A stretch of DNA of 64,000 nt from Craspedostauros australis. Taxonomy: Eukaryota. A program made the translations under genes and the position numbers. Each line of letters opens with the position of its first letter. The first letter of the stretch is position 1. The notes beneath the pieces were generated by a model that ran no database searches, had not been told where the DNA came from, and saw only the letters and a list, made by a program, of their open reading frames with translations. Of the stretch, positions 1 to 64,000 are shown one piece after another. Location: contig JALAGF010000153.1 of assembly GCA_030167865.1 (NCBI GenBank), positions 1 to 64,000 on the forward strand. The letters run 5' to 3'.

Positions 1-124
1 TCTGAAATGATATCTATTGTACAGATTGAGCCAAAGAATGCTCAGCGCGGAGACTTCAAAGATGGAGGGTCGAATTTCTCGAAACAAGAGGCCAGATCCT
101 ACCAGACCCCTGTAGAATCCTACT

Positions 125-391
125 TGTAGCCAAATGTAGCCAATGAAAACCCGGTCCGTCCTTCGTCCGAAGGCAAAACCACACCAAGGGGGTCAACAAA
201 CACAAAAAGATCGATGAGATGGTAGTAACAACATTATAATGTTAACACTTGCCTGGATAGCCCTGGCTCTTAAGTTTACGTAGATGTGAAGAGATGTTGG
301 ATTGAGTGTCTATNAAACGAAGGCGGAGTTTGGGAAAAACTGATCCAAAATCTGTAGCCAACTGTAGCCAATAATCGCCAATAATCGCCAA
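125..391. repeat. Clustered 10-bp-period repeats (TGTAGCCAA x4, TAATCGCCAA x2), possibly the end of a repetitive element
   Basis: TGTAGCCAA at 125, 135, 353 and 363; TAATCGCCAA at 372 and 382; perfect 14-bp palindrome AACATTATAATGTT at 230-243; an N at 314. Confidence 0.6.
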
Positions 392-1191
392 TTTTTGGGG
401 TCCGTTTGTTTGAGGCACTGGTGTCGTGAGAGAGCAAGCACAGGCACGAAGTGCGAATCACGCCTCTGCGCGCGTTTGTGTTCCACGCTCCGATTGGGGA
501 TTTACGCGAAGATAACACGCCGTCTTTTCTGATCTTCGGGCCAGTCCAAACCATCTCCAAGCCAGTGTTGTCCGCAATGAACTGAAGAAATACTTATGGA
601 ACGTTGATCATGACTACTCGTGTCTGCTTCTTCCAAATTGTGAAAGGACGATGCGTCGCTCAGCAATGTCTTTGCACTTTTCGTGGAACACACGTACGAC
701 TACAACACTCATGATCAACTGTACTCCAGTATTCTAGTATAATTATGCCTCCGTGTGAAAAGGCCCAAGAGACACAGTCCCGTTCTTGGCGAAGTCCAGG
801 GACACCTCAGATAAGCCTTTCGTCAACTGATTTGCGACAGGAGAACGCCAACAATGCCAACCACCAAACACACAATTCGTTCATTGACTACATCGACTAT
901 ATTGACCAAACAGACTGAGCGGAGTCGAAACGCCGCATGCGTCAACCACCCAAACCGAGCGACAAAACACCGACCAAAACAACGGGATGGCGCCAAAAAC
1001 CTGTGATGTGCTTCTTGGAGCCGCCGGTCATCGGTCTTGTGTTCGCGCCTGCGACCGCGTCCGCAGACATGAGGCATCAAACATAACCTTGACCGCCTCC
1101 ACTGACGCCGCCAATACTCACAGTCGCCCACACGACCAACAACAGCCATCCTCCTTGTCAAACCCTCTCTCCTTGGCTGCATGTAGCATTG

Positions 1192-2844
1192 ATGAAGACG
1201 ACCAAGACCATGGCAAAGAAGGAGCTGAAGAGATTCGTGCCGAGAGGTGACGTCTCGTTGTCAGAAGATGCACCAGGATGGGCAGGCGAACAGGCGAAGC
1301 ACCCATCATCGTTGTCTTCCGGAAACGACATTGTTGTCACCAATGATGAGGATACTGGTGTGCCCCTCCAAGCAGACACGGGGCTGGGGCCAATCTGCTG
1401 GAAGTGCAAGGGCACGGGGGTCGGCAAGAAGCCCAGCAAGTCCAAGATCTGCACCGTGTGTGATGGAATTGGCCGTCTGCCATCCAAGAAACGAGAGCGC
1501 GAAGCCAAGACCAGGTGGGGCGAAATCACGCAGCCACGCCGTTCTTATCCAGGTTGGGAAGACTTTGGTCCACAGCCTCGCGGCTTATCCGAGCATGACG
1601 CGAATAGTGGAGGGGTGGTGTCCCATGCGGTTGCTCTGGTGCGCCAAGCAGAGCGAACGATGAAGTCCGTGGAGGTCATCCTTGCGAGCAATGACGACGA
1701 CGATGAAGGCGCACCCGCTTGGCTTCCTCGAAGAGGCGAGCAGCTTTGCAATCTGGTTGGCAGGTGGAGGATATTGCAATGCGTCGGATCGCATCGCTGG
1801 ACGACAGATGATCTGGTCACGGCGTACGTCGCGGCAAAGCAGGTGGAACAGATGGGCACTTCCCGACGGCACGAGCCATTTCGGTACCTCGATCTCGGCA
1901 CAGGCAACGGCTCCGTGTTGACCATGACCACGTGGAAAATCTGCCAATTGCTGCACGAGCGTTGCAAGTTGCTGCAATGCGTTGGCATCGAAGCACGGCG
2001 AGAGGCATTTGGGCTCAACAGGCGGTCCCTGAGTTACAATGTCGGCATCGAACCTGGCCCGCGAGCCAATCCAGGCTGCTGTCCCATCCAAGCCACGGTG
2101 CTGCGCGGTGACTTCCGCGAGCTGCCTCACTTGCTGAAGGAATCATCCATTTGGGACGCAGCCGGGCATGGAAATGAGACTGCTGACAAGTTGTTGGGGG
2201 GCTTTGACGTTGTGACAGGGACACCGCCGTACTTTCGTGTCGATTTTCATGTTGCCGCCACGCAAGACGGAGACAACAAAGCAAAGGTCAGCAGGAAGGA
2301 TGGCAGAAGCAGCCTCGATGATGAGACAAAAAAGACCACCGTCCAACGAGCCGTCATCAACGAGGGAGGCATGCCTTCGTGCCTGCAGTCAGCACCGGCT
2401 CGATGTGAATTCCGAGGCGGCATCGAGGCGTACTGCCATGCCGCACAATTGGCGCTTCACCCGACGCGCGGCGTATTCTGCGTGTGTGAAAACTGGATCA
2501 ACCATCAACGCGTTTTGAATGCCGCACACAGCGCCGGTCTGGACGTCATCAACTTCCAACCTGTGCATGGCAGCACGCGAAAGAATATTCCTCTATTCTG
2601 CGTTTACACCATGAAAGTCGCAGCAGGCGACAGCAGTGTCGATGCCGATGCAGAAGAGAAGCCGAACAACGCAAGCCACGATCCCTTTGGCGCAATCTCA
2701 ACGCAAGCCACGACTGCAACATCCACAAGACGCATCCCGCCCCTCAGCGTGCGAGACGCAGATGGCAAATGGACGCGGGAGTATGCAACGCAAGTACTGG
2801 AGTACATGTCCATACCGGCCCAACATGAAACCGCCGAGCGATAG
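1192..2844 (+). CDS. SAM-dependent methyltransferase (TrmN6/tRNA1(Val) A37 N6-MTase-like) with an N-terminal CxxCxGxG zinc finger
   Basis: Single long ORF with first ATG at 1192. Motif I YLDLGTGNGS; motif IV-like DVVTGTPPYF; HRWTTDDLVTA; two CxxCxGxG repeats (CWKCKGTG, CTVCDGIG). Confidence 0.8.
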   Translation: MKTTKTMAKKELKRFVPRGDVSLSEDAPGWAGEQAKHPSSLSSGNDIVVTNDEDTGVPLQADTGLGPICWKCKGTGVGKKPSKSKICTVCDGIGRLPSKKREREAKTRWGEITQPRRSYPGWEDFGPQPRGLSEHDANSGGVVSHAVALVRQAERTMKSVEVILASNDDDDEGAPAWLPRRGEQLCNLVGRWRILQCVGSHRWTTDDLVTAYVAAKQVEQMGTSRRHEPFRYLDLGTGNGSVLTMTTWKICQLLHERCKLLQCVGIEARREAFGLNRRSLSYNVGIEPGPRANPGCCPIQATVLRGDFRELPHLLKESSIWDAAGHGNETADKLLGGFDVVTGTPPYFRVDFHVAATQDGDNKAKVSRKDGRSSLDDETKKTTVQRAVINEGGMPSCLQSAPARCEFRGGIEAYCHAAQLALHPTRGVFCVCENWINHQRVLNAAHSAGLDVINFQPVHGSTRKNIPLFCVYTMKVAAGDSSVDADAEEKPNNASHDPFGAISTQATTATSTRRIPPLSVRDADGKWTREYATQVLEYMSIPAQHETAER

Positions 2845-3810
2845 CAGCTTGCGAGCGATTATGGTCGGCATCAATCAAGGTGCGATCATGGGCAACTCCA
2901 AGAATACTCCAGGGTATGCGCTGGCTAAACGGGGTACTCTCACGTACAGTAGTCGTGATTGTAGATCGCAGGTCACAGCCACCTGTCAAGTCCCACGATC
3001 GTGTCATTGTGTGGTGATCTTGTCCTCGTCACGCCTTCTCGCTTGTCTGCTTCTGCTCTTCCTCCTTCGCGGGGTCGCAATCGTGTCCTTTATAGTATCA
3101 ACTCCAGCTGCTGATCCATGATGCCTCTCTCCGCGATGCCCCTCCCAGCGATGGTTTCCGCGGCGCCGATCGCAACCTCCATGGTCGCCCCCTCGGAGTG
3201 TCACCAAGTCTTGCTCGTTAGCATCAATGTCCATTCTTGCTCTCTCTTTCGTTTCGTTTCGTTGTCGCTCTTTTCGTGTGCACACACGCACGAGGAACAA
3301 CCGAACCACGGAATCGGACAGAAAGAGAATACTGTCAAATAGCATAGTTGTCACGTCATCAATAAGCGAAAATCAGAATGAGACAAATTGGACATAAATC
3401 CACTGCATAGGCTACATAGATGGACATTATCAATGACAACGGTGTGTCCACGACGAAGCGACATTCAAGCGACATGAATCGGAACATTTGCTTGTCTGAC
3501 ACATTTGGGGTGCGATCAAGAGAGGCGAGCACGAGAACCCGACAACACTAAGAAAGGAAGCATGTCGCGATGGATGCACACAAACAACTCCTAACCACGA
3601 CATGGTGTTCCCTTCCACTTCGCGGCGCGATGACAACACCAACAACACCGCAACAAAAACATAAAAAACGAAAGTGGCGAAACTCGCACACAAACACACC
3701 AGACCAGAACGGCAACAAGGAGATAGCCTCCATATCAGCCTCTGCCTCTGCCTTGGCTGCACCCCACGGTTACACCCACGACGAGCGTGCGGCTGGACAT
3801 CACAGAGACG

Positions 3811-6643
3811 ATGGACGTCGTCTACGGGACAGGTAAGAAGACCTTTGCATCCTCAAGCCCAGCACCGCGAGCAGCAAAAGGATCCTCACCAAGCAAATCA
3901 GCGATGGGCTTCGCAAAGCCGGGTTCAACGGCTCCGCTGCGGTGCAGCACCGTGCATGCGGACAAGGCGCTCGGGGCCAGTCTCTGTGGCCTCTCGGCGC
4001 AAGCCAAGCGCGCGCTTCGTAAGGACATGCTGTTTGCTATGCCGACCAAGGAACCGTACGACGTCGAGGCGCAAGTGAGCAAGCTGCGGCAAAAGATCAT
4101 GTCCATCCCACACAAACCGGCTTTTGATATTGCGAACAAGACGAATCACGACTACGTCCACGATTCAAAGTTTCTCCTCATGTTCTTGCGTGCGCGGCGT
4201 TTTGACATCGACGCGGCGGCGAAGACCGTGGTGCAGCACTTCGAACTCAAGCGGGAGATCTGGGACGATGCCAAGCTGGCGAAACCGATCACTATGGCGG
4301 ACTTATCTAAGACGGAAGAAACAACATTCGCCAAGGATGGAAGCCTCCAGGTGCTGCCTGTGCGAGATAGTTCAGGAAGGGCCGTGTACTTCTTGCACGG
4401 GAAGGAAAGCTCCGAGAGATGCACATCTGTGCTCAATAACACGCCTCAATACAGCGTAAGTACGAAATCGACTCGATCTGGTATCACAGGAACATTCCTG
4501 CTGCGCTGCCACGCCACGAGTATACTACAGTGCTGGCCCAGAAGCTGCGAATACTGTACTCACATGAAATTCCCATGAATCTCTTGCTTTTCTTCTTTTA
4601 ACTCCGCCCATCCTTCCACCTGTCGGGATGCCCCCACGGCATCATGGACTCCGCTCTGTACCACTCTCGATACTGCGACAGGCCCGTACGCTGTGGTACT
4701 ACATGATGGCGATCATGGAACGCGACGACGACACGCAAAAGAACGGCATGGTGTTCATAACGTACGCATTGGGCATGTCAACGGATGGCAGCGACGTTGA
4801 ACGGGAGCTGTGGTGGAACAGGTGCAAGGCCATTGCAGGGATACCTGTCCGCACTGCCGCCTTTCACTTCTGCTACAATAACGAGAAGTTGGTGTCGATC
4901 ATCGATTTGGTGGTGTCGGGGTTGGATGAGCCAACCCGGCGTCGGTTCAACGTGGTGTACGGTACGTCCACCTGGGCTAGGGCCATGGTTTCGATGGTGT
5001 TGATCTACTAGAGTCTGCTGCCCACCAATATCAACATGGTGGACATGCCGGTTTGCCTGCGAATATCATCTGTTTCTCATTGATTCGATTCGGAAGCTGA
5101 TGATCAGTTCATTGCGCGGTGCATGCATTCAGATTCTCGTGCTTCGGACCTCAACATGTACGTTTACCTCTCCTTCCAACTCTTCGGCAATTGCCAAATT
5201 TAAAAAAAATCATCCAAACCTAACATAATCGTGAAATCCCGATGGGTAGGAGACGAAGGTGCCTGTCACCGACACTTGAAGACGCACGGAATTTCGAGCA
5301 ACGCTCTTCCGGTTCCCTCTGCCCGGGGCGACAGTATCCCGGGCGCGAAGCAGCTTGGTGGCCCTGCACCGAATGGCGGTAGCCAATATCTCACCCAAGA
5401 ATTTTGCAGGTGGCGCCGACGCCAAAAGAAGATTGAGATCAATCCAAACGTTTACACGGACGGTATCTCCATCTTGAGGAGGACCGACATCGTGCTCGAA
5501 AAGGGGCGAGTGTACCACGATCACCACTGGAGTTCCAACCTCAAGGATCAAGTGAGGGAAGTTGTGGCCACGCTAGAAGGCAGGCTGGAAGGTGGCGCCG
5601 AAGCGGAGCAGCACTATGACGCGGCGATCGTTGTGCACGAACTGGAAGCTCGAGGCGCGCGATTCTTGGAGAAGCGAGACAAGGAGGGTCTGTGGCACTT
5701 TGCAGGTTTCGAGACGGCCGAGAGGAAAGTGCATAATTTATTGCAGCATCCTCTTGACCGCATCACGGACAGATCTGCAACGGTCAACAAGCAGGACGGC
5801 GAAAGCCTGGAGAAGCCTGCTCCGATTCCAATCCAAATTTCACCACAACCTCGACCGCAGCCTCAACCTCAACATCGCTCCGGCATGCAGTCCATGGAAA
5901 TGCAGACTGACGACGCAAATGATGCCGCACCGGATGGCAGACAGTGGGCATACACAGAGTCGGTGGAGGTGCAGACGCAGATGAAGAATGCCATGGCACA
6001 AAGCCGCATGGCGTCACCACAAGGGTGGGCGATGGTGTCCAATTTGCGAACATCTGAGGGCGGGGACGTGCCCGCGCCAGCGAACTTTGCACAAGATCCA
6101 CCACAGCCAAAAGATGCAACACCCGCTGTCGGCTTTCGCACCGGCACTTCTGCAAAGGTTCCGTCACGCAACGCGCGCCACACCGTTCATCACTTCCAAA
6201 GTGGGGAAACGTTCTTCTCCGTTTCTTCAAATCAGGCATCAGACGCATCTGAGGACGTGGTGATGAAGCATTTCATTTCGCAATACCCACCGGCAACCAA
6301 GCCCGCAGCAACCACGGAGGCAATGGATATCACGCCGGCGAAGGTGGATTTGACCATGCTGGACATCGCGTGTGGGCGTGGCAGATCATTGCGCGCGCAT
6401 CCGGGCAACTTGCATCTGAACGCAATATTGGAGACTCGGTTGGATGAATACAACGCCGCAACAGAGCAAGGGCAGGAGGTGCTTGTGGACATGATCATCA
6501 AGGAGCTGGACTCGCAGGGCAGGCGATTCTTGAAGAAGGTGGACAGCTCCGGTGGGCCAACTTGGGTTCATCTCACGAAGGGAGAAGCTGCCATCAAGAT
6601 CAGCCTCGAATTCCGTCACAAGCGCAGGGACGCAAGCGGTTAG
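3811..6643 (+). CDS. Diatom CRAL-TRIO-like protein with two DUF6824-like domains, about 772 aa; exons 3811-4455, 4682-4961, 5250-6643
   Basis: GT-AG introns (donors GTAAGT 4456, GTACGT 4962) join three ORFs in frame. Motifs FLLMFLRARRFD, LPVRDSSGRAV, PVRTAAFHFC and DIACGRGRSLRAHPGN...GRRFLK...W...KISLEFR. The start codon is uncertain. Confidence 0.75.
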
Positions 6644-7200
6644 AACCCACATAACGGGCACACTTTCATTTCTGCATGGTTTTTCATCTCTTCAGCAACC
6701 CTCACTCTACAGACGCTCCACTCCCGCAGAACACAACCTATTCACGTGATCTATTTATATCCACATTCACATTCATATACACAAGTTTTTGACACAGTGG
6801 AGCGTATCGCAATCGCGATGTCTGCGCAATCTATGGGGTGCACCGAGAGAATTCTCGCACTGAATCTGGAAAGGGAGGCAGTTTACTTGGACATATCTAG
6901 CAAGATTGATTCACGGACACTTCAGTCGCTGTTGAACTCGTGACCCGATCATTCCTGCCAACAAACCGAAGCGACGATGACGCACTTTGCTCAAGATTCT
7001 CCCGAAAACAACGCAGAAAGCGCCGATTGCGTGCGTCGAAACCCCACGCGCCAAAAGGCAACGCACATCCCTTGTTTCTTTGTCCACATCACCAAACACA
7101 CACGACGGATCATAGTCGCATCACATATTATAATATTCTATAATAGAATATAATACTTCACAAGAAAGCAGCGCACACGCACACACGAACAATCCTCACC

Positions 7201-7866
7201 ATGATCTCAGCAAGGACTCTCAACGCGGCCCTTGGGTTGCTGGCCGTTTCCGTGGCCCTGAACGGATCCGCGGTGCACGCATTCTTCCAGAGCAAGCCAA
7301 CAGGTGCCAAGAGTTCGCCGCTTGCCAACGAGGCCGTTGAGATCTTCGACAAGAAGTATCCGTTCGGTCGCGAGGCGCCCAAGCCACGTCCATTCGCCAA
7401 CCTGGGCATGCCCGATCAAGACATCGACGGCACCAAGTACAAGAAGTACGCCGAGGGACAGAGCACCGGCAACAAGCGCCTCACCGACATCACAGAGGTT
7501 CAGGCACGCACCAGCTTCAACGAATTGGCCAAGCTGTACGGCGACGACCGCGCGCTCGAGATGGTCAAGGCCCTTCCCATCTGCCTTGCGTTTGACAAGA
7601 CCGCGTTCGCGCCATCGCTGCAAGAATGGATCCCCATCTTTGGTGAGGAGGAGAGCAAGGACATGGCGAAGCGCAATCCAGGATTGCTGGCTGTGCGATC
7701 CGATGAGGCTGCCAAGGCCACCGACCAGACCATGTACTTCTCGTACATTGTGGCATACACCAGACCGTTGGGACCGGTGCTGCTGCCGCTTCTGTTCTTC
7801 CTGCTGCTGACGCCAGCCATCGAGTCGTTCACGGGCATTCCGATTCGTAGCACGTTCTTGCAGTAA
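7201..7866 (+). CDS. Hypothetical protein with a bipartite plastid-targeting presequence and a C-terminal transmembrane helix (221 aa)
   Basis: Clean single-exon ORF with strong codon bias. Hydrophobic signal peptide ends AVHA-FF (ASAFAP-like); hydrophobic C-terminus LGPVLLPLLFFLLL. Confidence 0.8.
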   Translation: MISARTLNAALGLLAVSVALNGSAVHAFFQSKPTGAKSSPLANEAVEIFDKKYPFGREAPKPRPFANLGMPDQDIDGTKYKKYAEGQSTGNKRLTDITEVQARTSFNELAKLYGDDRALEMVKALPICLAFDKTAFAPSLQEWIPIFGEEESKDMAKRNPGLLAVRSDEAAKATDQTMYFSYIVAYTRPLGPVLLPLLFFLLLTPAIESFTGIPIRSTFLQ

Positions 7867-8264
7867 TTGTCGAGTACTCGGAGGAAATCAAGTTGAGTAC
7901 GAGCTATGAGCTATGGTAGAATGCTACTCGCACAAGTATTGCAGCGCAGTACAGCACAGATCATGGATCTTGGAATTCCATGCGACGTTCATGTGGAGGG
8001 CATTTAACTTAGAAAGTGCGAGAGTCACGCTTTGGTTGATGAAGTCAGGTCGATGCAAGTACGCGTCGTGGTAGACTTCGTATAGTACACCGACTAAAGT
8101 AATGATGCAGTGACTTTCGACATTGTGTCTCTATCTGAATCATGTGCATTTAGCTTTACTCGTACTCGAGCAATGGCGCTCCAGTTCCCCCAAATACTGT
8201 ACAATCTCCTCGTGGCTTCTCCACCATCGTCGTCATTGTCAATTCCAATCCGTCACGATCACGC

Positions 8265-11200
8265 CTAATTCTTCCCATCCCCGAATTCTTCCACGAGCTC
8301 CTTCACGATCGCCTCTCCTTTCATCTCCCATTCGGAACGATTCATTGTGGCGTAGTTGAGGAATTCATCGCTCGCCACGCCAAACACACCGCAATCCTTC
8401 AGCTTCTTCGCCAAAGGGATAATGTAGTTGTCGTAGAACCAGAGCTCTCCCTTGTACCATCCGACGGACGGGTCCTTGTCCACCCGGCCTGATTTGAACG
8501 CTTCGTACATCTCCTGGAACAGCCTCTTGTTCCAATTCTGGTACACATGCCAATGCTGCATGGTGTGGCTCACATCGGCGGCCTGGATGATGTGCTCGAT
8601 GACGATGGTGGCCTTGAGGTCAGACAGGTACATCGGGTCGTCTGTGTGCTCGTGATCGGGCGAGAAGGCCTTGTTCCATCGCTTGTTGCGCATCTCCTTC
8701 AGCTCGCCATCGAAGATATCCGTGGCCATGACAGAGTTCACGAGAAGCTGGCGGAAGCGTCGCACATCGCCTTGATCGACGAAGAGACAACGGCGCAGTG
8801 CGCTGTAGGCAGGGTCCATGAGCAGATTCCAGGCCAGGTCGACAGAGTTCTGTTCTGCGACGGATCTGTTGCTGTAGAGGATGGCCATCTCGTCCTTCTC
8901 CTCGATGAGCTGGTTGTTGTTCACGCCTGGGTGGTCGACATCGTGGATCATGGCAGAAAACACGCATGCGAAATGCGTCAGCGGATCGGATGTGATGCCG
9001 TACGTGAAGTCGTGCAGCTTGGCCGCGACATTGTCCATGGAATCTTTCTGTCGGACCTCCAGATCATCGGCGGCGACGACTCGCTTCAGGATCTTGTTGG
9101 CGGACATGGTAACGTGCGAGGCGTGGCCGTAGTTGTGGAACGGGTTGCTGTGGTACGACTGCGCGATCTTGAGCACGTAGTCGCGCAGCTGCTGTTGCAC
9201 AACCGGAGTGAGCTCGACGTCGTCTGGGCTGGCGGAGACGATGCTGGAGTTGACCAGACGAGGCAGCTGGATGGCCTCGGCGTACTCGTTGCGCGGGTTA
9301 TCCAGGTCGTAGTGGCTGCTGACCTGACTCTGAGCCTTGTTCGCATTCGGGCCGGAGGTAGCCTTGCGAGCGTAGGCTCCGATGAGGTTGTTTTTGAAGA
9401 TGGTGCCGGCCTTTCGCGCCTCCTTGACAGGCGCTCGCCTGGCCACGACGCTCTTCAGAAGTTTGGAGAGCAGATCGACGTTCCAATCCACCAATCTCAG
9501 GATGGTCGGCGACAATGGCTGCTCCGGCGATGAAGAACCGTTGCTGCTGATTCTCTCGTCTGGTCGTGATGGGCCGTCGGTGCTTGCCGATGTTCTCGAC
9601 ATGGTATCGTTGGTACCCGATGGATCCTGGCCGTTGGCATCGGCGCCGGCGACGGGATCCACAGCGTTCGCGCCCTTGGGGAAGACCCAGTAGGTCTGGA
9701 TCTTGCCCTTGCCCTTCGCCCGGATGTGGTCATCGCGGGCCTTGAGCCAGGCTTGCTTGCCGCTGGAGACCAGGAGGTCCGCCGTAGCCTGCGAGCATTG
9801 GACGTGATCCGCACGGCCCAACGATTCGATTCGGGAGGCTGTGTTGACTGTGTCACCAAAGAGCTGGAAGCGAGACTTTTGGCCTCTCAGCACGCCCGCT
9901 GTGACCTGTCCGGAGTGCAGTCCGATTCGGAGACTCAGATCGCTGGTGCTTGGTCCAAGCTCCACCTCCAGCTTGCTCGTCACCTGCTTCATGCGGATGA
10001 GGATCTCCGATGCGAACTTTGCCATGATGACGGCGTGGTCAGCTTGCGGGTCCGGCAGGCCCGTAACAGCGACGTAGCAATCGCCGATGGTTTCCACCTT
10101 GAAGACCTTCCTTCTGTCGGCAAGCAGATCGAAGGCTCCGTACACCTTCTCCAGGAGGGTGAAGACCTGTGTTGTGGCAAGTATGATAAGTACAGTACGA
10201 GGACGATAGGTAACCAATAGGTATGCGTGTGCGTGTGTGGGTGTGTGGATGTGTGGATGTGTGGATGTGAGAGGACGGCGAGTACAATGAGCGGAGCAAT
10301 GGCATAGATAGGAGTACACAGTATTGGCAGAGTGCCAATGCTTGGACTTACCTGGGTCGGTTCTCTCGTGCTGGCCCATGCAGTGAATCCGGAGATGTCA
10401 GCGAACAGAACGGTCGTGTTGGGGAACAGATCGGCGATTGGCGTGGATTTCCCCTTGCCGCGACCGCCGGACTGCGGCATAGCAGTCGCCTTGGAGGAGG
10501 CCAGCTTGGAGGAGATGTCATCGGGACTGGACTTGGAAAGGTAGCCCTTCAGCTTTGCCTTTTGCGACACGATGGATACGAGGTCGGATCTGCTCGCCGA
10601 CGTTTTGGGTGCGACAGATGCGTGGTCGCCATTGTGGTGATCATCGCCGAAGAGACGTTCTCGCACGTTCTTGGGGAACAGAGACGAGACGATCTGATGC
10701 GACTTGGTTGCCGTGTCCAGCACCAGACGCTGCCTGCGTTCCACGAAGTTGTTGTAGGTGAAGAAGAAGATGCCAGTGACAATGAAGAATGCCACAACCA
10801 TCGCGGCGTAAAAGTACGGCTTGTTGGTGATGAACTCATCTTCCACCTGCTGCGTCGGGAAGATGTGGAGCGTGATGGGACAGTATTCGGTATCCAGTTT
10901 GACGCTGGAGTACGTCTCTAGTCGCGAGAGCAAATCTTCGAACTCCGTCACGTGATCCCTGTCTCTGTGATTGGTGGGCGTCGCTTGGGTTGACTTCTCC
11001 AGCACGACGAAGCCGAAGTCATTGACATTGCTATGTTGGTGGTTGTGAGTGATGCCACCACTGTAGTTCATGATTTCATTCTTGCTCTCAGGCTTGTGTT
11101 GAACTTCAAGCGTGACGATAGTCTCGTCAACGCCTTCGCAAACCTGGTGGATGCTGGCTATCATGCCCACATCCTGTTGGCCGAGATGGTCTGACTGGAG

Positions 11201-12418
11201 GTAGATATCCCATGGGATGTAGGAGACGAGGACTCCGCGGACTTGCTGGACATCGTCGATGTTGCTGACCAAAGGCCAGAGAAAGGCCGATTGCTTGCTG
11301 GTGTCGCCTGCCGTGAGATGGAATGCAGCTTGCAGCGACCGTGGTAGGGTGGCACCGATGACGGCGGACTTGGAGGAGACGGTGCGTTGCAACTCGCTTT
11401 GAAGCTGCGATGTCATGGCGTTCCAGTTGATGAGGGAGGGGAGAATCGGTTGATGCTGTCCCATGGGAAGGTAGAACGCAGCGTCGTCGTCTTCGTCGTT
11501 GTTGTTGTTGGAGAGATCGGGTTCGGAGATCTTGACTTGGTCGTCTCCGAACTGGAAGATTGTCGGCGAGATACCGTCCAGGGCGGTGGCGTTGTTGTTG
11601 TTGTTGTTGCTGCTGGCGTCTGAGATCCACTGTGACGCGGAGTCCTTGACGTAATCCTCCCATTTGGCGCGTTTTGACGGTGGGACGAGCGTCGCCATGC
11701 CGATCATGTCGAAGTGCCCCATCTGCGCCGCCGAGCGCGCGCGGATGTTGAAGTTGGAGACCGAGATGGGGGAGAATGGGGCTGATTGCTGCGGTGGCGT
11801 TTTGATTGTGGAGGACAGGTCTTGGTCGCTCTGGACGATGCCGAGCGCCAGACCGTCCATGGCCTGAACGCCTTCGACGATGTGCGCCGTGGCTGCATCC
11901 AGGATGGTGGTCGACGTGCAGGCCAGGTGCGTGTCGTACCGCTTCTGCTCCAGCTTGCGCGTGGCGTGGAAGACCGCGACGCTGATGCAGGTGGTGGCCA
12001 CCAAGAGGATGACCCAGACGATCCATCGCACGTACCGAATGTGGAGCGTCTCTCTTCCGCCGAGCATCTTGGATCCCTCGACCACCTTGTTGTTATCGAT
12101 GGCTGTGCCGTCGCTGATGCTGAGGTCGTCGGCGTCGCTGTGGAGCTTGGAGTGGAGACTGTCGCAGAAGCTGTCATCGTTGGTGCCATCGTTGGTGTCA
12201 TCGTTAGTGTCATCGTTGGTGTCGTCGTTGGTGTCATCGTTAGTGTCATCGTTAGTGTCTATGTTGGTGCCGATGGTGGTGCCGATGGTGGTGGGAATGC
12301 CGTTGTTGGCCAGCACCAGGTTTGGGTGGAAGGTGTCATCGACGGATCCTTCCGCACTCTGTGGTGCCGTCGACCCCATGTGGGTGCCTGATGGGCTCCT
12401 CTTTATCTGTGGTGTCAT
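8265..12418 (-). CDS. Receptor-type class III nucleotidyl (guanylate-like) cyclase fused to a class I cyclic-nucleotide phosphodiesterase, about 1322 aa; exons 12418-10352, 10166-8265
   Basis: Two TM helices flank an extracellular region. Cyclase motifs TVLFADISGFT, KVETIGDCYV, RIGLHSG, FGDTVNTASR; PDE motifs FHNYGHASHV, HDVDHPGVNN, IQAADVSH. Phase-0 GTAAGT...CAG intron. Confidence 0.92.
12173..12292. repeat. Coding 12-bp minisatellite, about 10 degenerate units, encoding TTIG/TNDD repeats in the cyclase-PDE N-terminus
   Basis: GTCATCGTT(G/A)GT units grade into GCCGATGGTGGT; the minus-strand translation is TTIGTTIGTNIDTNDDTNDD... Confidence 0.9.
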
Positions 12419-13883
12419 GGTGTCAGTTGACGGATGTGAGACGTAAAAGCTTGCGGGTGGGGTGCTCTGTTCACTTGTGTTAGATCGTGGGTGTACTCTA
12501 AGATAACAGTACCTCCTTGTTCGATTGTTCGATTGCTCGATTGCTCTGCTTGTCAAGGTATGATTGTTCACCGAGGCTATGTATGAATCGAATTGAATTG
12601 AATTGAATTGTGTTGAATTGAGATGCAATGGTTTGTTGCCGTTCTTGAATAGTGGCAGGAGTACTCGTACAGGATGAGATTGTATGGTGGTTTCGTTTTG
12701 TGAGCGCGGAGGAGTGAGGATTGACTGTTCCTGCTCAGCAGTCCGCATGCAGACCCACAACTTCTGAAGCGGTTTCTCACACTGTCCGTGCCTATCTCAA
12801 CCAGTACGACTGTTGATGTGGGAGGGTGGTGTAGTGTTGTGTGGTGTGGTGTTGTGTTGTACATTCTCGACCAGTTGGGCGATACGTTTGTTGCTCGCAG
12901 AATACAGCAAGTTGTGGTTTTGTGAGCATCTTGATCCCCAGCGCCCTTTTTATCGCTGACGAACCTCCGAACCAAACCGAATCCCGCTTTGTATCAATGA
13001 CCAGCTGAGTGATCACTTATCGACTTGGAAATTCTCCGTCGATGCGAGACCTTCCTTCACAAGTTTCGCTGCCAGAAACCACAGCGCACAACCAGCGATG
13101 CAAACAATCCGTCAGACATGTTGACGGATACTTCGCTTGGTACAGGGTGAGGGTTCGGTTTTGTTTCCATTCCCCAAACACAGCGCCCGTGCCATCCTAT
13201 TGAGCGTAAAAGGCAGCAGCCAAACAGTGCGAGAAGTGACTCTCGAGGTGTACTAGCATGAGCGAGCATGGTACGATCGATGCGCATGAGCCACGTTTAC
13301 CCCAAAGTTGCAACAGTGCTCCCACATCTCGCAATCGCGCGAAGAGGACAGCACTCTTGAGCTCTTCGAATCTGAACAGCGTGAGTTGTGGTCACCCAAT
13401 CTGCTCCACTCGTCGCCATCCGCGGGATGCATCAATGAGAATCACTGTTCAGAGCAGGCCGCCCTATTTGGATTGAGGTCCTGATCCTGGATAACCGCGA
13501 GCGTGTCCAAGATGGTGTTCACGATCGGGATCATGGCAGAATGCCTCGTTGGTTGTCAATCAGAATGTCATGGCTTTGAGTTGCATGGGAGTCCGACAGA
13601 CTGCACCAGCGTTGTTTGCTGCGACTTCATATCCGTTTTCCCTCCACCTTCACACCATGTCCCCAAGTCTGTCAATGGAGCCGACACCAAGGTGAAGCTG
13701 TTGCAGACGTATTGCCAATCGTAAATTGTAAATTAATCAGCGTTCGCCGATAGATATATAAGATTCCGTGAGTGAACTTTTCTGCGCGAAAAGGGATCTC
13801 ACATCCACGTAGAGCTTCGTCACCTGCAGCGTACCTGTGCCCTTCAATGACAACACGTTTGCGGCAAGAAAGAATGGTGTCGG

Positions 13884-15182
13884 TTGTCCATTGTACCGGC
13901 CCAATCACTCGTCCACCATTTCGCCCTTCGTCCGTCGGCAATCTGCCCTCCTTCCCTTGCCTTCCTTGGGGCGGGTCTCGCAGCCACTCCCATGACACTG
14001 TGGTTTTCGCTCTCCGTCGGCATCGTAATCGCTGTTGCGCGTCGACATCATTCCAATGGCAGCGGCAGCGATCTTGGCTTCAGGTTGCCTGTCACTGCTG
14101 CCGTTCATGTTTGCGCAAATGTCGAGTAATAGATGTCTCTGCGACAGTCTGAGGATCCACAGCTTGAACGCAAAGAGGCCACCATGTATCGAACCTTTCA
14201 TCACAGTATCGCAGATACCATGGCCCGCGAACGTTGCAACTAACACTGTGAACAAAGGGCCTCCCGCAAGGTGCAAAGCAAGATCCCAGCCTTTTGGGCA
14301 ACCCGAAAGAAACTCACGAGAAACCCACCGGCAGAGAAGAGTTCAGGTCGGCAACAAAGACCTGCATATCCGTGGCCTGGGCAAGACCTCCACGGTGCCC
14401 TTCACAGTAGTGCGTATACGCACTCGTCGCATGACCACAATCTGTTGTTGGCATCATCTGCGTGGCATCGACACCCGCCACTTTCAGAACAAAGAAGGAG
14501 GGCAGCGAACAACAAGAACACGAAGCAAGAGAAGCAAAGCAGGAGGAAGAACGGCGAATCGGTTTCTGTGTGGCATGTGAGGAAAGCAATAGCTCATCAT
14601 GGCTCGTAATCGACAGCAATGTGAGGAGCTACGGCGTCGACATGAGACGAAACGGTAGTAGGCAATGATCCCTGTACCAAATGACTTCTTGGTGGGTCCA
14701 ACAAAGCGCTGAGGTCGCATTTCCCTCCTTGGTGGCACCAAAAGAAGGAGCAAAAGACCCCCAGCGAAGGATTGTGCGGCCCCTTGACACCAGTTCTGCG
14801 TCGGCCAAGGCTGATGCCTCTTCATCGAAACTCATGTTGCGCCGCTTGTCCACAACACCTCGCCAAGTTAGGCAATCTGGGGTATTTCCAAATCCAATCC
14901 CGTGGAAAGGATCGCATGAACTCCGCTCATGGGCGTCAAGCCCCTTGGCGCATGCTCGTGCGTTGCACCAGACTTGTGCCGCAACTACATGGACGTACAT
15001 GTATTCGTGTCATCCGAAACAACCAAGAACAAGATCCAAGCCAGGCAAATCAGCACGTGTGGCAATCAATCCTTCCCAATCTATTGCCGTACCTTCCGTC
15101 ACGAAGGAAAACAGCGCGCATGGGACGTATTGCACCAAGCGTAGCTCGTGCACAGCATATGTTGGCATTATGCATTGTATGA
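13884..15182 (+). pseudogene. Possible decayed paralog of the CRAL-TRIO-like/DUF6824 family
   Basis: Collinear fragments in different frames, broken by stops, resemble the 3811-6643 protein: MTLWFSLS, RLPVTAAVHVC, WHHLRGID, PVPNDFLVG, GNLGYF...DRMNSA...HGRTCIR...VWQSI. Similarity judged by eye only. Confidence 0.35.
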
Positions 15183-16453
15183 AAATAGAATAGAATAGTT
15201 TGTACCAAAATTGTCCATCGTCTGTGTTGTGGTCTAACACTTCGCGTACGAGTATGGTACATATTAAACGTACCATGCGGAAACGTAAGGGTAATACAAT
15301 ACCCGTGCGGTCCTTGCACTCTGGACCCAGGTCAATTGGAGTCGGATAGTATTGCATGCTGGCATGCCAGAACAAGATACGACAGTCTTCATCCAAACGT
15401 TGGCTGGTCGCTCGTGCTCCTCTTCTCGCGAAATTCACCCAGACCTGTCCATCTGCAGGCAAAGTGCCTCCTCTTTTGGACAATGTGGTTTCCTCCCCTT
15501 GGTAACTTGAGCGAAGAATCGTCTTCGTCCACGAGCGCGGAATGAAGGGGACGTCGACTGACTTTCTTACTTGTGCTCCATGGCGCTGTGCATGCAATCC
15601 AACGTCTCGCGATGACCACCGCGATGCTGGTTGGTGGCAGCGGATGGCACATTCTGAACAAAGTTCCTCCCCACTTGCTCTCCACACTTGTTTGGATGGA
15701 TGCGACAGGTACGGAGATGATGAAATGATGTGACGGGCATCCATAAAATGCCTTGGTGGAGCAAGCATCACACCACTACTCGCTCGAGCCACTCGGTTCA
15801 GCAAAGCGCAATGAAACCTTGGAGAAAAAGCAGGTGGAGTAGATTTTCTTCATTGCGTTTCCATGGCGTGTACTCTGGAGTACCAACGCACAATCTTCTC
15901 CGCTCGCTCTTCTCCTTCACATGCTCTTGCGAGCGTCGGCAAGCGCTTGCGCTGTCCTGGTTCAATCCCTTGATTCCTTGTTGGCTTGTTTTGTGAATAA
16001 AGTGTTTCAGAACAAGAAGCGCGCGGAGGGGTCATCCACGATTGGATAGGAGACGACGGATCTCAACAAGATCGTGTCTGGCTGACGCTGTTGGACGGAT
16101 GGGCGCACGAACGGAAATAGACCTTCGAACTTGGTCAAAAAGCGAACTGTGTTCGGTACTGTCATCGACGCGCCAGAGTTGCTTTGACATCACCGCTCTT
16201 CTCTTCTCTTTTGATGTTGTTCTTGTTGATGATCCCCCTTGTTGTGCGTTGATGTGTTGGTCGATGCGATTCGCATCATCATCATCCCAACACCACAACA
16301 CGCCACTTCCTCCTGTGTTTTCTTCTTCTGTGGTTCGATCAGCTTGCCTCCGCCGTCATCTCCATCTCATTTGTGAAAGAAATCGACAAGGGGTGCGCAT
16401 CCAGCAAGCACGATATTTGAACACAAGAGCCAGCGAATAGCATCGTCGCAGTC

Positions 16454-17558
16454 ATGAAGGCCGCCAGAGAACTACTTTCGTGCAGAAGCGAACACTTGCA
16501 TCGACGGCACATCGGCCGCTGGGCATCCTCGTTTGCGCCGTCGCAACGGGTGGTGACGGAGGTGGATGCGAGCACTGGAGTGGCGAAAGTGACGCTGAAC
16601 AGGCCGGACAAGCTGAATGCTCTCGATGTGCCCATGTTCGAGGCCATCGCCAAGACGGCAGCAGATCTGCGATCCGATCGATCGTTGCGAGCCGTCATCC
16701 TCAGTGGCAATGGTCGCGCCTTCAGCTCCGGTTTGGATGTGGTAAGTGTTTGGACCGTCCTCGCCATGTTGCTACACAATTGACGCCGTATTTCGCTCCA
16801 TATCATATCGCAGCCAATGCACTGAACCACTGATGCCCCAATCTACATCCATTGTTCCAACCTCTTCCAACTCGTCCACCGCTTCCACTTCCCTCACGTT
16901 GCAGAAATCGCTGATGAACCAACCTCAAGAATTCTCGAAGGTAACGCAGAAACTGCTGACGAGACCGTCGACGTACGGCGTGGAGGGCAACGAGATTGGC
17001 AACCTCGCGCAGGACGCCGGATACTTGTGGCGAGAGCTGCCAGTTCCCGTTATCGGCGTGCTGCATGGTATCTGCTTCGGCGGGGGCTTGCAGATTGCGT
17101 TGGGTGCCGACATGCGATACGCAGCGGAAGATTGTCAATTTTCCATCATGGAGGGCAAGTACGGTCTGATCCCCGACATGGGAATCACGGTGGCATTGAG
17201 AGAAGTCATGAACATCGACCAAGCGAAGGAGCTGACGTACACAGGTCGCATCGTGACAGGCGAAGAGGCGACGCAGATGGGATTGATCACTCGCGTCTGC
17301 GAAGATCCCATGAAAGAGGCGGAGGCGGTTGCGAAGGTCATTGCGGGGCGATCGCCGGATGCAATGGCCTGCGCCAAGCATCTGTACCAATCGACATGGA
17401 GGACGGGTATGGAAGAGAAGGATTGCCTTGAGATGGAGAGCGAAATGCAGCACAAGCTGCTGATTTCGTGGAATCAAGTTGCAGCTTCGAGTCGTTCGTT
17501 TGGTTGGAAGGTTCCGTACACGAAACGCAAGGATGGTAGCTTCCCTAAAGCTGCATGA
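16454..17558 (+). CDS. Enoyl-CoA hydratase/isomerase (crotonase) family protein, probably mitochondrial, about 313 aa; exons 16454-16741, 16905-17558
   Basis: VTLNRPDKLNAL, LSGNGRAFSSGLD, PVIGVLHGICFGGGLQIALGADMR, MEGKYGLIPD. Arg/Ser-rich N-terminus; phase-0 GTAAGT...GCAG intron. Confidence 0.92.
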
Positions 17559-17748
17559 TGCTATGTGGGACTACTCTAGGACTCGTACAACTACATGTTC
17601 CGGAACAGGCATTCGTGTACTCGAACACATGTTATGTTCAGGGCGTGAGGGAGGACGATGCTTTGTCAAATACAAGTGGAGAAGAGCACGTTCACGGCAC
17701 GACTACGCGTGCGCATTACTGTTTCAATCCCTCGTTGCTCAATGTGAT

Positions 17749-19446
17749 TTACTTCATCTTACGGTCGATATTTTCGAGCAGATTCACCAACCTATCCAGC
17801 TTGTCGCTGTTATTGCGAACCCTCTCCTCCAAGGCACTCAACCTCGTCTGAAATTGCTGGTCATGCCTGACAGCGGCACCGCCGACAAACCCCATGCCTT
17901 GAATCTGAACTGCGTTCGTTGCATTTTGCTGCTGCTGCTGTTGCTGCTGCTGAACGAGGCTTATGAATTCCTGCAATGAGATGTTGCCCGAGCCATCAGC
18001 ATCCGCGGCTGCGAACTTCGCCAAGAGATGTTTCATCGCTATGTTGCCATGGTCGTCGTCATCATCATCGTCATCGTCCTCCGAATCTTCGCCCGCAATA
18101 ATCTTTTGGTATTCCTCGTCTGTCGAGTAATCCAACGTGGAATCGGACCAGTTGTCGTCATCGTCGTTGTCGTTGGTTTCGCTTGTCGCATTGTTGTTGG
18201 CGTCGTTGTTCCTCCTGGACATGGCCCTGGCACGTTTGGCGCAGCGTTCCGCCTCGGCTTCGAATCCCCACGTGAGCATGGAGGCTGGGATGGCGAACAT
18301 TCCGATGGAGAACGCTCCGGTGAGCAAGACGACGCCTTTCGTGTACCATGGCAAATCGCCAGATGGCCCGCCCTGCCCCGTCAGCATGAGCGTTGACAGG
18401 TACATGGTGGCCGCGATCGACTGGAAGTCTGTCCATCGCAGTAGTGGTGGTTCATGTTTTTCGCATGCGGTGCAAACATCAATTTGTAACACGAGAGAGA
18501 GAGAGAGAGAGAAAGTCAAGTTGAAGTGAGCGGCGACGCGAATGCAGCCACATCATCGAATACTAAGTGCACCACATTGCGCTGCTCCCAGACATTCATA
18601 TCACACGAACACACTGCGCGCAGATTCGTACGTACCGGCCGCGTCGTCGGGATCCTGCGGTCGCAGATAGTACATGAGGACACCCGTGAAGACGATGAGA
18701 AAGACGCACAGCAGAAACGCCACATAGAGGATCTGTCGGTTGTAGTACATGACGCGCCACACGGCATTCGTCGCGGCGATCATGCCATTCGTCTTGAGGA
18801 TGCGCAGCAATCGGAAGGATCGCAGGTAGGTCAGCGTCGGCAGATCCCATCCCGTGAGCAATTCCACGAAGAACGGCAACGTGGCGAACATGTCGAGGAT
18901 GCTGGCGAACGTGGTCATGTAGGCCAAGCGGCCCGAGCGGGCTGCGCTGTACTTCTTGCTCTCGACGACCGTGAGCACGCGCGCGAGGAGCTCTACGAGG
19001 AAGATGGTGGACGTGACGGCTTCGGCCGTGATGAAGAAGGCCTTCTGCTGCTGCGTGATGCCGGGCTCCGTGGAGATGATGAAGATGAGCAGATCGATCG
19101 TGATGACAGCCGTGATGAACCATTTGAAGATGACGGCCTGCGCGGCCTTGGAACGTGGATTCAGCATCGTGTAAAGCCACGATTTCGGTTTCTTGCGCGA
19201 TGCCACGGCGTGCAGCTGCCCCGCCTTGTGGTTTGCGGGGAAGATCTCATTGAAGATGGGGCGCGAGCGCTTGTTGCTGTTGCTCTTGGCACGGGCAGCG
19301 GTCGCTCGATTCATGCCATTGGCAGCAGTTGCGTGCGTCTGGTATGCAGGCATGCCATCGCTTGGTTGCAGCAACGGGTCAGAACGTGTGCCATTGCCGC
19401 CATTGCCACCGTTGCCGCCGGTCTCGTACATAGATCCATACATCAT
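17749..19446 (-). CDS. 6-TM voltage-gated (Kv-like) cation channel with a TGQG pore motif, C-terminal EF-hand and coiled coil, about 496 aa; exons 19446-18636, 18428-17749
   Basis: S1-S3 hydrophobic helices; S4 LRSFRLLRILK; pore FQSIAATMYLSTLMLTGQGG; S6; EF-hand DADGSGNISLQE. A phase-1 intron joins the frames. Confidence 0.85.
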
Positions 19447-19482
19447 GTCACGAATGGTCCCTTGTGTTGAACAAGGGTGGAT

Positions 19483-19512
19483 GTGCAGGTGCAGGTGCAG
19501 GTGCAGGTGCAA
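19483..19512. repeat. (GTGCAG)n hexamer microsatellite just upstream of the channel start codon
   Basis: GTGCAG x4 followed by GTGCAA. Confidence 0.85.
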
Positions 19513-20090
19513 GTGAGAGTGCAAGTGAAAATGAAATGAAGGGATTGGTTGTCCCCAGAGAACTGTGTTGTTGGGTGATCCTTCGCCAAAGATCCAATGT
19601 TCGGCATCCGACGAGTCTAGCGCTTTGTAAATCATTGATGCGTAATTAATGAGTGAAATCGTGGCAAATACTGTTGGCAGACAGGTGTCAACAGTTCCTT
19701 GCCGTATTTCCACACAATTTTGCAATTGCGCTACCCTTCAAAATCCAACTTTTTCCGCCCAACACAAACGAGAGGAGAGAGAAACACAAGGAGCAGCCAC
19801 AAGTTGCCGCCAACACAAGGTCCCACTCTTGGTGAAGCCTCCTCTTCACACTCGTACAATACTCGTATTATAATACCCATGAGCATACGACCTACTGTAG
19901 ATAGTGTCTTATGCAATCGAATGTGCATGTCCGTATGCGTGGGGTCTTCTGCGAGATGGTGATGGATTCGGAGCTGATCGTTGCGTGTCGTGATACTCTG
20001 TAGAGTAGTGCACACAACAGCAACCACTTTCACCTCTCGACTTGTCCACCTCCTCTCTAGTCAAATCACCGTACCACGCTCTCGTCAAAC

Positions 20091-23000
20091 ATGGAGGACG
20101 ACCCATGGGCATGCGTGGCGGCGCAGTCCGCTTCGTCTTCTGCTGCCATCCATGACACAGACGCCGCTGCTCCTCGCGAGATCGCTCCGGATGATGGCAA
20201 TGCTGCAACGCGGCCATTCTCGGACGAAACTCCACAGATCCAACGCCAGATTCTGCTGCAGGACCGCTTCTGTTCTGTGCTGAATGTGGTCATCGATCAC
20301 TCCATGGAGGACCCGACGAGTTTGGAGCCGATGGAGCTCAATCTCAACCACAGTCCAGCAGCAGGGTCTGCGCATCCGCATCAAACCATGGCCAACGAAT
20401 CTACGCAGGAACACACACCCACGCCGCAGCCAACAGCACCCATCAAGGTCCCGGTCATTCGCATCTTCGGACCACTGCACAGGGGCGCGAACGCCCGCAC
20501 CCCGCCCAAACAAAGCGCGTGCCTGTACATCCACGGTGCATACCCCTACCTCCTGGCACGGCCCAGAGCTGCGGGCCCCGACGGATCCTACCTGGGACGA
20601 CCGTGCAGCGGTCACGTCGATTGGGATTGCAGCGAATCCGTCCAAGATGTGGCGCATAAGTTGGGCGACACGTTGGAATCGGCATTGCAGTCGATGGACG
20701 CGGACGATAGCAACAGCAAACGCAAAAAGACAGCGAACCGCATCATCCGCCAAGTGTCCGTCGTGTGCGGCCGAGGCTTTTACACCTTCTGTCCTGGCCC
20801 GCCGGCGCCATTCCTGCGCATCGAGTATTACGATCCCAAACTGCGATGGAAGATCAAATGGATGCTCGAAAAGGGAATCGAGGTGCCGATGTCGTTCCAT
20901 CCCGACCCGCATCAATACGCGCACGATGCAACCGAACTGTTGCGATTCCATTGCTACGAGGCGCACATCCCGTACACGATGCAGTTCTTCAAGGATTGGA
21001 ATCTGGCCGGCATGTCGTACATTCATCTCAAGGGCGCCACGTTGCGTGGACCTTTGCCAACCAACATCAAGCGCATCATTCCGTCAACGCGGCCAATCAA
21101 GCAGAACGCGGTGGATCCAGCGACGGCAGCGACCTGCTTTCTCGAAGCGAACACGTCTCGCGAGCACATGTGGGAATCCACGCCTCGCAGAACAGATCAC
21201 GTGACACAGCCTCGCATCCCACCCAAACGAACAAGCTGCGACATTGAGCTCGACTGCACCGTGCACGACATCCTCAATGTGGACGAAGTCATCACGGAGA
21301 TGCCAAGCCAGGATCGCGACGAGATCCAATGGCGCGCGGTGCCCAGCTTGCGCACGATCTGGCGACAGGAACGACAGCGCATGGCGAGACTGCTGCCACC
21401 GCAGCATGACTTTCTCCGTCGGTCCGATGCTTCATGCTTCACTCTCAAGGAATCGAGGTCTGGCACACAGTTGGCGACGCGGGGGATGCGGAATCTCATC
21501 GCTGCGACGCCAGGTTTGCAGGACGAGTTCGATCGAAGCCTCCAGCAGATCGTGGAGAGGCATCGATTCGCGGGACAATCAAAGGGCAAGGCTGTGCCAA
21601 CAACGAAACAAGTCAACTCTGAAATACTGACAAGCACGAGCAAGCCAGAAGCGAACGAGCACAAGACTTTCAAGACGAAATCGCTGGCTTGTCTCCCTTG
21701 CCTAACTCCGACAGTGGAAGAGACCATGGAAACGTTGGGCGCCTTGGGCGATCAGTTTGAAATTCCCGCGAATCGGCAGATCGGCTCACCCAGCTCGCGA
21801 ACGAATCATCGTTCTCAAGACGAGAGAGAGTCTGTTGTGAGTGGGTTGCACTTGGCAACTTCGCAATCCACAACCCAATCAATCGAAACGATCGCGCTTG
21901 ACGACGGCGACGAAGATACTTCTATCAACCAGCAGCAGGAACAGCAGCAGCAGCAGCTTGACTCGGATCCGGAGATATATAGCCAACGGATCGATCGTGG
22001 CGATAAGGTGGTGAGCAGCCAGCTCGAGGATATCGAAGAGCTCATCGACCCAGAAACGTTGCTCCCCTTCGAAACGATCTTCCTTGGAACCGATCATTGC
22101 CGTGCAATCGTTGCGCATCCTGAAACAACGGAGACCATTAAGGTGTGTGGAGGACCTGCGGACAGCTGTAGCCATCTGCATCGTGCGGCAAGCAAGGCCA
22201 AACCGGGTTTCTACAAAACTGTGTCGGATGGATTTCGTGTGGACGGCATTCTTGAACATGGAAGTCGAAAGGGAAGCCAAGAAGATCATGGTGGGAATAC
22301 ACATCCCCACAGTCATCCAAGTGCAATAAGGCACGGCCAAGATGACGACCACGACAACGACGACGAAAACGAGCTGGATGTACAAGCGTTCGAGGGCATG
22401 CTGTCCAATCTTGCCACACAGATGGAACACGATGATGAAGGCAAGCACACTTTGCGGATGGAAACAGAAATGACGCAAACCATGGATCAGAGCAATCATG
22501 TGCTGCCACAGACACAGAATCTGCGGGCAGATCCTTTGCTCGATCCTCATCAATCGTCTGAAGAAGACGGCGACGATGAATCTATTCCAGGTTCAGCTTC
22601 AGACGATGGTGCCACTTCGATACTGCATGTTGCCACTTCGATGCACACTTCTGTGAAGACTCCTGCGAAGACGAGACAAGACAATACTTGTAACAGAGAC
22701 GGAACTACGCCCAATCATGATGACCTGCGCGCCGTGCAAGCCAGCAAGCTACCGTGGAGAGGATATGGCCGTTTTGTGCCAACTTCGTGCCCACCGGTGA
22801 GAAGCAAAGGTGGAGCAAATGGAAGCATGCCACCAACGCACCACGATCGCGACGAAAGGAATCGACATGAGAATACCGAGGCAGATCATCGACTGGCATC
22901 GCCTGCTCACGTACGAACCTACCTGATGGATCGATCGGAAAATACAAATCCTCGCACTGCCCGCAACGGCGAGCATTGGCAACAGCCAACAATCCCCAAA

Positions 23001-26000
23001 GACGGTGCCTACGTTGGCACAACTAGTTTGCCACCGACCAGGGGCATGGTGAACTACTTGGCTCGCAGGTCGCGGAAGCGCAACAACCGCGGCAACAACG
23101 ATAACGGCAACCCAAAACGCGACAGGGATGGATTCAGATGCAAGAACAACGCCAACAGTGAAAATCATCGCAATTCCAAAAAGCCTCGGCTTGCTCGTTC
23201 GCTGCTGCCCGGCACAGCTGCATCAGAAGTCAAGACTCGGACTGGCATCGATACAAGTGATGCCAGGATGGTCGTCACCGCAAAACCAACAGCGCGTCCC
23301 GCGCAGCATGCATCGGTTCCATTGAAGAACGTTGAGGAAGTTGCTTGGGATTCGACTCAGGTACCTCTGACTCCATCGCAACTCACACAGCCAGTTGGAG
23401 ATGTCGATGATCAAGACGTATCGTATTCACAACGCATTGCAACCGTCCACAACCCAAAAACTACAACCAAGACGAGCGACAGCACATTCTCGACGCGTCC
23501 AAAAACAGCAGCATCAGTGGAGAAAGCACAATCCAATGAAGCCTTGGATGGTGGGACATCGAGCCATGATGCCCTCGTCGGCATTGGCAGCATTGGCGGA
23601 AGAATACACATCCAAGGAGGTGGCGGACTCAAGGCAAAAACAAAGCAATCGCAGGACTCGTCCAGCGGTGGCAGCGCTGCGGTGCGTCCGAACGTGTCCA
23701 GCATCCCGACACCCGTGACTGCCATGTCCATCGAGATCCACATCCAATGTCGCAGCGGCGAGTCTCGACTGGATGCCAGGAAGATCGCGATGGTCCCAAA
23801 CCCCGGAAAAGATCGCATTGTAGCAATAGCCTTCGTCTTTGCAATCGATCCAGGGGGTGGCGAAGCGTTGAAGGTGCTGCAACGTGGTCTCCTGTTCATT
23901 CCGCTCGAAGGCGATGCGCGATCTCGTCAAGAACAGGCGACACAAGTGAAGATGAGCATGCCCCGCATTTCCATGGATATCTCATCGCCACTGCTGATCG
24001 AATGTCTGAGTGACGAGAAGGCACTGCTGCTACGGTTGGCATCCATCGTGCGCATGCGAGATCCTGACATGATGCTGAGCTGGGATCCTCAGGCGCTCGG
24101 TCTGGGATATCTGATCGAACGGGCAGCAATGTTGGGAACGCCCGATGGTGGAGGAGACGATAGACGTGGAGCCGCCAGTCCTGATTTGCCCGGGATCGAT
24201 ATGGTCCGATTGCTTGGTAGGACTCCCAACGCGAAAGACGGAAGGGGTTTCATGACGAAGACTGGTCTATCGAAGCTTCAGTCTCCAGACGATGCCACAA
24301 AATCACCGTTGGATGCACAACTCGTCACCCACAAGGTGCACAACTGGGCCGGGAGTGGCCTTGGGGGTGATTGGGATGAACGCGTGGGAGCAGGTGCTGC
24401 GGCGGCGTCAATTGTGAGTGCCGCTATCTGATTGTACCTATGGAATGGTCGCATATGCCTTTGTTTGCGGGAGCATGTTCCCACGCCTACCAATGTCACG
24501 ACGGGACAGTCTCCTCAACACAATCTCTGCCATTTGATCTGGACGCACCACTCACCTTGAATGCAATGCAATGCAACGCCATACTTGCGTGTGTACCGTA
24601 CAGGCTGGGAGACTCGTGTTTGCAGGTTGGAAGATCATCGCGGAAGAAGTGAAGCATCCCAACGTATCCTACCAACCAGCGGTTGTCGCAGCTGTCCTCG
24701 CACGACGCATCCCGCACCATGATGATTTGATGCTGACTCGATGGTACGCAGAGTCTGACGGGAAGGACAGGTGGAGGGTTCTGAACCATCGGCTGATCCA
24801 GGCCACGTCGACGTTGCTTCTGTTCGATGCACTCGACATCATCGGCCGAGCAGGAGAAGCTTCCCGTCTCAGCGGCGTGGAGTTTTCGCAAAGCTTCCCA
24901 GGCATTCGCGGAAGCCAGTACAAGGTCGAAGGAGTGCTGCTGCGTGCGTTGCAGAGTCTGCGATCAGACGAACGAGGTGCGAAGAAAGGCGTTCGTGCGT
25001 GTCCACCACCGCTCGATGGATCAGCGACTGATCCGTGCACATCAGGAGACACGTTGACGCCGAACAGCCCTGCTGACCGGAAGAAATCGCAGTCCCAAAG
25101 TCCCTGGAAATTGAGACGTGGCTACACTCGCAATAGGAAGGACGAGCAGGTGGAGAGCGATCCCGATCGTAATTCGCAAGCGCGGCAGTACTTCTTCTTC
25201 TTCTCGCCATCGATGGAGGATACCAACAAACAAGAGGCGTTGGAGGTGCAGGCGCTGACACTCGAGCCGCAATCCGCGCACTACAAGGAGCCTGTTGTCG
25301 TGTGCGATTTCACAGCTCTATACCCTTCTCTGGTGATCGCATACAACCTCTGCTACTCGACGTGTGCTGGCAAATTAGAGTACCACAGCACGAGGCGCGA
25401 AATGCGCGTGCAGGGCCGAACCACAGGACAGGTGGGGCCATTTGCGTACCCGGAATTGAAGACAGCAACAGTGTTGAAGGATCACATCAAATCCAAGCAA
25501 CAGTCCAACATGAAAGGTAGCGGTTCAAAAAAGACGAAGCACCATCATGACCGATGCTACGTATCACCGACGGGATCAATCTATGTTGGCGAATCAGTCC
25601 TGAAGGGCGTTCTGCCGCAAGTGCTTGATGAAATGCTGACAACAAGAGCAATGCTAAAGAAGGCATCCAAGGAGTACAAAAAGCGGCTCCCTGACATTTC
25701 GCCTGCGGTGCTTCGACAGTTGGAAGCTCGGCAGCTGGCGCTGAAGTACGTTGCCAACGTCACTTACGGTAAGTGGATTACGACTCAACTCGCATGGAAA
25801 TCGTACTGGTGCCATTTGTGTCGTGGCATGAAGCTTCTTCGATGACCACAATCACTCACTATCATTCACAATCATCTAAAAACCGCCTGCTCCAGGCTAT
25901 ACAAGCGCCACGTTCAGCGGAAGATGCGCAATGCCGTTGCTGGCAGACACTATCGTTGAATGTGGCAGGAAGACGCTGCGGCGAGCAATTGACCTCGCGA

Positions 26001-27790
26001 ATAGGATTGGGAACGAGAACGGCAGGTGGTCGGGCTGCAGGGTAATTTATGGAGATACCGATTCTTTGTTTGTGAGATTGCCGGGACGAACCTACAAGGA
26101 GGCATTTCAGTTTGGGGAGGAACTTTGCAGGCGTGTCACCGCTGACAACCCGCCGCCAGTGCAGCTGAAACTAGAGAAGGTCTATGTCGGGTCCATCATG
26201 CAAACGGTACGTCGGAATGCATGGCAACGCGTTTAGCGTGGGTGTGGAGAGCATGTGGAATTCATGCACCTCTTGCCCTCGTGGTATAATCACTTCTCTT
26301 CTTGCAGTGTGACGAGATGGACTGGCATGCACAGCGATCAACTTTCGGTGCTGGATTTTATCTCTTCGACCCAGTCTCTACGTGATGCTCCATCTAATCC
26401 TCTGTGTTTGTTGCCTCGACCCGTCGCATACAAATGATTGATCGCAAAAACTGCCTGTCTATTTGAATTGTGGCGAGATTGCGGGGTACACATCAACATC
26501 GTTGCCAACAGATGAAGCGGTATTGTGGGATGAAGTACGAGTCCAGCGACCAAAGGAAACCAGTCTTCGAAGCCAAAGGCCTCGAAACGATCCGAAGAGA
26601 CCAGTGCGCGCTGACTCAAAAGGTTCTACGCAATGCACTAATCACGCTGTTCAAGAAAGGTATCGATGCTGTCCGACAATATCTCAACCGCCAGTGGGCC
26701 TTGATTCTAGGAGGTTATCTGCCCGTATCCGACTTCATTCTCACTGGCAAGGTGCGGAGCAAGTACCGGGGTGGCAAGGAAGGACCCGTGCAAGCGGTGC
26801 TTGCCAGACGAATGGCAGAGGCGGACCCTGGCCGGGTGATCCGACACAAACAGAGGCTTTCGTATGTCATCGTGGCCACTCCTGGGGTATCATTTCGCTT
26901 GAAGGACTGCGTGCTGACGCCGTTGGAATTGCTGGAACGATGGGACGCCTACACTATCCATTCCTCGTACTACATCGCCAAGGTAAGCTCTGATGTGCTA
27001 CAACGTGCATTGGCGTGTCATGGTTGCACTAATACCATGGCCAGAGCTCCAACGATGCTTGCTCCGCGCGAGTGTGTGAACGGTAACAAGGAAGACTGGC
27101 CATTTGACGATACTATGGGAGTATGATTGCGCATGCTCACTTGGTCTGTGAACGCACCTTTATCAACATTCTTCTCTCCTCATCGAACAGCACGTGAACG
27201 CATCGTTGCAACGATGTCTTGGACTGCATCCGCACAACGTGGACGTCTCCGCATGGTACGAGATGTGCGCCAAACCACGGCGGAGGATCCACTACTGGCC
27301 CGTGTCGTCGAGGACACGGAAGATGATCACGTCATACTTCGGCAGCGACATCTGCGCCATGTGCGGCGCGAAGTGCCAAACGCAGGGAAGGTCGAAGGCT
27401 GTAGTCTGCCAAGCCTGTCGAGTTAGTGAAACCAACACAACGTTCTTCGCAAACAAGAGAATCTCGTCCATCCAGACTGCGGTCCACAAGCTGGCCAAAA
27501 AGTGCAGCAGCTGCAATGGCTGTGAGGAGGGTGGGGATTCATTCGCTGGTGTCGCATTGCATAGGAGTGTCGCCACCCACCGTCCAGATGGTAGTCATAT
27601 GTTCGGCAGCTATGCAGAAGCTGTCGCAGCACAAACAACAGCAACAGACTCGATGAGCGACGATGCTCGTCTCGCTAACCCCATGGCCAACTGCACCTGC
27701 CTCGACTGCCCGGCAACATTTGAACGGCATAGGATGCGGGATCTTGAGATCGAAGCCATCGAGGTTTGCAAGTGCCTCGAATTGTTGTGA
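20091..27790 (+). CDS. REV3: DNA polymerase zeta catalytic subunit, about 2289 aa; exons 20091-24413, 24604-25768, 25896-26206, 26512-26982, 27191-27790
   Basis: N-terminal KVPVIRIFG, ACLYIHGAYPY, YEAHIPYTMQF. Polymerase motifs RGSQYKVEG, DFTALYPS, QLALKYVANVTYGYTSATFSGR, YGDTDSLF, FEAKGLETIRRD. C-terminal CysA/CysB clusters. All four introns are GT-AG and preserve the frame. Confidence 0.95.
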
Positions 27791-28071
27791 TGCGTTGTTG
27801 AGAGAAATTGCAGCGCAACATTCACGGCCACACACTTGCAATCAGCGCTAATACAATTTTGTCATTCACCCATTACGCGAGGCAATCTTACTTGGAGGTA
27901 TACGCTTTTCACCCAGCATGAAGCCTGGCAGACTTGTGCGAGCATCGGCCATGTGTACCGTCAACTTGGTATGGCACTGGCACAATAATGCGATTGCTGC
28001 CGTTCAACGATGGAGTCTGGTAGTCGCTTCGTTATCGTTTATCTGCTTGACTTGTACATCGTCACAACACA

Positions 28072-30400
28072 TTAAGGTGAGCATCGGTTTGGATCGCGTG
28101 GGAACATGGACGCCTTGCGGACGTTGTCAAGACCGAGGTACAGGAAGACGACGCGCTCGAGACCGATTCCAGCACCAGCATGAGGGCTCACACCGTGCCG
28201 AAAGGATTCGATGTACTTCTCCAGACCCTCCCCGACTTCGACGCCCTTATTGTTCAGAATTTCGAGTAAGAGTTCCGGGTCATGACATCGTTGCGCTCCT
28301 GAGCAGATTTCTTGACCTCTGATGAAGATGTCGTAGGAGTTGGAGAAATTGGCATCCTCTGGACAAGGCATGGTGTAGAACGGTCGAATTTCCATTGGGT
28401 ATTTGTCGAGCATGAAGAAGTCCGTACCGTACTTTTCCTTCACGGCCTCTCCCAGAGCGAGCTCCTGTCGTTCGTTCATTGACGAAAGTAAGAATAAGAG
28501 CAAAATGAAAAAGGACAAGAGATGGAGAAGGGGTGAGTTCCATGATGTACTGTAATGCATGCAATGCAATGCAGGTGACGTTTGCTCCGCTGTGTGCCGC
28601 AATCAACAACTTGTTGCCATTCGTAGCGTTGCTGCTTGCTCCTGCGAAAGCACCGTAACGCACCATCGCTCCCGACAGATCTCCCAGACCATCGCCAATG
28701 TCAAAGCCTGCTTCCTTCAGAATCTCCATCGCCTCTGGCCAATGCAACACGCATGGTTCATCCGTGAAGGCGACCGCCTCCGAAAAGTACTGCTCGCGGA
28801 TCACCTTGAGCTCACCCTCCAGCCTGGTTTCCAGCCCGTTAAAAATGTGCTTGAACATGTTGTGGATCACCTCCAGCGTCTCCATGTAATGATCGTTGAT
28901 GGACATTTCCAAATCCAACCCCGTGAATTCGCACAAGTGACGGCGCGTGTGCGACTTCTCCGCGCGAAAAACCGGACCGATCTCGAAGACGCGCGTCAGG
29001 TCGGAGGCGATCGCCATCTGCTTGTACAGCTGCGGCGATTGTGCCAAGCACGCGGTTTGTCCGAAGTAGTCGGTCGTGAAGACGCCGGCGCCGCTCTCGC
29101 TTTCTCCGGCAAGCAGCTTGGGCGTGTGGATCTCTGTGAAGCCCTGCGAGTACAGCGATTCGCGGAACAGCTGGCAGACCATGGATTGGACTCGCATGAT
29201 GGCGTTGTTGGCCGGGGCACGTAGATCCATCCAACGATTGTCGAGTCGGAGTTCCTGGCCAAGACGAGGGAAGGGTCTGTCGGTGTCTTGCGATTCATCG
29301 ACCTCCTTTTCGCTGCGTGCAGCATCCTCCACCAGGAATGGGAGAACGGACGCCGCCTTCATGACTGAGTGGATGCGGTTGATGCTGAGCTCCACGTTCT
29401 GGATGGTGCACGACCGGACCTCGGCATCCACGAGCGTTGCCTCGATATCCACGATGCTCTCCGCCGTCAACAACTTGAGGTATTGGATCATCTTCTTGGA
29501 CTGCTCCGGATTCTCCTTGTCCTTGAAGTAGCAAGCCTGCACTGTGTGGAAGGAATCCTGACGCACGACGATGAAGCACGAACCGCCCTTGACGCGGATG
29601 GATTGCAAACGGCCGCGCAGCCAGACCTTGTCGCCGGCATTGTGCTGCGTTTCCAAGTCCTTGACGTCCACAAACTCGCGTCCTGTGCGGCTGCGGGACA
29701 TGACCCGCGTGAGATCTCCAAACGGTTCGTACTTGTCTTCGTCATTGACTGATAGGTAGGTCACATCGTGGATCTTGTCTGCCTCCGCCTTCGCGGCTGC
29801 TTGCGCTGCCTTCTTGGCCTTCTTCTCGGCCTTCAGTCGTTCCTTTTCGGCTCTGTAGGTACGATGGTGCAAAGGATGGATCAAATGGAGTCGGACGGCA
29901 AATAGGAGGGAGTTTGATGTGAGTATTTGGTGAGGCAGAAGAAGCACAGGTTGACACGACAACTCAACCAAACACAATGATGGAAGACGCGAAGGAAAGC
30001 TGCAACTCTTACGACAAAGGAAACAAGTACAGTTCATCGGCAGCATCTGCACTCCACCAGCATCTTGTCCATCAATGCACTGCTGCACTCACTTTCGAGC
30101 CTCACGCGCAGCCTTGATGGCCGCCTTTTCCTCTTCGGTCTTTTCTCCTCCACCTTGCTGCTGCTGCTGCTGCTGTTGTTGCGAAGAGTTCTGAGTGGCA
30201 TCCGTCATGCGACGCAATGACGCAATGCTGCCGTACGACAAGGTCGGCCTCTGCGATGGCTTGCCGCATTCCGATGCGAGGGACGATGATCCCGATGTCC
30301 AGGATGGCTGAAAGGATTCCACGACGCAGCTGGACTCCATCAAGGACGCTGCCACCAGCGCCATGTGCAATGCCGAATTCGGCAGGCTCGAGAATCTCAT
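28072..30400 (-). CDS. DARS: Aspartyl-tRNA synthetase, eukaryotic cytosolic type, about 629 aa from ATG 30400 (alternative start ATG 30208); exons 30400-30093, 29852-28664, 28464-28072
   Basis: OB-fold [91 protein letters not shown]. Confidence 0.95.
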
Positions 30401-30824
30401 CGTGTAGCCTGGTGGATTCACAAGATGAATGATCCCAACGTGGAGTTGTTCCAAGCTTATCCGACGATCTGGGTGTCGATGATGTCGATGATGTCGATGG
30501 TCCTGTTGATACGTTGGATCGCGCTGGGTGTGCTTTGCGCTCTTGCTGCCAATGTTCGCAGACGGTTGGATTGATGGGTGATCGTGATGGGTGGGTGAGT
30601 GAATGGAATGGATGGATCCTGTTTGGTGATGGGTTGATGTGACGACACGGTGCTGACGATTGTGCGGATTTGGTTGATGGGTGATCGTCTGGATGTCGTC
30701 CGACTGATGTTCGTCCCGCGCTAGGTTCGTAAAAGTAGAAAGACCAAAAAGACGCCAATATTGTGTCCACAGGGTGCAGATGAAAAATTGTGGTCTAGAA
30801 CCGTTACCCTTCCCCTTCGATACT

Positions 30825-32492
30825 TCACTGCCACACGCCCTTGATCTTCTGAAGGAGTCCGACCCATGTCTCGACACCGTCAAACAGCTGATCCATGTCG
30901 ATGCTGCAGACGTCGAACTTCTCGTGCGCGGTTCGATCGAATGCCTTGCGATGCGCTGCTTCGCCATCAGGTGACGCGTACCACTGCGGCATCCACTGCT
31001 CCTCTTTCGCGAGAGACATCTGCAGGAACTGGTTCAGCTCGTCCTCGTTGGGGCACTTTCGAGGAAGGTCTGCGATGTTCTTCTTCAGCTCACCGTGGTG
31101 GTACTCGGCCAGCTCGTTCGTGACCTGGGTGATGGTCTTGTCGGTTTGCATCTTGGTATCGATCACGCCGCGCTTGGCAGCCTCGTACGCGATGTCGAAG
31201 TAGAGGAACCAAGGCATGTTGCGGACGTTCTGTTCGAATCCCCTGGGCATATTGCGGAGGTATTCGCATGCGTTGGGAGCATCTGAGATGAAATCACACA
31301 TCAGCTGCTGCGTGATCTGCTCCTTGGAGTGGATGTTCATGACGTGGATCTTGAAACCATGGTGGCGCCAGGTTTGGATGAGGCCATCGATGAAGACAAA
31401 GATATCGGCCATCGTCATGGGGTCGTCCTGACCGTACAGTGCAGTGGAGCTGTCTTGCATCCATTCCTGGATGATTTCCCAAGTGTTGCCGGTGGGCACG
31501 CCGCCGTTCGCGGGCCAGTTGGCGTGCTTGGATGTGTGGTACGTCATTTCCATGCCGCGGTTCTGTTTGATGGTGCTCAGCATCCAGTCGAAGACTCGGC
31601 GGTACGTCACGACGATCGTCACATCCCAGCCGTCCAGGAGGTCCTTCAGGTTCTTGAAGTAGAGGGGGTCCTGATACAGCCCGCCGGCGAGGAAGAACTT
31701 CGTGTACGACCATTCTTCGCTGCTAGTGATCAACGAGACGCCGTCTTCCCTCATCATGTCCAGTACGTCCTTTGTCTCCTGGATGCATCCGGGCCGTGGG
31801 ACCAACGATTGGGCCGTAGCATTCGCTGCGTGGTGCATCTTCGTGTTCATGTAGGTGGTGTAGTCGCGTTGCATGCATTCTGGCTTCCACATGTTGCCTA
31901 CTGGCACCAGACGAGCGTCCTTGTAGGATGCTTTCATACCGCCGCGTCCCCAGTACGCGTACTTGTCCTTGAGCAGAATCCCGCGCTTGTGCGCACTGAA
32001 CAAATCATGCTGGAACGTCGTCGTCGCGGTCTTCGCAGGTCCAAGATGGATGATGAGTTTCGGTCCCTTGCTCCGGTCTTCGGCGACTTTCGATTCGCTT
32101 TGAATCTGTGTCTGTTGATCCGTGGTGTGCTGCTCTGTCGCCTGGTGTTCCACTTCGTGCAAATCTCGTACCTTCGCGGTATACTGCGGTTGCGGTAATG
32201 AGATCAACTGGCGGAACTCCTGCAAGTTCAAGACTGTCGAGAACTGGACGAGCAAGATGAAGGGAGCAACGAAGATGAGCCGACTCGACAGTTGCCGGAG
32301 ACGCTGTGACCGGCTGCTGCTGCTGCTGCCAATTTTCATGGTGGCGACGGCATCTGTGTATTTGGTGCTCTTCTCATCGTCGTTCGTCAGAGTAAACTGT
32401 TGGTCTGTGCCGACGTCCATGTCCTTGTGGCTATCGGCATCCCCCATGGATGTGGTGAGCGTGCTCGCGCTGCTTACTGAATTATCACTCAT
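30825..32492 (-). CDS. Type II membrane protein with a sulfotransferase-like P-loop domain (555 aa)
   Basis: Single-exon ORF with an N-terminal TM (LIFVAPFILLVQF). Motifs IIHLGPAKTATTTFQ (5'-PSB-like), ITSSEEW and IVVTYRRVFDWMLS (3'-PB-like). Confidence 0.75.
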   Translation of the reverse strand: MSDNSVSSASTLTTSMGDADSHKDMDVGTDQQFTLTNDDEKSTKYTDAVATMKIGSSSSSRSQRLRQLSSRLIFVAPFILLVQFSTVLNLQEFRQLISLPQPQYTAKVRDLHEVEHQATEQHTTDQQTQIQSESKVAEDRSKGPKLIIHLGPAKTATTTFQHDLFSAHKRGILLKDKYAYWGRGGMKASYKDARLVPVGNMWKPECMQRDYTTYMNTKMHHAANATAQSLVPRPGCIQETKDVLDMMREDGVSLITSSEEWSYTKFFLAGGLYQDPLYFKNLKDLLDGWDVTIVVTYRRVFDWMLSTIKQNRGMEMTYHTSKHANWPANGGVPTGNTWEIIQEWMQDSSTALYGQDDPMTMADIFVFIDGLIQTWRHHGFKIHVMNIHSKEQITQQLMCDFISDAPNACEYLRNMPRGFEQNVRNMPWFLYFDIAYEAAKRGVIDTKMQTDKTITQVTNELAEYHHGELKKNIADLPRKCPNEDELNQFLQMSLAKEEQWMPQWYASPDGEAAHRKAFDRTAHEKFDVCSIDMDQLFDGVETWVGLLQKIKGVWQ

Positions 32493-34378
32493 GGTTTGTG
32501 ATGGCGTTTGTTTTACGGCGGGAAGTTCTGCTAGAGCAACGTTCGAGAGTGGAGTGGAGTGAAGTAGGTTAGGGTATGTACTTGTGCGCGTGTGCGGTAC
32601 TGCAATGGTGCAATCACTGCTCTGCGCAAGTGTGATGTGGAGGAATCAATTGATGATGGTCTGGCTGGAGCTTGATTGTCTTTCTCTCTCTCTCTCCGGA
32701 GCGGGGCTACTGGATTCTACTGTCTGATGCCTTTCGTTTTTGCTTTTCAAGCGGAAGACTTCGTGTGTTTCCGCGGTTGATCGATGACAAGTCGCTCGCC
32801 ACAAATTTGATTTTGCGCTCTGGGTTCGGTTGGATTGGGTAGAGATGCTCGATGTTACGATCCAATGCAAAGTATGGTGTAGTATGGTGTTGTGGTATGG
32901 TATAATATGGTAGTGTGAGATTATGAGCAGCAACTAACTTGGGTTGGAGTCGACGCTGATACTGCTGATGTTGTGGCTGATTGTTGTGGTGTTGAGTTGT
33001 GTTGTATTGTGCATGGGTGGAGCACGAGGATGCAGAACGAATTGCCGCTTCATCGCCAAGCCAACCGCCATGCCAACTTCGATCGTGCATACGCACGAGC
33101 ACGAGCCATGGGCATTGATGCAGGTAGCGACGAGGGATGCCCGATACACTTGCGAGGACCTCGGGTGCGAAACATCGTATTGCGAAACACGTGCACATTA
33201 GTTGTTGTGTGGAGGTTGGGGAGTCATTGCCAGGGGGAACAAAGTGAGCGGAGTCGAAAAAACACATTCTGCTGTGAACAAGCACGGCCTACCAGCAGGC
33301 TTGGCTTGGTCGCTGGAGTGCAACGAACCGGGGCAATGCACGCCAACAAAGGAGGAGAGGGAGGAATTGCGGCCTTTGTCATGTGGCCTTTTGGGTCTTG
33401 GTTGTGGAGGAGAGGACGACACGAGGGAGAACACCGTCTCGCAAGATGACTTCAATGTTCGTGACTGGCACGATGGACATGCTATCAGTGCCCATTCACT
33501 ACCACTATTTGTCTTGTCACGGCTCCTTGTGACTCATGGTAAAACCGGGACACTCCGTTGAGAGAGTGGTTCGCAGCAGAGCACCCCACACTCCACTCTC
33601 CATCCGAAAATGGAGTTCTCTCTCAACAAGTTGTGTGCATCGATGCACGACCTGGGCGACTTCACAAATTCTGGTTTGACTCTTCCTCAAGCAATCTTGA
33701 CTTGCCATCACCACCACGGACGCACTGCACTGTCTTGGTGAGTGCGTGCGTGCGTGCTGTACCGTTCCAATAAATCTCACATCGCAGTCCACGACGCCGA
33801 GGAACGATCTCCTGCTGCCAATAGCAAGATCGTCTCCGTTGGTGCACAATCGACAAACTAGCGACCAACGCATCCCAATCCACGATGCTCGCGCGATGCA
33901 TTGAGGGATCTCTGTGAGCCAATCCAACTTTATCGTTGTGGCAGTTGGGACGAGCAATTGTATCACAAGCGGATCATGTCATTGATCGACACAACCTCAG
34001 GCAGAAACGAATGTCGCATCAGGAATGGTTGAGTGGTTGGGGCTGTGGTCACGTTGTGAAAAGCACCTCCCAGCAATCGTGGTTTGCCGCAGATGCGATG
34101 CCAAAAACGCACTTAGTCTCCATCCCACAAACTTCGCTGCATGTCTCTCTATTTTCTGGTTGTCTGCATAGGTGTCAACAAACAGACAAACTCAATCCAA
34201 CAAAGCGCAAACTGTTGTGTTCACAGACAGACAACCATGTGTACAGCCAAGCACATCCCAGAGAGTGGGCGGATAGCGAAATACGAGCTGGTAGACAAGA
34301 GAAATTCAGTCTACCGAAACGAGATAAAAAGAGCATGGCACTGTTGTGGCATTGCGCTCCATCCGATTGGGAATGGCA

Positions 34379-34828
34379 GAGGAAGATTGTTCCGGCCCTG
34401 ACCTTTCCAGCAGTCAAAGGCGCGACAACCCACAACGCTGCCATCGACTCATCGAACCTGTGACCAATCGACGAAGCCAAAAGGCGCTGAAAGTGAGGCA
34501 GATGGATGTTGTCTTTGGTATCTCTCTGAATGTCTTGGCGCACAAATACATGCAATGCCGCATTATCGTATCCGTGCTTCAAGAACATGTCTCATTATGG
34601 CACTCCTCCATCATCGTGCGAATTGGGAATCGCCGCATCGCGCTCGTACTGTTTGGGTTGCTCGCGACGGTTCTGCACCCGTTTTTGGAACTTGGTCCAT
34701 TCGTGCGCGATTGATTGGTTAGTCGAGTTAGTCAATAGACAATAGTTGTCCAAGCGAGTCAAGAACCTCTCTGCAAGGCTCCGCTGCTCTTCGTCCATGC
34801 ACGAGTACGCAATGCCGGTGCTCTGCAC
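34379..34828 (-). pseudogene. Possible decayed DUF6824-family fragment
   Basis: One frame interrupted by tandem TAA TGA at about 34592-34597: HEWTKFQKRVQNRRE...IPNSHD...GHRFDESMAALWVVAPLTAGKVR. It resembles the DUF6824 linker and C-terminus by eye only. Confidence 0.25.
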
Positions 34829-35112
34829 CTTCGACTTCTGTACGATCTATTCCATGTATATTAGGGTAAGTATTCACAATCTGTTATTATTACAATACGG
34901 CGGGTTGCAAGTGCGTCTCCCTTGATGCCCCAGAGTACGAGTATTTGTGGTGGAAGCGGCATAACTCGTACCATTGCTCGTGCAAGCTTTGGTGTGATGC
35001 TGGCTGCTGCTGACATTGTTGTCCACATGCCCACTCATCCTGTTACACCAATACTCTGCCACGCCCAGCGCTTCACGCTTCCTCGTCACCCGATTTCCAC
35101 CGACGGCCCACC

Positions 35113-38100
35113 TTACATTTGCCGTAGCAGCTCCTTCTCCCCAATCTCCTTCTTCATTTCCTCCACGATGTCTTTGCCCTTGCGTTCCCATTCCGAGCGA
35201 TTCATCTTGGCGTAGTTCAAGAACTCGTCGCTGGAGACGCCAAACACGCCGCAGTCGCTGAGCTTCTTCGCCAACGGGATGATGTAGTTGTCGTAGAACC
35301 AGAGTTCGCCCTTGTACCAGCCAACCGACGGATCCTGATCCATGCGACCCTGCTTGTGAGCCACGTACATTTCGTGGAAGAGGCGTTGATTCCACTTCTG
35401 GTACACGTGCCAGTGCTGCATCGTGTGGGCGACGTCGGCAGCCTGGATGATGTGTTCAATCACTATGGTCGCTCTGAGGTTGGGCAGGTCTTCGTGCAGT
35501 CTTGGCATGCTGTTCTTCCTACTCAAAGCGGCCCTGCCTCCTCCTCGGCTGCCCCTGCCGCCGCTTCCGCTTCCGACGGAGCTGCTGTCAACACGGATTC
35601 GTCTGCGGTGGCTGGAGTGGACGGAAATATCAACGGACGCAATCGAGTTTTCATCGCTCGATAAGGCCAGCGACTTGCTGCTGCCATCACGCGTGCTGCT
35701 GGACCCATCGTTGAACGCCTTCTCCCATCGCTTGTTGCGCATCGCTTTCAATTCAGGATCGAAGATGTCCGTTGCCATGACGGAGTTGACCAGCAACTGT
35801 CGGAAACGCTTGCGATCAGCCTCGTCGGCGAACAAGCATCGACGAAGGTCTCCGAAGGCAGTGTCCATCAGCAATCCCCATGCCAAGTCCACCGAATTCT
35901 GCTCTGCGACTGACTTGTTTCCGTAAGCTTGCGCCATGTCGCTCATCTCCTTGATGAGCTGGTTGTTGGACACGCCGGGATGATCGACGTCATGGATCAA
36001 GGCGGAGAAGACGCATGCGAAGTGGGTCAGCGGATCGGACGTGATGCCGTAGCTGTACGTGTGCAGCTTGGCGGCGACGCGGTTGAAGGATGTCGACTCC
36101 GTCACGAAGTCATCTGCCGAAACGACACGGTTAAGGATCTTGTTCGCCGACATGGTCACATGCGATGCGTGGCTGAAGTTGTGGAATGGGTTGTCATTTT
36201 GGTAGGCACCGGCGATGCGCACGACGTAAGCACGCAGCTGCGTCATGACGGGTTCTGGCAATGCCTCCTCGTTGGAAGCGAGCTTGTTGACGGGCATGGC
36301 AGCCTTGTCGAACTGCGGTAGCCGAATACTCTCGGCGTACTCGCTTCGAGGATTGGCGCGCATGGATATGGATTCATGCGCTGAGTCTGCTGCACCTCCA
36401 CCGTGATTGGAAACGTCAAAGTCGCTCTTACGTCCCTTGCGCAATCCCTTTCTCAGAGCCCCACCTCCAGCACCAGCGTCGCCATCGGCGCCTGCGGGTG
36501 TTCGCAGCGCACTGCCAAGCGAGATCATTGGCGCCCGGGCCTTGTTCTGCTCTTCCAGAATTTTGCGGCGCGCGACGATGCGTTTTAACAACTGCGCCAA
36601 CAGATCCACATTCCAGTCAATCAACCTTTCGAAGTTGCGATCGTATGGCCGCACGGCAACGCCGGTCCCCATTACCTGGTTCTTTCCCGTGACCAGAGCG
36701 CTACCGCTGCCACGGTTGGCCTCAGCGACGCCATTGCCACCAATGTTGCTGCTATTCTTGTTTGCTGATGCCGATCCGGATGCAGGAATGGGCAGATCCG
36801 CCCTGGAGAGATCGTCCATGGACATGGTGTCGGAACTGACAGAGACATCGGACGTTGCCAAGCTGCGTCCGCTGGAGCGTCTTGCGCATCCCTTTGGAAA
36901 GACCCAAAATCTGTGCAACGGCGTGTACAGAATCGCAGCGGATGGGGAATGCATAGGAGAAGTACGAGCAACATGAGAGGGATGATGTTTGCGAGATGAA
37001 CAAGAACATGAACAGGATGGAGAGCAAGTGTCAGCGGGACGTCATTAGCTTGCCATTCGATTATCATCCGAGCACCCTTCTCATCGCAATCATTCATTCA
37101 CAACCCACACATGCACACTTGCATGCAAACAGGCATGCCCGCATCCCCAAACTCACGTTTGAATCTCCCCCTTCCCCTTGACTTGGATAATATCCTCGCG
37201 TCGCTTGACCCAATGCCCCTTGCGCGACGCGATGAGCAGATCCGCCGTCTCCTGCGAACACTGGATGTAGTTGGGACGCCCGTTGCTCTCCATGCGGCTG
37301 GCCGTGTTAACCGTGTCGCCGAACAGCTGGAATCGCGATTTTTGCCCACGCAGAACGCCGGCCGTGACGGGCCCCGAATGCAGACCAACGCGGATGCGCA
37401 ACGACGTCGTGTCGGGTCCCAATTCGACCTCCAAATCGCTCGTGATGTCCGTCATCTTGAACAGGATCTCCCCGGCAAATTTGGACATAATGACAGCGTG
37501 ATCCTTCTGCGGATCGGGCAATCCCGTCACGGCGACGTAGCAATCGCCGATCGTTTCGATTTTGAAGACGCGTCGGCGATCCGCGATGGCATCGAAGGCG
37601 CCGTAGACGGTCTCCAAGAGTTTGAAGACGTGCGATGGTTCCCTGACGCTGGACCATGCCGTGAAGCCTGCAATATCCGCAAAGAGGACCGTCGTGTTGG
37701 GGAAGAGATCGGCGATGGGCGCCGATGATTTGGCGTTGGCGGCTGCCGTGGATCCCGATGCCGTGCTGGCACCGCCACCGAAGACCCTGCGGCGTTGTGA
37801 CACGCCCGGTGTGAGCGGAAGAGCAGGTCCGCCGCTGGCCATGAAGTTCTTCAATCTCATTTTCTGCGTGACGAGAGGGGATTGGTGCACCGTGTTCGAT
37901 TGGCTGCCCTTGTTATTGGTCGTCGTCGCCTGCGTATCTTCCATGAGGCGTTTACGCACGTTCTTTGGGAAGAGGGAGGACACGATGGCCTGCGATTTGA
38001 CGGCCGTGTCCATGACCGCGCGTTGTCTGCGTTCCACGAGCCAATCGTATCCGACGAAGACGACGGTGGTGAGGAGAAGGACGCTGAGGACGAGGACGGT

Positions 38101-40053
38101 GTAGAGGATGGGAATGTTGGTGTAGTACCGATCCAAAACCTTCTGCGACGGGTAGACGTTGATGGTGTAGGGACAGTGATCGAGGGAGAGCTTGACGTTG
38201 GTGAAGGAGAGGATGGAGCTGGCCTCCTGCTCCGACATGCGGAATTGCTCGCGGTACTTGTTGAAGTCGCTGTCATGCAGGTCGCCTTCGGCTAGGTAGA
38301 CCACGTCGGGTCCCTGCACTTCGAATGTGTAGGCCTGGTTGCACGGCGTGCCGCTCGTGAGGACGATACGGATACCGTCTGCCGTGTCGGGCAGGTCGCC
38401 GACCTGCATGTAGGCATCCCAATAGATAGAGGCTGATATCATACCCTTGAGTTCGCTGCCGTTGTGCAGGATGGGGAAGTAGATGGTGGAGCTGGGCGCG
38501 TTGATCGACTTGGTCGTGAGGGCCGTGTTGACCTCGTCGTTGAGAAATCGCGCTTTCGACACGACCATGGTGTTCGTCTTGGCCGCATGCTGGATGGCCG
38601 GGCCGAATTCCAGATCGGAGTAGATGTTGTAGTTGACGAAGGCAAAGTCGACGGGCGAGTGCTGCCACATGGGCATGTAGAAGTCGTGGGCATCGTCGGC
38701 CTCGTAGACGGGACCGCACATGTCGACCGTGTAGATGCGGCGCACGATACCGAGGGAAGCATCGACGCGCAGCTGCGTGGGATCGCATGGCAGAACGGCG
38801 GTGCTCTGGCCACCGTCTGTTGTCGTTGTCGCTGCTGCGTTGTCTGGCGACTGATCCAAACGACGACGACGACGTCCTCGTCGAGTGTTGCTGTCCTCAT
38901 CCTGCAGGATGTTGCCGAACTTCCAATCGGATTGGTTCGTCTCAATTTCGTACTGCATACCCTGCGGGATCCATCTGAGATGATTCTGCGTCGTGAATGC
39001 CTCGTACCGCAGACGATCGGCGTTCTTGACCAGCGGCAGTATCGTGAGGATGGTGAAACGTCCGATGTTGCGCACGGACGCCGCGCGCGCCGCAAAGTTG
39101 GGAATGAACTTGGTGGGCCAGGCGTTGTCGGGATCGTCGGTGGCGTCCAAACTGAGAGCGAAGGCGTCCATCGACGTGATGGCCTGGTACCAGTGCGTTG
39201 AGAAGGAGTCGACGATGGCGTTGGCGTGATCGAGGAACTGCAGCTCGAACTGATCCACCTCGCCTTGGCGGCTGCTCGTGAACATGGCGAAGCAGACGGC
39301 CAGGATGGAGATGAAGAGGACGGTGAAGGTGATGATGCGCACGCGCGAGACGTTCCTCGTGCTCTCCGTGTTGCCGTCCTCGTCGTCGGTGCTGTTGCTG
39401 CGCTGACGCGGCGTGCTGGCAGTGCTTGTGCCGTCGTCCTCGTCGTCGTCGTAGTCTTCATCATCGTAGTCCTCCTCCTCCTGCTCCTCGTCATTCCTGC
39501 CGTTGCTGCCGTTGTTGCCCTTGATGTTCTTGTTCTTGCGAAACGATTTGAATTGGGCGCTGACCTCGTTGATATCGTCAATCCTCTGCTTCGCATGGTT
39601 GTCATGGCTGCCATGGTTGGCATGGTTGGCATCTGAGGGATGGAAGAACTCGATCTGCGACTGATCATCATGGCCATGGCCATCATCGTCAGCTTCGTCA
39701 GCATCGTCATCATCGTCATCATCATGATCCGTGTGGTCGTACTCGCTGGCCATGGATGCCATGTCGTTGCCATGATCGCCAACGCCGTAGCCGATGCTGC
39801 TGGTGACGGACGCCATGTCGTCCTTGACGTGCAGCGACGATGACAGCGGCGATGGACGCGGAGGCGATTCGAAGCCTGGGAAGCCGCTGCGCTGTGACGA
39901 TGCCAGAGGGATGCGGAAGGACATGTCGTCCATGTCGTCGATATCGTCCATCATGCTGGCATCGTCGTCCATCCGCTTGTGGCTGTCGATGTTGTTCGCA
40001 GTCGCAGCTGCTGCCGCGGATCCGTCCTTCGTCTCCACTTCTTGAGGACTCAT
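35113..40053 (-). CDS. Second receptor-type class III cyclase-phosphodiesterase fusion, about 1564 aa; exons 40053-37157, 36910-35113
   Basis: Acidic N-terminus, TM, extracellular region (WPTKF...PMWQHSP...CPYTINVYPS), TM. Cyclase TVLFADIAGFT, KIETIGD, FGDTVNTASRMES; PDE FHNFSHASHV, HDVDHPGVSN, IQAADVAH. Phase-2 GTGAGT...CAG intron. Confidence 0.92.
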
Positions 40054-40063
40054 TCTCGGTGCC

Positions 40064-40106
40064 GACAATGATGAAGACAATGATGAAGACAATGATGAAG
40101 ACAATG
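40064..40106. repeat. 12-bp tandem repeat (GACAATGATGAA x3.5) immediately upstream of the second cyclase-PDE start
   Basis: Exact units at 40064, 40076 and 40088, partial unit at 40100. Confidence 0.9.
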
Positions 40107-41433
40107 GGAGTGGGCAAAAGGGTAAGGATGGGTATGGACTGTTGAGGACTGTTGTTGACTGTTGTGGTGGTTGGTTGGTTATGAGATACAGTGCCGCCTG
40201 TGCCCCTGCTTCTTCGCTGTGGATGAACTATGAGTGGCGCGACTGTTTCTACGATCTGCGGATGAGTGTGGAGGCAGAGAACCTGACGAGGGAAGGGAGG
40301 TGGTGGTGAAGTTTTTGCCGCCACCATGGGTCTCACTCACGCGCACAACTCACGTCACAGCGTCTATTTGCATTTCTCGTCTCCACGCACGAAACGGTCC
40401 GCACTTGTTTGCGCTTCGAGTGTCATGTCTGGCGACGCGTTTGTGACTTTGCTGCCCAATCTTTCGTGTTGTTCCATTCCTTTTCGGAACCATCACGTTA
40501 AACCACGTCGACTCAGTTTCTCCTTCTTACCCTTCGTTTCGGTCTTTTTCTCGAAGAGTATTTATTTGCCGTCGTTGTGGGAGCTTCGTGCGACGGTTCG
40601 CCTATGCCTGATGGGCTCGTGGGCGTTGACCCTTCTGTCACAGCGGCATTTCTTACTTTCACCACAGCTTCGCACCATCCGCGTTGCCTTCTGCGTGGCG
40701 GAAGGGCCAAACATGAACAGCTCGACTTCCAAGGACTTCCTCACCCATGCAACATGAGCAACACAGCGCATTTTCGACGGGAATGGAAGGGAAAATCCAC
40801 CTCAAAGGCCCAAGCGTTCCGTTCATGGGCGATTCCAAGGTCATTCCCATCGAGACTTGCGGAGAAAGTTTCCAATCGAGGCGTTAATTATTATGTCGAT
40901 GCGACATGGAACGTGCCAAACCGGAGAAACCCAATAGCATTTACCGTCAAAAGTAGCAATGCGACTTAGAAAGGTCTTATAAAGACGCTGATGAAGAGCT
41001 TTCAAAACAAAGTGACGCAATCCTCCATTGCACGATTGAAGTCAAACGTGGACAATATCATGTCGTGTTTCAATCCCGCAAAAAAACTTGTGACAAATGC
41101 GAGATGGTTTCAGGATATGCGGTAAATTATATTCAAATATTGAGATGTTGCCGTGCAAATGCTATTCAGCAACTGCAGTAAATATACATATTTGCCGCTA
41201 CGCTATGTTGGAGGCCAAACGCGCCTTCTTTGATGGAAACTGCACGACAAAATCCCAAACCAGCCACAACAAAGCCTGCTGCAGTGAAAAAAGTGGCACC
41301 TCTCCGCTTGTTGCGTCGTCCCACGAATCGCCAAGAGGAAAGTTGCGCTGGCAGAGTGGAGGGAACATCGGTGGAGACGTGCGTGCGAATACGCGTACAC
41401 TATTCTACGACTGCGAGGTTGCTTCCTCATAAC

Positions 41434-42363
41434 ATGAGGCGGAGATCGCAACGAATCTCCTCCATCATCATCGTCGCCACCATCTCCATCGCGACGAATT
41501 CTTCGACCCTCCCAACCGCTTCCTCTTTCGAAGTCTCGGTCACGCTCGTACGTGCATCCCACACACGAAGACCATCATCCGCCGTAGCCATGAAGTCCAC
41601 CCAATCTGCAAACGGCGCCACGATCGGAGATGCCCAGAGCCGCACGCACAGCGCCGATGCCGCCGACATCTCCAACGAGGATGAGGACGGCATGTGGGAC
41701 ATCGTCCCCACCAAAAAGAACCTCTTGAAGAATGAGAGGTCCACCTTGCAGAAGCAGCAGCAGCACCGAGGGGGTGACGCGCAACATGCCAAGCAATTCG
41801 CGACTGACCTCGCATCGAGCATCGAGACCGTCGAGCCGACGCAAGAAAACATCGCCTTCAAACCATTCATGGTCATGATGTGCGGTCTGCCAGGTTCCGG
41901 CAAATCCACGTTGGCCCGCGCCTTGGTGCAGACCATGCCCTTCAAGTTCGTTCGCATCAACCAGGACGAGCTCGGCAACCGCCGGGCATGCGAAGCCATG
42001 TGCCGCCAGACCATCCACGATGGCAAGTGCCCCATCATCGATCGTTGCAATTTTGATCTGAAGCAACGCCAGAAGTGGATCGACATCGCGCGTGCCGAAT
42101 TTCCAAACGCGACCGCAGCCAAGTCCAGAATTTACGTCGTGCAGTTCGATCTTCCCGACACCGTCTGCGTGCAACGGTGCAAGACGCGCGGTGAGCATGA
42201 GACCATCCAACCGCGGCAAGCGCAAAGGATCGTCGGGATGGTGAAGAAGGACTTGCGGTTTCCGTCGTCGAAGGAGAAGAGGAATTACCGACAGGTCTAT
42301 AATGTCCAAGACGCGACGGATCTTCAGAATGCGCTGTCCACCATCGCTAATCACATGGATTGA
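41434..42363 (+). CDS. P-loop kinase (AAA_33 / polynucleotide-kinase-like) with a putative plastid presequence (309 aa)
   Basis: MMCGLPGSGKST, RINQDELG, IIDRCNF, CVQRCKTRGEHETI. First in-frame ATG at 41434; N-terminus IIIVATISIA...TASS-F. Confidence 0.8.
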   Translation: MRRRSQRISSIIIVATISIATNSSTLPTASSFEVSVTLVRASHTRRPSSAVAMKSTQSANGATIGDAQSRTHSADAADISNEDEDGMWDIVPTKKNLLKNERSTLQKQQQHRGGDAQHAKQFATDLASSIETVEPTQENIAFKPFMVMMCGLPGSGKSTLARALVQTMPFKFVRINQDELGNRRACEAMCRQTIHDGKCPIIDRCNFDLKQRQKWIDIARAEFPNATAAKSRIYVVQFDLPDTVCVQRCKTRGEHETIQPRQAQRIVGMVKKDLRFPSSKEKRNYRQVYNVQDATDLQNALSTIANHMD

Positions 42364-43111
42364 TCAAACGATGTCCAACGTATAATACGTACTCGCCGGA
42401 CATACCTGTAACTTCAGAAACAACAACGCGCTGATGCAGGTGCCGTCGTTCCTCTTCACGTCTACGTGGTTATCCGCGCTTCGCCAAACATGGCTTCTCA
42501 TAGGGCTCCACAACACAAACACAAAATTACTCTTTAAGAGGAGCGCCCCATTCCACGAGGATGCGATAGCGACAGAAGACCACCAATACATACTCAAGAG
42601 CGTTGGCGCACAGCTACCCACCGATAAACACAACGCTCACGTTAATCTAATCAATCTTCAACATACATCAACATCGTGATTGCTGACGCGCGGCCCAACT
42701 AACTCGAATTAGCCAAGGTAAGGCGAACTGAGGTGGCACCATTCGGCTGAAACCGCAATTCGACTCTTTCTCAAAGCACTGATGCAACTCACAAGCTCCA
42801 TGCATCTTCCGCGCTTCGTCGTCGCAATCGTGCGAGTACATAAATGTACATGTGCTGCTTCTGCTCTTACACACATATGCAATGGTACTCTTGGTATCGC
42901 TATCTATTATATAATATTATTTATCGTATCACATGGCACGAGCAGCCATCACAAAACTCAGCAACGCGATTTCTGTCTGCTGTAGTCGTCCTGTGACTTC
43001 ACTTCATGCAATTGTCCTCGTTGCCCTTTTGTATGTATGGTGCGGACGGATGGTGCCCGAGCCCATCTTTATCTTCGTCGACTCTACCACAGCCTGCCCT
43101 CTGGGCGGTCG

Positions 43112-44881
43112 CTATGGAGATTCCCGTTGCCGAGACGGCGACTTGCTAGGTAACGGCGTATCCCAGCAAAAGCCAACCTTGTTCAGCAGCTCGATGCGAC
43201 CGGCCGTGAGCGACGAACCCTGCCCGCTTTTCAGCAACCGGAACTTACGTCGCTGATCCTTCACCCACGTTCCAAGAGAGGGATCGTCGGCGTACTTCGA
43301 TGGAACGTTGCAATGTCCCATTTGAGCCTGATAGGCCACCAGATCGCGGTAGTGCCGCTCCCACGTGATCTCATGAGAATCCCAAACGAAGCCCAAACCT
43401 TCCAGCTTTTGCTGCCGTTCGTCCGTCAAAGTGGACCGTCTCCCATCAATCTTGAGCTTGTACTGGCACCTCTGTCGCTTCATCCAGCGTGCCAACGCCT
43501 TGTCCTGCCTCGTCTCCACTTGGCAATGTCCATACTTTTGCTTGTATTGTGTGAGCTGCTCGAAGCGGGTTGCCCACATATCGGCCTGGTACTTGCGGAA
43601 CTGCACGCCTTGGCGCGATGGTGTCGAGGCGGATCCCGTGGCAGCCGGGACCGATGCCGTCCCAGAGCCCGCCGACATGTTCGTTGCGACCGACGTGCTC
43701 GAGAGGTTGGACGTGTTGGACTTGGAGGATGCGACGGAGGATAACGAAGGCGGGAGGACGAGCTTTTGCTTGTTGGCGGGTGGTGAGTGCGATGCGACTG
43801 GAGCGCTGTTTATCGGTGCCTGCAAGAAGTCCCTCCTCTGAGACAGATCATTGTGCGGCATCGCATACTCGGGATCCACCGAGCTTGAGAACCGAGGCGA
43901 TGATGTCGGCGCAAAGGTGGCCGGTGCTTGTGGGAACATGATTGAGTCCTCGCTGCTCCCTGATATGTGCTGCAGGTCTTGTTGCATCGCCTTGCGGTCT
44001 TCCTCTTCTCGGTATTGCTGTTGCTGTTGGATCGTTGGATACGCGGGTGCGTTGCGATGTATCAATTGGAATGGGTCTGGATATGAGTTGGCTGGCTGAT
44101 GCGTGTCGCCGAGCAACAACCCCATGCGGCTCGGCGATAGAAGTCGCACCCCTTCATCGTCAAGTTGCTCCCTCTGTGCAGGATGTCGCGCAACGCCGTG
44201 CACATGCCGCATCGATCCCGAATCAAAGCCCGCAAAACCGGCTGGGGCCGTGCTTGCAAGAATTGATCGCTGGCCTTGCACTTGTGGAGTCGACGATGAC
44301 GGCTCTGGTTGCGGCTGCAATTGATGCTGTATATTCTGAAAGAAGACTGAATCCAAAAAAGAAGCGACTTCCGTTCTCGTGCGAGACGCCTGGAATGTGT
44401 CAGTTGGCAGCACCTTGTTCACTACGCGGAGAGGTGCCCCACGCAGGGGCATGGGCTCATGGGGTGGCGTGTTCAGCTGTGGTTGCAGCTGCGGCTGTTG
44501 TTGCGAATGGTGCTGTTGATAGGGTTGGCCTGGTGGAAGCTTTTGAAATCGTTGGAATTGCTGGTGCTGGAACGGCTCGCCTTGATTCAATGCACCAGGA
44601 AGCAGCAGTTGGTCCATCGAGTCACTTTCACGATTCATGTGAATAGCCTCGTGTCTGTGGTGTGCGCCGCCGCTGCTGCCACTGCTGCTGCTGATGGCCA
44701 TACCGGAACCGTCACCGTGACGGGTACTGCGCCCGCCGCCGCGGCGGCTCCTTCTCTTGACTCCTCTCTCATCGCTGGCCTTTTCGCCTGTGGCGCTGCC
44801 GTCCTGAAAGGAGACATATCGCTGCCGCCCTTCTTCTTCTTCGTCCCCGTCCGCCTTGTTATGCTTGAATGTGTTGTGCAT
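43112..44881 (-). CDS. Low-complexity protein with two C-terminal helicase-associated (HA) domains, putative DNA-binding regulator (589 aa)
   Basis: Two repeats of W..R/H...L..Y....GHC.V...L..W...QR...LT..R...L..LGF.WD; Q/S/P-rich N-terminus; first in-frame ATG at 44881. Confidence 0.85.
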   Translation of the reverse strand: MHNTFKHNKADGDEEEEGRQRYVSFQDGSATGEKASDERGVKRRSRRGGGRSTRHGDGSGMAISSSSGSSGGAHHRHEAIHMNRESDSMDQLLLPGALNQGEPFQHQQFQRFQKLPPGQPYQQHHSQQQPQLQPQLNTPPHEPMPLRGAPLRVVNKVLPTDTFQASRTRTEVASFLDSVFFQNIQHQLQPQPEPSSSTPQVQGQRSILASTAPAGFAGFDSGSMRHVHGVARHPAQREQLDDEGVRLLSPSRMGLLLGDTHQPANSYPDPFQLIHRNAPAYPTIQQQQQYREEEDRKAMQQDLQHISGSSEDSIMFPQAPATFAPTSSPRFSSSVDPEYAMPHNDLSQRRDFLQAPINSAPVASHSPPANKQKLVLPPSLSSVASSKSNTSNLSSTSVATNMSAGSGTASVPAATGSASTPSRQGVQFRKYQADMWATRFEQLTQYKQKYGHCQVETRQDKALARWMKRQRCQYKLKIDGRRSTLTDERQQKLEGLGFVWDSHEITWERHYRDLVAYQAQMGHCNVPSKYADDPSLGTWVKDQRRKFRLLKSGQGSSLTAGRIELLNKVGFCWDTPLPSKSPSRQRESP

Positions 44882-47220
44882 TGGTGCCTTCCCGTCAACC
44901 AAATGATGCGAAAATGGCCAGCTATTTGGGGAGAGCGGCGGCGGCGCGGATGGTTGTGGTGACGCTGATGACAGCAACGACAACGTCAACGATGACGGTG
45001 GTGGCAATGAGAACCGTGTCCGACTGCGTCACGGGGCAATGATGGGCAGAAGAAAGACGCGGAGGAGTGATTCTCTTTCTGCAGATTTCGTGAGCCTTGA
45101 CGGTTGGTGAGATGGATGCGGTCGATGCAGTTGATGTGGTTGATGTAGTTGGTGTGATTGATGCAATTGACGCACTTGATGCTTGTCGTTTCTTCGAATT
45201 GTGTGGTTGGTTGTCGGCCTCAACAAACAGACGAATTGGCAACAGCAATACGATGCCTCGTCGCAAGGATGTCGACGATGTTCCTCCCGCTGTGGGTAGT
45301 CTTGTGAATGCTGACGCTGAGGTTGCCTTCTCCTTCGACGTGGTCGTGCTGAATCGATGTGTCGTGTCGTGCCGCGTTGTGTCGTGTTTTGGTGGTGTTG
45401 AATTGCTGTGTGAAAAAGAAGCGGATTGTGTTCTGTTCCAAACACCTGCGGTGCAAAGAGAGGTTCTGGTCCTGGTGGTGGTCTCAGTATTAGTGGTGGT
45501 CTCAGTGGTGTTTCTGCTTTGCTATTCGTGAAAAGAATGAGGCTTCGATGATGGCGATGGTCTTCAGCGACCCATCAGAGACTGTAGTGTTCGCCCAACT
45601 GCCTCGTCGCTTGTGACACTATGTATTCAATGATTGCACGATCACCCAATCGGTTGGGTGTGCCGAAGTGATGCTGGGTGATTGAAATGATTGATAATAG
45701 CAAAGTCGAGCCAATTGAGGGCTGCAGGTGCGGAGGCGAATGAATCTTGCCAACGAGGAGCGGAGGCACGCTCTCGTGAGACCTCCCTGATGTTGCAGCG
45801 ATGTTCCCCTTGTCCACCTCTGCTGTGGGTGGTGCTGAGGTGTTGCCGCAGTGACGGTTGGTCATGGAGCAGAATGAATGTGTGTTTTTGTGGCCACGCC
45901 AGACAAGGGCGAAGGAGCCAAAAACCAGGGTGGTTGCCACCACTCGAAGTTCGCAGAAATTGAAGCGTCGACATGCCACAACAGAACATGTTCGCTTTCT
46001 CCCTTCCCACTTGTACGACTCGACCTTCATCGGAAGGGCATGCACCACCTCAGAATGTGTGACATTCTGCGTTTTCTGTACTTAGTGGATAAACTGTGAT
46101 GGGGTTCTCTCGTCCCATTCCATGCATCTTGAATCGAACGCTGACAGAGCCAAGACGAAGGCAGGTGTTACTCCACGACGGATATTTATGTGTCATAGTT
46201 CTACCAATATCTTCCACCGAGAATGCAGAAGCTCCTCCCACCTACGAGCAACAGATACCACTGAGTACAAGACAGAATTCCGTTTAACAAGAGGAGAGTC
46301 TTTCCTGCTGTTGGCGTTGGTAGCTGCAGATTCAGCCGCGGCCACGATCCTGTACCTTCGCGCAGAACGACCCCGCCTCTCTCTCTCGCTCGCCCTGCAG
46401 AGCACCGTGTGCTGCTCTGCTCTATTTCAATCTTCCTCGTATGCAGTAGGATGACTTTAAGTTTACTCGCTGCTTTGCTTCTCTGCAAGTACGTACTCCG
46501 CACACCACGCACATGAAGACGTGGACACAGAAACAGGCAAGTTTCCTGGCTGAATCAGTTCCTTTCCTCCTTGGTTGGATCGTTGTCGCGGCATTTCTGT
46601 CCTGTTTGATCGCGGAAGGGACCGAGCACACTAAAAATGCTATCTTGGTGCAATATATAATGCGCAATGTTCTCGCATGGTAGGCGGACACATAGGACGA
46701 GCAGAGTAGATCAAGTACAAGAGAATCGGAATGGGGGCGGGCCACCAATCGTGTGGTCGGCTGGCTGCCGGCGAGTTTGCTTCTTTTCCGCTCTGCTTGC
46801 TGAATCAAACGCGCGAAGACTATGGACCGCTATGCCCGCTTCGAGCCGTGCAGACGCAACGCATTGCCACCACCACAGCATGTGCGAGCACTGGTATAGG
46901 CTGCAGTCTCGAGCCCGTGTGCCAAACCACAACGCGCAAACCCAGAAATTGCAACATGGTGATTCTGCAGAACACTCTTTTGTCCGAGGAATGGTCATGC
47001 ACTTATCAATACGTGAACTGGACACGGAAATTTGTGTTCTCTTCGATGGTTCTCCTTGTAAAACGGCGATTCAACAAGTCACAAGTGACGGTGTGAACCT
47101 GAGCCACTTTTTTAGGCTTTCCGTAACAGTTGTGCATTCCGTTGACACTTCGCCGTAAGCACCACGTGCACCACCAGGAGAGTAGGGCACGCATTCACAG
47201 AAGTACGAATACTCCGTTCG

Positions 47221-47593
47221 GAAACACCATCCCAATAATAGTGCTTGTGAGCGCATTCGCGCCGATGTGGTTATTGTTTTTCTGCCCCTTGTGGTCCAAG
47301 TAGCTACCAACCTCACGGTGTGAACATCAGCAACGACGATGCCAAGCTTCGAAATGTCTTTTTTGTTCCTCGCTGTGATGCGACGCTGTGCCATCATCAA
47401 CAAGCGGTACAACCATGGATGCTGACCGGTAGCATCCCACAGCATACCATGCGCACATGCATGCACTCTCGTCATGCCACGATGGAATCCGCGTAGGGTC
47501 GAAGAGGCTTGCGCTGTGTGCCTCTCCGCCACCATGGCAAAGAATGTAAGCCGATGGTGTTGCTGCTGGCGATGCTGCTGCTCGTGGTCGCAC
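47221..47593 (-). pseudogene. Possible decayed DUF6824-family fragment
   Basis: VPLVDDG...HFEAWHRR followed by a stop, then RGRK and NNNHIGAN in adjacent frames, resembling the GRG...H.GN motif with a frameshift. By eye only. Confidence 0.2.
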
Positions 47594-49625
47594 GCACTAC
47601 TGGTATTCTAGATACAGCTGCACGTGTGCCTGTGGGGGAAGGCGTAACGCGAGGGCAATTGGCGAAAGTTGCCGATCAACGAGTGCCTCCACCGCCTCCA
47701 CGCCCCTTGCAGACCCTTTCCGAAACACCTTATCATACCTTGGAGCACCTTCTCCATTCTCCTCGTCCCTTTGGGGGGAGGGTTGCGCACTGGCAGCAAC
47801 AAGCCAAACAATCGTTCCCCCCTGGTTTCGGCGATTGTCTGTGCCCATGAGCTTGCTGGTTGCGGGTTGCTCCATGGTTGCCGCAGACTGTTTTATCGCT
47901 TTCGCCAAGGCAGACACAGTGCGGTGTGCTAGTCACGGCGCAGAAACAGCAATGGCGCCCAAGGAATGCGTCCTTCTGTATTTAAATGGTGTGGACCCGT
48001 CGCGCAAGGACTATGGTTGTGGAGTTGCCCTCGGCATGTTCGTTGCCTGGAGGACAGAAATCGGCAGAAAACGGGATACTTCACTCTGCGCTCCGCCCTA
48101 CATTCTACTTTGGTTACGCCGTGTCTTTACTCCGCCTTCTCGTGCCTGACGATGTGACAAAGTTAAATGGGCGCGTGACGATACCTCCGGCGGTTCCATC
48201 GTCGATGCCCTTGTTCGTTTGTGCCTTCCGCTTCCGTGTCTGATTGTGCTTTGTTTGTGTGTTTCTGATTTATCCATTGCGAAGCTTCCACCCCGCGCCC
48301 CCACAATTTGTATGCGCTGTTTGAGCGCAATACTCGTGCTTGTACGTATAAGACGAGCCTGTGTTGGGTGTCCGATACGCAACACGAAACATTGGCGGAA
48401 GTACCTGGCTTGTGCTCTTGGCGACTCTCTGCGCGGCACGGGCATGTGCTCGTGCGCGACGACGTTCCAATTGCAACGTCCGGCAATACAACCTTCTCCA
48501 TCGTATTCTGTTCTGCCCAACGCCCTTCGTGTCAGGCAAACAACTTGCTTTTTCGGGTACTGCGGTGGTGGATGGCCAAGGGTGGCGCCGATACGCGTCG
48601 TTCACATCCTGACAGGACCACGTAGTGTATTGATAGCACTGCAAGTTTATGCTGTTTGTGACGTTGCGGGCGGCCACGTGAAGCAGCAAAGCGAGCCACG
48701 CGACTCGCTTCGTCTTTTCTTTCTCTCGCCATCCGCCTTGCCTGATACATGGACGTGCCAAGACCTTACGGATCCTTTCTCACGGACACAGAAAGACAGA
48801 GTGAAGCGCCATCGAGGTCGCATTCCCCAGCTTGCATTCTTTTGCCCTGCACACGGCGCAGTTCCGGGCAGGAATGTGAAGAGCAGGATCATCTTCGGTT
48901 TCAGTTTGTCCCTGTGCCAATGTGCGAATGCATGTCTGCATGAAGTTGATGACGAACGTTCCAACATGGATCAGAGAGTACGAAGGCAGCGAAGTCCGCG
49001 CTTCTCTCACCTTTCTTGCGGCTCTCCACCATCACAAGCTGCCTGTGATGACAGACCTCCACGCCGACGGAATGTCATGGAAAACCTGTCGGAGGTTGTT
49101 CGGGAATTGTCAACTCCCTGGACTTCCCCGTTCGTGTTTTTCGCTCTCCTGGGAGAAATATCCACAGTGCCGGTGTGATCTGACTGTGTGCAGAATACTA
49201 ATACGGGAATCGGCTGCTGTGAATGCCATTCGGTTCACACCAGGCGGAGAAATGTCATTCTCCACACACCAAGTGACGCACGACCTGCTTCTCGACCTCG
49301 TCATGACAGAGGTACAAGTGGTAAGATGCACAAACACCTCTTCTGACAGAATTTGGCGCCAAAACACTTCTGGAATACTGAAGTAGTGTTAGTGTTTTGG
49401 AAAACTGAGAAGCGAAACATTGATCGACGCAGTGCCTTCACCGAAATTACATGAACTCCTTTTGATCATTGCACCGCAGCCAGCCGACCCCTCGATCCAT
49501 GACAGAAACGCATTCACGAAGCACACATCGGGAGAGGTGAGCCATCAATCACCCACGATAACGATCACTTCCTCTGTCACTCAAGCCTTTCTACGTACTT
49601 GTCCTCGTAGAGTACTCAGTTCACC

Positions 49626-51860
49626 ATGAAGGCAGTTTCCAAGGCCGACTGGAGGCCATCAACTGCAGATGGAACCAACGCGGATGAGGCACCGAAGCCA
49701 CCACCTGATTGGGACCGCTGTCATGCGTACAACGCGAGGAAGCGACGGTTCTGTCGCCAACGTCCTCTGCAACTGCGCGTGGCATTGGATTCCAGCAGCG
49801 CCAAAGTCGCATTCTGCTACTGCGGCAACCACCAGCACCTTGCGTTGCAGCAGTCGACGTCGCAACCAAACAGCGATGCCGTCGCCGCAACATCAGCAAA
49901 TGGGTTGCTGAGAAAACGGGTACCATGCCCCATCGATCCATCTCACAGCATCTACGAGGACAAGGTGAAGAAGCACATCAAGAACTGTCCCTTTCTGACC
50001 AAGCAGCGTGAGCAGGAGGCCAAGGATTATTACGTCAAGGGGATGAACCTCGGTGGATACGGCGTGAATATGTGCTACGAGATCACCGATGCGAGCAGCA
50101 CAACAAACACGGCTGAAGCATTGGGAGAGCAGGAAGCATTGCAGTGGGCGCAGCGAGTGGCATTGCGCGTGCTCCAGGTTCATCAACGAATGTTTGCGAA
50201 TGGCGGCGATGCCGTTGGCAATGGCATTGATGCGCCCATCGATCCAACATGCATCACATTCCAAGATATACTCAGCGCGATTAAGATGGAAGACTATTCC
50301 AACATCAGCCTGAACACTTCGCACAGCCCCGACAGCAGCAACAGTGATGCTGATGCGACCATGTCACCAGCGACGGCAGCAACAGCAGCAACAGCAACGA
50401 CGTTAATGCAGGGGCTGGAGCACGATATGGAGTTCTACCGTGTCAGATCAGGCGGTGCACGACATGTTCCGCAACTCGCAAGCCTGGCCGGTCATTTTCA
50501 GCACGTGAGAACGCAATTGCATCGCAGTGGCAACGCCCGTGACGACGATGCACCAACGCCCAAATCAGAATCTATCCGTGCTTCATCACAGCCGCCGCTG
50601 CTTTTGTTGGAAATGGGCGCAGGTCGCGGAATCTTTGGCATCACGGCTGCGGGAATGGCAGCGAAGGACTCCATGGTGGAGTCCCACGACGTTGCAACCC
50701 CCCGAAGCGATCTCAATCAATCGCAGCAGGGCGCAACACAGCACCCCGCGAATGTGCATTTGGCAATGGTGGAGCGCGCAGGGACGCGAGCAAAAGCTGA
50801 AACCATCCTGCGCAACGTGAAGAAGCGCATCGACAAAGCCCAAGGCAACGGGGGTCAAAGACAACAAAAGATGGAGGATAGAATGCAACTGCACCCAACG
50901 CAAAATAACCATCCGACATGCATACGTTTGGACAGAGTCGGATGGTCACGCATCTCCTGCGACATTGCACACGTCAACTTGGAAACGGTTCTCGACAAGC
51001 ACCGAACGGAAACAAATGCCGCCCAAAATCCAAGCGCGAAGCCGACGGTCATCGTCATTGCCAAGCACTTGTGCGGAGTGGGCACCGATCTGGCATTGAA
51101 GGCCATGCAACCCATTGCAACGCACGTCGATGGCTGCGTCTTGGCAACCTGCTGCCACGGGGTATGCAACTGGAATGATTACGTTGGACGCGACTACCTC
51201 CGATCTATCATGGTCGTAACGTCAACTTCAGAAACGGCATCAGCAAATACAAAAACAACAACAGCAGCAGCGCCATCGCTGTCGTCATTTGGTGCGAGGG
51301 AGTTTGACCTGCTCCGAAAGTGGAGCGCGGGCACTGTTGTTGTGGATGCGTCATCCGATGAGAATGGTCAACAACATCCGGGTCCCGAAGAAGCGGATTC
51401 AGAGCATCCGAATGCAGTTTCGCAGTTGGAGGAGAGCGGCGATCCAACAACAGGGCAGAACATGTACACCGGCGTATCAAACATCGTCAAGACGTTGGAT
51501 CTCAAATGCGGAGTCCAAGGCTTGGGTCGAGCCTGCCAGAGGTTGATTGACTACGGTCGACAGCAGTACATGGAGCACGTGCTCTTTGCATCATCAGGAA
51601 GCATTGCTGGCAAGCCAATGATGATGGATGGACTGGAGCAACATGAACTGCAACCCCAACAGAAACGGCAAGAACAGGCGGCGGCGGTGACGGCAGAGGA
51701 GGTACCGCATGATGATGACATGCAACCCACGACGAAACGACCGCGGAAGCAGGATGCGCGGGAAGGAAAGCGCAGTGGCGCCAAGCTGTCCTACTATGTT
51801 CCTGCATCTGTGACTCCGCAGAATGCAGTTCTCGTGGGTGTGCGAAGGCCGTCCACTTGA
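49626..51860 (+). CDS. TRM13: tRNA position-4 2'-O-methyltransferase TRM13 (744 aa)
   Basis: CCCH finger CHAYNARKRRFC...YCGNH; CHHC finger RVPCPIDPSHSIYEDKVKKHIKNC; LEMGAGRG, IAKHLCGVGTDL, ATCCHGVC, VTPQNAVL. Confidence 0.93.
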   Translation: MKAVSKADWRPSTADGTNADEAPKPPPDWDRCHAYNARKRRFCRQRPLQLRVALDSSSAKVAFCYCGNHQHLALQQSTSQPNSDAVAATSANGLLRKRVPCPIDPSHSIYEDKVKKHIKNCPFLTKQREQEAKDYYVKGMNLGGYGVNMCYEITDASSTTNTAEALGEQEALQWAQRVALRVLQVHQRMFANGGDAVGNGIDAPIDPTCITFQDILSAIKMEDYSNISLNTSHSPDSSNSDADATMSPATAATAATATTLMQGLEHDMEFYRVRSGGARHVPQLASLAGHFQHVRTQLHRSGNARDDDAPTPKSESIRASSQPPLLLLEMGAGRGIFGITAAGMAAKDSMVESHDVATPRSDLNQSQQGATQHPANVHLAMVERAGTRAKAETILRNVKKRIDKAQGNGGQRQQKMEDRMQLHPTQNNHPTCIRLDRVGWSRISCDIAHVNLETVLDKHRTETNAAQNPSAKPTVIVIAKHLCGVGTDLALKAMQPIATHVDGCVLATCCHGVCNWNDYVGRDYLRSIMVVTSTSETASANTKTTTAAAPSLSSFGAREFDLLRKWSAGTVVVDASSDENGQQHPGPEEADSEHPNAVSQLEESGDPTTGQNMYTGVSNIVKTLDLKCGVQGLGRACQRLIDYGRQQYMEHVLFASSGSIAGKPMMMDGLEQHELQPQQKRQEQAAAVTAEEVPHDDDMQPTTKRPRKQDAREGKRSGAKLSYYVPASVTPQNAVLVGVRRPST

Positions 51861-51958
51861 AGTTACGAAGATGGCAATCTCCCACTATAGAATAACACTC
51901 TGGAGTACTCATCGTGAATGGGCATCATTAGGAGTACGCATACTCTGTAAACCCCTCT

Positions 51959-52930
51959 CTAAACACCAAAATCCAGGCCCGCTTGCACCAGCTCCCTTCG
52001 TTTTTCGTCGCTCATGGTGGGATCCAGCAGGTACCGCCACATGTCGTAGCTGTAGCTGCTGCGGACGGTCTGCGTGCACACCGGGTGCGTTCTGGACGTG
52101 AAGACGCCATCCATGTGCCCCTTGTAGGTGAACGACGATCGGAACAGACCCGGTATCCACGCGGACTGGATGAGCCGATCACGCAGCTCCTGCTTCGTGC
52201 GCGGCCTCGTCAGCGTTGACGTTCCGTACAGCGCGGTGGATATCGTGGATGCCAACGTTTCCGTGCTGATGTCGATTGGGGCATTCGTGCTGGATTGCTT
52301 TTCGTCGCCCGTCGCAAACTCGGATGACGACGGTTCCAACGAGGTCGTGATGATGGCGATCTTCGATATCCAGCTCGGGAGTTCGTCATCCTCGTCATGG
52401 TAGACGATCGGCTCGAATATCCCCTCGACGTTGGTGGCGTTCGGTAGTTCCATGTCGTTCACAAGCAATCGATCGACCAGGATGTAGAACAGCTCCATGA
52501 GCGTGTAGGTGCCGTTCATGTAGCGTGGAATGCAATGGTCCGCCAACGCCAAGCCGTAATCCTCCGTCCATCCTTGCAACGTTGCAACGAGCACCAAGCA
52601 ACCCGCAGAATTGCAGACGTTGGTCTGATTGAGCAGCTGCGATCGGGGGATGGACTTGAGCTGGCCGTAAATGTGGAAAAGGCCGGCAAATCCGCCGCCG
52701 GGGATGAACAGTGAAGTCGGGACCTCGATCCGTTTCACGTTGCTGCTGTGCGACTTGGACGCCAGCGCAATTGCCACGGCTACAATGACAACAAGGATGA
52801 CCGAACGAAATGGTCTCAGGATGGAAACTCCGGTGCGCAGATCCGTTGGTAGCCCAGCGCCTTCGGCCACTCTCCGCAGATGAGCAGCAGCGCTGCTGCT
52901 TTCGTCTGGTTTCTGATGTGGCTGCCGCAT
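51959..52930 (-). CDS. Membrane-anchored patatin-like phospholipase domain protein (323 aa)
   Basis: N-terminal TM VILVVIVAVAIALA; oxyanion loop PGGGFAG; nucleophile elbow CNSAG; QSAWIP; DGV. Start chosen at ATG 52930. Confidence 0.7.
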   Translation of the reverse strand: MRQPHQKPDESSSAAAHLRRVAEGAGLPTDLRTGVSILRPFRSVILVVIVAVAIALASKSHSSNVKRIEVPTSLFIPGGGFAGLFHIYGQLKSIPRSQLLNQTNVCNSAGCLVLVATLQGWTEDYGLALADHCIPRYMNGTYTLMELFYILVDRLLVNDMELPNATNVEGIFEPIVYHDEDDELPSWISKIAIITTSLEPSSSEFATGDEKQSSTNAPIDISTETLASTISTALYGTSTLTRPRTKQELRDRLIQSAWIPGLFRSSFTYKGHMDGVFTSRTHPVCTQTVRSSYSYDMWRYLLDPTMSDEKRRELVQAGLDFGV

Positions 52931-53672
52931 GCTGCGCTGTTCGTATAGTGTAGGTATGATCCAAGCGGAGATGAATCGACAGTTGTCAGAGTGAACGAGA
53001 ATGTATTTGGATGGAAGGAAGGATGCGGAGAGGATTCGGCAGCCATGGGGACCTATGGCACATCGCTGCTTCCATCCTTCGATCATTGGCATCTGATTAC
53101 GAGAAACCAAATACGTTTGTTCCACCAAAGCGTGAAAGAATTTCACTTGTTCCAAGAACAAAGATGTCCGAAACAAAAACAGCAATGCCTCCTCGGTCTG
53201 GCGGTCGTTCGTGTATGTTGACTGTCGATGTCCAAACAAGCCAACAAACAGACATTTTGTATGTCTGTTTGAACAATTGTCTGCCTGCTCATATCTGACT
53301 GTTTGAAGCAAACTGCGTTTCTTCAGCACTTGCATCCCAATGATCCGATCTGATCTTGCAGAACTAAGCGGAACCAAGTGGAGCTCGTATGGTGTGTATG
53401 ATACCACACCCGCACTTGCACAACTGAGAAGATAAGGATGCCGTCAATCCAACGTTTGTGTAGAGCTGTCCAAGTAACTGTCTCTGGCATGTTTGAATGG
53501 ACAATCTTCGCCGTGGGACGTATCACTTAGTGACGGGCTATCGAAGCCAACGTGGTCTGTTCAAACTAGGATACGGAGGACACACTGAGGTATACAGAAG
53601 GGAAGTGGGAGTGAATGTACTTGTACTGTGCCTGCCCACCTATTATACATGATAGCGTGAGCCTCTTATCTC

Positions 53673-56282
53673 TCAATTAAATCGTATGCAATGCGTGCAG
53701 AAGCGATCCAGCTGCTGACGCGAATGCGACACCATCATGATGGGCACCGCCCTTTCGATCAACGTCCGTTCCACGATCTTCGCTGTTGATTCGTCCAACG
53801 CGCTCATGCTTTCGTCCAACAGCAACACACGTGGTTGCATTGACAGCGCAATCGCCAAGGACATGCGCTGCGCTTCGCCACCGGACAGCGTAGACCATGG
53901 CTGGTCGAATGTGCCCTCCTCCATGCCCCATTTCGTGATGATATCGATCGGCGATTCTTCAGTGTGGTCTTGATGTGATTGTCCTTGTTTTGATGCAGAT
54001 GGATGCTGTGAAGAGCTGTGGACCATCTTGTTCAGAAGCTGTTGGTGCCGTTTCCAACGACAATGGTGTTGAAACCTTGAGATTTCGTCCATGAGCATCC
54101 TGGGCGTTCCTTCGATGGTTGGTCGATTCTGAGACACGAAGCATACCTTCGTTCGGAACTCGGTATTCGAGAGTTCATGAGAATTCACACCATCCAACTG
54201 AACCCAACCATTCGTGCCGCCAGACTCCTCCAGTCCAACAAGCGTCCGCAGCAGTTGGGACTTTCCAGTTCCGGACTTCCCAACTATCCCAATGCGATCG
54301 CCAGTCTGGCATTGGAAGGATGCTGTTGCGTTAGCTCGATGAATATGAAGATTTTGAGCTTGTAATACTGGAGTGGTGGCAGGTGATGGCGAAGTTATCG
54401 TTGATTTGGCACTATCCTCGTGTTTCTGCAGAGCAAAGGCTTGAAGGGTGGTGGTAGGAGTTGTGCTTGGAAGAGTGTCGCCATCTTCTTCATGCTTGTC
54501 TGCTGCATCGTTGTCACTTACGTTGCTGCTTGACGAAGACGATGTCAACGTGGATGACGATGACGCTGATGGTGCTTGTCCATCGTTCCCTTTCCATTGC
54601 AACAAGCCTGATCTCAGTCTGTCGTTGGGACGATCGATGAGGGCGCCTACAGCTGCCCTGACTACGAGCTGGACTGTCGTGCAGGCAGTTGCTGCGATCA
54701 AGAAGTTGATCATGATTTGGTACGCTGCAGCTTGTCGAGGTGACTGTCCTGCCAAGATCTGCCCTGTCATCATGCCAGGGATGTGGACGATGCCTGTGAC
54801 TGCAAGTCCGTTGATGGTGGGCGTCAACGCTGTGAGGAACGTATCCCGAATGAGAGGCAGCGTGGCCTCACCAGATGATGCCCCACGTGCGAGTCGCAGC
54901 TCGACTTCGTCTTGCCTTGTCGCAAACTGCTTGGTCAGGGTGGAGATACCCAGCGCGGATGCAGACAGCGTGTTGCCAAACAGCATCCCGGCCACAGGGA
55001 TCCACGTTCGGGGCTGGAACCACGGCTCGATCACACCCAGCACCTTCAGGAACATCGCCAGCGACAACACCGTGGTGCCGCCGGCCAACACAGACGAGTA
55101 GATGTGGCGTCGGAGCTTCGGGTAGTCATATTGCACACGCGACAGTGCCTCGCGACTTGCGATACATCCGACCCCGACGATCCATGACAACACGAACAGC
55201 GGGTTGGAAGTTCCCATGATACGTTGCAGCACGACGCTGCCGAGCAACGACACTTGCAACGCGCACCGACTTGCTGACAGCAGCAACGATCGTGCCAGCG
55301 ATGGCAGCCCGGAACTCCACAACGGTAGCACAGCAAGTCCTGTCAGCATCGTGGCAGCCGTGGCGAGGTTGCGGATCCCAAGTGCGTTGACGACGATCGT
55401 ATCACTTGCAACGGACGCTGCTTGGAGCGATGGTTCCACCGTGTTCGTTGCTGATGCTGACATTCGTGATGCGAATGGGGCTGCCCAGGAAGGCTGACAT
55501 CGCATCAGCAAAACGAAGCTCAGCACCAACGCGGATCTCACGATGCGTTCCTTGGTCTTCGACGGTCGTGACGGGCTTGCCGGCAGTGACCTTGCTTCTG
55601 TCTGAAGCCGAAGAAGTCTCAGACATATCCTTCTTGCGCTACGTCGATCCTTGCCATGCGGATAATGATCAGACTTATGACCTGTCGTGTGACTAGATCT
55701 ATGACCACAGCATCTTCTGACATGTGGGACCTTGTTATCCGCACCATCATGACGGCCACGCTTCCGAATCCATTGCGGGAAAGTCCAGGAACATTTTCCC
55801 AGTCTGGAACACTTTCGGGATCTGATAAATATGGATATTGCCTTCCTCTCATGGTTCCTGGTGGGTGTTGGATGGGCTGTTGATGTGATGAAAGGGTGCG
55901 CGTTGGCTTGGAGAGAGTGGTGATCAGGATATGCAGAGGCATACCGCAGGCTTGAGGAACACTGATGAAGTTCCCGACGGTTTGGTTGATGATGTCCACG
56001 CGATTGGTGACTGTTCTTTTTGGACAAAATGGGAAGCGCCGAAGCACCTGGAACAACACTAACTAGTTCCAACCGTTTCGCGATGAGAAGCTGATCCACA
56101 AACAAGGACGCGCATGCGAGTACTCCCACGATCACAATCCATCGAGCCCGCCGCATCTTGATCTGGCGTTGACGCTGTTGAAGGCAACGGCGATTGAGCT
56201 GGTTGTGTTGACGTTGCGGCATCTTGCTCGGTGAAAGGGGTGACGCGTGGAAAGTCGTGGTCGGCAGTGTCATCAGCAGCAT
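53673..56282 (-). CDS. Fusion of a UPF0014 (FetB/YbbM/ALS3-like) permease and an ABC ATPase (FetA/YbbL/STAR1-like); start uncertain (56282 or 56222)
   Basis: One uninterrupted ORF. Permease RCALQVSLLG, WFQPRTWIPVAGMLFGN, VELRLARGAS, ALTPTINGLAVTGIVHIPGMMTGQILAG..P.QAAAYQI; ATPase GKSGTGKS, LSGGEAQR, LLLDESMSALD, VSH. Confidence 0.88.
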   Translation of the reverse strand: MLLMTLPTTTFHASPLSPSKMPQRQHNQLNRRCLQQRQRQIKMRRARWIVIVGVLACASLFVDQLLIAKRLELVSVVPGASALPILSKKNSHQSRGHHQPNRRELHQCSSSLRYASAYPDHHSLQANAHPFITSTAHPTPTRNHERKAISIFIRSRKCSRLGKCSWTFPQWIRKRGRHDGADNKVPHVRRCCGHRSSHTTGHKSDHYPHGKDRRSARRICLRLLRLQTEARSLPASPSRPSKTKERIVRSALVLSFVLLMRCQPSWAAPFASRMSASATNTVEPSLQAASVASDTIVVNALGIRNLATAATMLTGLAVLPLWSSGLPSLARSLLLSASRCALQVSLLGSVVLQRIMGTSNPLFVLSWIVGVGCIASREALSRVQYDYPKLRRHIYSSVLAGGTTVLSLAMFLKVLGVIEPWFQPRTWIPVAGMLFGNTLSASALGISTLTKQFATRQDEVELRLARGASSGEATLPLIRDTFLTALTPTINGLAVTGIVHIPGMMTGQILAGQSPRQAAAYQIMINFLIAATACTTVQLVVRAAVGALIDRPNDRLRSGLLQWKGNDGQAPSASSSSTLTSSSSSSNVSDNDAADKHEEDGDTLPSTTPTTTLQAFALQKHEDSAKSTITSPSPATTPVLQAQNLHIHRANATASFQCQTGDRIGIVGKSGTGKSQLLRTLVGLEESGGTNGWVQLDGVNSHELSNTEFRTKVCFVSQNRPTIEGTPRMLMDEISRFQHHCRWKRHQQLLNKMVHSSSQHPSASKQGQSHQDHTEESPIDIITKWGMEEGTFDQPWSTLSGGEAQRMSLAIALSMQPRVLLLDESMSALDESTAKIVERTLIERAVPIMMVSHSRQQLDRFCTHCIRFN

Positions 56283-57111
56283 GTGGGCTCGCGGAGCGCC
56301 TTCTTGGTGGCAGATGGATGTTTCCGTTGTTTTGTTTCGTTGTGATCTGTGACGTTGTGTTGTCTTGTGCGTGCGGAACACGCTGCAGCGGCGTTCTGGT
56401 GTGCAGAATCGTCGATCGTGGACATCAAGGATACGGCTTCGATCTGAGGATTTCAGGCATATTGCAATGTATACATTTAATATCATTTTAAACAATATTT
56501 GATCAACAACTATGTTTTTACCCCTTTAATCATACTTTCCCATACCCCATCTCATACTCGTGATTCGATGAGAACTGTTGGTGCAACAGAAATTGAAACG
56601 TGGTATTGCTTCAATGTGCTCGCCAACACCGCCGAAATTGTGTGCCAACGAAGAAGTCTGTGGAACAACTTGGTGAAGTGTGGCTCGCTTTGTCTCTCAG
56701 TCACGCTCTGCACAGAGACGCCAACACCGACACGAACAGCAGCACCAACGGCGGCTTCAGCACAACCAATCGCAACAGCAATGCCCTGTGCGAGTAGCAC
56801 GCCATCAGCAGCGACGTCCCCCTCCAACATCGTACAAGCAAGAGCGCACCAGCAACAGTAGCAACACCACCCGACACAGCCGCTGTATAGTACCATCGAG
56901 CAACGAAGAGACCGAAGCACGTTTGCTTTCCGACGAGAGCTGTGCCAGTAGGAGATCATTGCTTTTGAAGCGTTGTTGCTGTTGCTCATCCCTTTGCGAA
57001 GTTGCACAATTGCAGATCATCATTTGCCACTCATAAAACCAGCTCGCGCAGCAAGCTCAGCCACAGTAACGACACCACGAAACAGCACACACAAAAACAT
57101 TCCAGCAAGCC

Positions 57112-60100
57112 ATGAACGATCCAACCAAAGGTGACAACACCGAACAGCTGCCCGAAGTGGCCAAGCCAACCACAGCCAACTTCGATGACAAGACTGACAA
57201 GACTGACAACAATGACAAGGACAAGGACAACAAGAAGGATGACAAAGCTGCGGACGCTGGTCCGATGGCGACCATCTCAGAAGTCTTCAGCTTTGCCACT
57301 CCTCCTGAGAAGATCAAGATCTTTGCTGGGCTGATCTGTGCGTCTGTGTCCGGTATCGTGGTGCCCTGTAAGTGATCAGGGAGTGTCGAAACAGGCAGAA
57401 TCGAGTCCGGTGCAAACGTGAATCGACTGGGCGCACGTTGGTGTTGTTCATTGACGCAGCATTCCAATGGCAGTGACGAGCAGACAACGTGAGAACCTGC
57501 ACAAGTCAGTGTTGTTGCCGAGTATTGTACTCTGCAAGTATACGCACACCTCACAGCTGACAGGGCTGAATACCACATGACACCATCTGACATTGCTTCA
57601 ATCTCCACCATCCTATCCAATGAATCATTCGCTTCCCCAACAACCCAATCCAACATGCATGCATTCATGCACACAGCCATGGCGTTCTTCTTCGCCCGCA
57701 TCTTCGAGGATCTTTCCTCCGACCCGTCATCCTCTGACTTTCTCAAGAACATTCGAACGCTGGCCTTCAGTTTCATGATTCTTGGGGTGGTCATCTTTGC
57801 ATCCATGTCGATGCAGGCCGCCCTGTTGGAAACGGTCGCAGGCGAGATGACCAAGAGGATGCAACGCTCTTGGTTCGAAGCTGTGTTGCGCCAGGACATG
57901 GCGTACTTTGACATCAAGGACGTGTCAGGCACCGCCACCATCATCTCCACGAACGGCAAGAAGTTCAAGAAGTACGTCGAATGTGCGTTTGCGTATTAAG
58001 CCTTGCTTGTGTGCTCATCCCGGTTCGATGGCAAGATCATCGTCAGTTGTCTTGTATCTGTTGACAACTAAACCATGTCCATGTTGTTCATCTCCATGCA
58101 TTCACCCGCAACCCATTTCTTACCAATTCAATCAACCAATCAATCCTCCACATCAACACACCGACACACCAACACAATTCATTTTGCTCGCTCATTCGCT
58201 TGTTGCATCCCATTTGACCATCAGAGGAGTCGGAAGGAAGCTCGGAGAAGGCATCCAATACATCGTCACTTTCTTTGGCGGCATCATCTTTGCTTTCGTC
58301 CAAGCTTGGCGTGTCAGTCTGCTTGTTCTTTGCATCGTGCCATTCATGGCCGTCTGCACTGGATTCCTCCTCAAGGTCAACCAGACTGAGACAACTCGCA
58401 AGAATGCTGGATACGCCAAGGTCGGCGCCATCGTATACACAGCCGTCTCATCCATCCGCACCATCCTCTCTTTGAACGCCGTCGAAGACATCGTGAGCGA
58501 GTTCAAGGACGCGACCCAAAAATCATACGAGGCCTCTTCAAGCTTCGTCGTCTGGGTCGGGCTCGCCAATGGATCTGTCATGGGATCCTTCATCTTGGCC
58601 TACATCCCTGTCACTCTCTACGGATCCTTCGTCCTGTACGACAACGTGAAAGACTCCGGTTGCGACCCATCCGGCGGCGTATCTGATAACTTCACCTGCG
58701 ACCCTGGTGCCGCAGGAGTCTTTGGAGCCCTCATGGGTATCACCTTCGCGGGTGCCGTATTGCCCCAGATCTCATCCACCATTGAGGCGTTCACTGGAGC
58801 ACGAGTTGCCTGCTTCCCTGCTCTGGAGGCCATGAACCGCCAAGTCGGGGCTGATGTAGCAGCATCGAAGCAGGAAATGGACGAGAGCAACAAGTCCACT
58901 TCTCATCAGCGCAGAGGCAGCGTGGCGAAGCTCCCAACCTACGTCATCGACTCTTCATCCGATGAAGGTTTGAAACCAGACAAGGTCGTTGGTGACATCG
59001 AGTTCAAAAATGTTGACTTCGCGTACCCAACACGCGACGAGATCAACGTGTTCGACGGATTCTCTTTGAAGATCGAGGCTGGAACAACGGTGGCTCTTGT
59101 CGGGCCCAGGTACGTGGCAGTTTCCTAACCGTGCTGCTTTTCTCGTCGTCACTGTTGCCATCGCAACAACATGACTACCTCCACGTTCGCAATGCGCCAT
59201 CATCACTCCCACACGTACTCACTGGCCTCGTTTCTGATCCGCTTGTTGCGCAATTCAATGTCTCGCTCAAACCGCTCTTCTTGGAACTTGTCAACCTTCG
59301 CCTTCTTTTTCATTCAATTGTTCACTTGTTCGTGCAACAATCAAACCAAACCAAACCAAACCAACGAACTCACGCAAACATAACAGTGGAAGGTAAGTGT
59401 GAATCGAATACGAAGCTGCGCACGCGCCTGTCTGTGGAATCCATCCCCTTTGGCAACTTGTCTGCTCCACGGCTGCTCCTTCCAATCTCACCAAAAAAGT
59501 TTTTGCTCATTTGCCCTTCCTACTCGTCCCTGTTTCCGTCTACTTTGCGAATTGGAAATGGACAGTGGAAAGTCGACGACGGTCCAGCTGATTGAGCGGT
59601 TCTACGACCCCAAGGCTGGTTCCATCACCCTCGATGGCAACGAACTCACCCAACTCAACGTCAAATGGCTCCGCCAACACATGGGGCTCGTAAGCCAGGA
59701 GCCAAAGCTGTTCGCCACAACCATCAAGGAGAACATTTCTGTCGGCATGCCAAATGCAACCATGGCCGACATCGAAGATGCCGCGCGCAAGGCCAATGCG
59801 CACGACTTCATCGTCAGCTTCCCAGATGGGTATGAAACTCAAGTTGGAGACCAGGGAGCGCAGCTCTCCGGAGGTAAGTCAGCCAACCATCCGAAAGTAG
59901 TGTCCTGCTCTGCTTCCACTCGCTTCAATACGGCTCGTTCGCCATGCTCAACTGCACAGTATACACTTGGTTGGCATCTGCCACTTCTTGGAATTCCTCA
60001 CACACGTACCATACATGCACACGCACATGGACACGCACATGGACACGCACATGAACACGCATACGTCTCCTCCACCTCTTCTCCTCCATGTCCCATCTTT

Positions 60101-63100
60101 GCATCGTTGTATTGATGCATCAAATGAACGCACCATACGCGCCCGTACAGGCCAAAAGCAACGTATCGCCATTGCCCGCATCTTGATCAAAAAGCCAAAA
60201 ATTGTCATTCTTGACGAGGCCACAAGGTAAGCCCAATCACGCTCCGCCATGTTCATACAATACCTGCTGCATGAATACGCTGGAAGTCTGACCTGTTGTT
60301 TACCGTACACAACATTGTCTGCTTGCACTCTCTCGCTTGTTCCACCGTGGCACGACATCACGATCATGCAAAACTCATCCTTCCTCCCTCCCTACTTCCC
60401 TCTCTTCCTCTCTGCCCCCTTCAACCACAGTGCCCTGGACAGCGAATCCGAGGCCGTAGTCCAAGAGGCGCTCGATAAGCTGATGGAAGAAGGCAATCAG
60501 ACTGTGGTCGTCATCGCTCACCGGCTGTCAACCATTCGAAATGCTGACATGATCGTCGTTGTCAACGAAGGAAAAGTCGCGGAGACCGGTACGCACAGCG
60601 AACTGATCGAGAAGCAAGGAAAGTACTACGACCTCGTCGAGGCGCAGAAGGGTAACAAGGGCAAGGATGATGAATCTTCGTCACAGAAGACCGATAGCAC
60701 GCACACCCGCACGAGCAGCACGCTGGATGGTGTCGAGAATGAAGATGGAGATGATGCCATCGAAGTGAGCGCTGTGCTTGACGAGAAGTTGGAAACACCC
60801 ACCGACAGTCCGCTGCTTCGTTTTCACGGCGTTCACTTTTCATACCCATCGCGCCCGGACAACAAGATCTTCCGCGGTTTGAACCTCGATGTCTACGAAG
60901 GAGAGACGCTCGCTATCGTCGGACCAAGGTAAGCGGAACCAATGCAATGGTTCGTAGCACCATTCGGCACAGTATGAGTGCATGCATGGCTACATGCAAG
61001 TGGTCACGCACAGAGATGAAATCGCATTCCTGCCCCCGAACTTGCTCCCATTTGGGCCACGCGGACTTTGTCAACAAGCGAGACGATGATGTGCCACGTT
61101 CTCACTTTCCTCTCGCCTCGCGATTTTCCATCACAACTCGCACACACCATATTTCGCAACCACTCATCTCCGTTTCACAACACAGTGGCCAAGGAAAGTC
61201 CACCATCATCCAGCTCTGTGAGAGCTTCTACCGCCCAAGCAAGGGCGCTGTGGAGTACTGCGGCGTCGACATGGCCGACCTGAACGTCAAGTGGCTTCGC
61301 CAGCAGTTTGGACTTGTTAGTCAGGAACCCGTCCTTTTCGATGTTAGCATTGAAGAGAACATCCGCTTTGGGTCCAAAGACGTTTCCGAACAAGACGTCA
61401 TCAAGGCCGCCAAAGAAGCCAACGCGCACGATTTCATCATGTCCTTCCCCGACGGATACAATACCGCGGCAGGAGGGGCCGGCTCTTCACAGATTTCAGG
61501 CGGCCAGAAGCAACGTATTGCCATTGCGCGAGGTGAGTGAAAAAGATTCGGTGGACCATCGTTGCGAGTAAATGAAACTCCCTCTCGTGTATTCGATTTC
61601 GTTCACCTGTGCAGTCGTACAGTCGCCTGTTTTTCTTTGTTCTCTCATACTTACCGCCGGCCTCCCTGTGCCGCTGCTGCAACTTGCAAATTCCCGACGT
61701 CCTTAATCTCGCAGCTCTCATCAAGAAACCCAAGATCCTACTGCTGGATGAAGCCACATCGGCGCTCGACAGCGAATCCGAGAAGGTTGTGCAGGCTGCA
61801 CTAGACAGCATCATGTCCAGTGCTGGCCGTACCACTATTGTGATCGCCCATCGCCTCTCGACCATCCGCGATGCCGATCGCATCGCCGTCATCGACAACG
61901 GCAAGGTCCGCGAGATCGGGACGCACGATGAACTGATGATGAAGCCAAACGGCCGCTACAAGCGTCTTCAAGACTTGCAGAATCTCGATCAGGATGTCAA
62001 GAAATCCAAGAAGAAAAAGGACGATGACGATGATGATGCGGACGAAGAGCATGCCGATGACAAGGACGATGGCACCGACGAGAAGGAATCCACTGAGGAA
62101 GACAAGAAGAACGAACAGCTCCGAGCGAAACGGGCACGAAGCTTCGCCAACCAGGACGTCATGTTCTTTGTGATTGGAAGTGTCGGTGCGGTCTTCGCCG
62201 GGTTGCTCTTTCCAGGATGGGGTGTAAGTTTCTGAGCGGCAATACAATGCGATGCCATGCCATGCTACTAATATGGCATGCTTCATCGTTGCATGATGTT
62301 GTTGGTGGAAGTTTCCTTGCAACTGAGCTGCTGATGGTGGTCGCGACTTCGTGGTGTTTGCCCATTGGGGGAGAATCTTGTTGTGTGCGTCCATCCTGAA
62401 CCATTCGCTCGTATCAACATGTGAATACTGACAAACATCGTTTCCCTGTGTTCTTGCCCCTCGCTCCTTCAGCTCGTCTTTGCGTACATGGTGGAGTTGC
62501 TCTACACACCAATCGAACGATGCGACGAGTCTGCTGGTATCTTCCCTGACGGAAACATCACAGACTGCCAGGAATACTTCGACGACGAAGCTGATGATAT
62601 GAAGGAATTGTCCATCAATGTGTTCATCGGGGTCATTGGAGTCATCTGTTCGTCGCTTTTTGGCAACGTCCTCCTCTTTTATGGATTCGGAACAGCGACG
62701 GAGCGCATGAACAAGCGCGTCCGCGACAGCACATTCGAAAGCCTCGTGCGTCAAGAGGTCTCGTGGTTCGATGTCCGCCCCGTGGGAGTCATCACCTCCC
62801 AGATCTCCGATGACGCTGCCATGATCCATTCCTTTTCCGGTGAACCAATCCGCACCTTGGTGATGAACTGCGCAAGCGTGCTGGTCGGGCTGGTCTTCGC
62901 CTTTTACTACATGTGGTACGTATCGAACACTATGCTGTGTCACGTTGGTCGACGCTGTGATGTTGTGTGTGGCCTTGCGATCTACGGCGCTGCCCTCCCC
63001 ATTCCGAATGCGGGGCTTGTAATGATTTTTGTCGCTGAAAGGGCGGTGGGATGCTCAGGCGTCGACTTGCTCGCAGTTCCATTCAAACCCCATGCTCCCA

Positions 63101-63759
63101 CAATGACGGCGCACTCGCTTACATCGAACATACTCGTATCGTTCCACTCCATCGTTTTCTCACGCCCAATCGTTTCGGAACGCTATCCTCACACGCTCCT
63201 TCCCCTGACACTAACGAACAGGCCATTCGCATTGATGACCCTCGCCATCTTGCCGTTCATGGCATTTGGAGCGGAGGCAGAGATGGCCATGTACCTTGGA
63301 GAAGACGAGGGTGACGAAAGCGCATTCGATGAGAATTCCAGCGGAGGCATCGTCGTCGAAGCCTTGATGAATATTCGGACGGTCGCATCACTCGTCGTTG
63401 AGAAGGACCGTCATGAGCACTACGCGACGGCGTTGGAACATGAGCTCCCCAATGAATTCGCCAAGAACTTCGTGAAGGGAAGCACCGCCGGCTTGGGTCA
63501 GTTCGTCCAGATGTGGGGAATGGCCTTGATGTTCTGGTGGGGCGGATGGCTGCTCAACAACTACAGCGGCACCTTCGAGCTCCGCGACTTCCTCATCTCC
63601 ATGTTCACGTTCCTTTTCTCTCTGTCCGGTCTGAGCTTTGCCATGCAGGGCATCACCGACCGCGTCAAGGCGAACAAGGCGGCCGAGCGCATCTTCGGGT
63701 TGATCGACCGAGAGAGTTTGATCGACCCACTCAGTGACGAAGGCAAGAAGCTCAATTGA
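57112..63759 (+). CDS. ABCB (P-glycoprotein/MDR-like) transporter with TMD-NBD-NBD-TMD order, about 1386 aa; exons 57112-57367, 57677-57971, 58225-59109, 59387-59392, 59566-59873, 60151-60226, 60431-60928, 61186-61532, 61715-62223, 62473-62915, 63222-63759
   Basis: TMD1 ([17 protein letters not shown]); NBD1 ([37 protein letters not shown]); NBD2 ([26 protein letters not shown]); TMD2 ([16 protein letters not shown]). The exon sum is 4161 nt and stays in frame. Confidence 0.92.
59387..59392 (+). other. 6-nt micro-exon TGGAAG within the Walker A motif of ABCB NBD1
   Basis: Flanked by AACAG (acceptor) and GTAAGT (donor); its inclusion restores GPSGSGKST. Confidence 0.85.
60013..60064. repeat. 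Intronic 12-bp tandem repeat (ACACGCACATGG-like, about 4 degenerate units)
   Basis: Visible directly in the ABCB intron 59874-60150. Confidence 0.8.
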
Positions 63760-64000
63760 ATTGGAGCAATCGTAGTGCAATAACACAATAGTAACATGAC
63801 AAGTGATGTATGTACTGAGCAGGACGGCATCAACCCAATGGTAGATGGCCATGCGAAATCCATTGTCTAAACACTCGCAGTTGATGATGGTGCGCAATGT
63901 GAAGCGCGAGACACAGAAGTGTGCACGGTTGTGCGAAGAACTTGGTTCAGTGATCAGCTCCTGTTGTTTTGTCCAGAGAAGTTATGTACATGGTGATGTT

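Follow-up and report, generated by a model that had tools for sequence, protein, structure and literature searches.

The six bases TGGAAG at 59387-59392 very probably form a genuine internal coding exon in a diatom gene for an ABCB-like transporter, one that would be spliced in constitutively or nearly so. The gene lies on the + strand of the window, by which we mean the whole stretch of 64,000 nucleotides of the Craspedostauros australis contig JALAGF010000153.1 that was analysed. The first-pass annotation had claimed that this exon completes the Walker A motif of NBD1, and the claim is strongly supported, on comparison and statistics, by the loops of homologues, a profile score, shuffled sequences and the spliced gene model.

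The transporter gene and its exons

The gene model was built from the closest homologue, P0001, using tblastn and reading of the junctions. P0001 is a 1397-aa frame on a 4485-base contig and is therefore transcript-like. With the micro-exon included, the 11-exon model is open for 1387 aa and shows 75.8% identity to P0001 over 1361 aligned positions. Of the model's boundaries the start codon, placed at the first ATG of the first open frame, is the least certain. The gene and its exons are as follows.

57112..63759, + strand: 11-exon ABC transporter gene (tblastn with P0001 as query, junction reading, spliced model)
57112-57367, + strand: exon 1 (11-exon model)
57677-57971, + strand: exon 2 (11-exon model)
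58225-59109, + strand: exon 3, end of TMD1 and start of NBD1 (ABC_membrane at exon residues 2-136, Pfam)
59387-59392, + strand: exon 4, the putative micro-exon TGGAAG (sequence, homology, statistics)
59566-59873, + strand: exon 5, core of NBD1 including the Q-loop and the beginning of the signature, ...QLSGG (ABC_tran profile positions 23-111, Pfam)
60151-60226, + strand: exon 6 (11-exon model)
60431-60928, + strand: exon 7 (11-exon model)
61186-61532, + strand: exon 8 (11-exon model)
61715-62223, + strand: exon 9 (11-exon model)
62473-62915, + strand: exon 10 (11-exon model)
63222-63759, + strand: exon 11 (11-exon model)

Among the matches listed, the closest relatives of the gene product are diatom proteins named by their sources as ABCB/MDR-type transporters, and the relatives include proteins from Cylindrotheca, Nitzschia, Seminavis, Fragilariopsis and Phaeodactylum. 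This marks the window as nuclear DNA of a diatom. No gene model, protein or transcript from C. australis was found in the protein collection. The best identities found in it were 73% for the longer proteins and 77% for exon 5, and the near-length proteins reached 69% at best, or 61% at full-length coverage. In the comparison set as a whole the closest homologue is ~76% identical, and the relatives used for the micro-exon comparison are ~55-80% identical.

Contigs of a public run (X1), whose RNA nature is a guess, were placed on positions 44001-64000 and cover parts of the gene, with no contig on 58675-60675. GT..AG joints in these contigs, at 62223/62473 and about 62914-62915/63221-63222, confirm introns 9 (62224-62472) and 10 (62916-63221). 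In its 3' part, at least, the gene is expressed.

Pfam searches identified ABC_membrane (PF00664) and ABC_tran (PF00005) domains in single exons of the gene as well as in P0001; along the exons the sequence of domains is ABC_membrane, ABC_tran, ABC_tran, ABC_membrane. Beyond its loop NBD1 is intact, with the Q-loop (VSQEP), the signature, a Walker B motif that retains its Glu (IVILDEAT) and the H-loop region (VIAHRLSTI). The Walker A pattern GxxxxGK[ST] is contiguous after intron 7 in NBD2, and in NBD1 it is present only when the micro-exon is included.

The resulting domain order, TMD1-NBD1-NBD2-TMD2, is unlike the TMD-NBD-TMD-NBD order of the canonical ABCB full transporter. The two P-loops lie 244-304 residues apart in all 77 homologues of at least 1200 aa (77/77), and the second P-loop is followed by a median of 613 residues. 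The string TMD-NBD-NBD-TMD was not found in the literature searched.

Anatomy of the putative micro-exon

Exon 3 ends at 59109 (...GGGCCCAG), where the coding sequence ...TVALVGP is followed by AG, the first two bases of a Ser codon, and then by gtacgt. TGGAAG is immediately preceded by aacag and immediately followed by gtaagt. Exon 5 begins at 59566 (ggacag/TGGAAAGTCG, the slash marking the splice site here and below) and reads T + GGA AAG TCG. The six bases supply the T of the Ser codon, the Gly codon GGA and the AG of a second Ser codon, which turns GPS-GKST into GPSGSGKST; AG from exon 3, TGGAAG, and T from exon 5 together encode Ser-Gly-Ser. When 59109 is joined directly to 59566 the translation is GPSGKST. 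On translation, the layout proposed by the first-pass annotation, namely an exon end at 59109, aacag/TGGAAG/gtaagt, an exon start at 59566, and GPSGSGKST on inclusion versus GPSGKST on skipping, proved to be exactly as claimed.

Reading through past 59109 leads to a stop after ...GPRYVAVS (frame 57851..59128), and reading through past 59392 gives S-G-R-stop. Since stops are met within a few codons past either donor, the micro-exon is not part of a longer exon. The introns of the two P-loops and one further element are listed here.

59110..59386, + strand: intron 3, 277 bases, phase 2 in the first P-loop Ser codon (cag/GTACGT...TAACAG/tgg)
59393..59565, + strand: intron 4, 173 bases, phase 2 in the second Ser codon (aag/GTAAGT...GGACAG/tgg)
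59559..59565, + strand: TGGAcAG, an imperfect copy of the micro-exon that ends intron 4 directly before exon 5 (read from sequence)
60929..61185, + strand: intron 7, 257 bases, the paralogous P-loop intron of NBD2 (aag/GTAAGC...ACACAG/tgg)

Indirect evidence that the six bases are used

The homologues agree on the length of the loop. At NBD1 the nine-residue form, G-x-[ST]-G-x-G-K-[ST], was found in 120 of the 120 homologues listed (of 544 matches), and the seven-residue form in 0 of the same 120. P0001 itself reads GPSGSGKST at this position, and only with six bases added between 59109 and 59566 does the window have a counterpart to its residues 477-479; the stretch around its NBD2 P-loop matches the NBD2 of the window exactly. 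Scored against a profile built from 119 homologues, the inclusion form obtained 257.1 bits and aligned free of gaps, and the skipped form, which aligned with two residues of the loop missing, obtained 245.1 bits. The ABC_tran profile of Pfam is entered at position 23 by exon 5 and at position 21 by the equivalent exon of NBD2. Because the other motifs of NBD1 are intact, a dead P-loop is unlikely. From these comparisons we infer that the six bases are included in the mRNA; their inclusion is probably constitutive.

The splice signals point in the same direction. All ten introns of the gene have GT[AG][AC]G[TC] donors and CAG acceptors, and in seven of the ten the acceptor is ACAG. The flanks of the micro-exon fit this pattern, with ACAG before it and AAG/GTAAGT, the best possible donor, after it. 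The ten introns span 173-309 bases, those next to the micro-exon being 277 and 173 bases long, and the single 456-base intron that skipping would create would exceed the longest of them by about half.

Chance occurrence of such a segment was estimated from the same 456-base interval. Two AG-N6-GT sites are present in it, only one of which encodes Y-GG-NNN. Among 200,000 mononucleotide shuffles of the interval, AG-YGGNNN-GT appeared in 1.56%, and the same site with CAG and GT[AG][AC]G[TC] flanks in 0.0115% (P = 1.15e-4). A scan of both strands of the 64-kb window for CAG-N6-GTRMGY returned three matches. The micro-exon is the sole instance on the + strand; the other two are antisense and lie inside coding exons of the same gene.

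Intron 3 occupies an old, shared position

An intron at the same site is found elsewhere in the gene. Intron 7 interrupts NBD2 at the identical codon position and phase (GGA CCA AG/gtaagc ... acacag/T GGC CAA GGA AAG), and the loop after this intron reads GPSGQGKST without any micro-exon. A distant metagenome relative (L032) has an 85-base intron at the same position in its NBD2 (GGACCAAG/gtaagt...tttag/TGGCGGAGGCAAG), and the NBD2 of another (L033) also has an intron at the intron-3 site. The metagenome scan returned 35 loci, at most 55% identical to the gene product, and none of the 35 has an intron at this site in NBD1; L002, L019/L020 and L010/L011 have introns elsewhere within the loop or close to it.

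Shorter proteins of relatives, which are mostly frames called on genomic contigs, were also informative. We sorted 120 of them by the tail that follows the ...TVALVG motif. In 34 of the 120 the motif is followed by G-x-R and a stop or a short tail, which implies the intron-3 position, since this is the read-through signature of AG/GTAA or AG/GTAC there, as in the window. The loop is in one piece in 43/120. In 12/120 the reading is GxSGS and then V, as would be expected of genes that lack intron 3 and have a phase-0 intron lying one base further downstream than intron 4, and a further 8/120 point to two other intron sites in the loop. The remainder consists of other forms (5/120) and proteins without the motif (18/120). 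Taken together, NBD2, the metagenome relative and the 34 tails indicate that intron 3 is old and widespread. As judged from these frames, the codons of the P-loop are rich in intron sites throughout this transporter family.

Intron 4 and the probable origin of the micro-exon

Conservation in orthologues had been proposed as a check on the micro-exon, and here the outcome was unfavourable: intron 3 is shared, but none of the relatives compared showed intron 4 or the micro-exon. The downstream comparison was made on reading frames. There are 28 diatom-type downstream frames that begin with non-homologous residues followed by SGxGKS, 22 of NBD1 type and 6 of NBD2 type as assigned by best match to full-length homologues. 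The 22 NBD1-type frames imply a single intron in the relatives. A start like that of the window, with junk followed by SGKST, occurred in 0 of the 120 matches listed; in two of the matches listed the junk leads into GKST, in keeping with the phase-0 intron class. Pairing upstream with downstream frames by equal size of the source contig, which is an indirect assignment, gave 10 pairs. Four of them are informative about NBD1, each reading GPR-stop upstream and SGxGKST downstream. Among the uninformative pairs, two downstream frames are of NBD2 type, one spans NBD2 and three belong to other classes. Because the relatives compared have the single-intron state, support for the micro-exon cannot draw on conservation.

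Intron 4, and the micro-exon with it, is probably a lineage-specific gain. In the ancestral gene a single intron would have preceded an exon that began with T-GGN-NNN-GGN-AAG, the arrangement seen in NBD2 and the relatives, and the gain of intron 4 would have severed the first six bases of that exon to leave the micro-exon. As for the inferred mode of gain, the TGGAcAG at the end of intron 4 is possibly a remnant of a target-site duplication. This is suggestive but weak, as only the TGG is unexplained by the ACAG acceptor, with a chance of about 1/64. An insertion that duplicated TGGAAG would be spliceable at once, and its splicing would restore the old mRNA. A blastn search (E < 0.01) found no copies of intron 4 elsewhere in the 64-kb window, and no similarity was found among the ten introns of the gene or between them and the rest of the window.

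Predicted splicing and alternative explanations

Given introns of 170-310 bases, splice sites in this gene would be paired across introns (intron definition), and the two short introns flanking the micro-exon would be removed sequentially. At the micro-exon the acceptor AG and the region paired with U1 are three bases apart, so that both flanking introns could hardly be engaged at once. Whichever intron is removed first, the six bases would join an exon of normal size, and the remaining site would then be an ordinary one, either the perfect AAG/GTAAGT donor or an ACAG acceptor. This course of splicing is the most likely one. Inclusion is the expected default, because transcription reaches the proximal acceptor before the distal one and the donor is perfect; given the three-base spacing, some level of skipping is mechanistically plausible. 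The same sequential, partly post-transcriptional removal of introns has been proposed for plant micro-exons (PMC8831610).

The first-pass annotation had also suggested that skipping of the six bases could act as a splicing switch. It was correct that skipping keeps the frame and deletes two residues of the P-loop; the use of skipping as a switch found no support. With its Walker A loop two residues shorter, the site should no longer bind phosphate properly. A regulated, alternative micro-exon would mean that both isoforms are made, that NBD1 of the skipped form is unable to bind ATP properly and that the ratio of the two forms tunes or silences transport. We consider this very improbable, and give the same low probability to the related view of a facultative exon that arose recently by intron gain, with both mRNAs made and skipping yielding a full-length transporter whose first site is blind to ATP. 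The skipped isoform, being in frame and adding no stop, would escape nonsense-mediated decay, and, since TGGAA follows both acceptors, either of them could be joined to the donor at 59110. Very short exons are, moreover, inherently prone to being skipped (PMC8831610). Against these points, the strongest possible donor, AAG/GTAAGT, combined with a consensus acceptor is the signature of constitutive micro-exons in the same source, according to which the variant usually met with outside animals is a retained intron and not a skipped exon (PMC8831610). The proximal acceptor is also the first to be transcribed, and an arrangement that is not conserved in the relatives compared argues against an established regulatory device.

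Constitutive inclusion, which we prefer, also has to be set against the view that the six bases are not used. In that case 59109 would be spliced to 59566 and the NBD1 P-loop would be shortened and non-functional, as in a degenerate site or a decaying copy. Some ABC transporters do carry one degenerate nucleotide-binding site, which provides a precedent, and no X1 contig shows inclusion, there being none on 58675-60675. Nevertheless, we regard this as very unlikely. The other motifs of NBD1 are intact, the open frame keeps its 75.8% identity to the closest homologue, and the shortened loop has no example in the 120 homologues listed. A perfectly flanked, correctly coding segment would have had a chance of only ~1e-4 of lying in the interval, and a 456-base intron would be an outlier in this gene.

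Least credible, and hardly to be entertained, is a supply of the missing residues by RNA-level repair or by a non-canonical splice, for example through an acceptor placed six bases before 59566. A loop of the correct length (GPRDSGKST) would likewise result if 59560-59565 were used, but the intron would be GT...AT, unlike all ten introns of the gene, R-D stands at those positions in 0 of the 120 homologues listed, and the next AG before 59566, at 59498-59499, would add a long insert foreign to the family. This candidate acceptor (GT..AT, GPRDSGKST) was rejected as non-canonical and unlike any homologue listed.

Implications for annotation

An annotation that joins 59109 to 59566, or that stops there, would yield either a split gene or a transporter whose ATP site is crippled. 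It is plausible that gene predictors would miss the six-base exon, as the first-pass annotation expected, and read aligners may hide it as well, because the near copy TGGAcAG lies directly before exon 5; the six bases could be placed on 59559-59565 with a single-base deletion and a spurious GT..AT intron, or be soft-clipped. Missed micro-exons are documented for plant gene annotation (PMC8831610). In the literature searched, supplements aside, we found no paper on diatom micro-exons and none on a micro-exon in a P-loop or in an ABC transporter. If constitutive inclusion and a recent gain of intron 4 are both correct, the locus would show the birth of a micro-exon, in which a second intron arose only a few bases away from an old and widely shared intron, within the protein's most conserved motif. 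No long-standing question is opened by it unless skipping turns out to be regulated.

Comparison with known systems

Within the gene and its relatives, intron 3 corresponds to intron 7 of NBD2, to the NBD2 introns of the metagenome relatives (L032 and L033) and to the NBD1 introns of relatives in its position and phase (G-P followed by the AG of Ser) and in its donor type, AG/GTAAG. In NBD2 and in the single-intron relatives the downstream exon retains T-GGN-NNN-GGN-AAG whole, whereas in the NBD1 of the window a second intron cuts it after six bases.

Introners are insertion elements that bring one splice site with them and create the other from a target-site duplication. Intron 4 resembles a gain of this kind in that it starts with GTAAGT right after TGGAAG and ends with the near copy TGGAcAG. 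Unlike an introner gain, it has no second copy in the window, and most of the short repeat can be put down to the acceptor consensus.

Animal neuronal micro-exons are 3-27 bases long and are controlled by SRRM4-type factors. The diatom micro-exon is like them in being very short and in frame and in changing a site of the protein without destroying the frame. The animal exons are, however, conserved, have weak or special upstream signals and have been shown to be alternative, whereas the diatom micro-exon has signals of consensus strength and is not conserved in the relatives compared. The switch idea is modelled on exons of this animal type.

With coding micro-exons taken as internal exons of at most 15 bases, the six bases described here have canonical flanks, keep the frame and restore residues required by homology; conservation of the exon together with both of its introns was not found in the orthologues compared. 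The nearest parallels are the constitutive 9-base micro-exons of plants, described for the AP2 domain (VYLG) and for glycoside hydrolase family 32 (PMC8831610). Unlike these, the diatom exon has six bases, is apparently lineage-specific and is here predicted from sequence. In common with the plant AP2 and GH32 exons as presented there, it is internal and coding, far below 15 bases, in frame and bounded by canonical splice sites. It also encodes part of an essential conserved motif, as the plant exons do, and is of the kind that annotators easily lose, leaving the motif damaged (PMC8831610). The putative micro-exon of the C. australis transporter belongs to a known kind of annotation trap and does not represent a new mechanism.

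Intron positions and repeats

Four of the ten introns of the ABCB-like transporter gene interrupt an AGT serine codon in phase 2 (AG/gt...cag/T), as read from the junctions of the spliced model:

59110, intron 3, AGT (Ser), phase 2
59393, intron 4, AGT (Ser), phase 2
60227, intron 6, AGT (Ser), phase 2
60929, intron 7, AGT (Ser), phase 2

Introns 3 and 7 interrupt the equivalent P-loop codon in NBD1 and NBD2, respectively. Intron 4 is bracketed by an imperfect direct repeat, with TGGAAG (59387-59392, the micro-exon) on one side and TGGAcAG (59559-59565), the final seven bases of the intron, on the other. Judged from sequence, this repeat may be what is left of a target-site duplication; RNA reads are likely to be mis-aligned because of it. 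Two short tandem repeats also lie within introns:

59334-59372, (CAAAC)n, intron 3, shortly 5' of the micro-exon acceptor
60020-60050, repeated cacgcacatgga units, intron 5

The first of these was treated as a repeat and skipped when X1, a single public run taken as RNA by guess, was aligned to the window. One X1 contig (record 6, window 62887-63250, depth 175) crosses intron 10 unspliced, and the spliced joint 62914/63221 is present alongside it in the same run at depth 154. The unspliced contig comes either from transcripts that retain the intron or from DNA present in the sequenced material.

Neighbouring gene and metagenome relatives

A second coding region adjoins the transporter:

53673-56525, minus strand, long open frame, membrane region then ABC ATPase domain (GIVGKSGTGKSQ ... 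LSGGEAQRMSLAIAL)

This frame is, on its predicted product, a second and unrelated ABC-type gene, and is partly covered by X1 contigs. Among the metagenome relatives of the transporter, the translation of locus L014 (3937-3990) gives an NBD1 loop of GPSRSGKSR, and its near-identical neighbours L013, L015 and L017 carry GPSGSGKST at NBD1; L014 may be a decaying copy.

Domain order

Pfam assignments on the exons of the transporter (57112-63759), compared with the domains of its closest homologue, P0001, gave the order TMD1-NBD1-NBD2-TMD2, with the type IV membrane domain (PF00664) C-terminal to the second NBD. Among the matches listed, all 77 homologues of at least 1200 aa have 244-304 residues between their two P-loops, and the median length beyond the second is 613 residues. 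Within the collection of papers searched, none contained the string 'TMD-NBD-NBD-TMD'. The transporter differs from the usual ABCB order, TMD-NBD-TMD-NBD.
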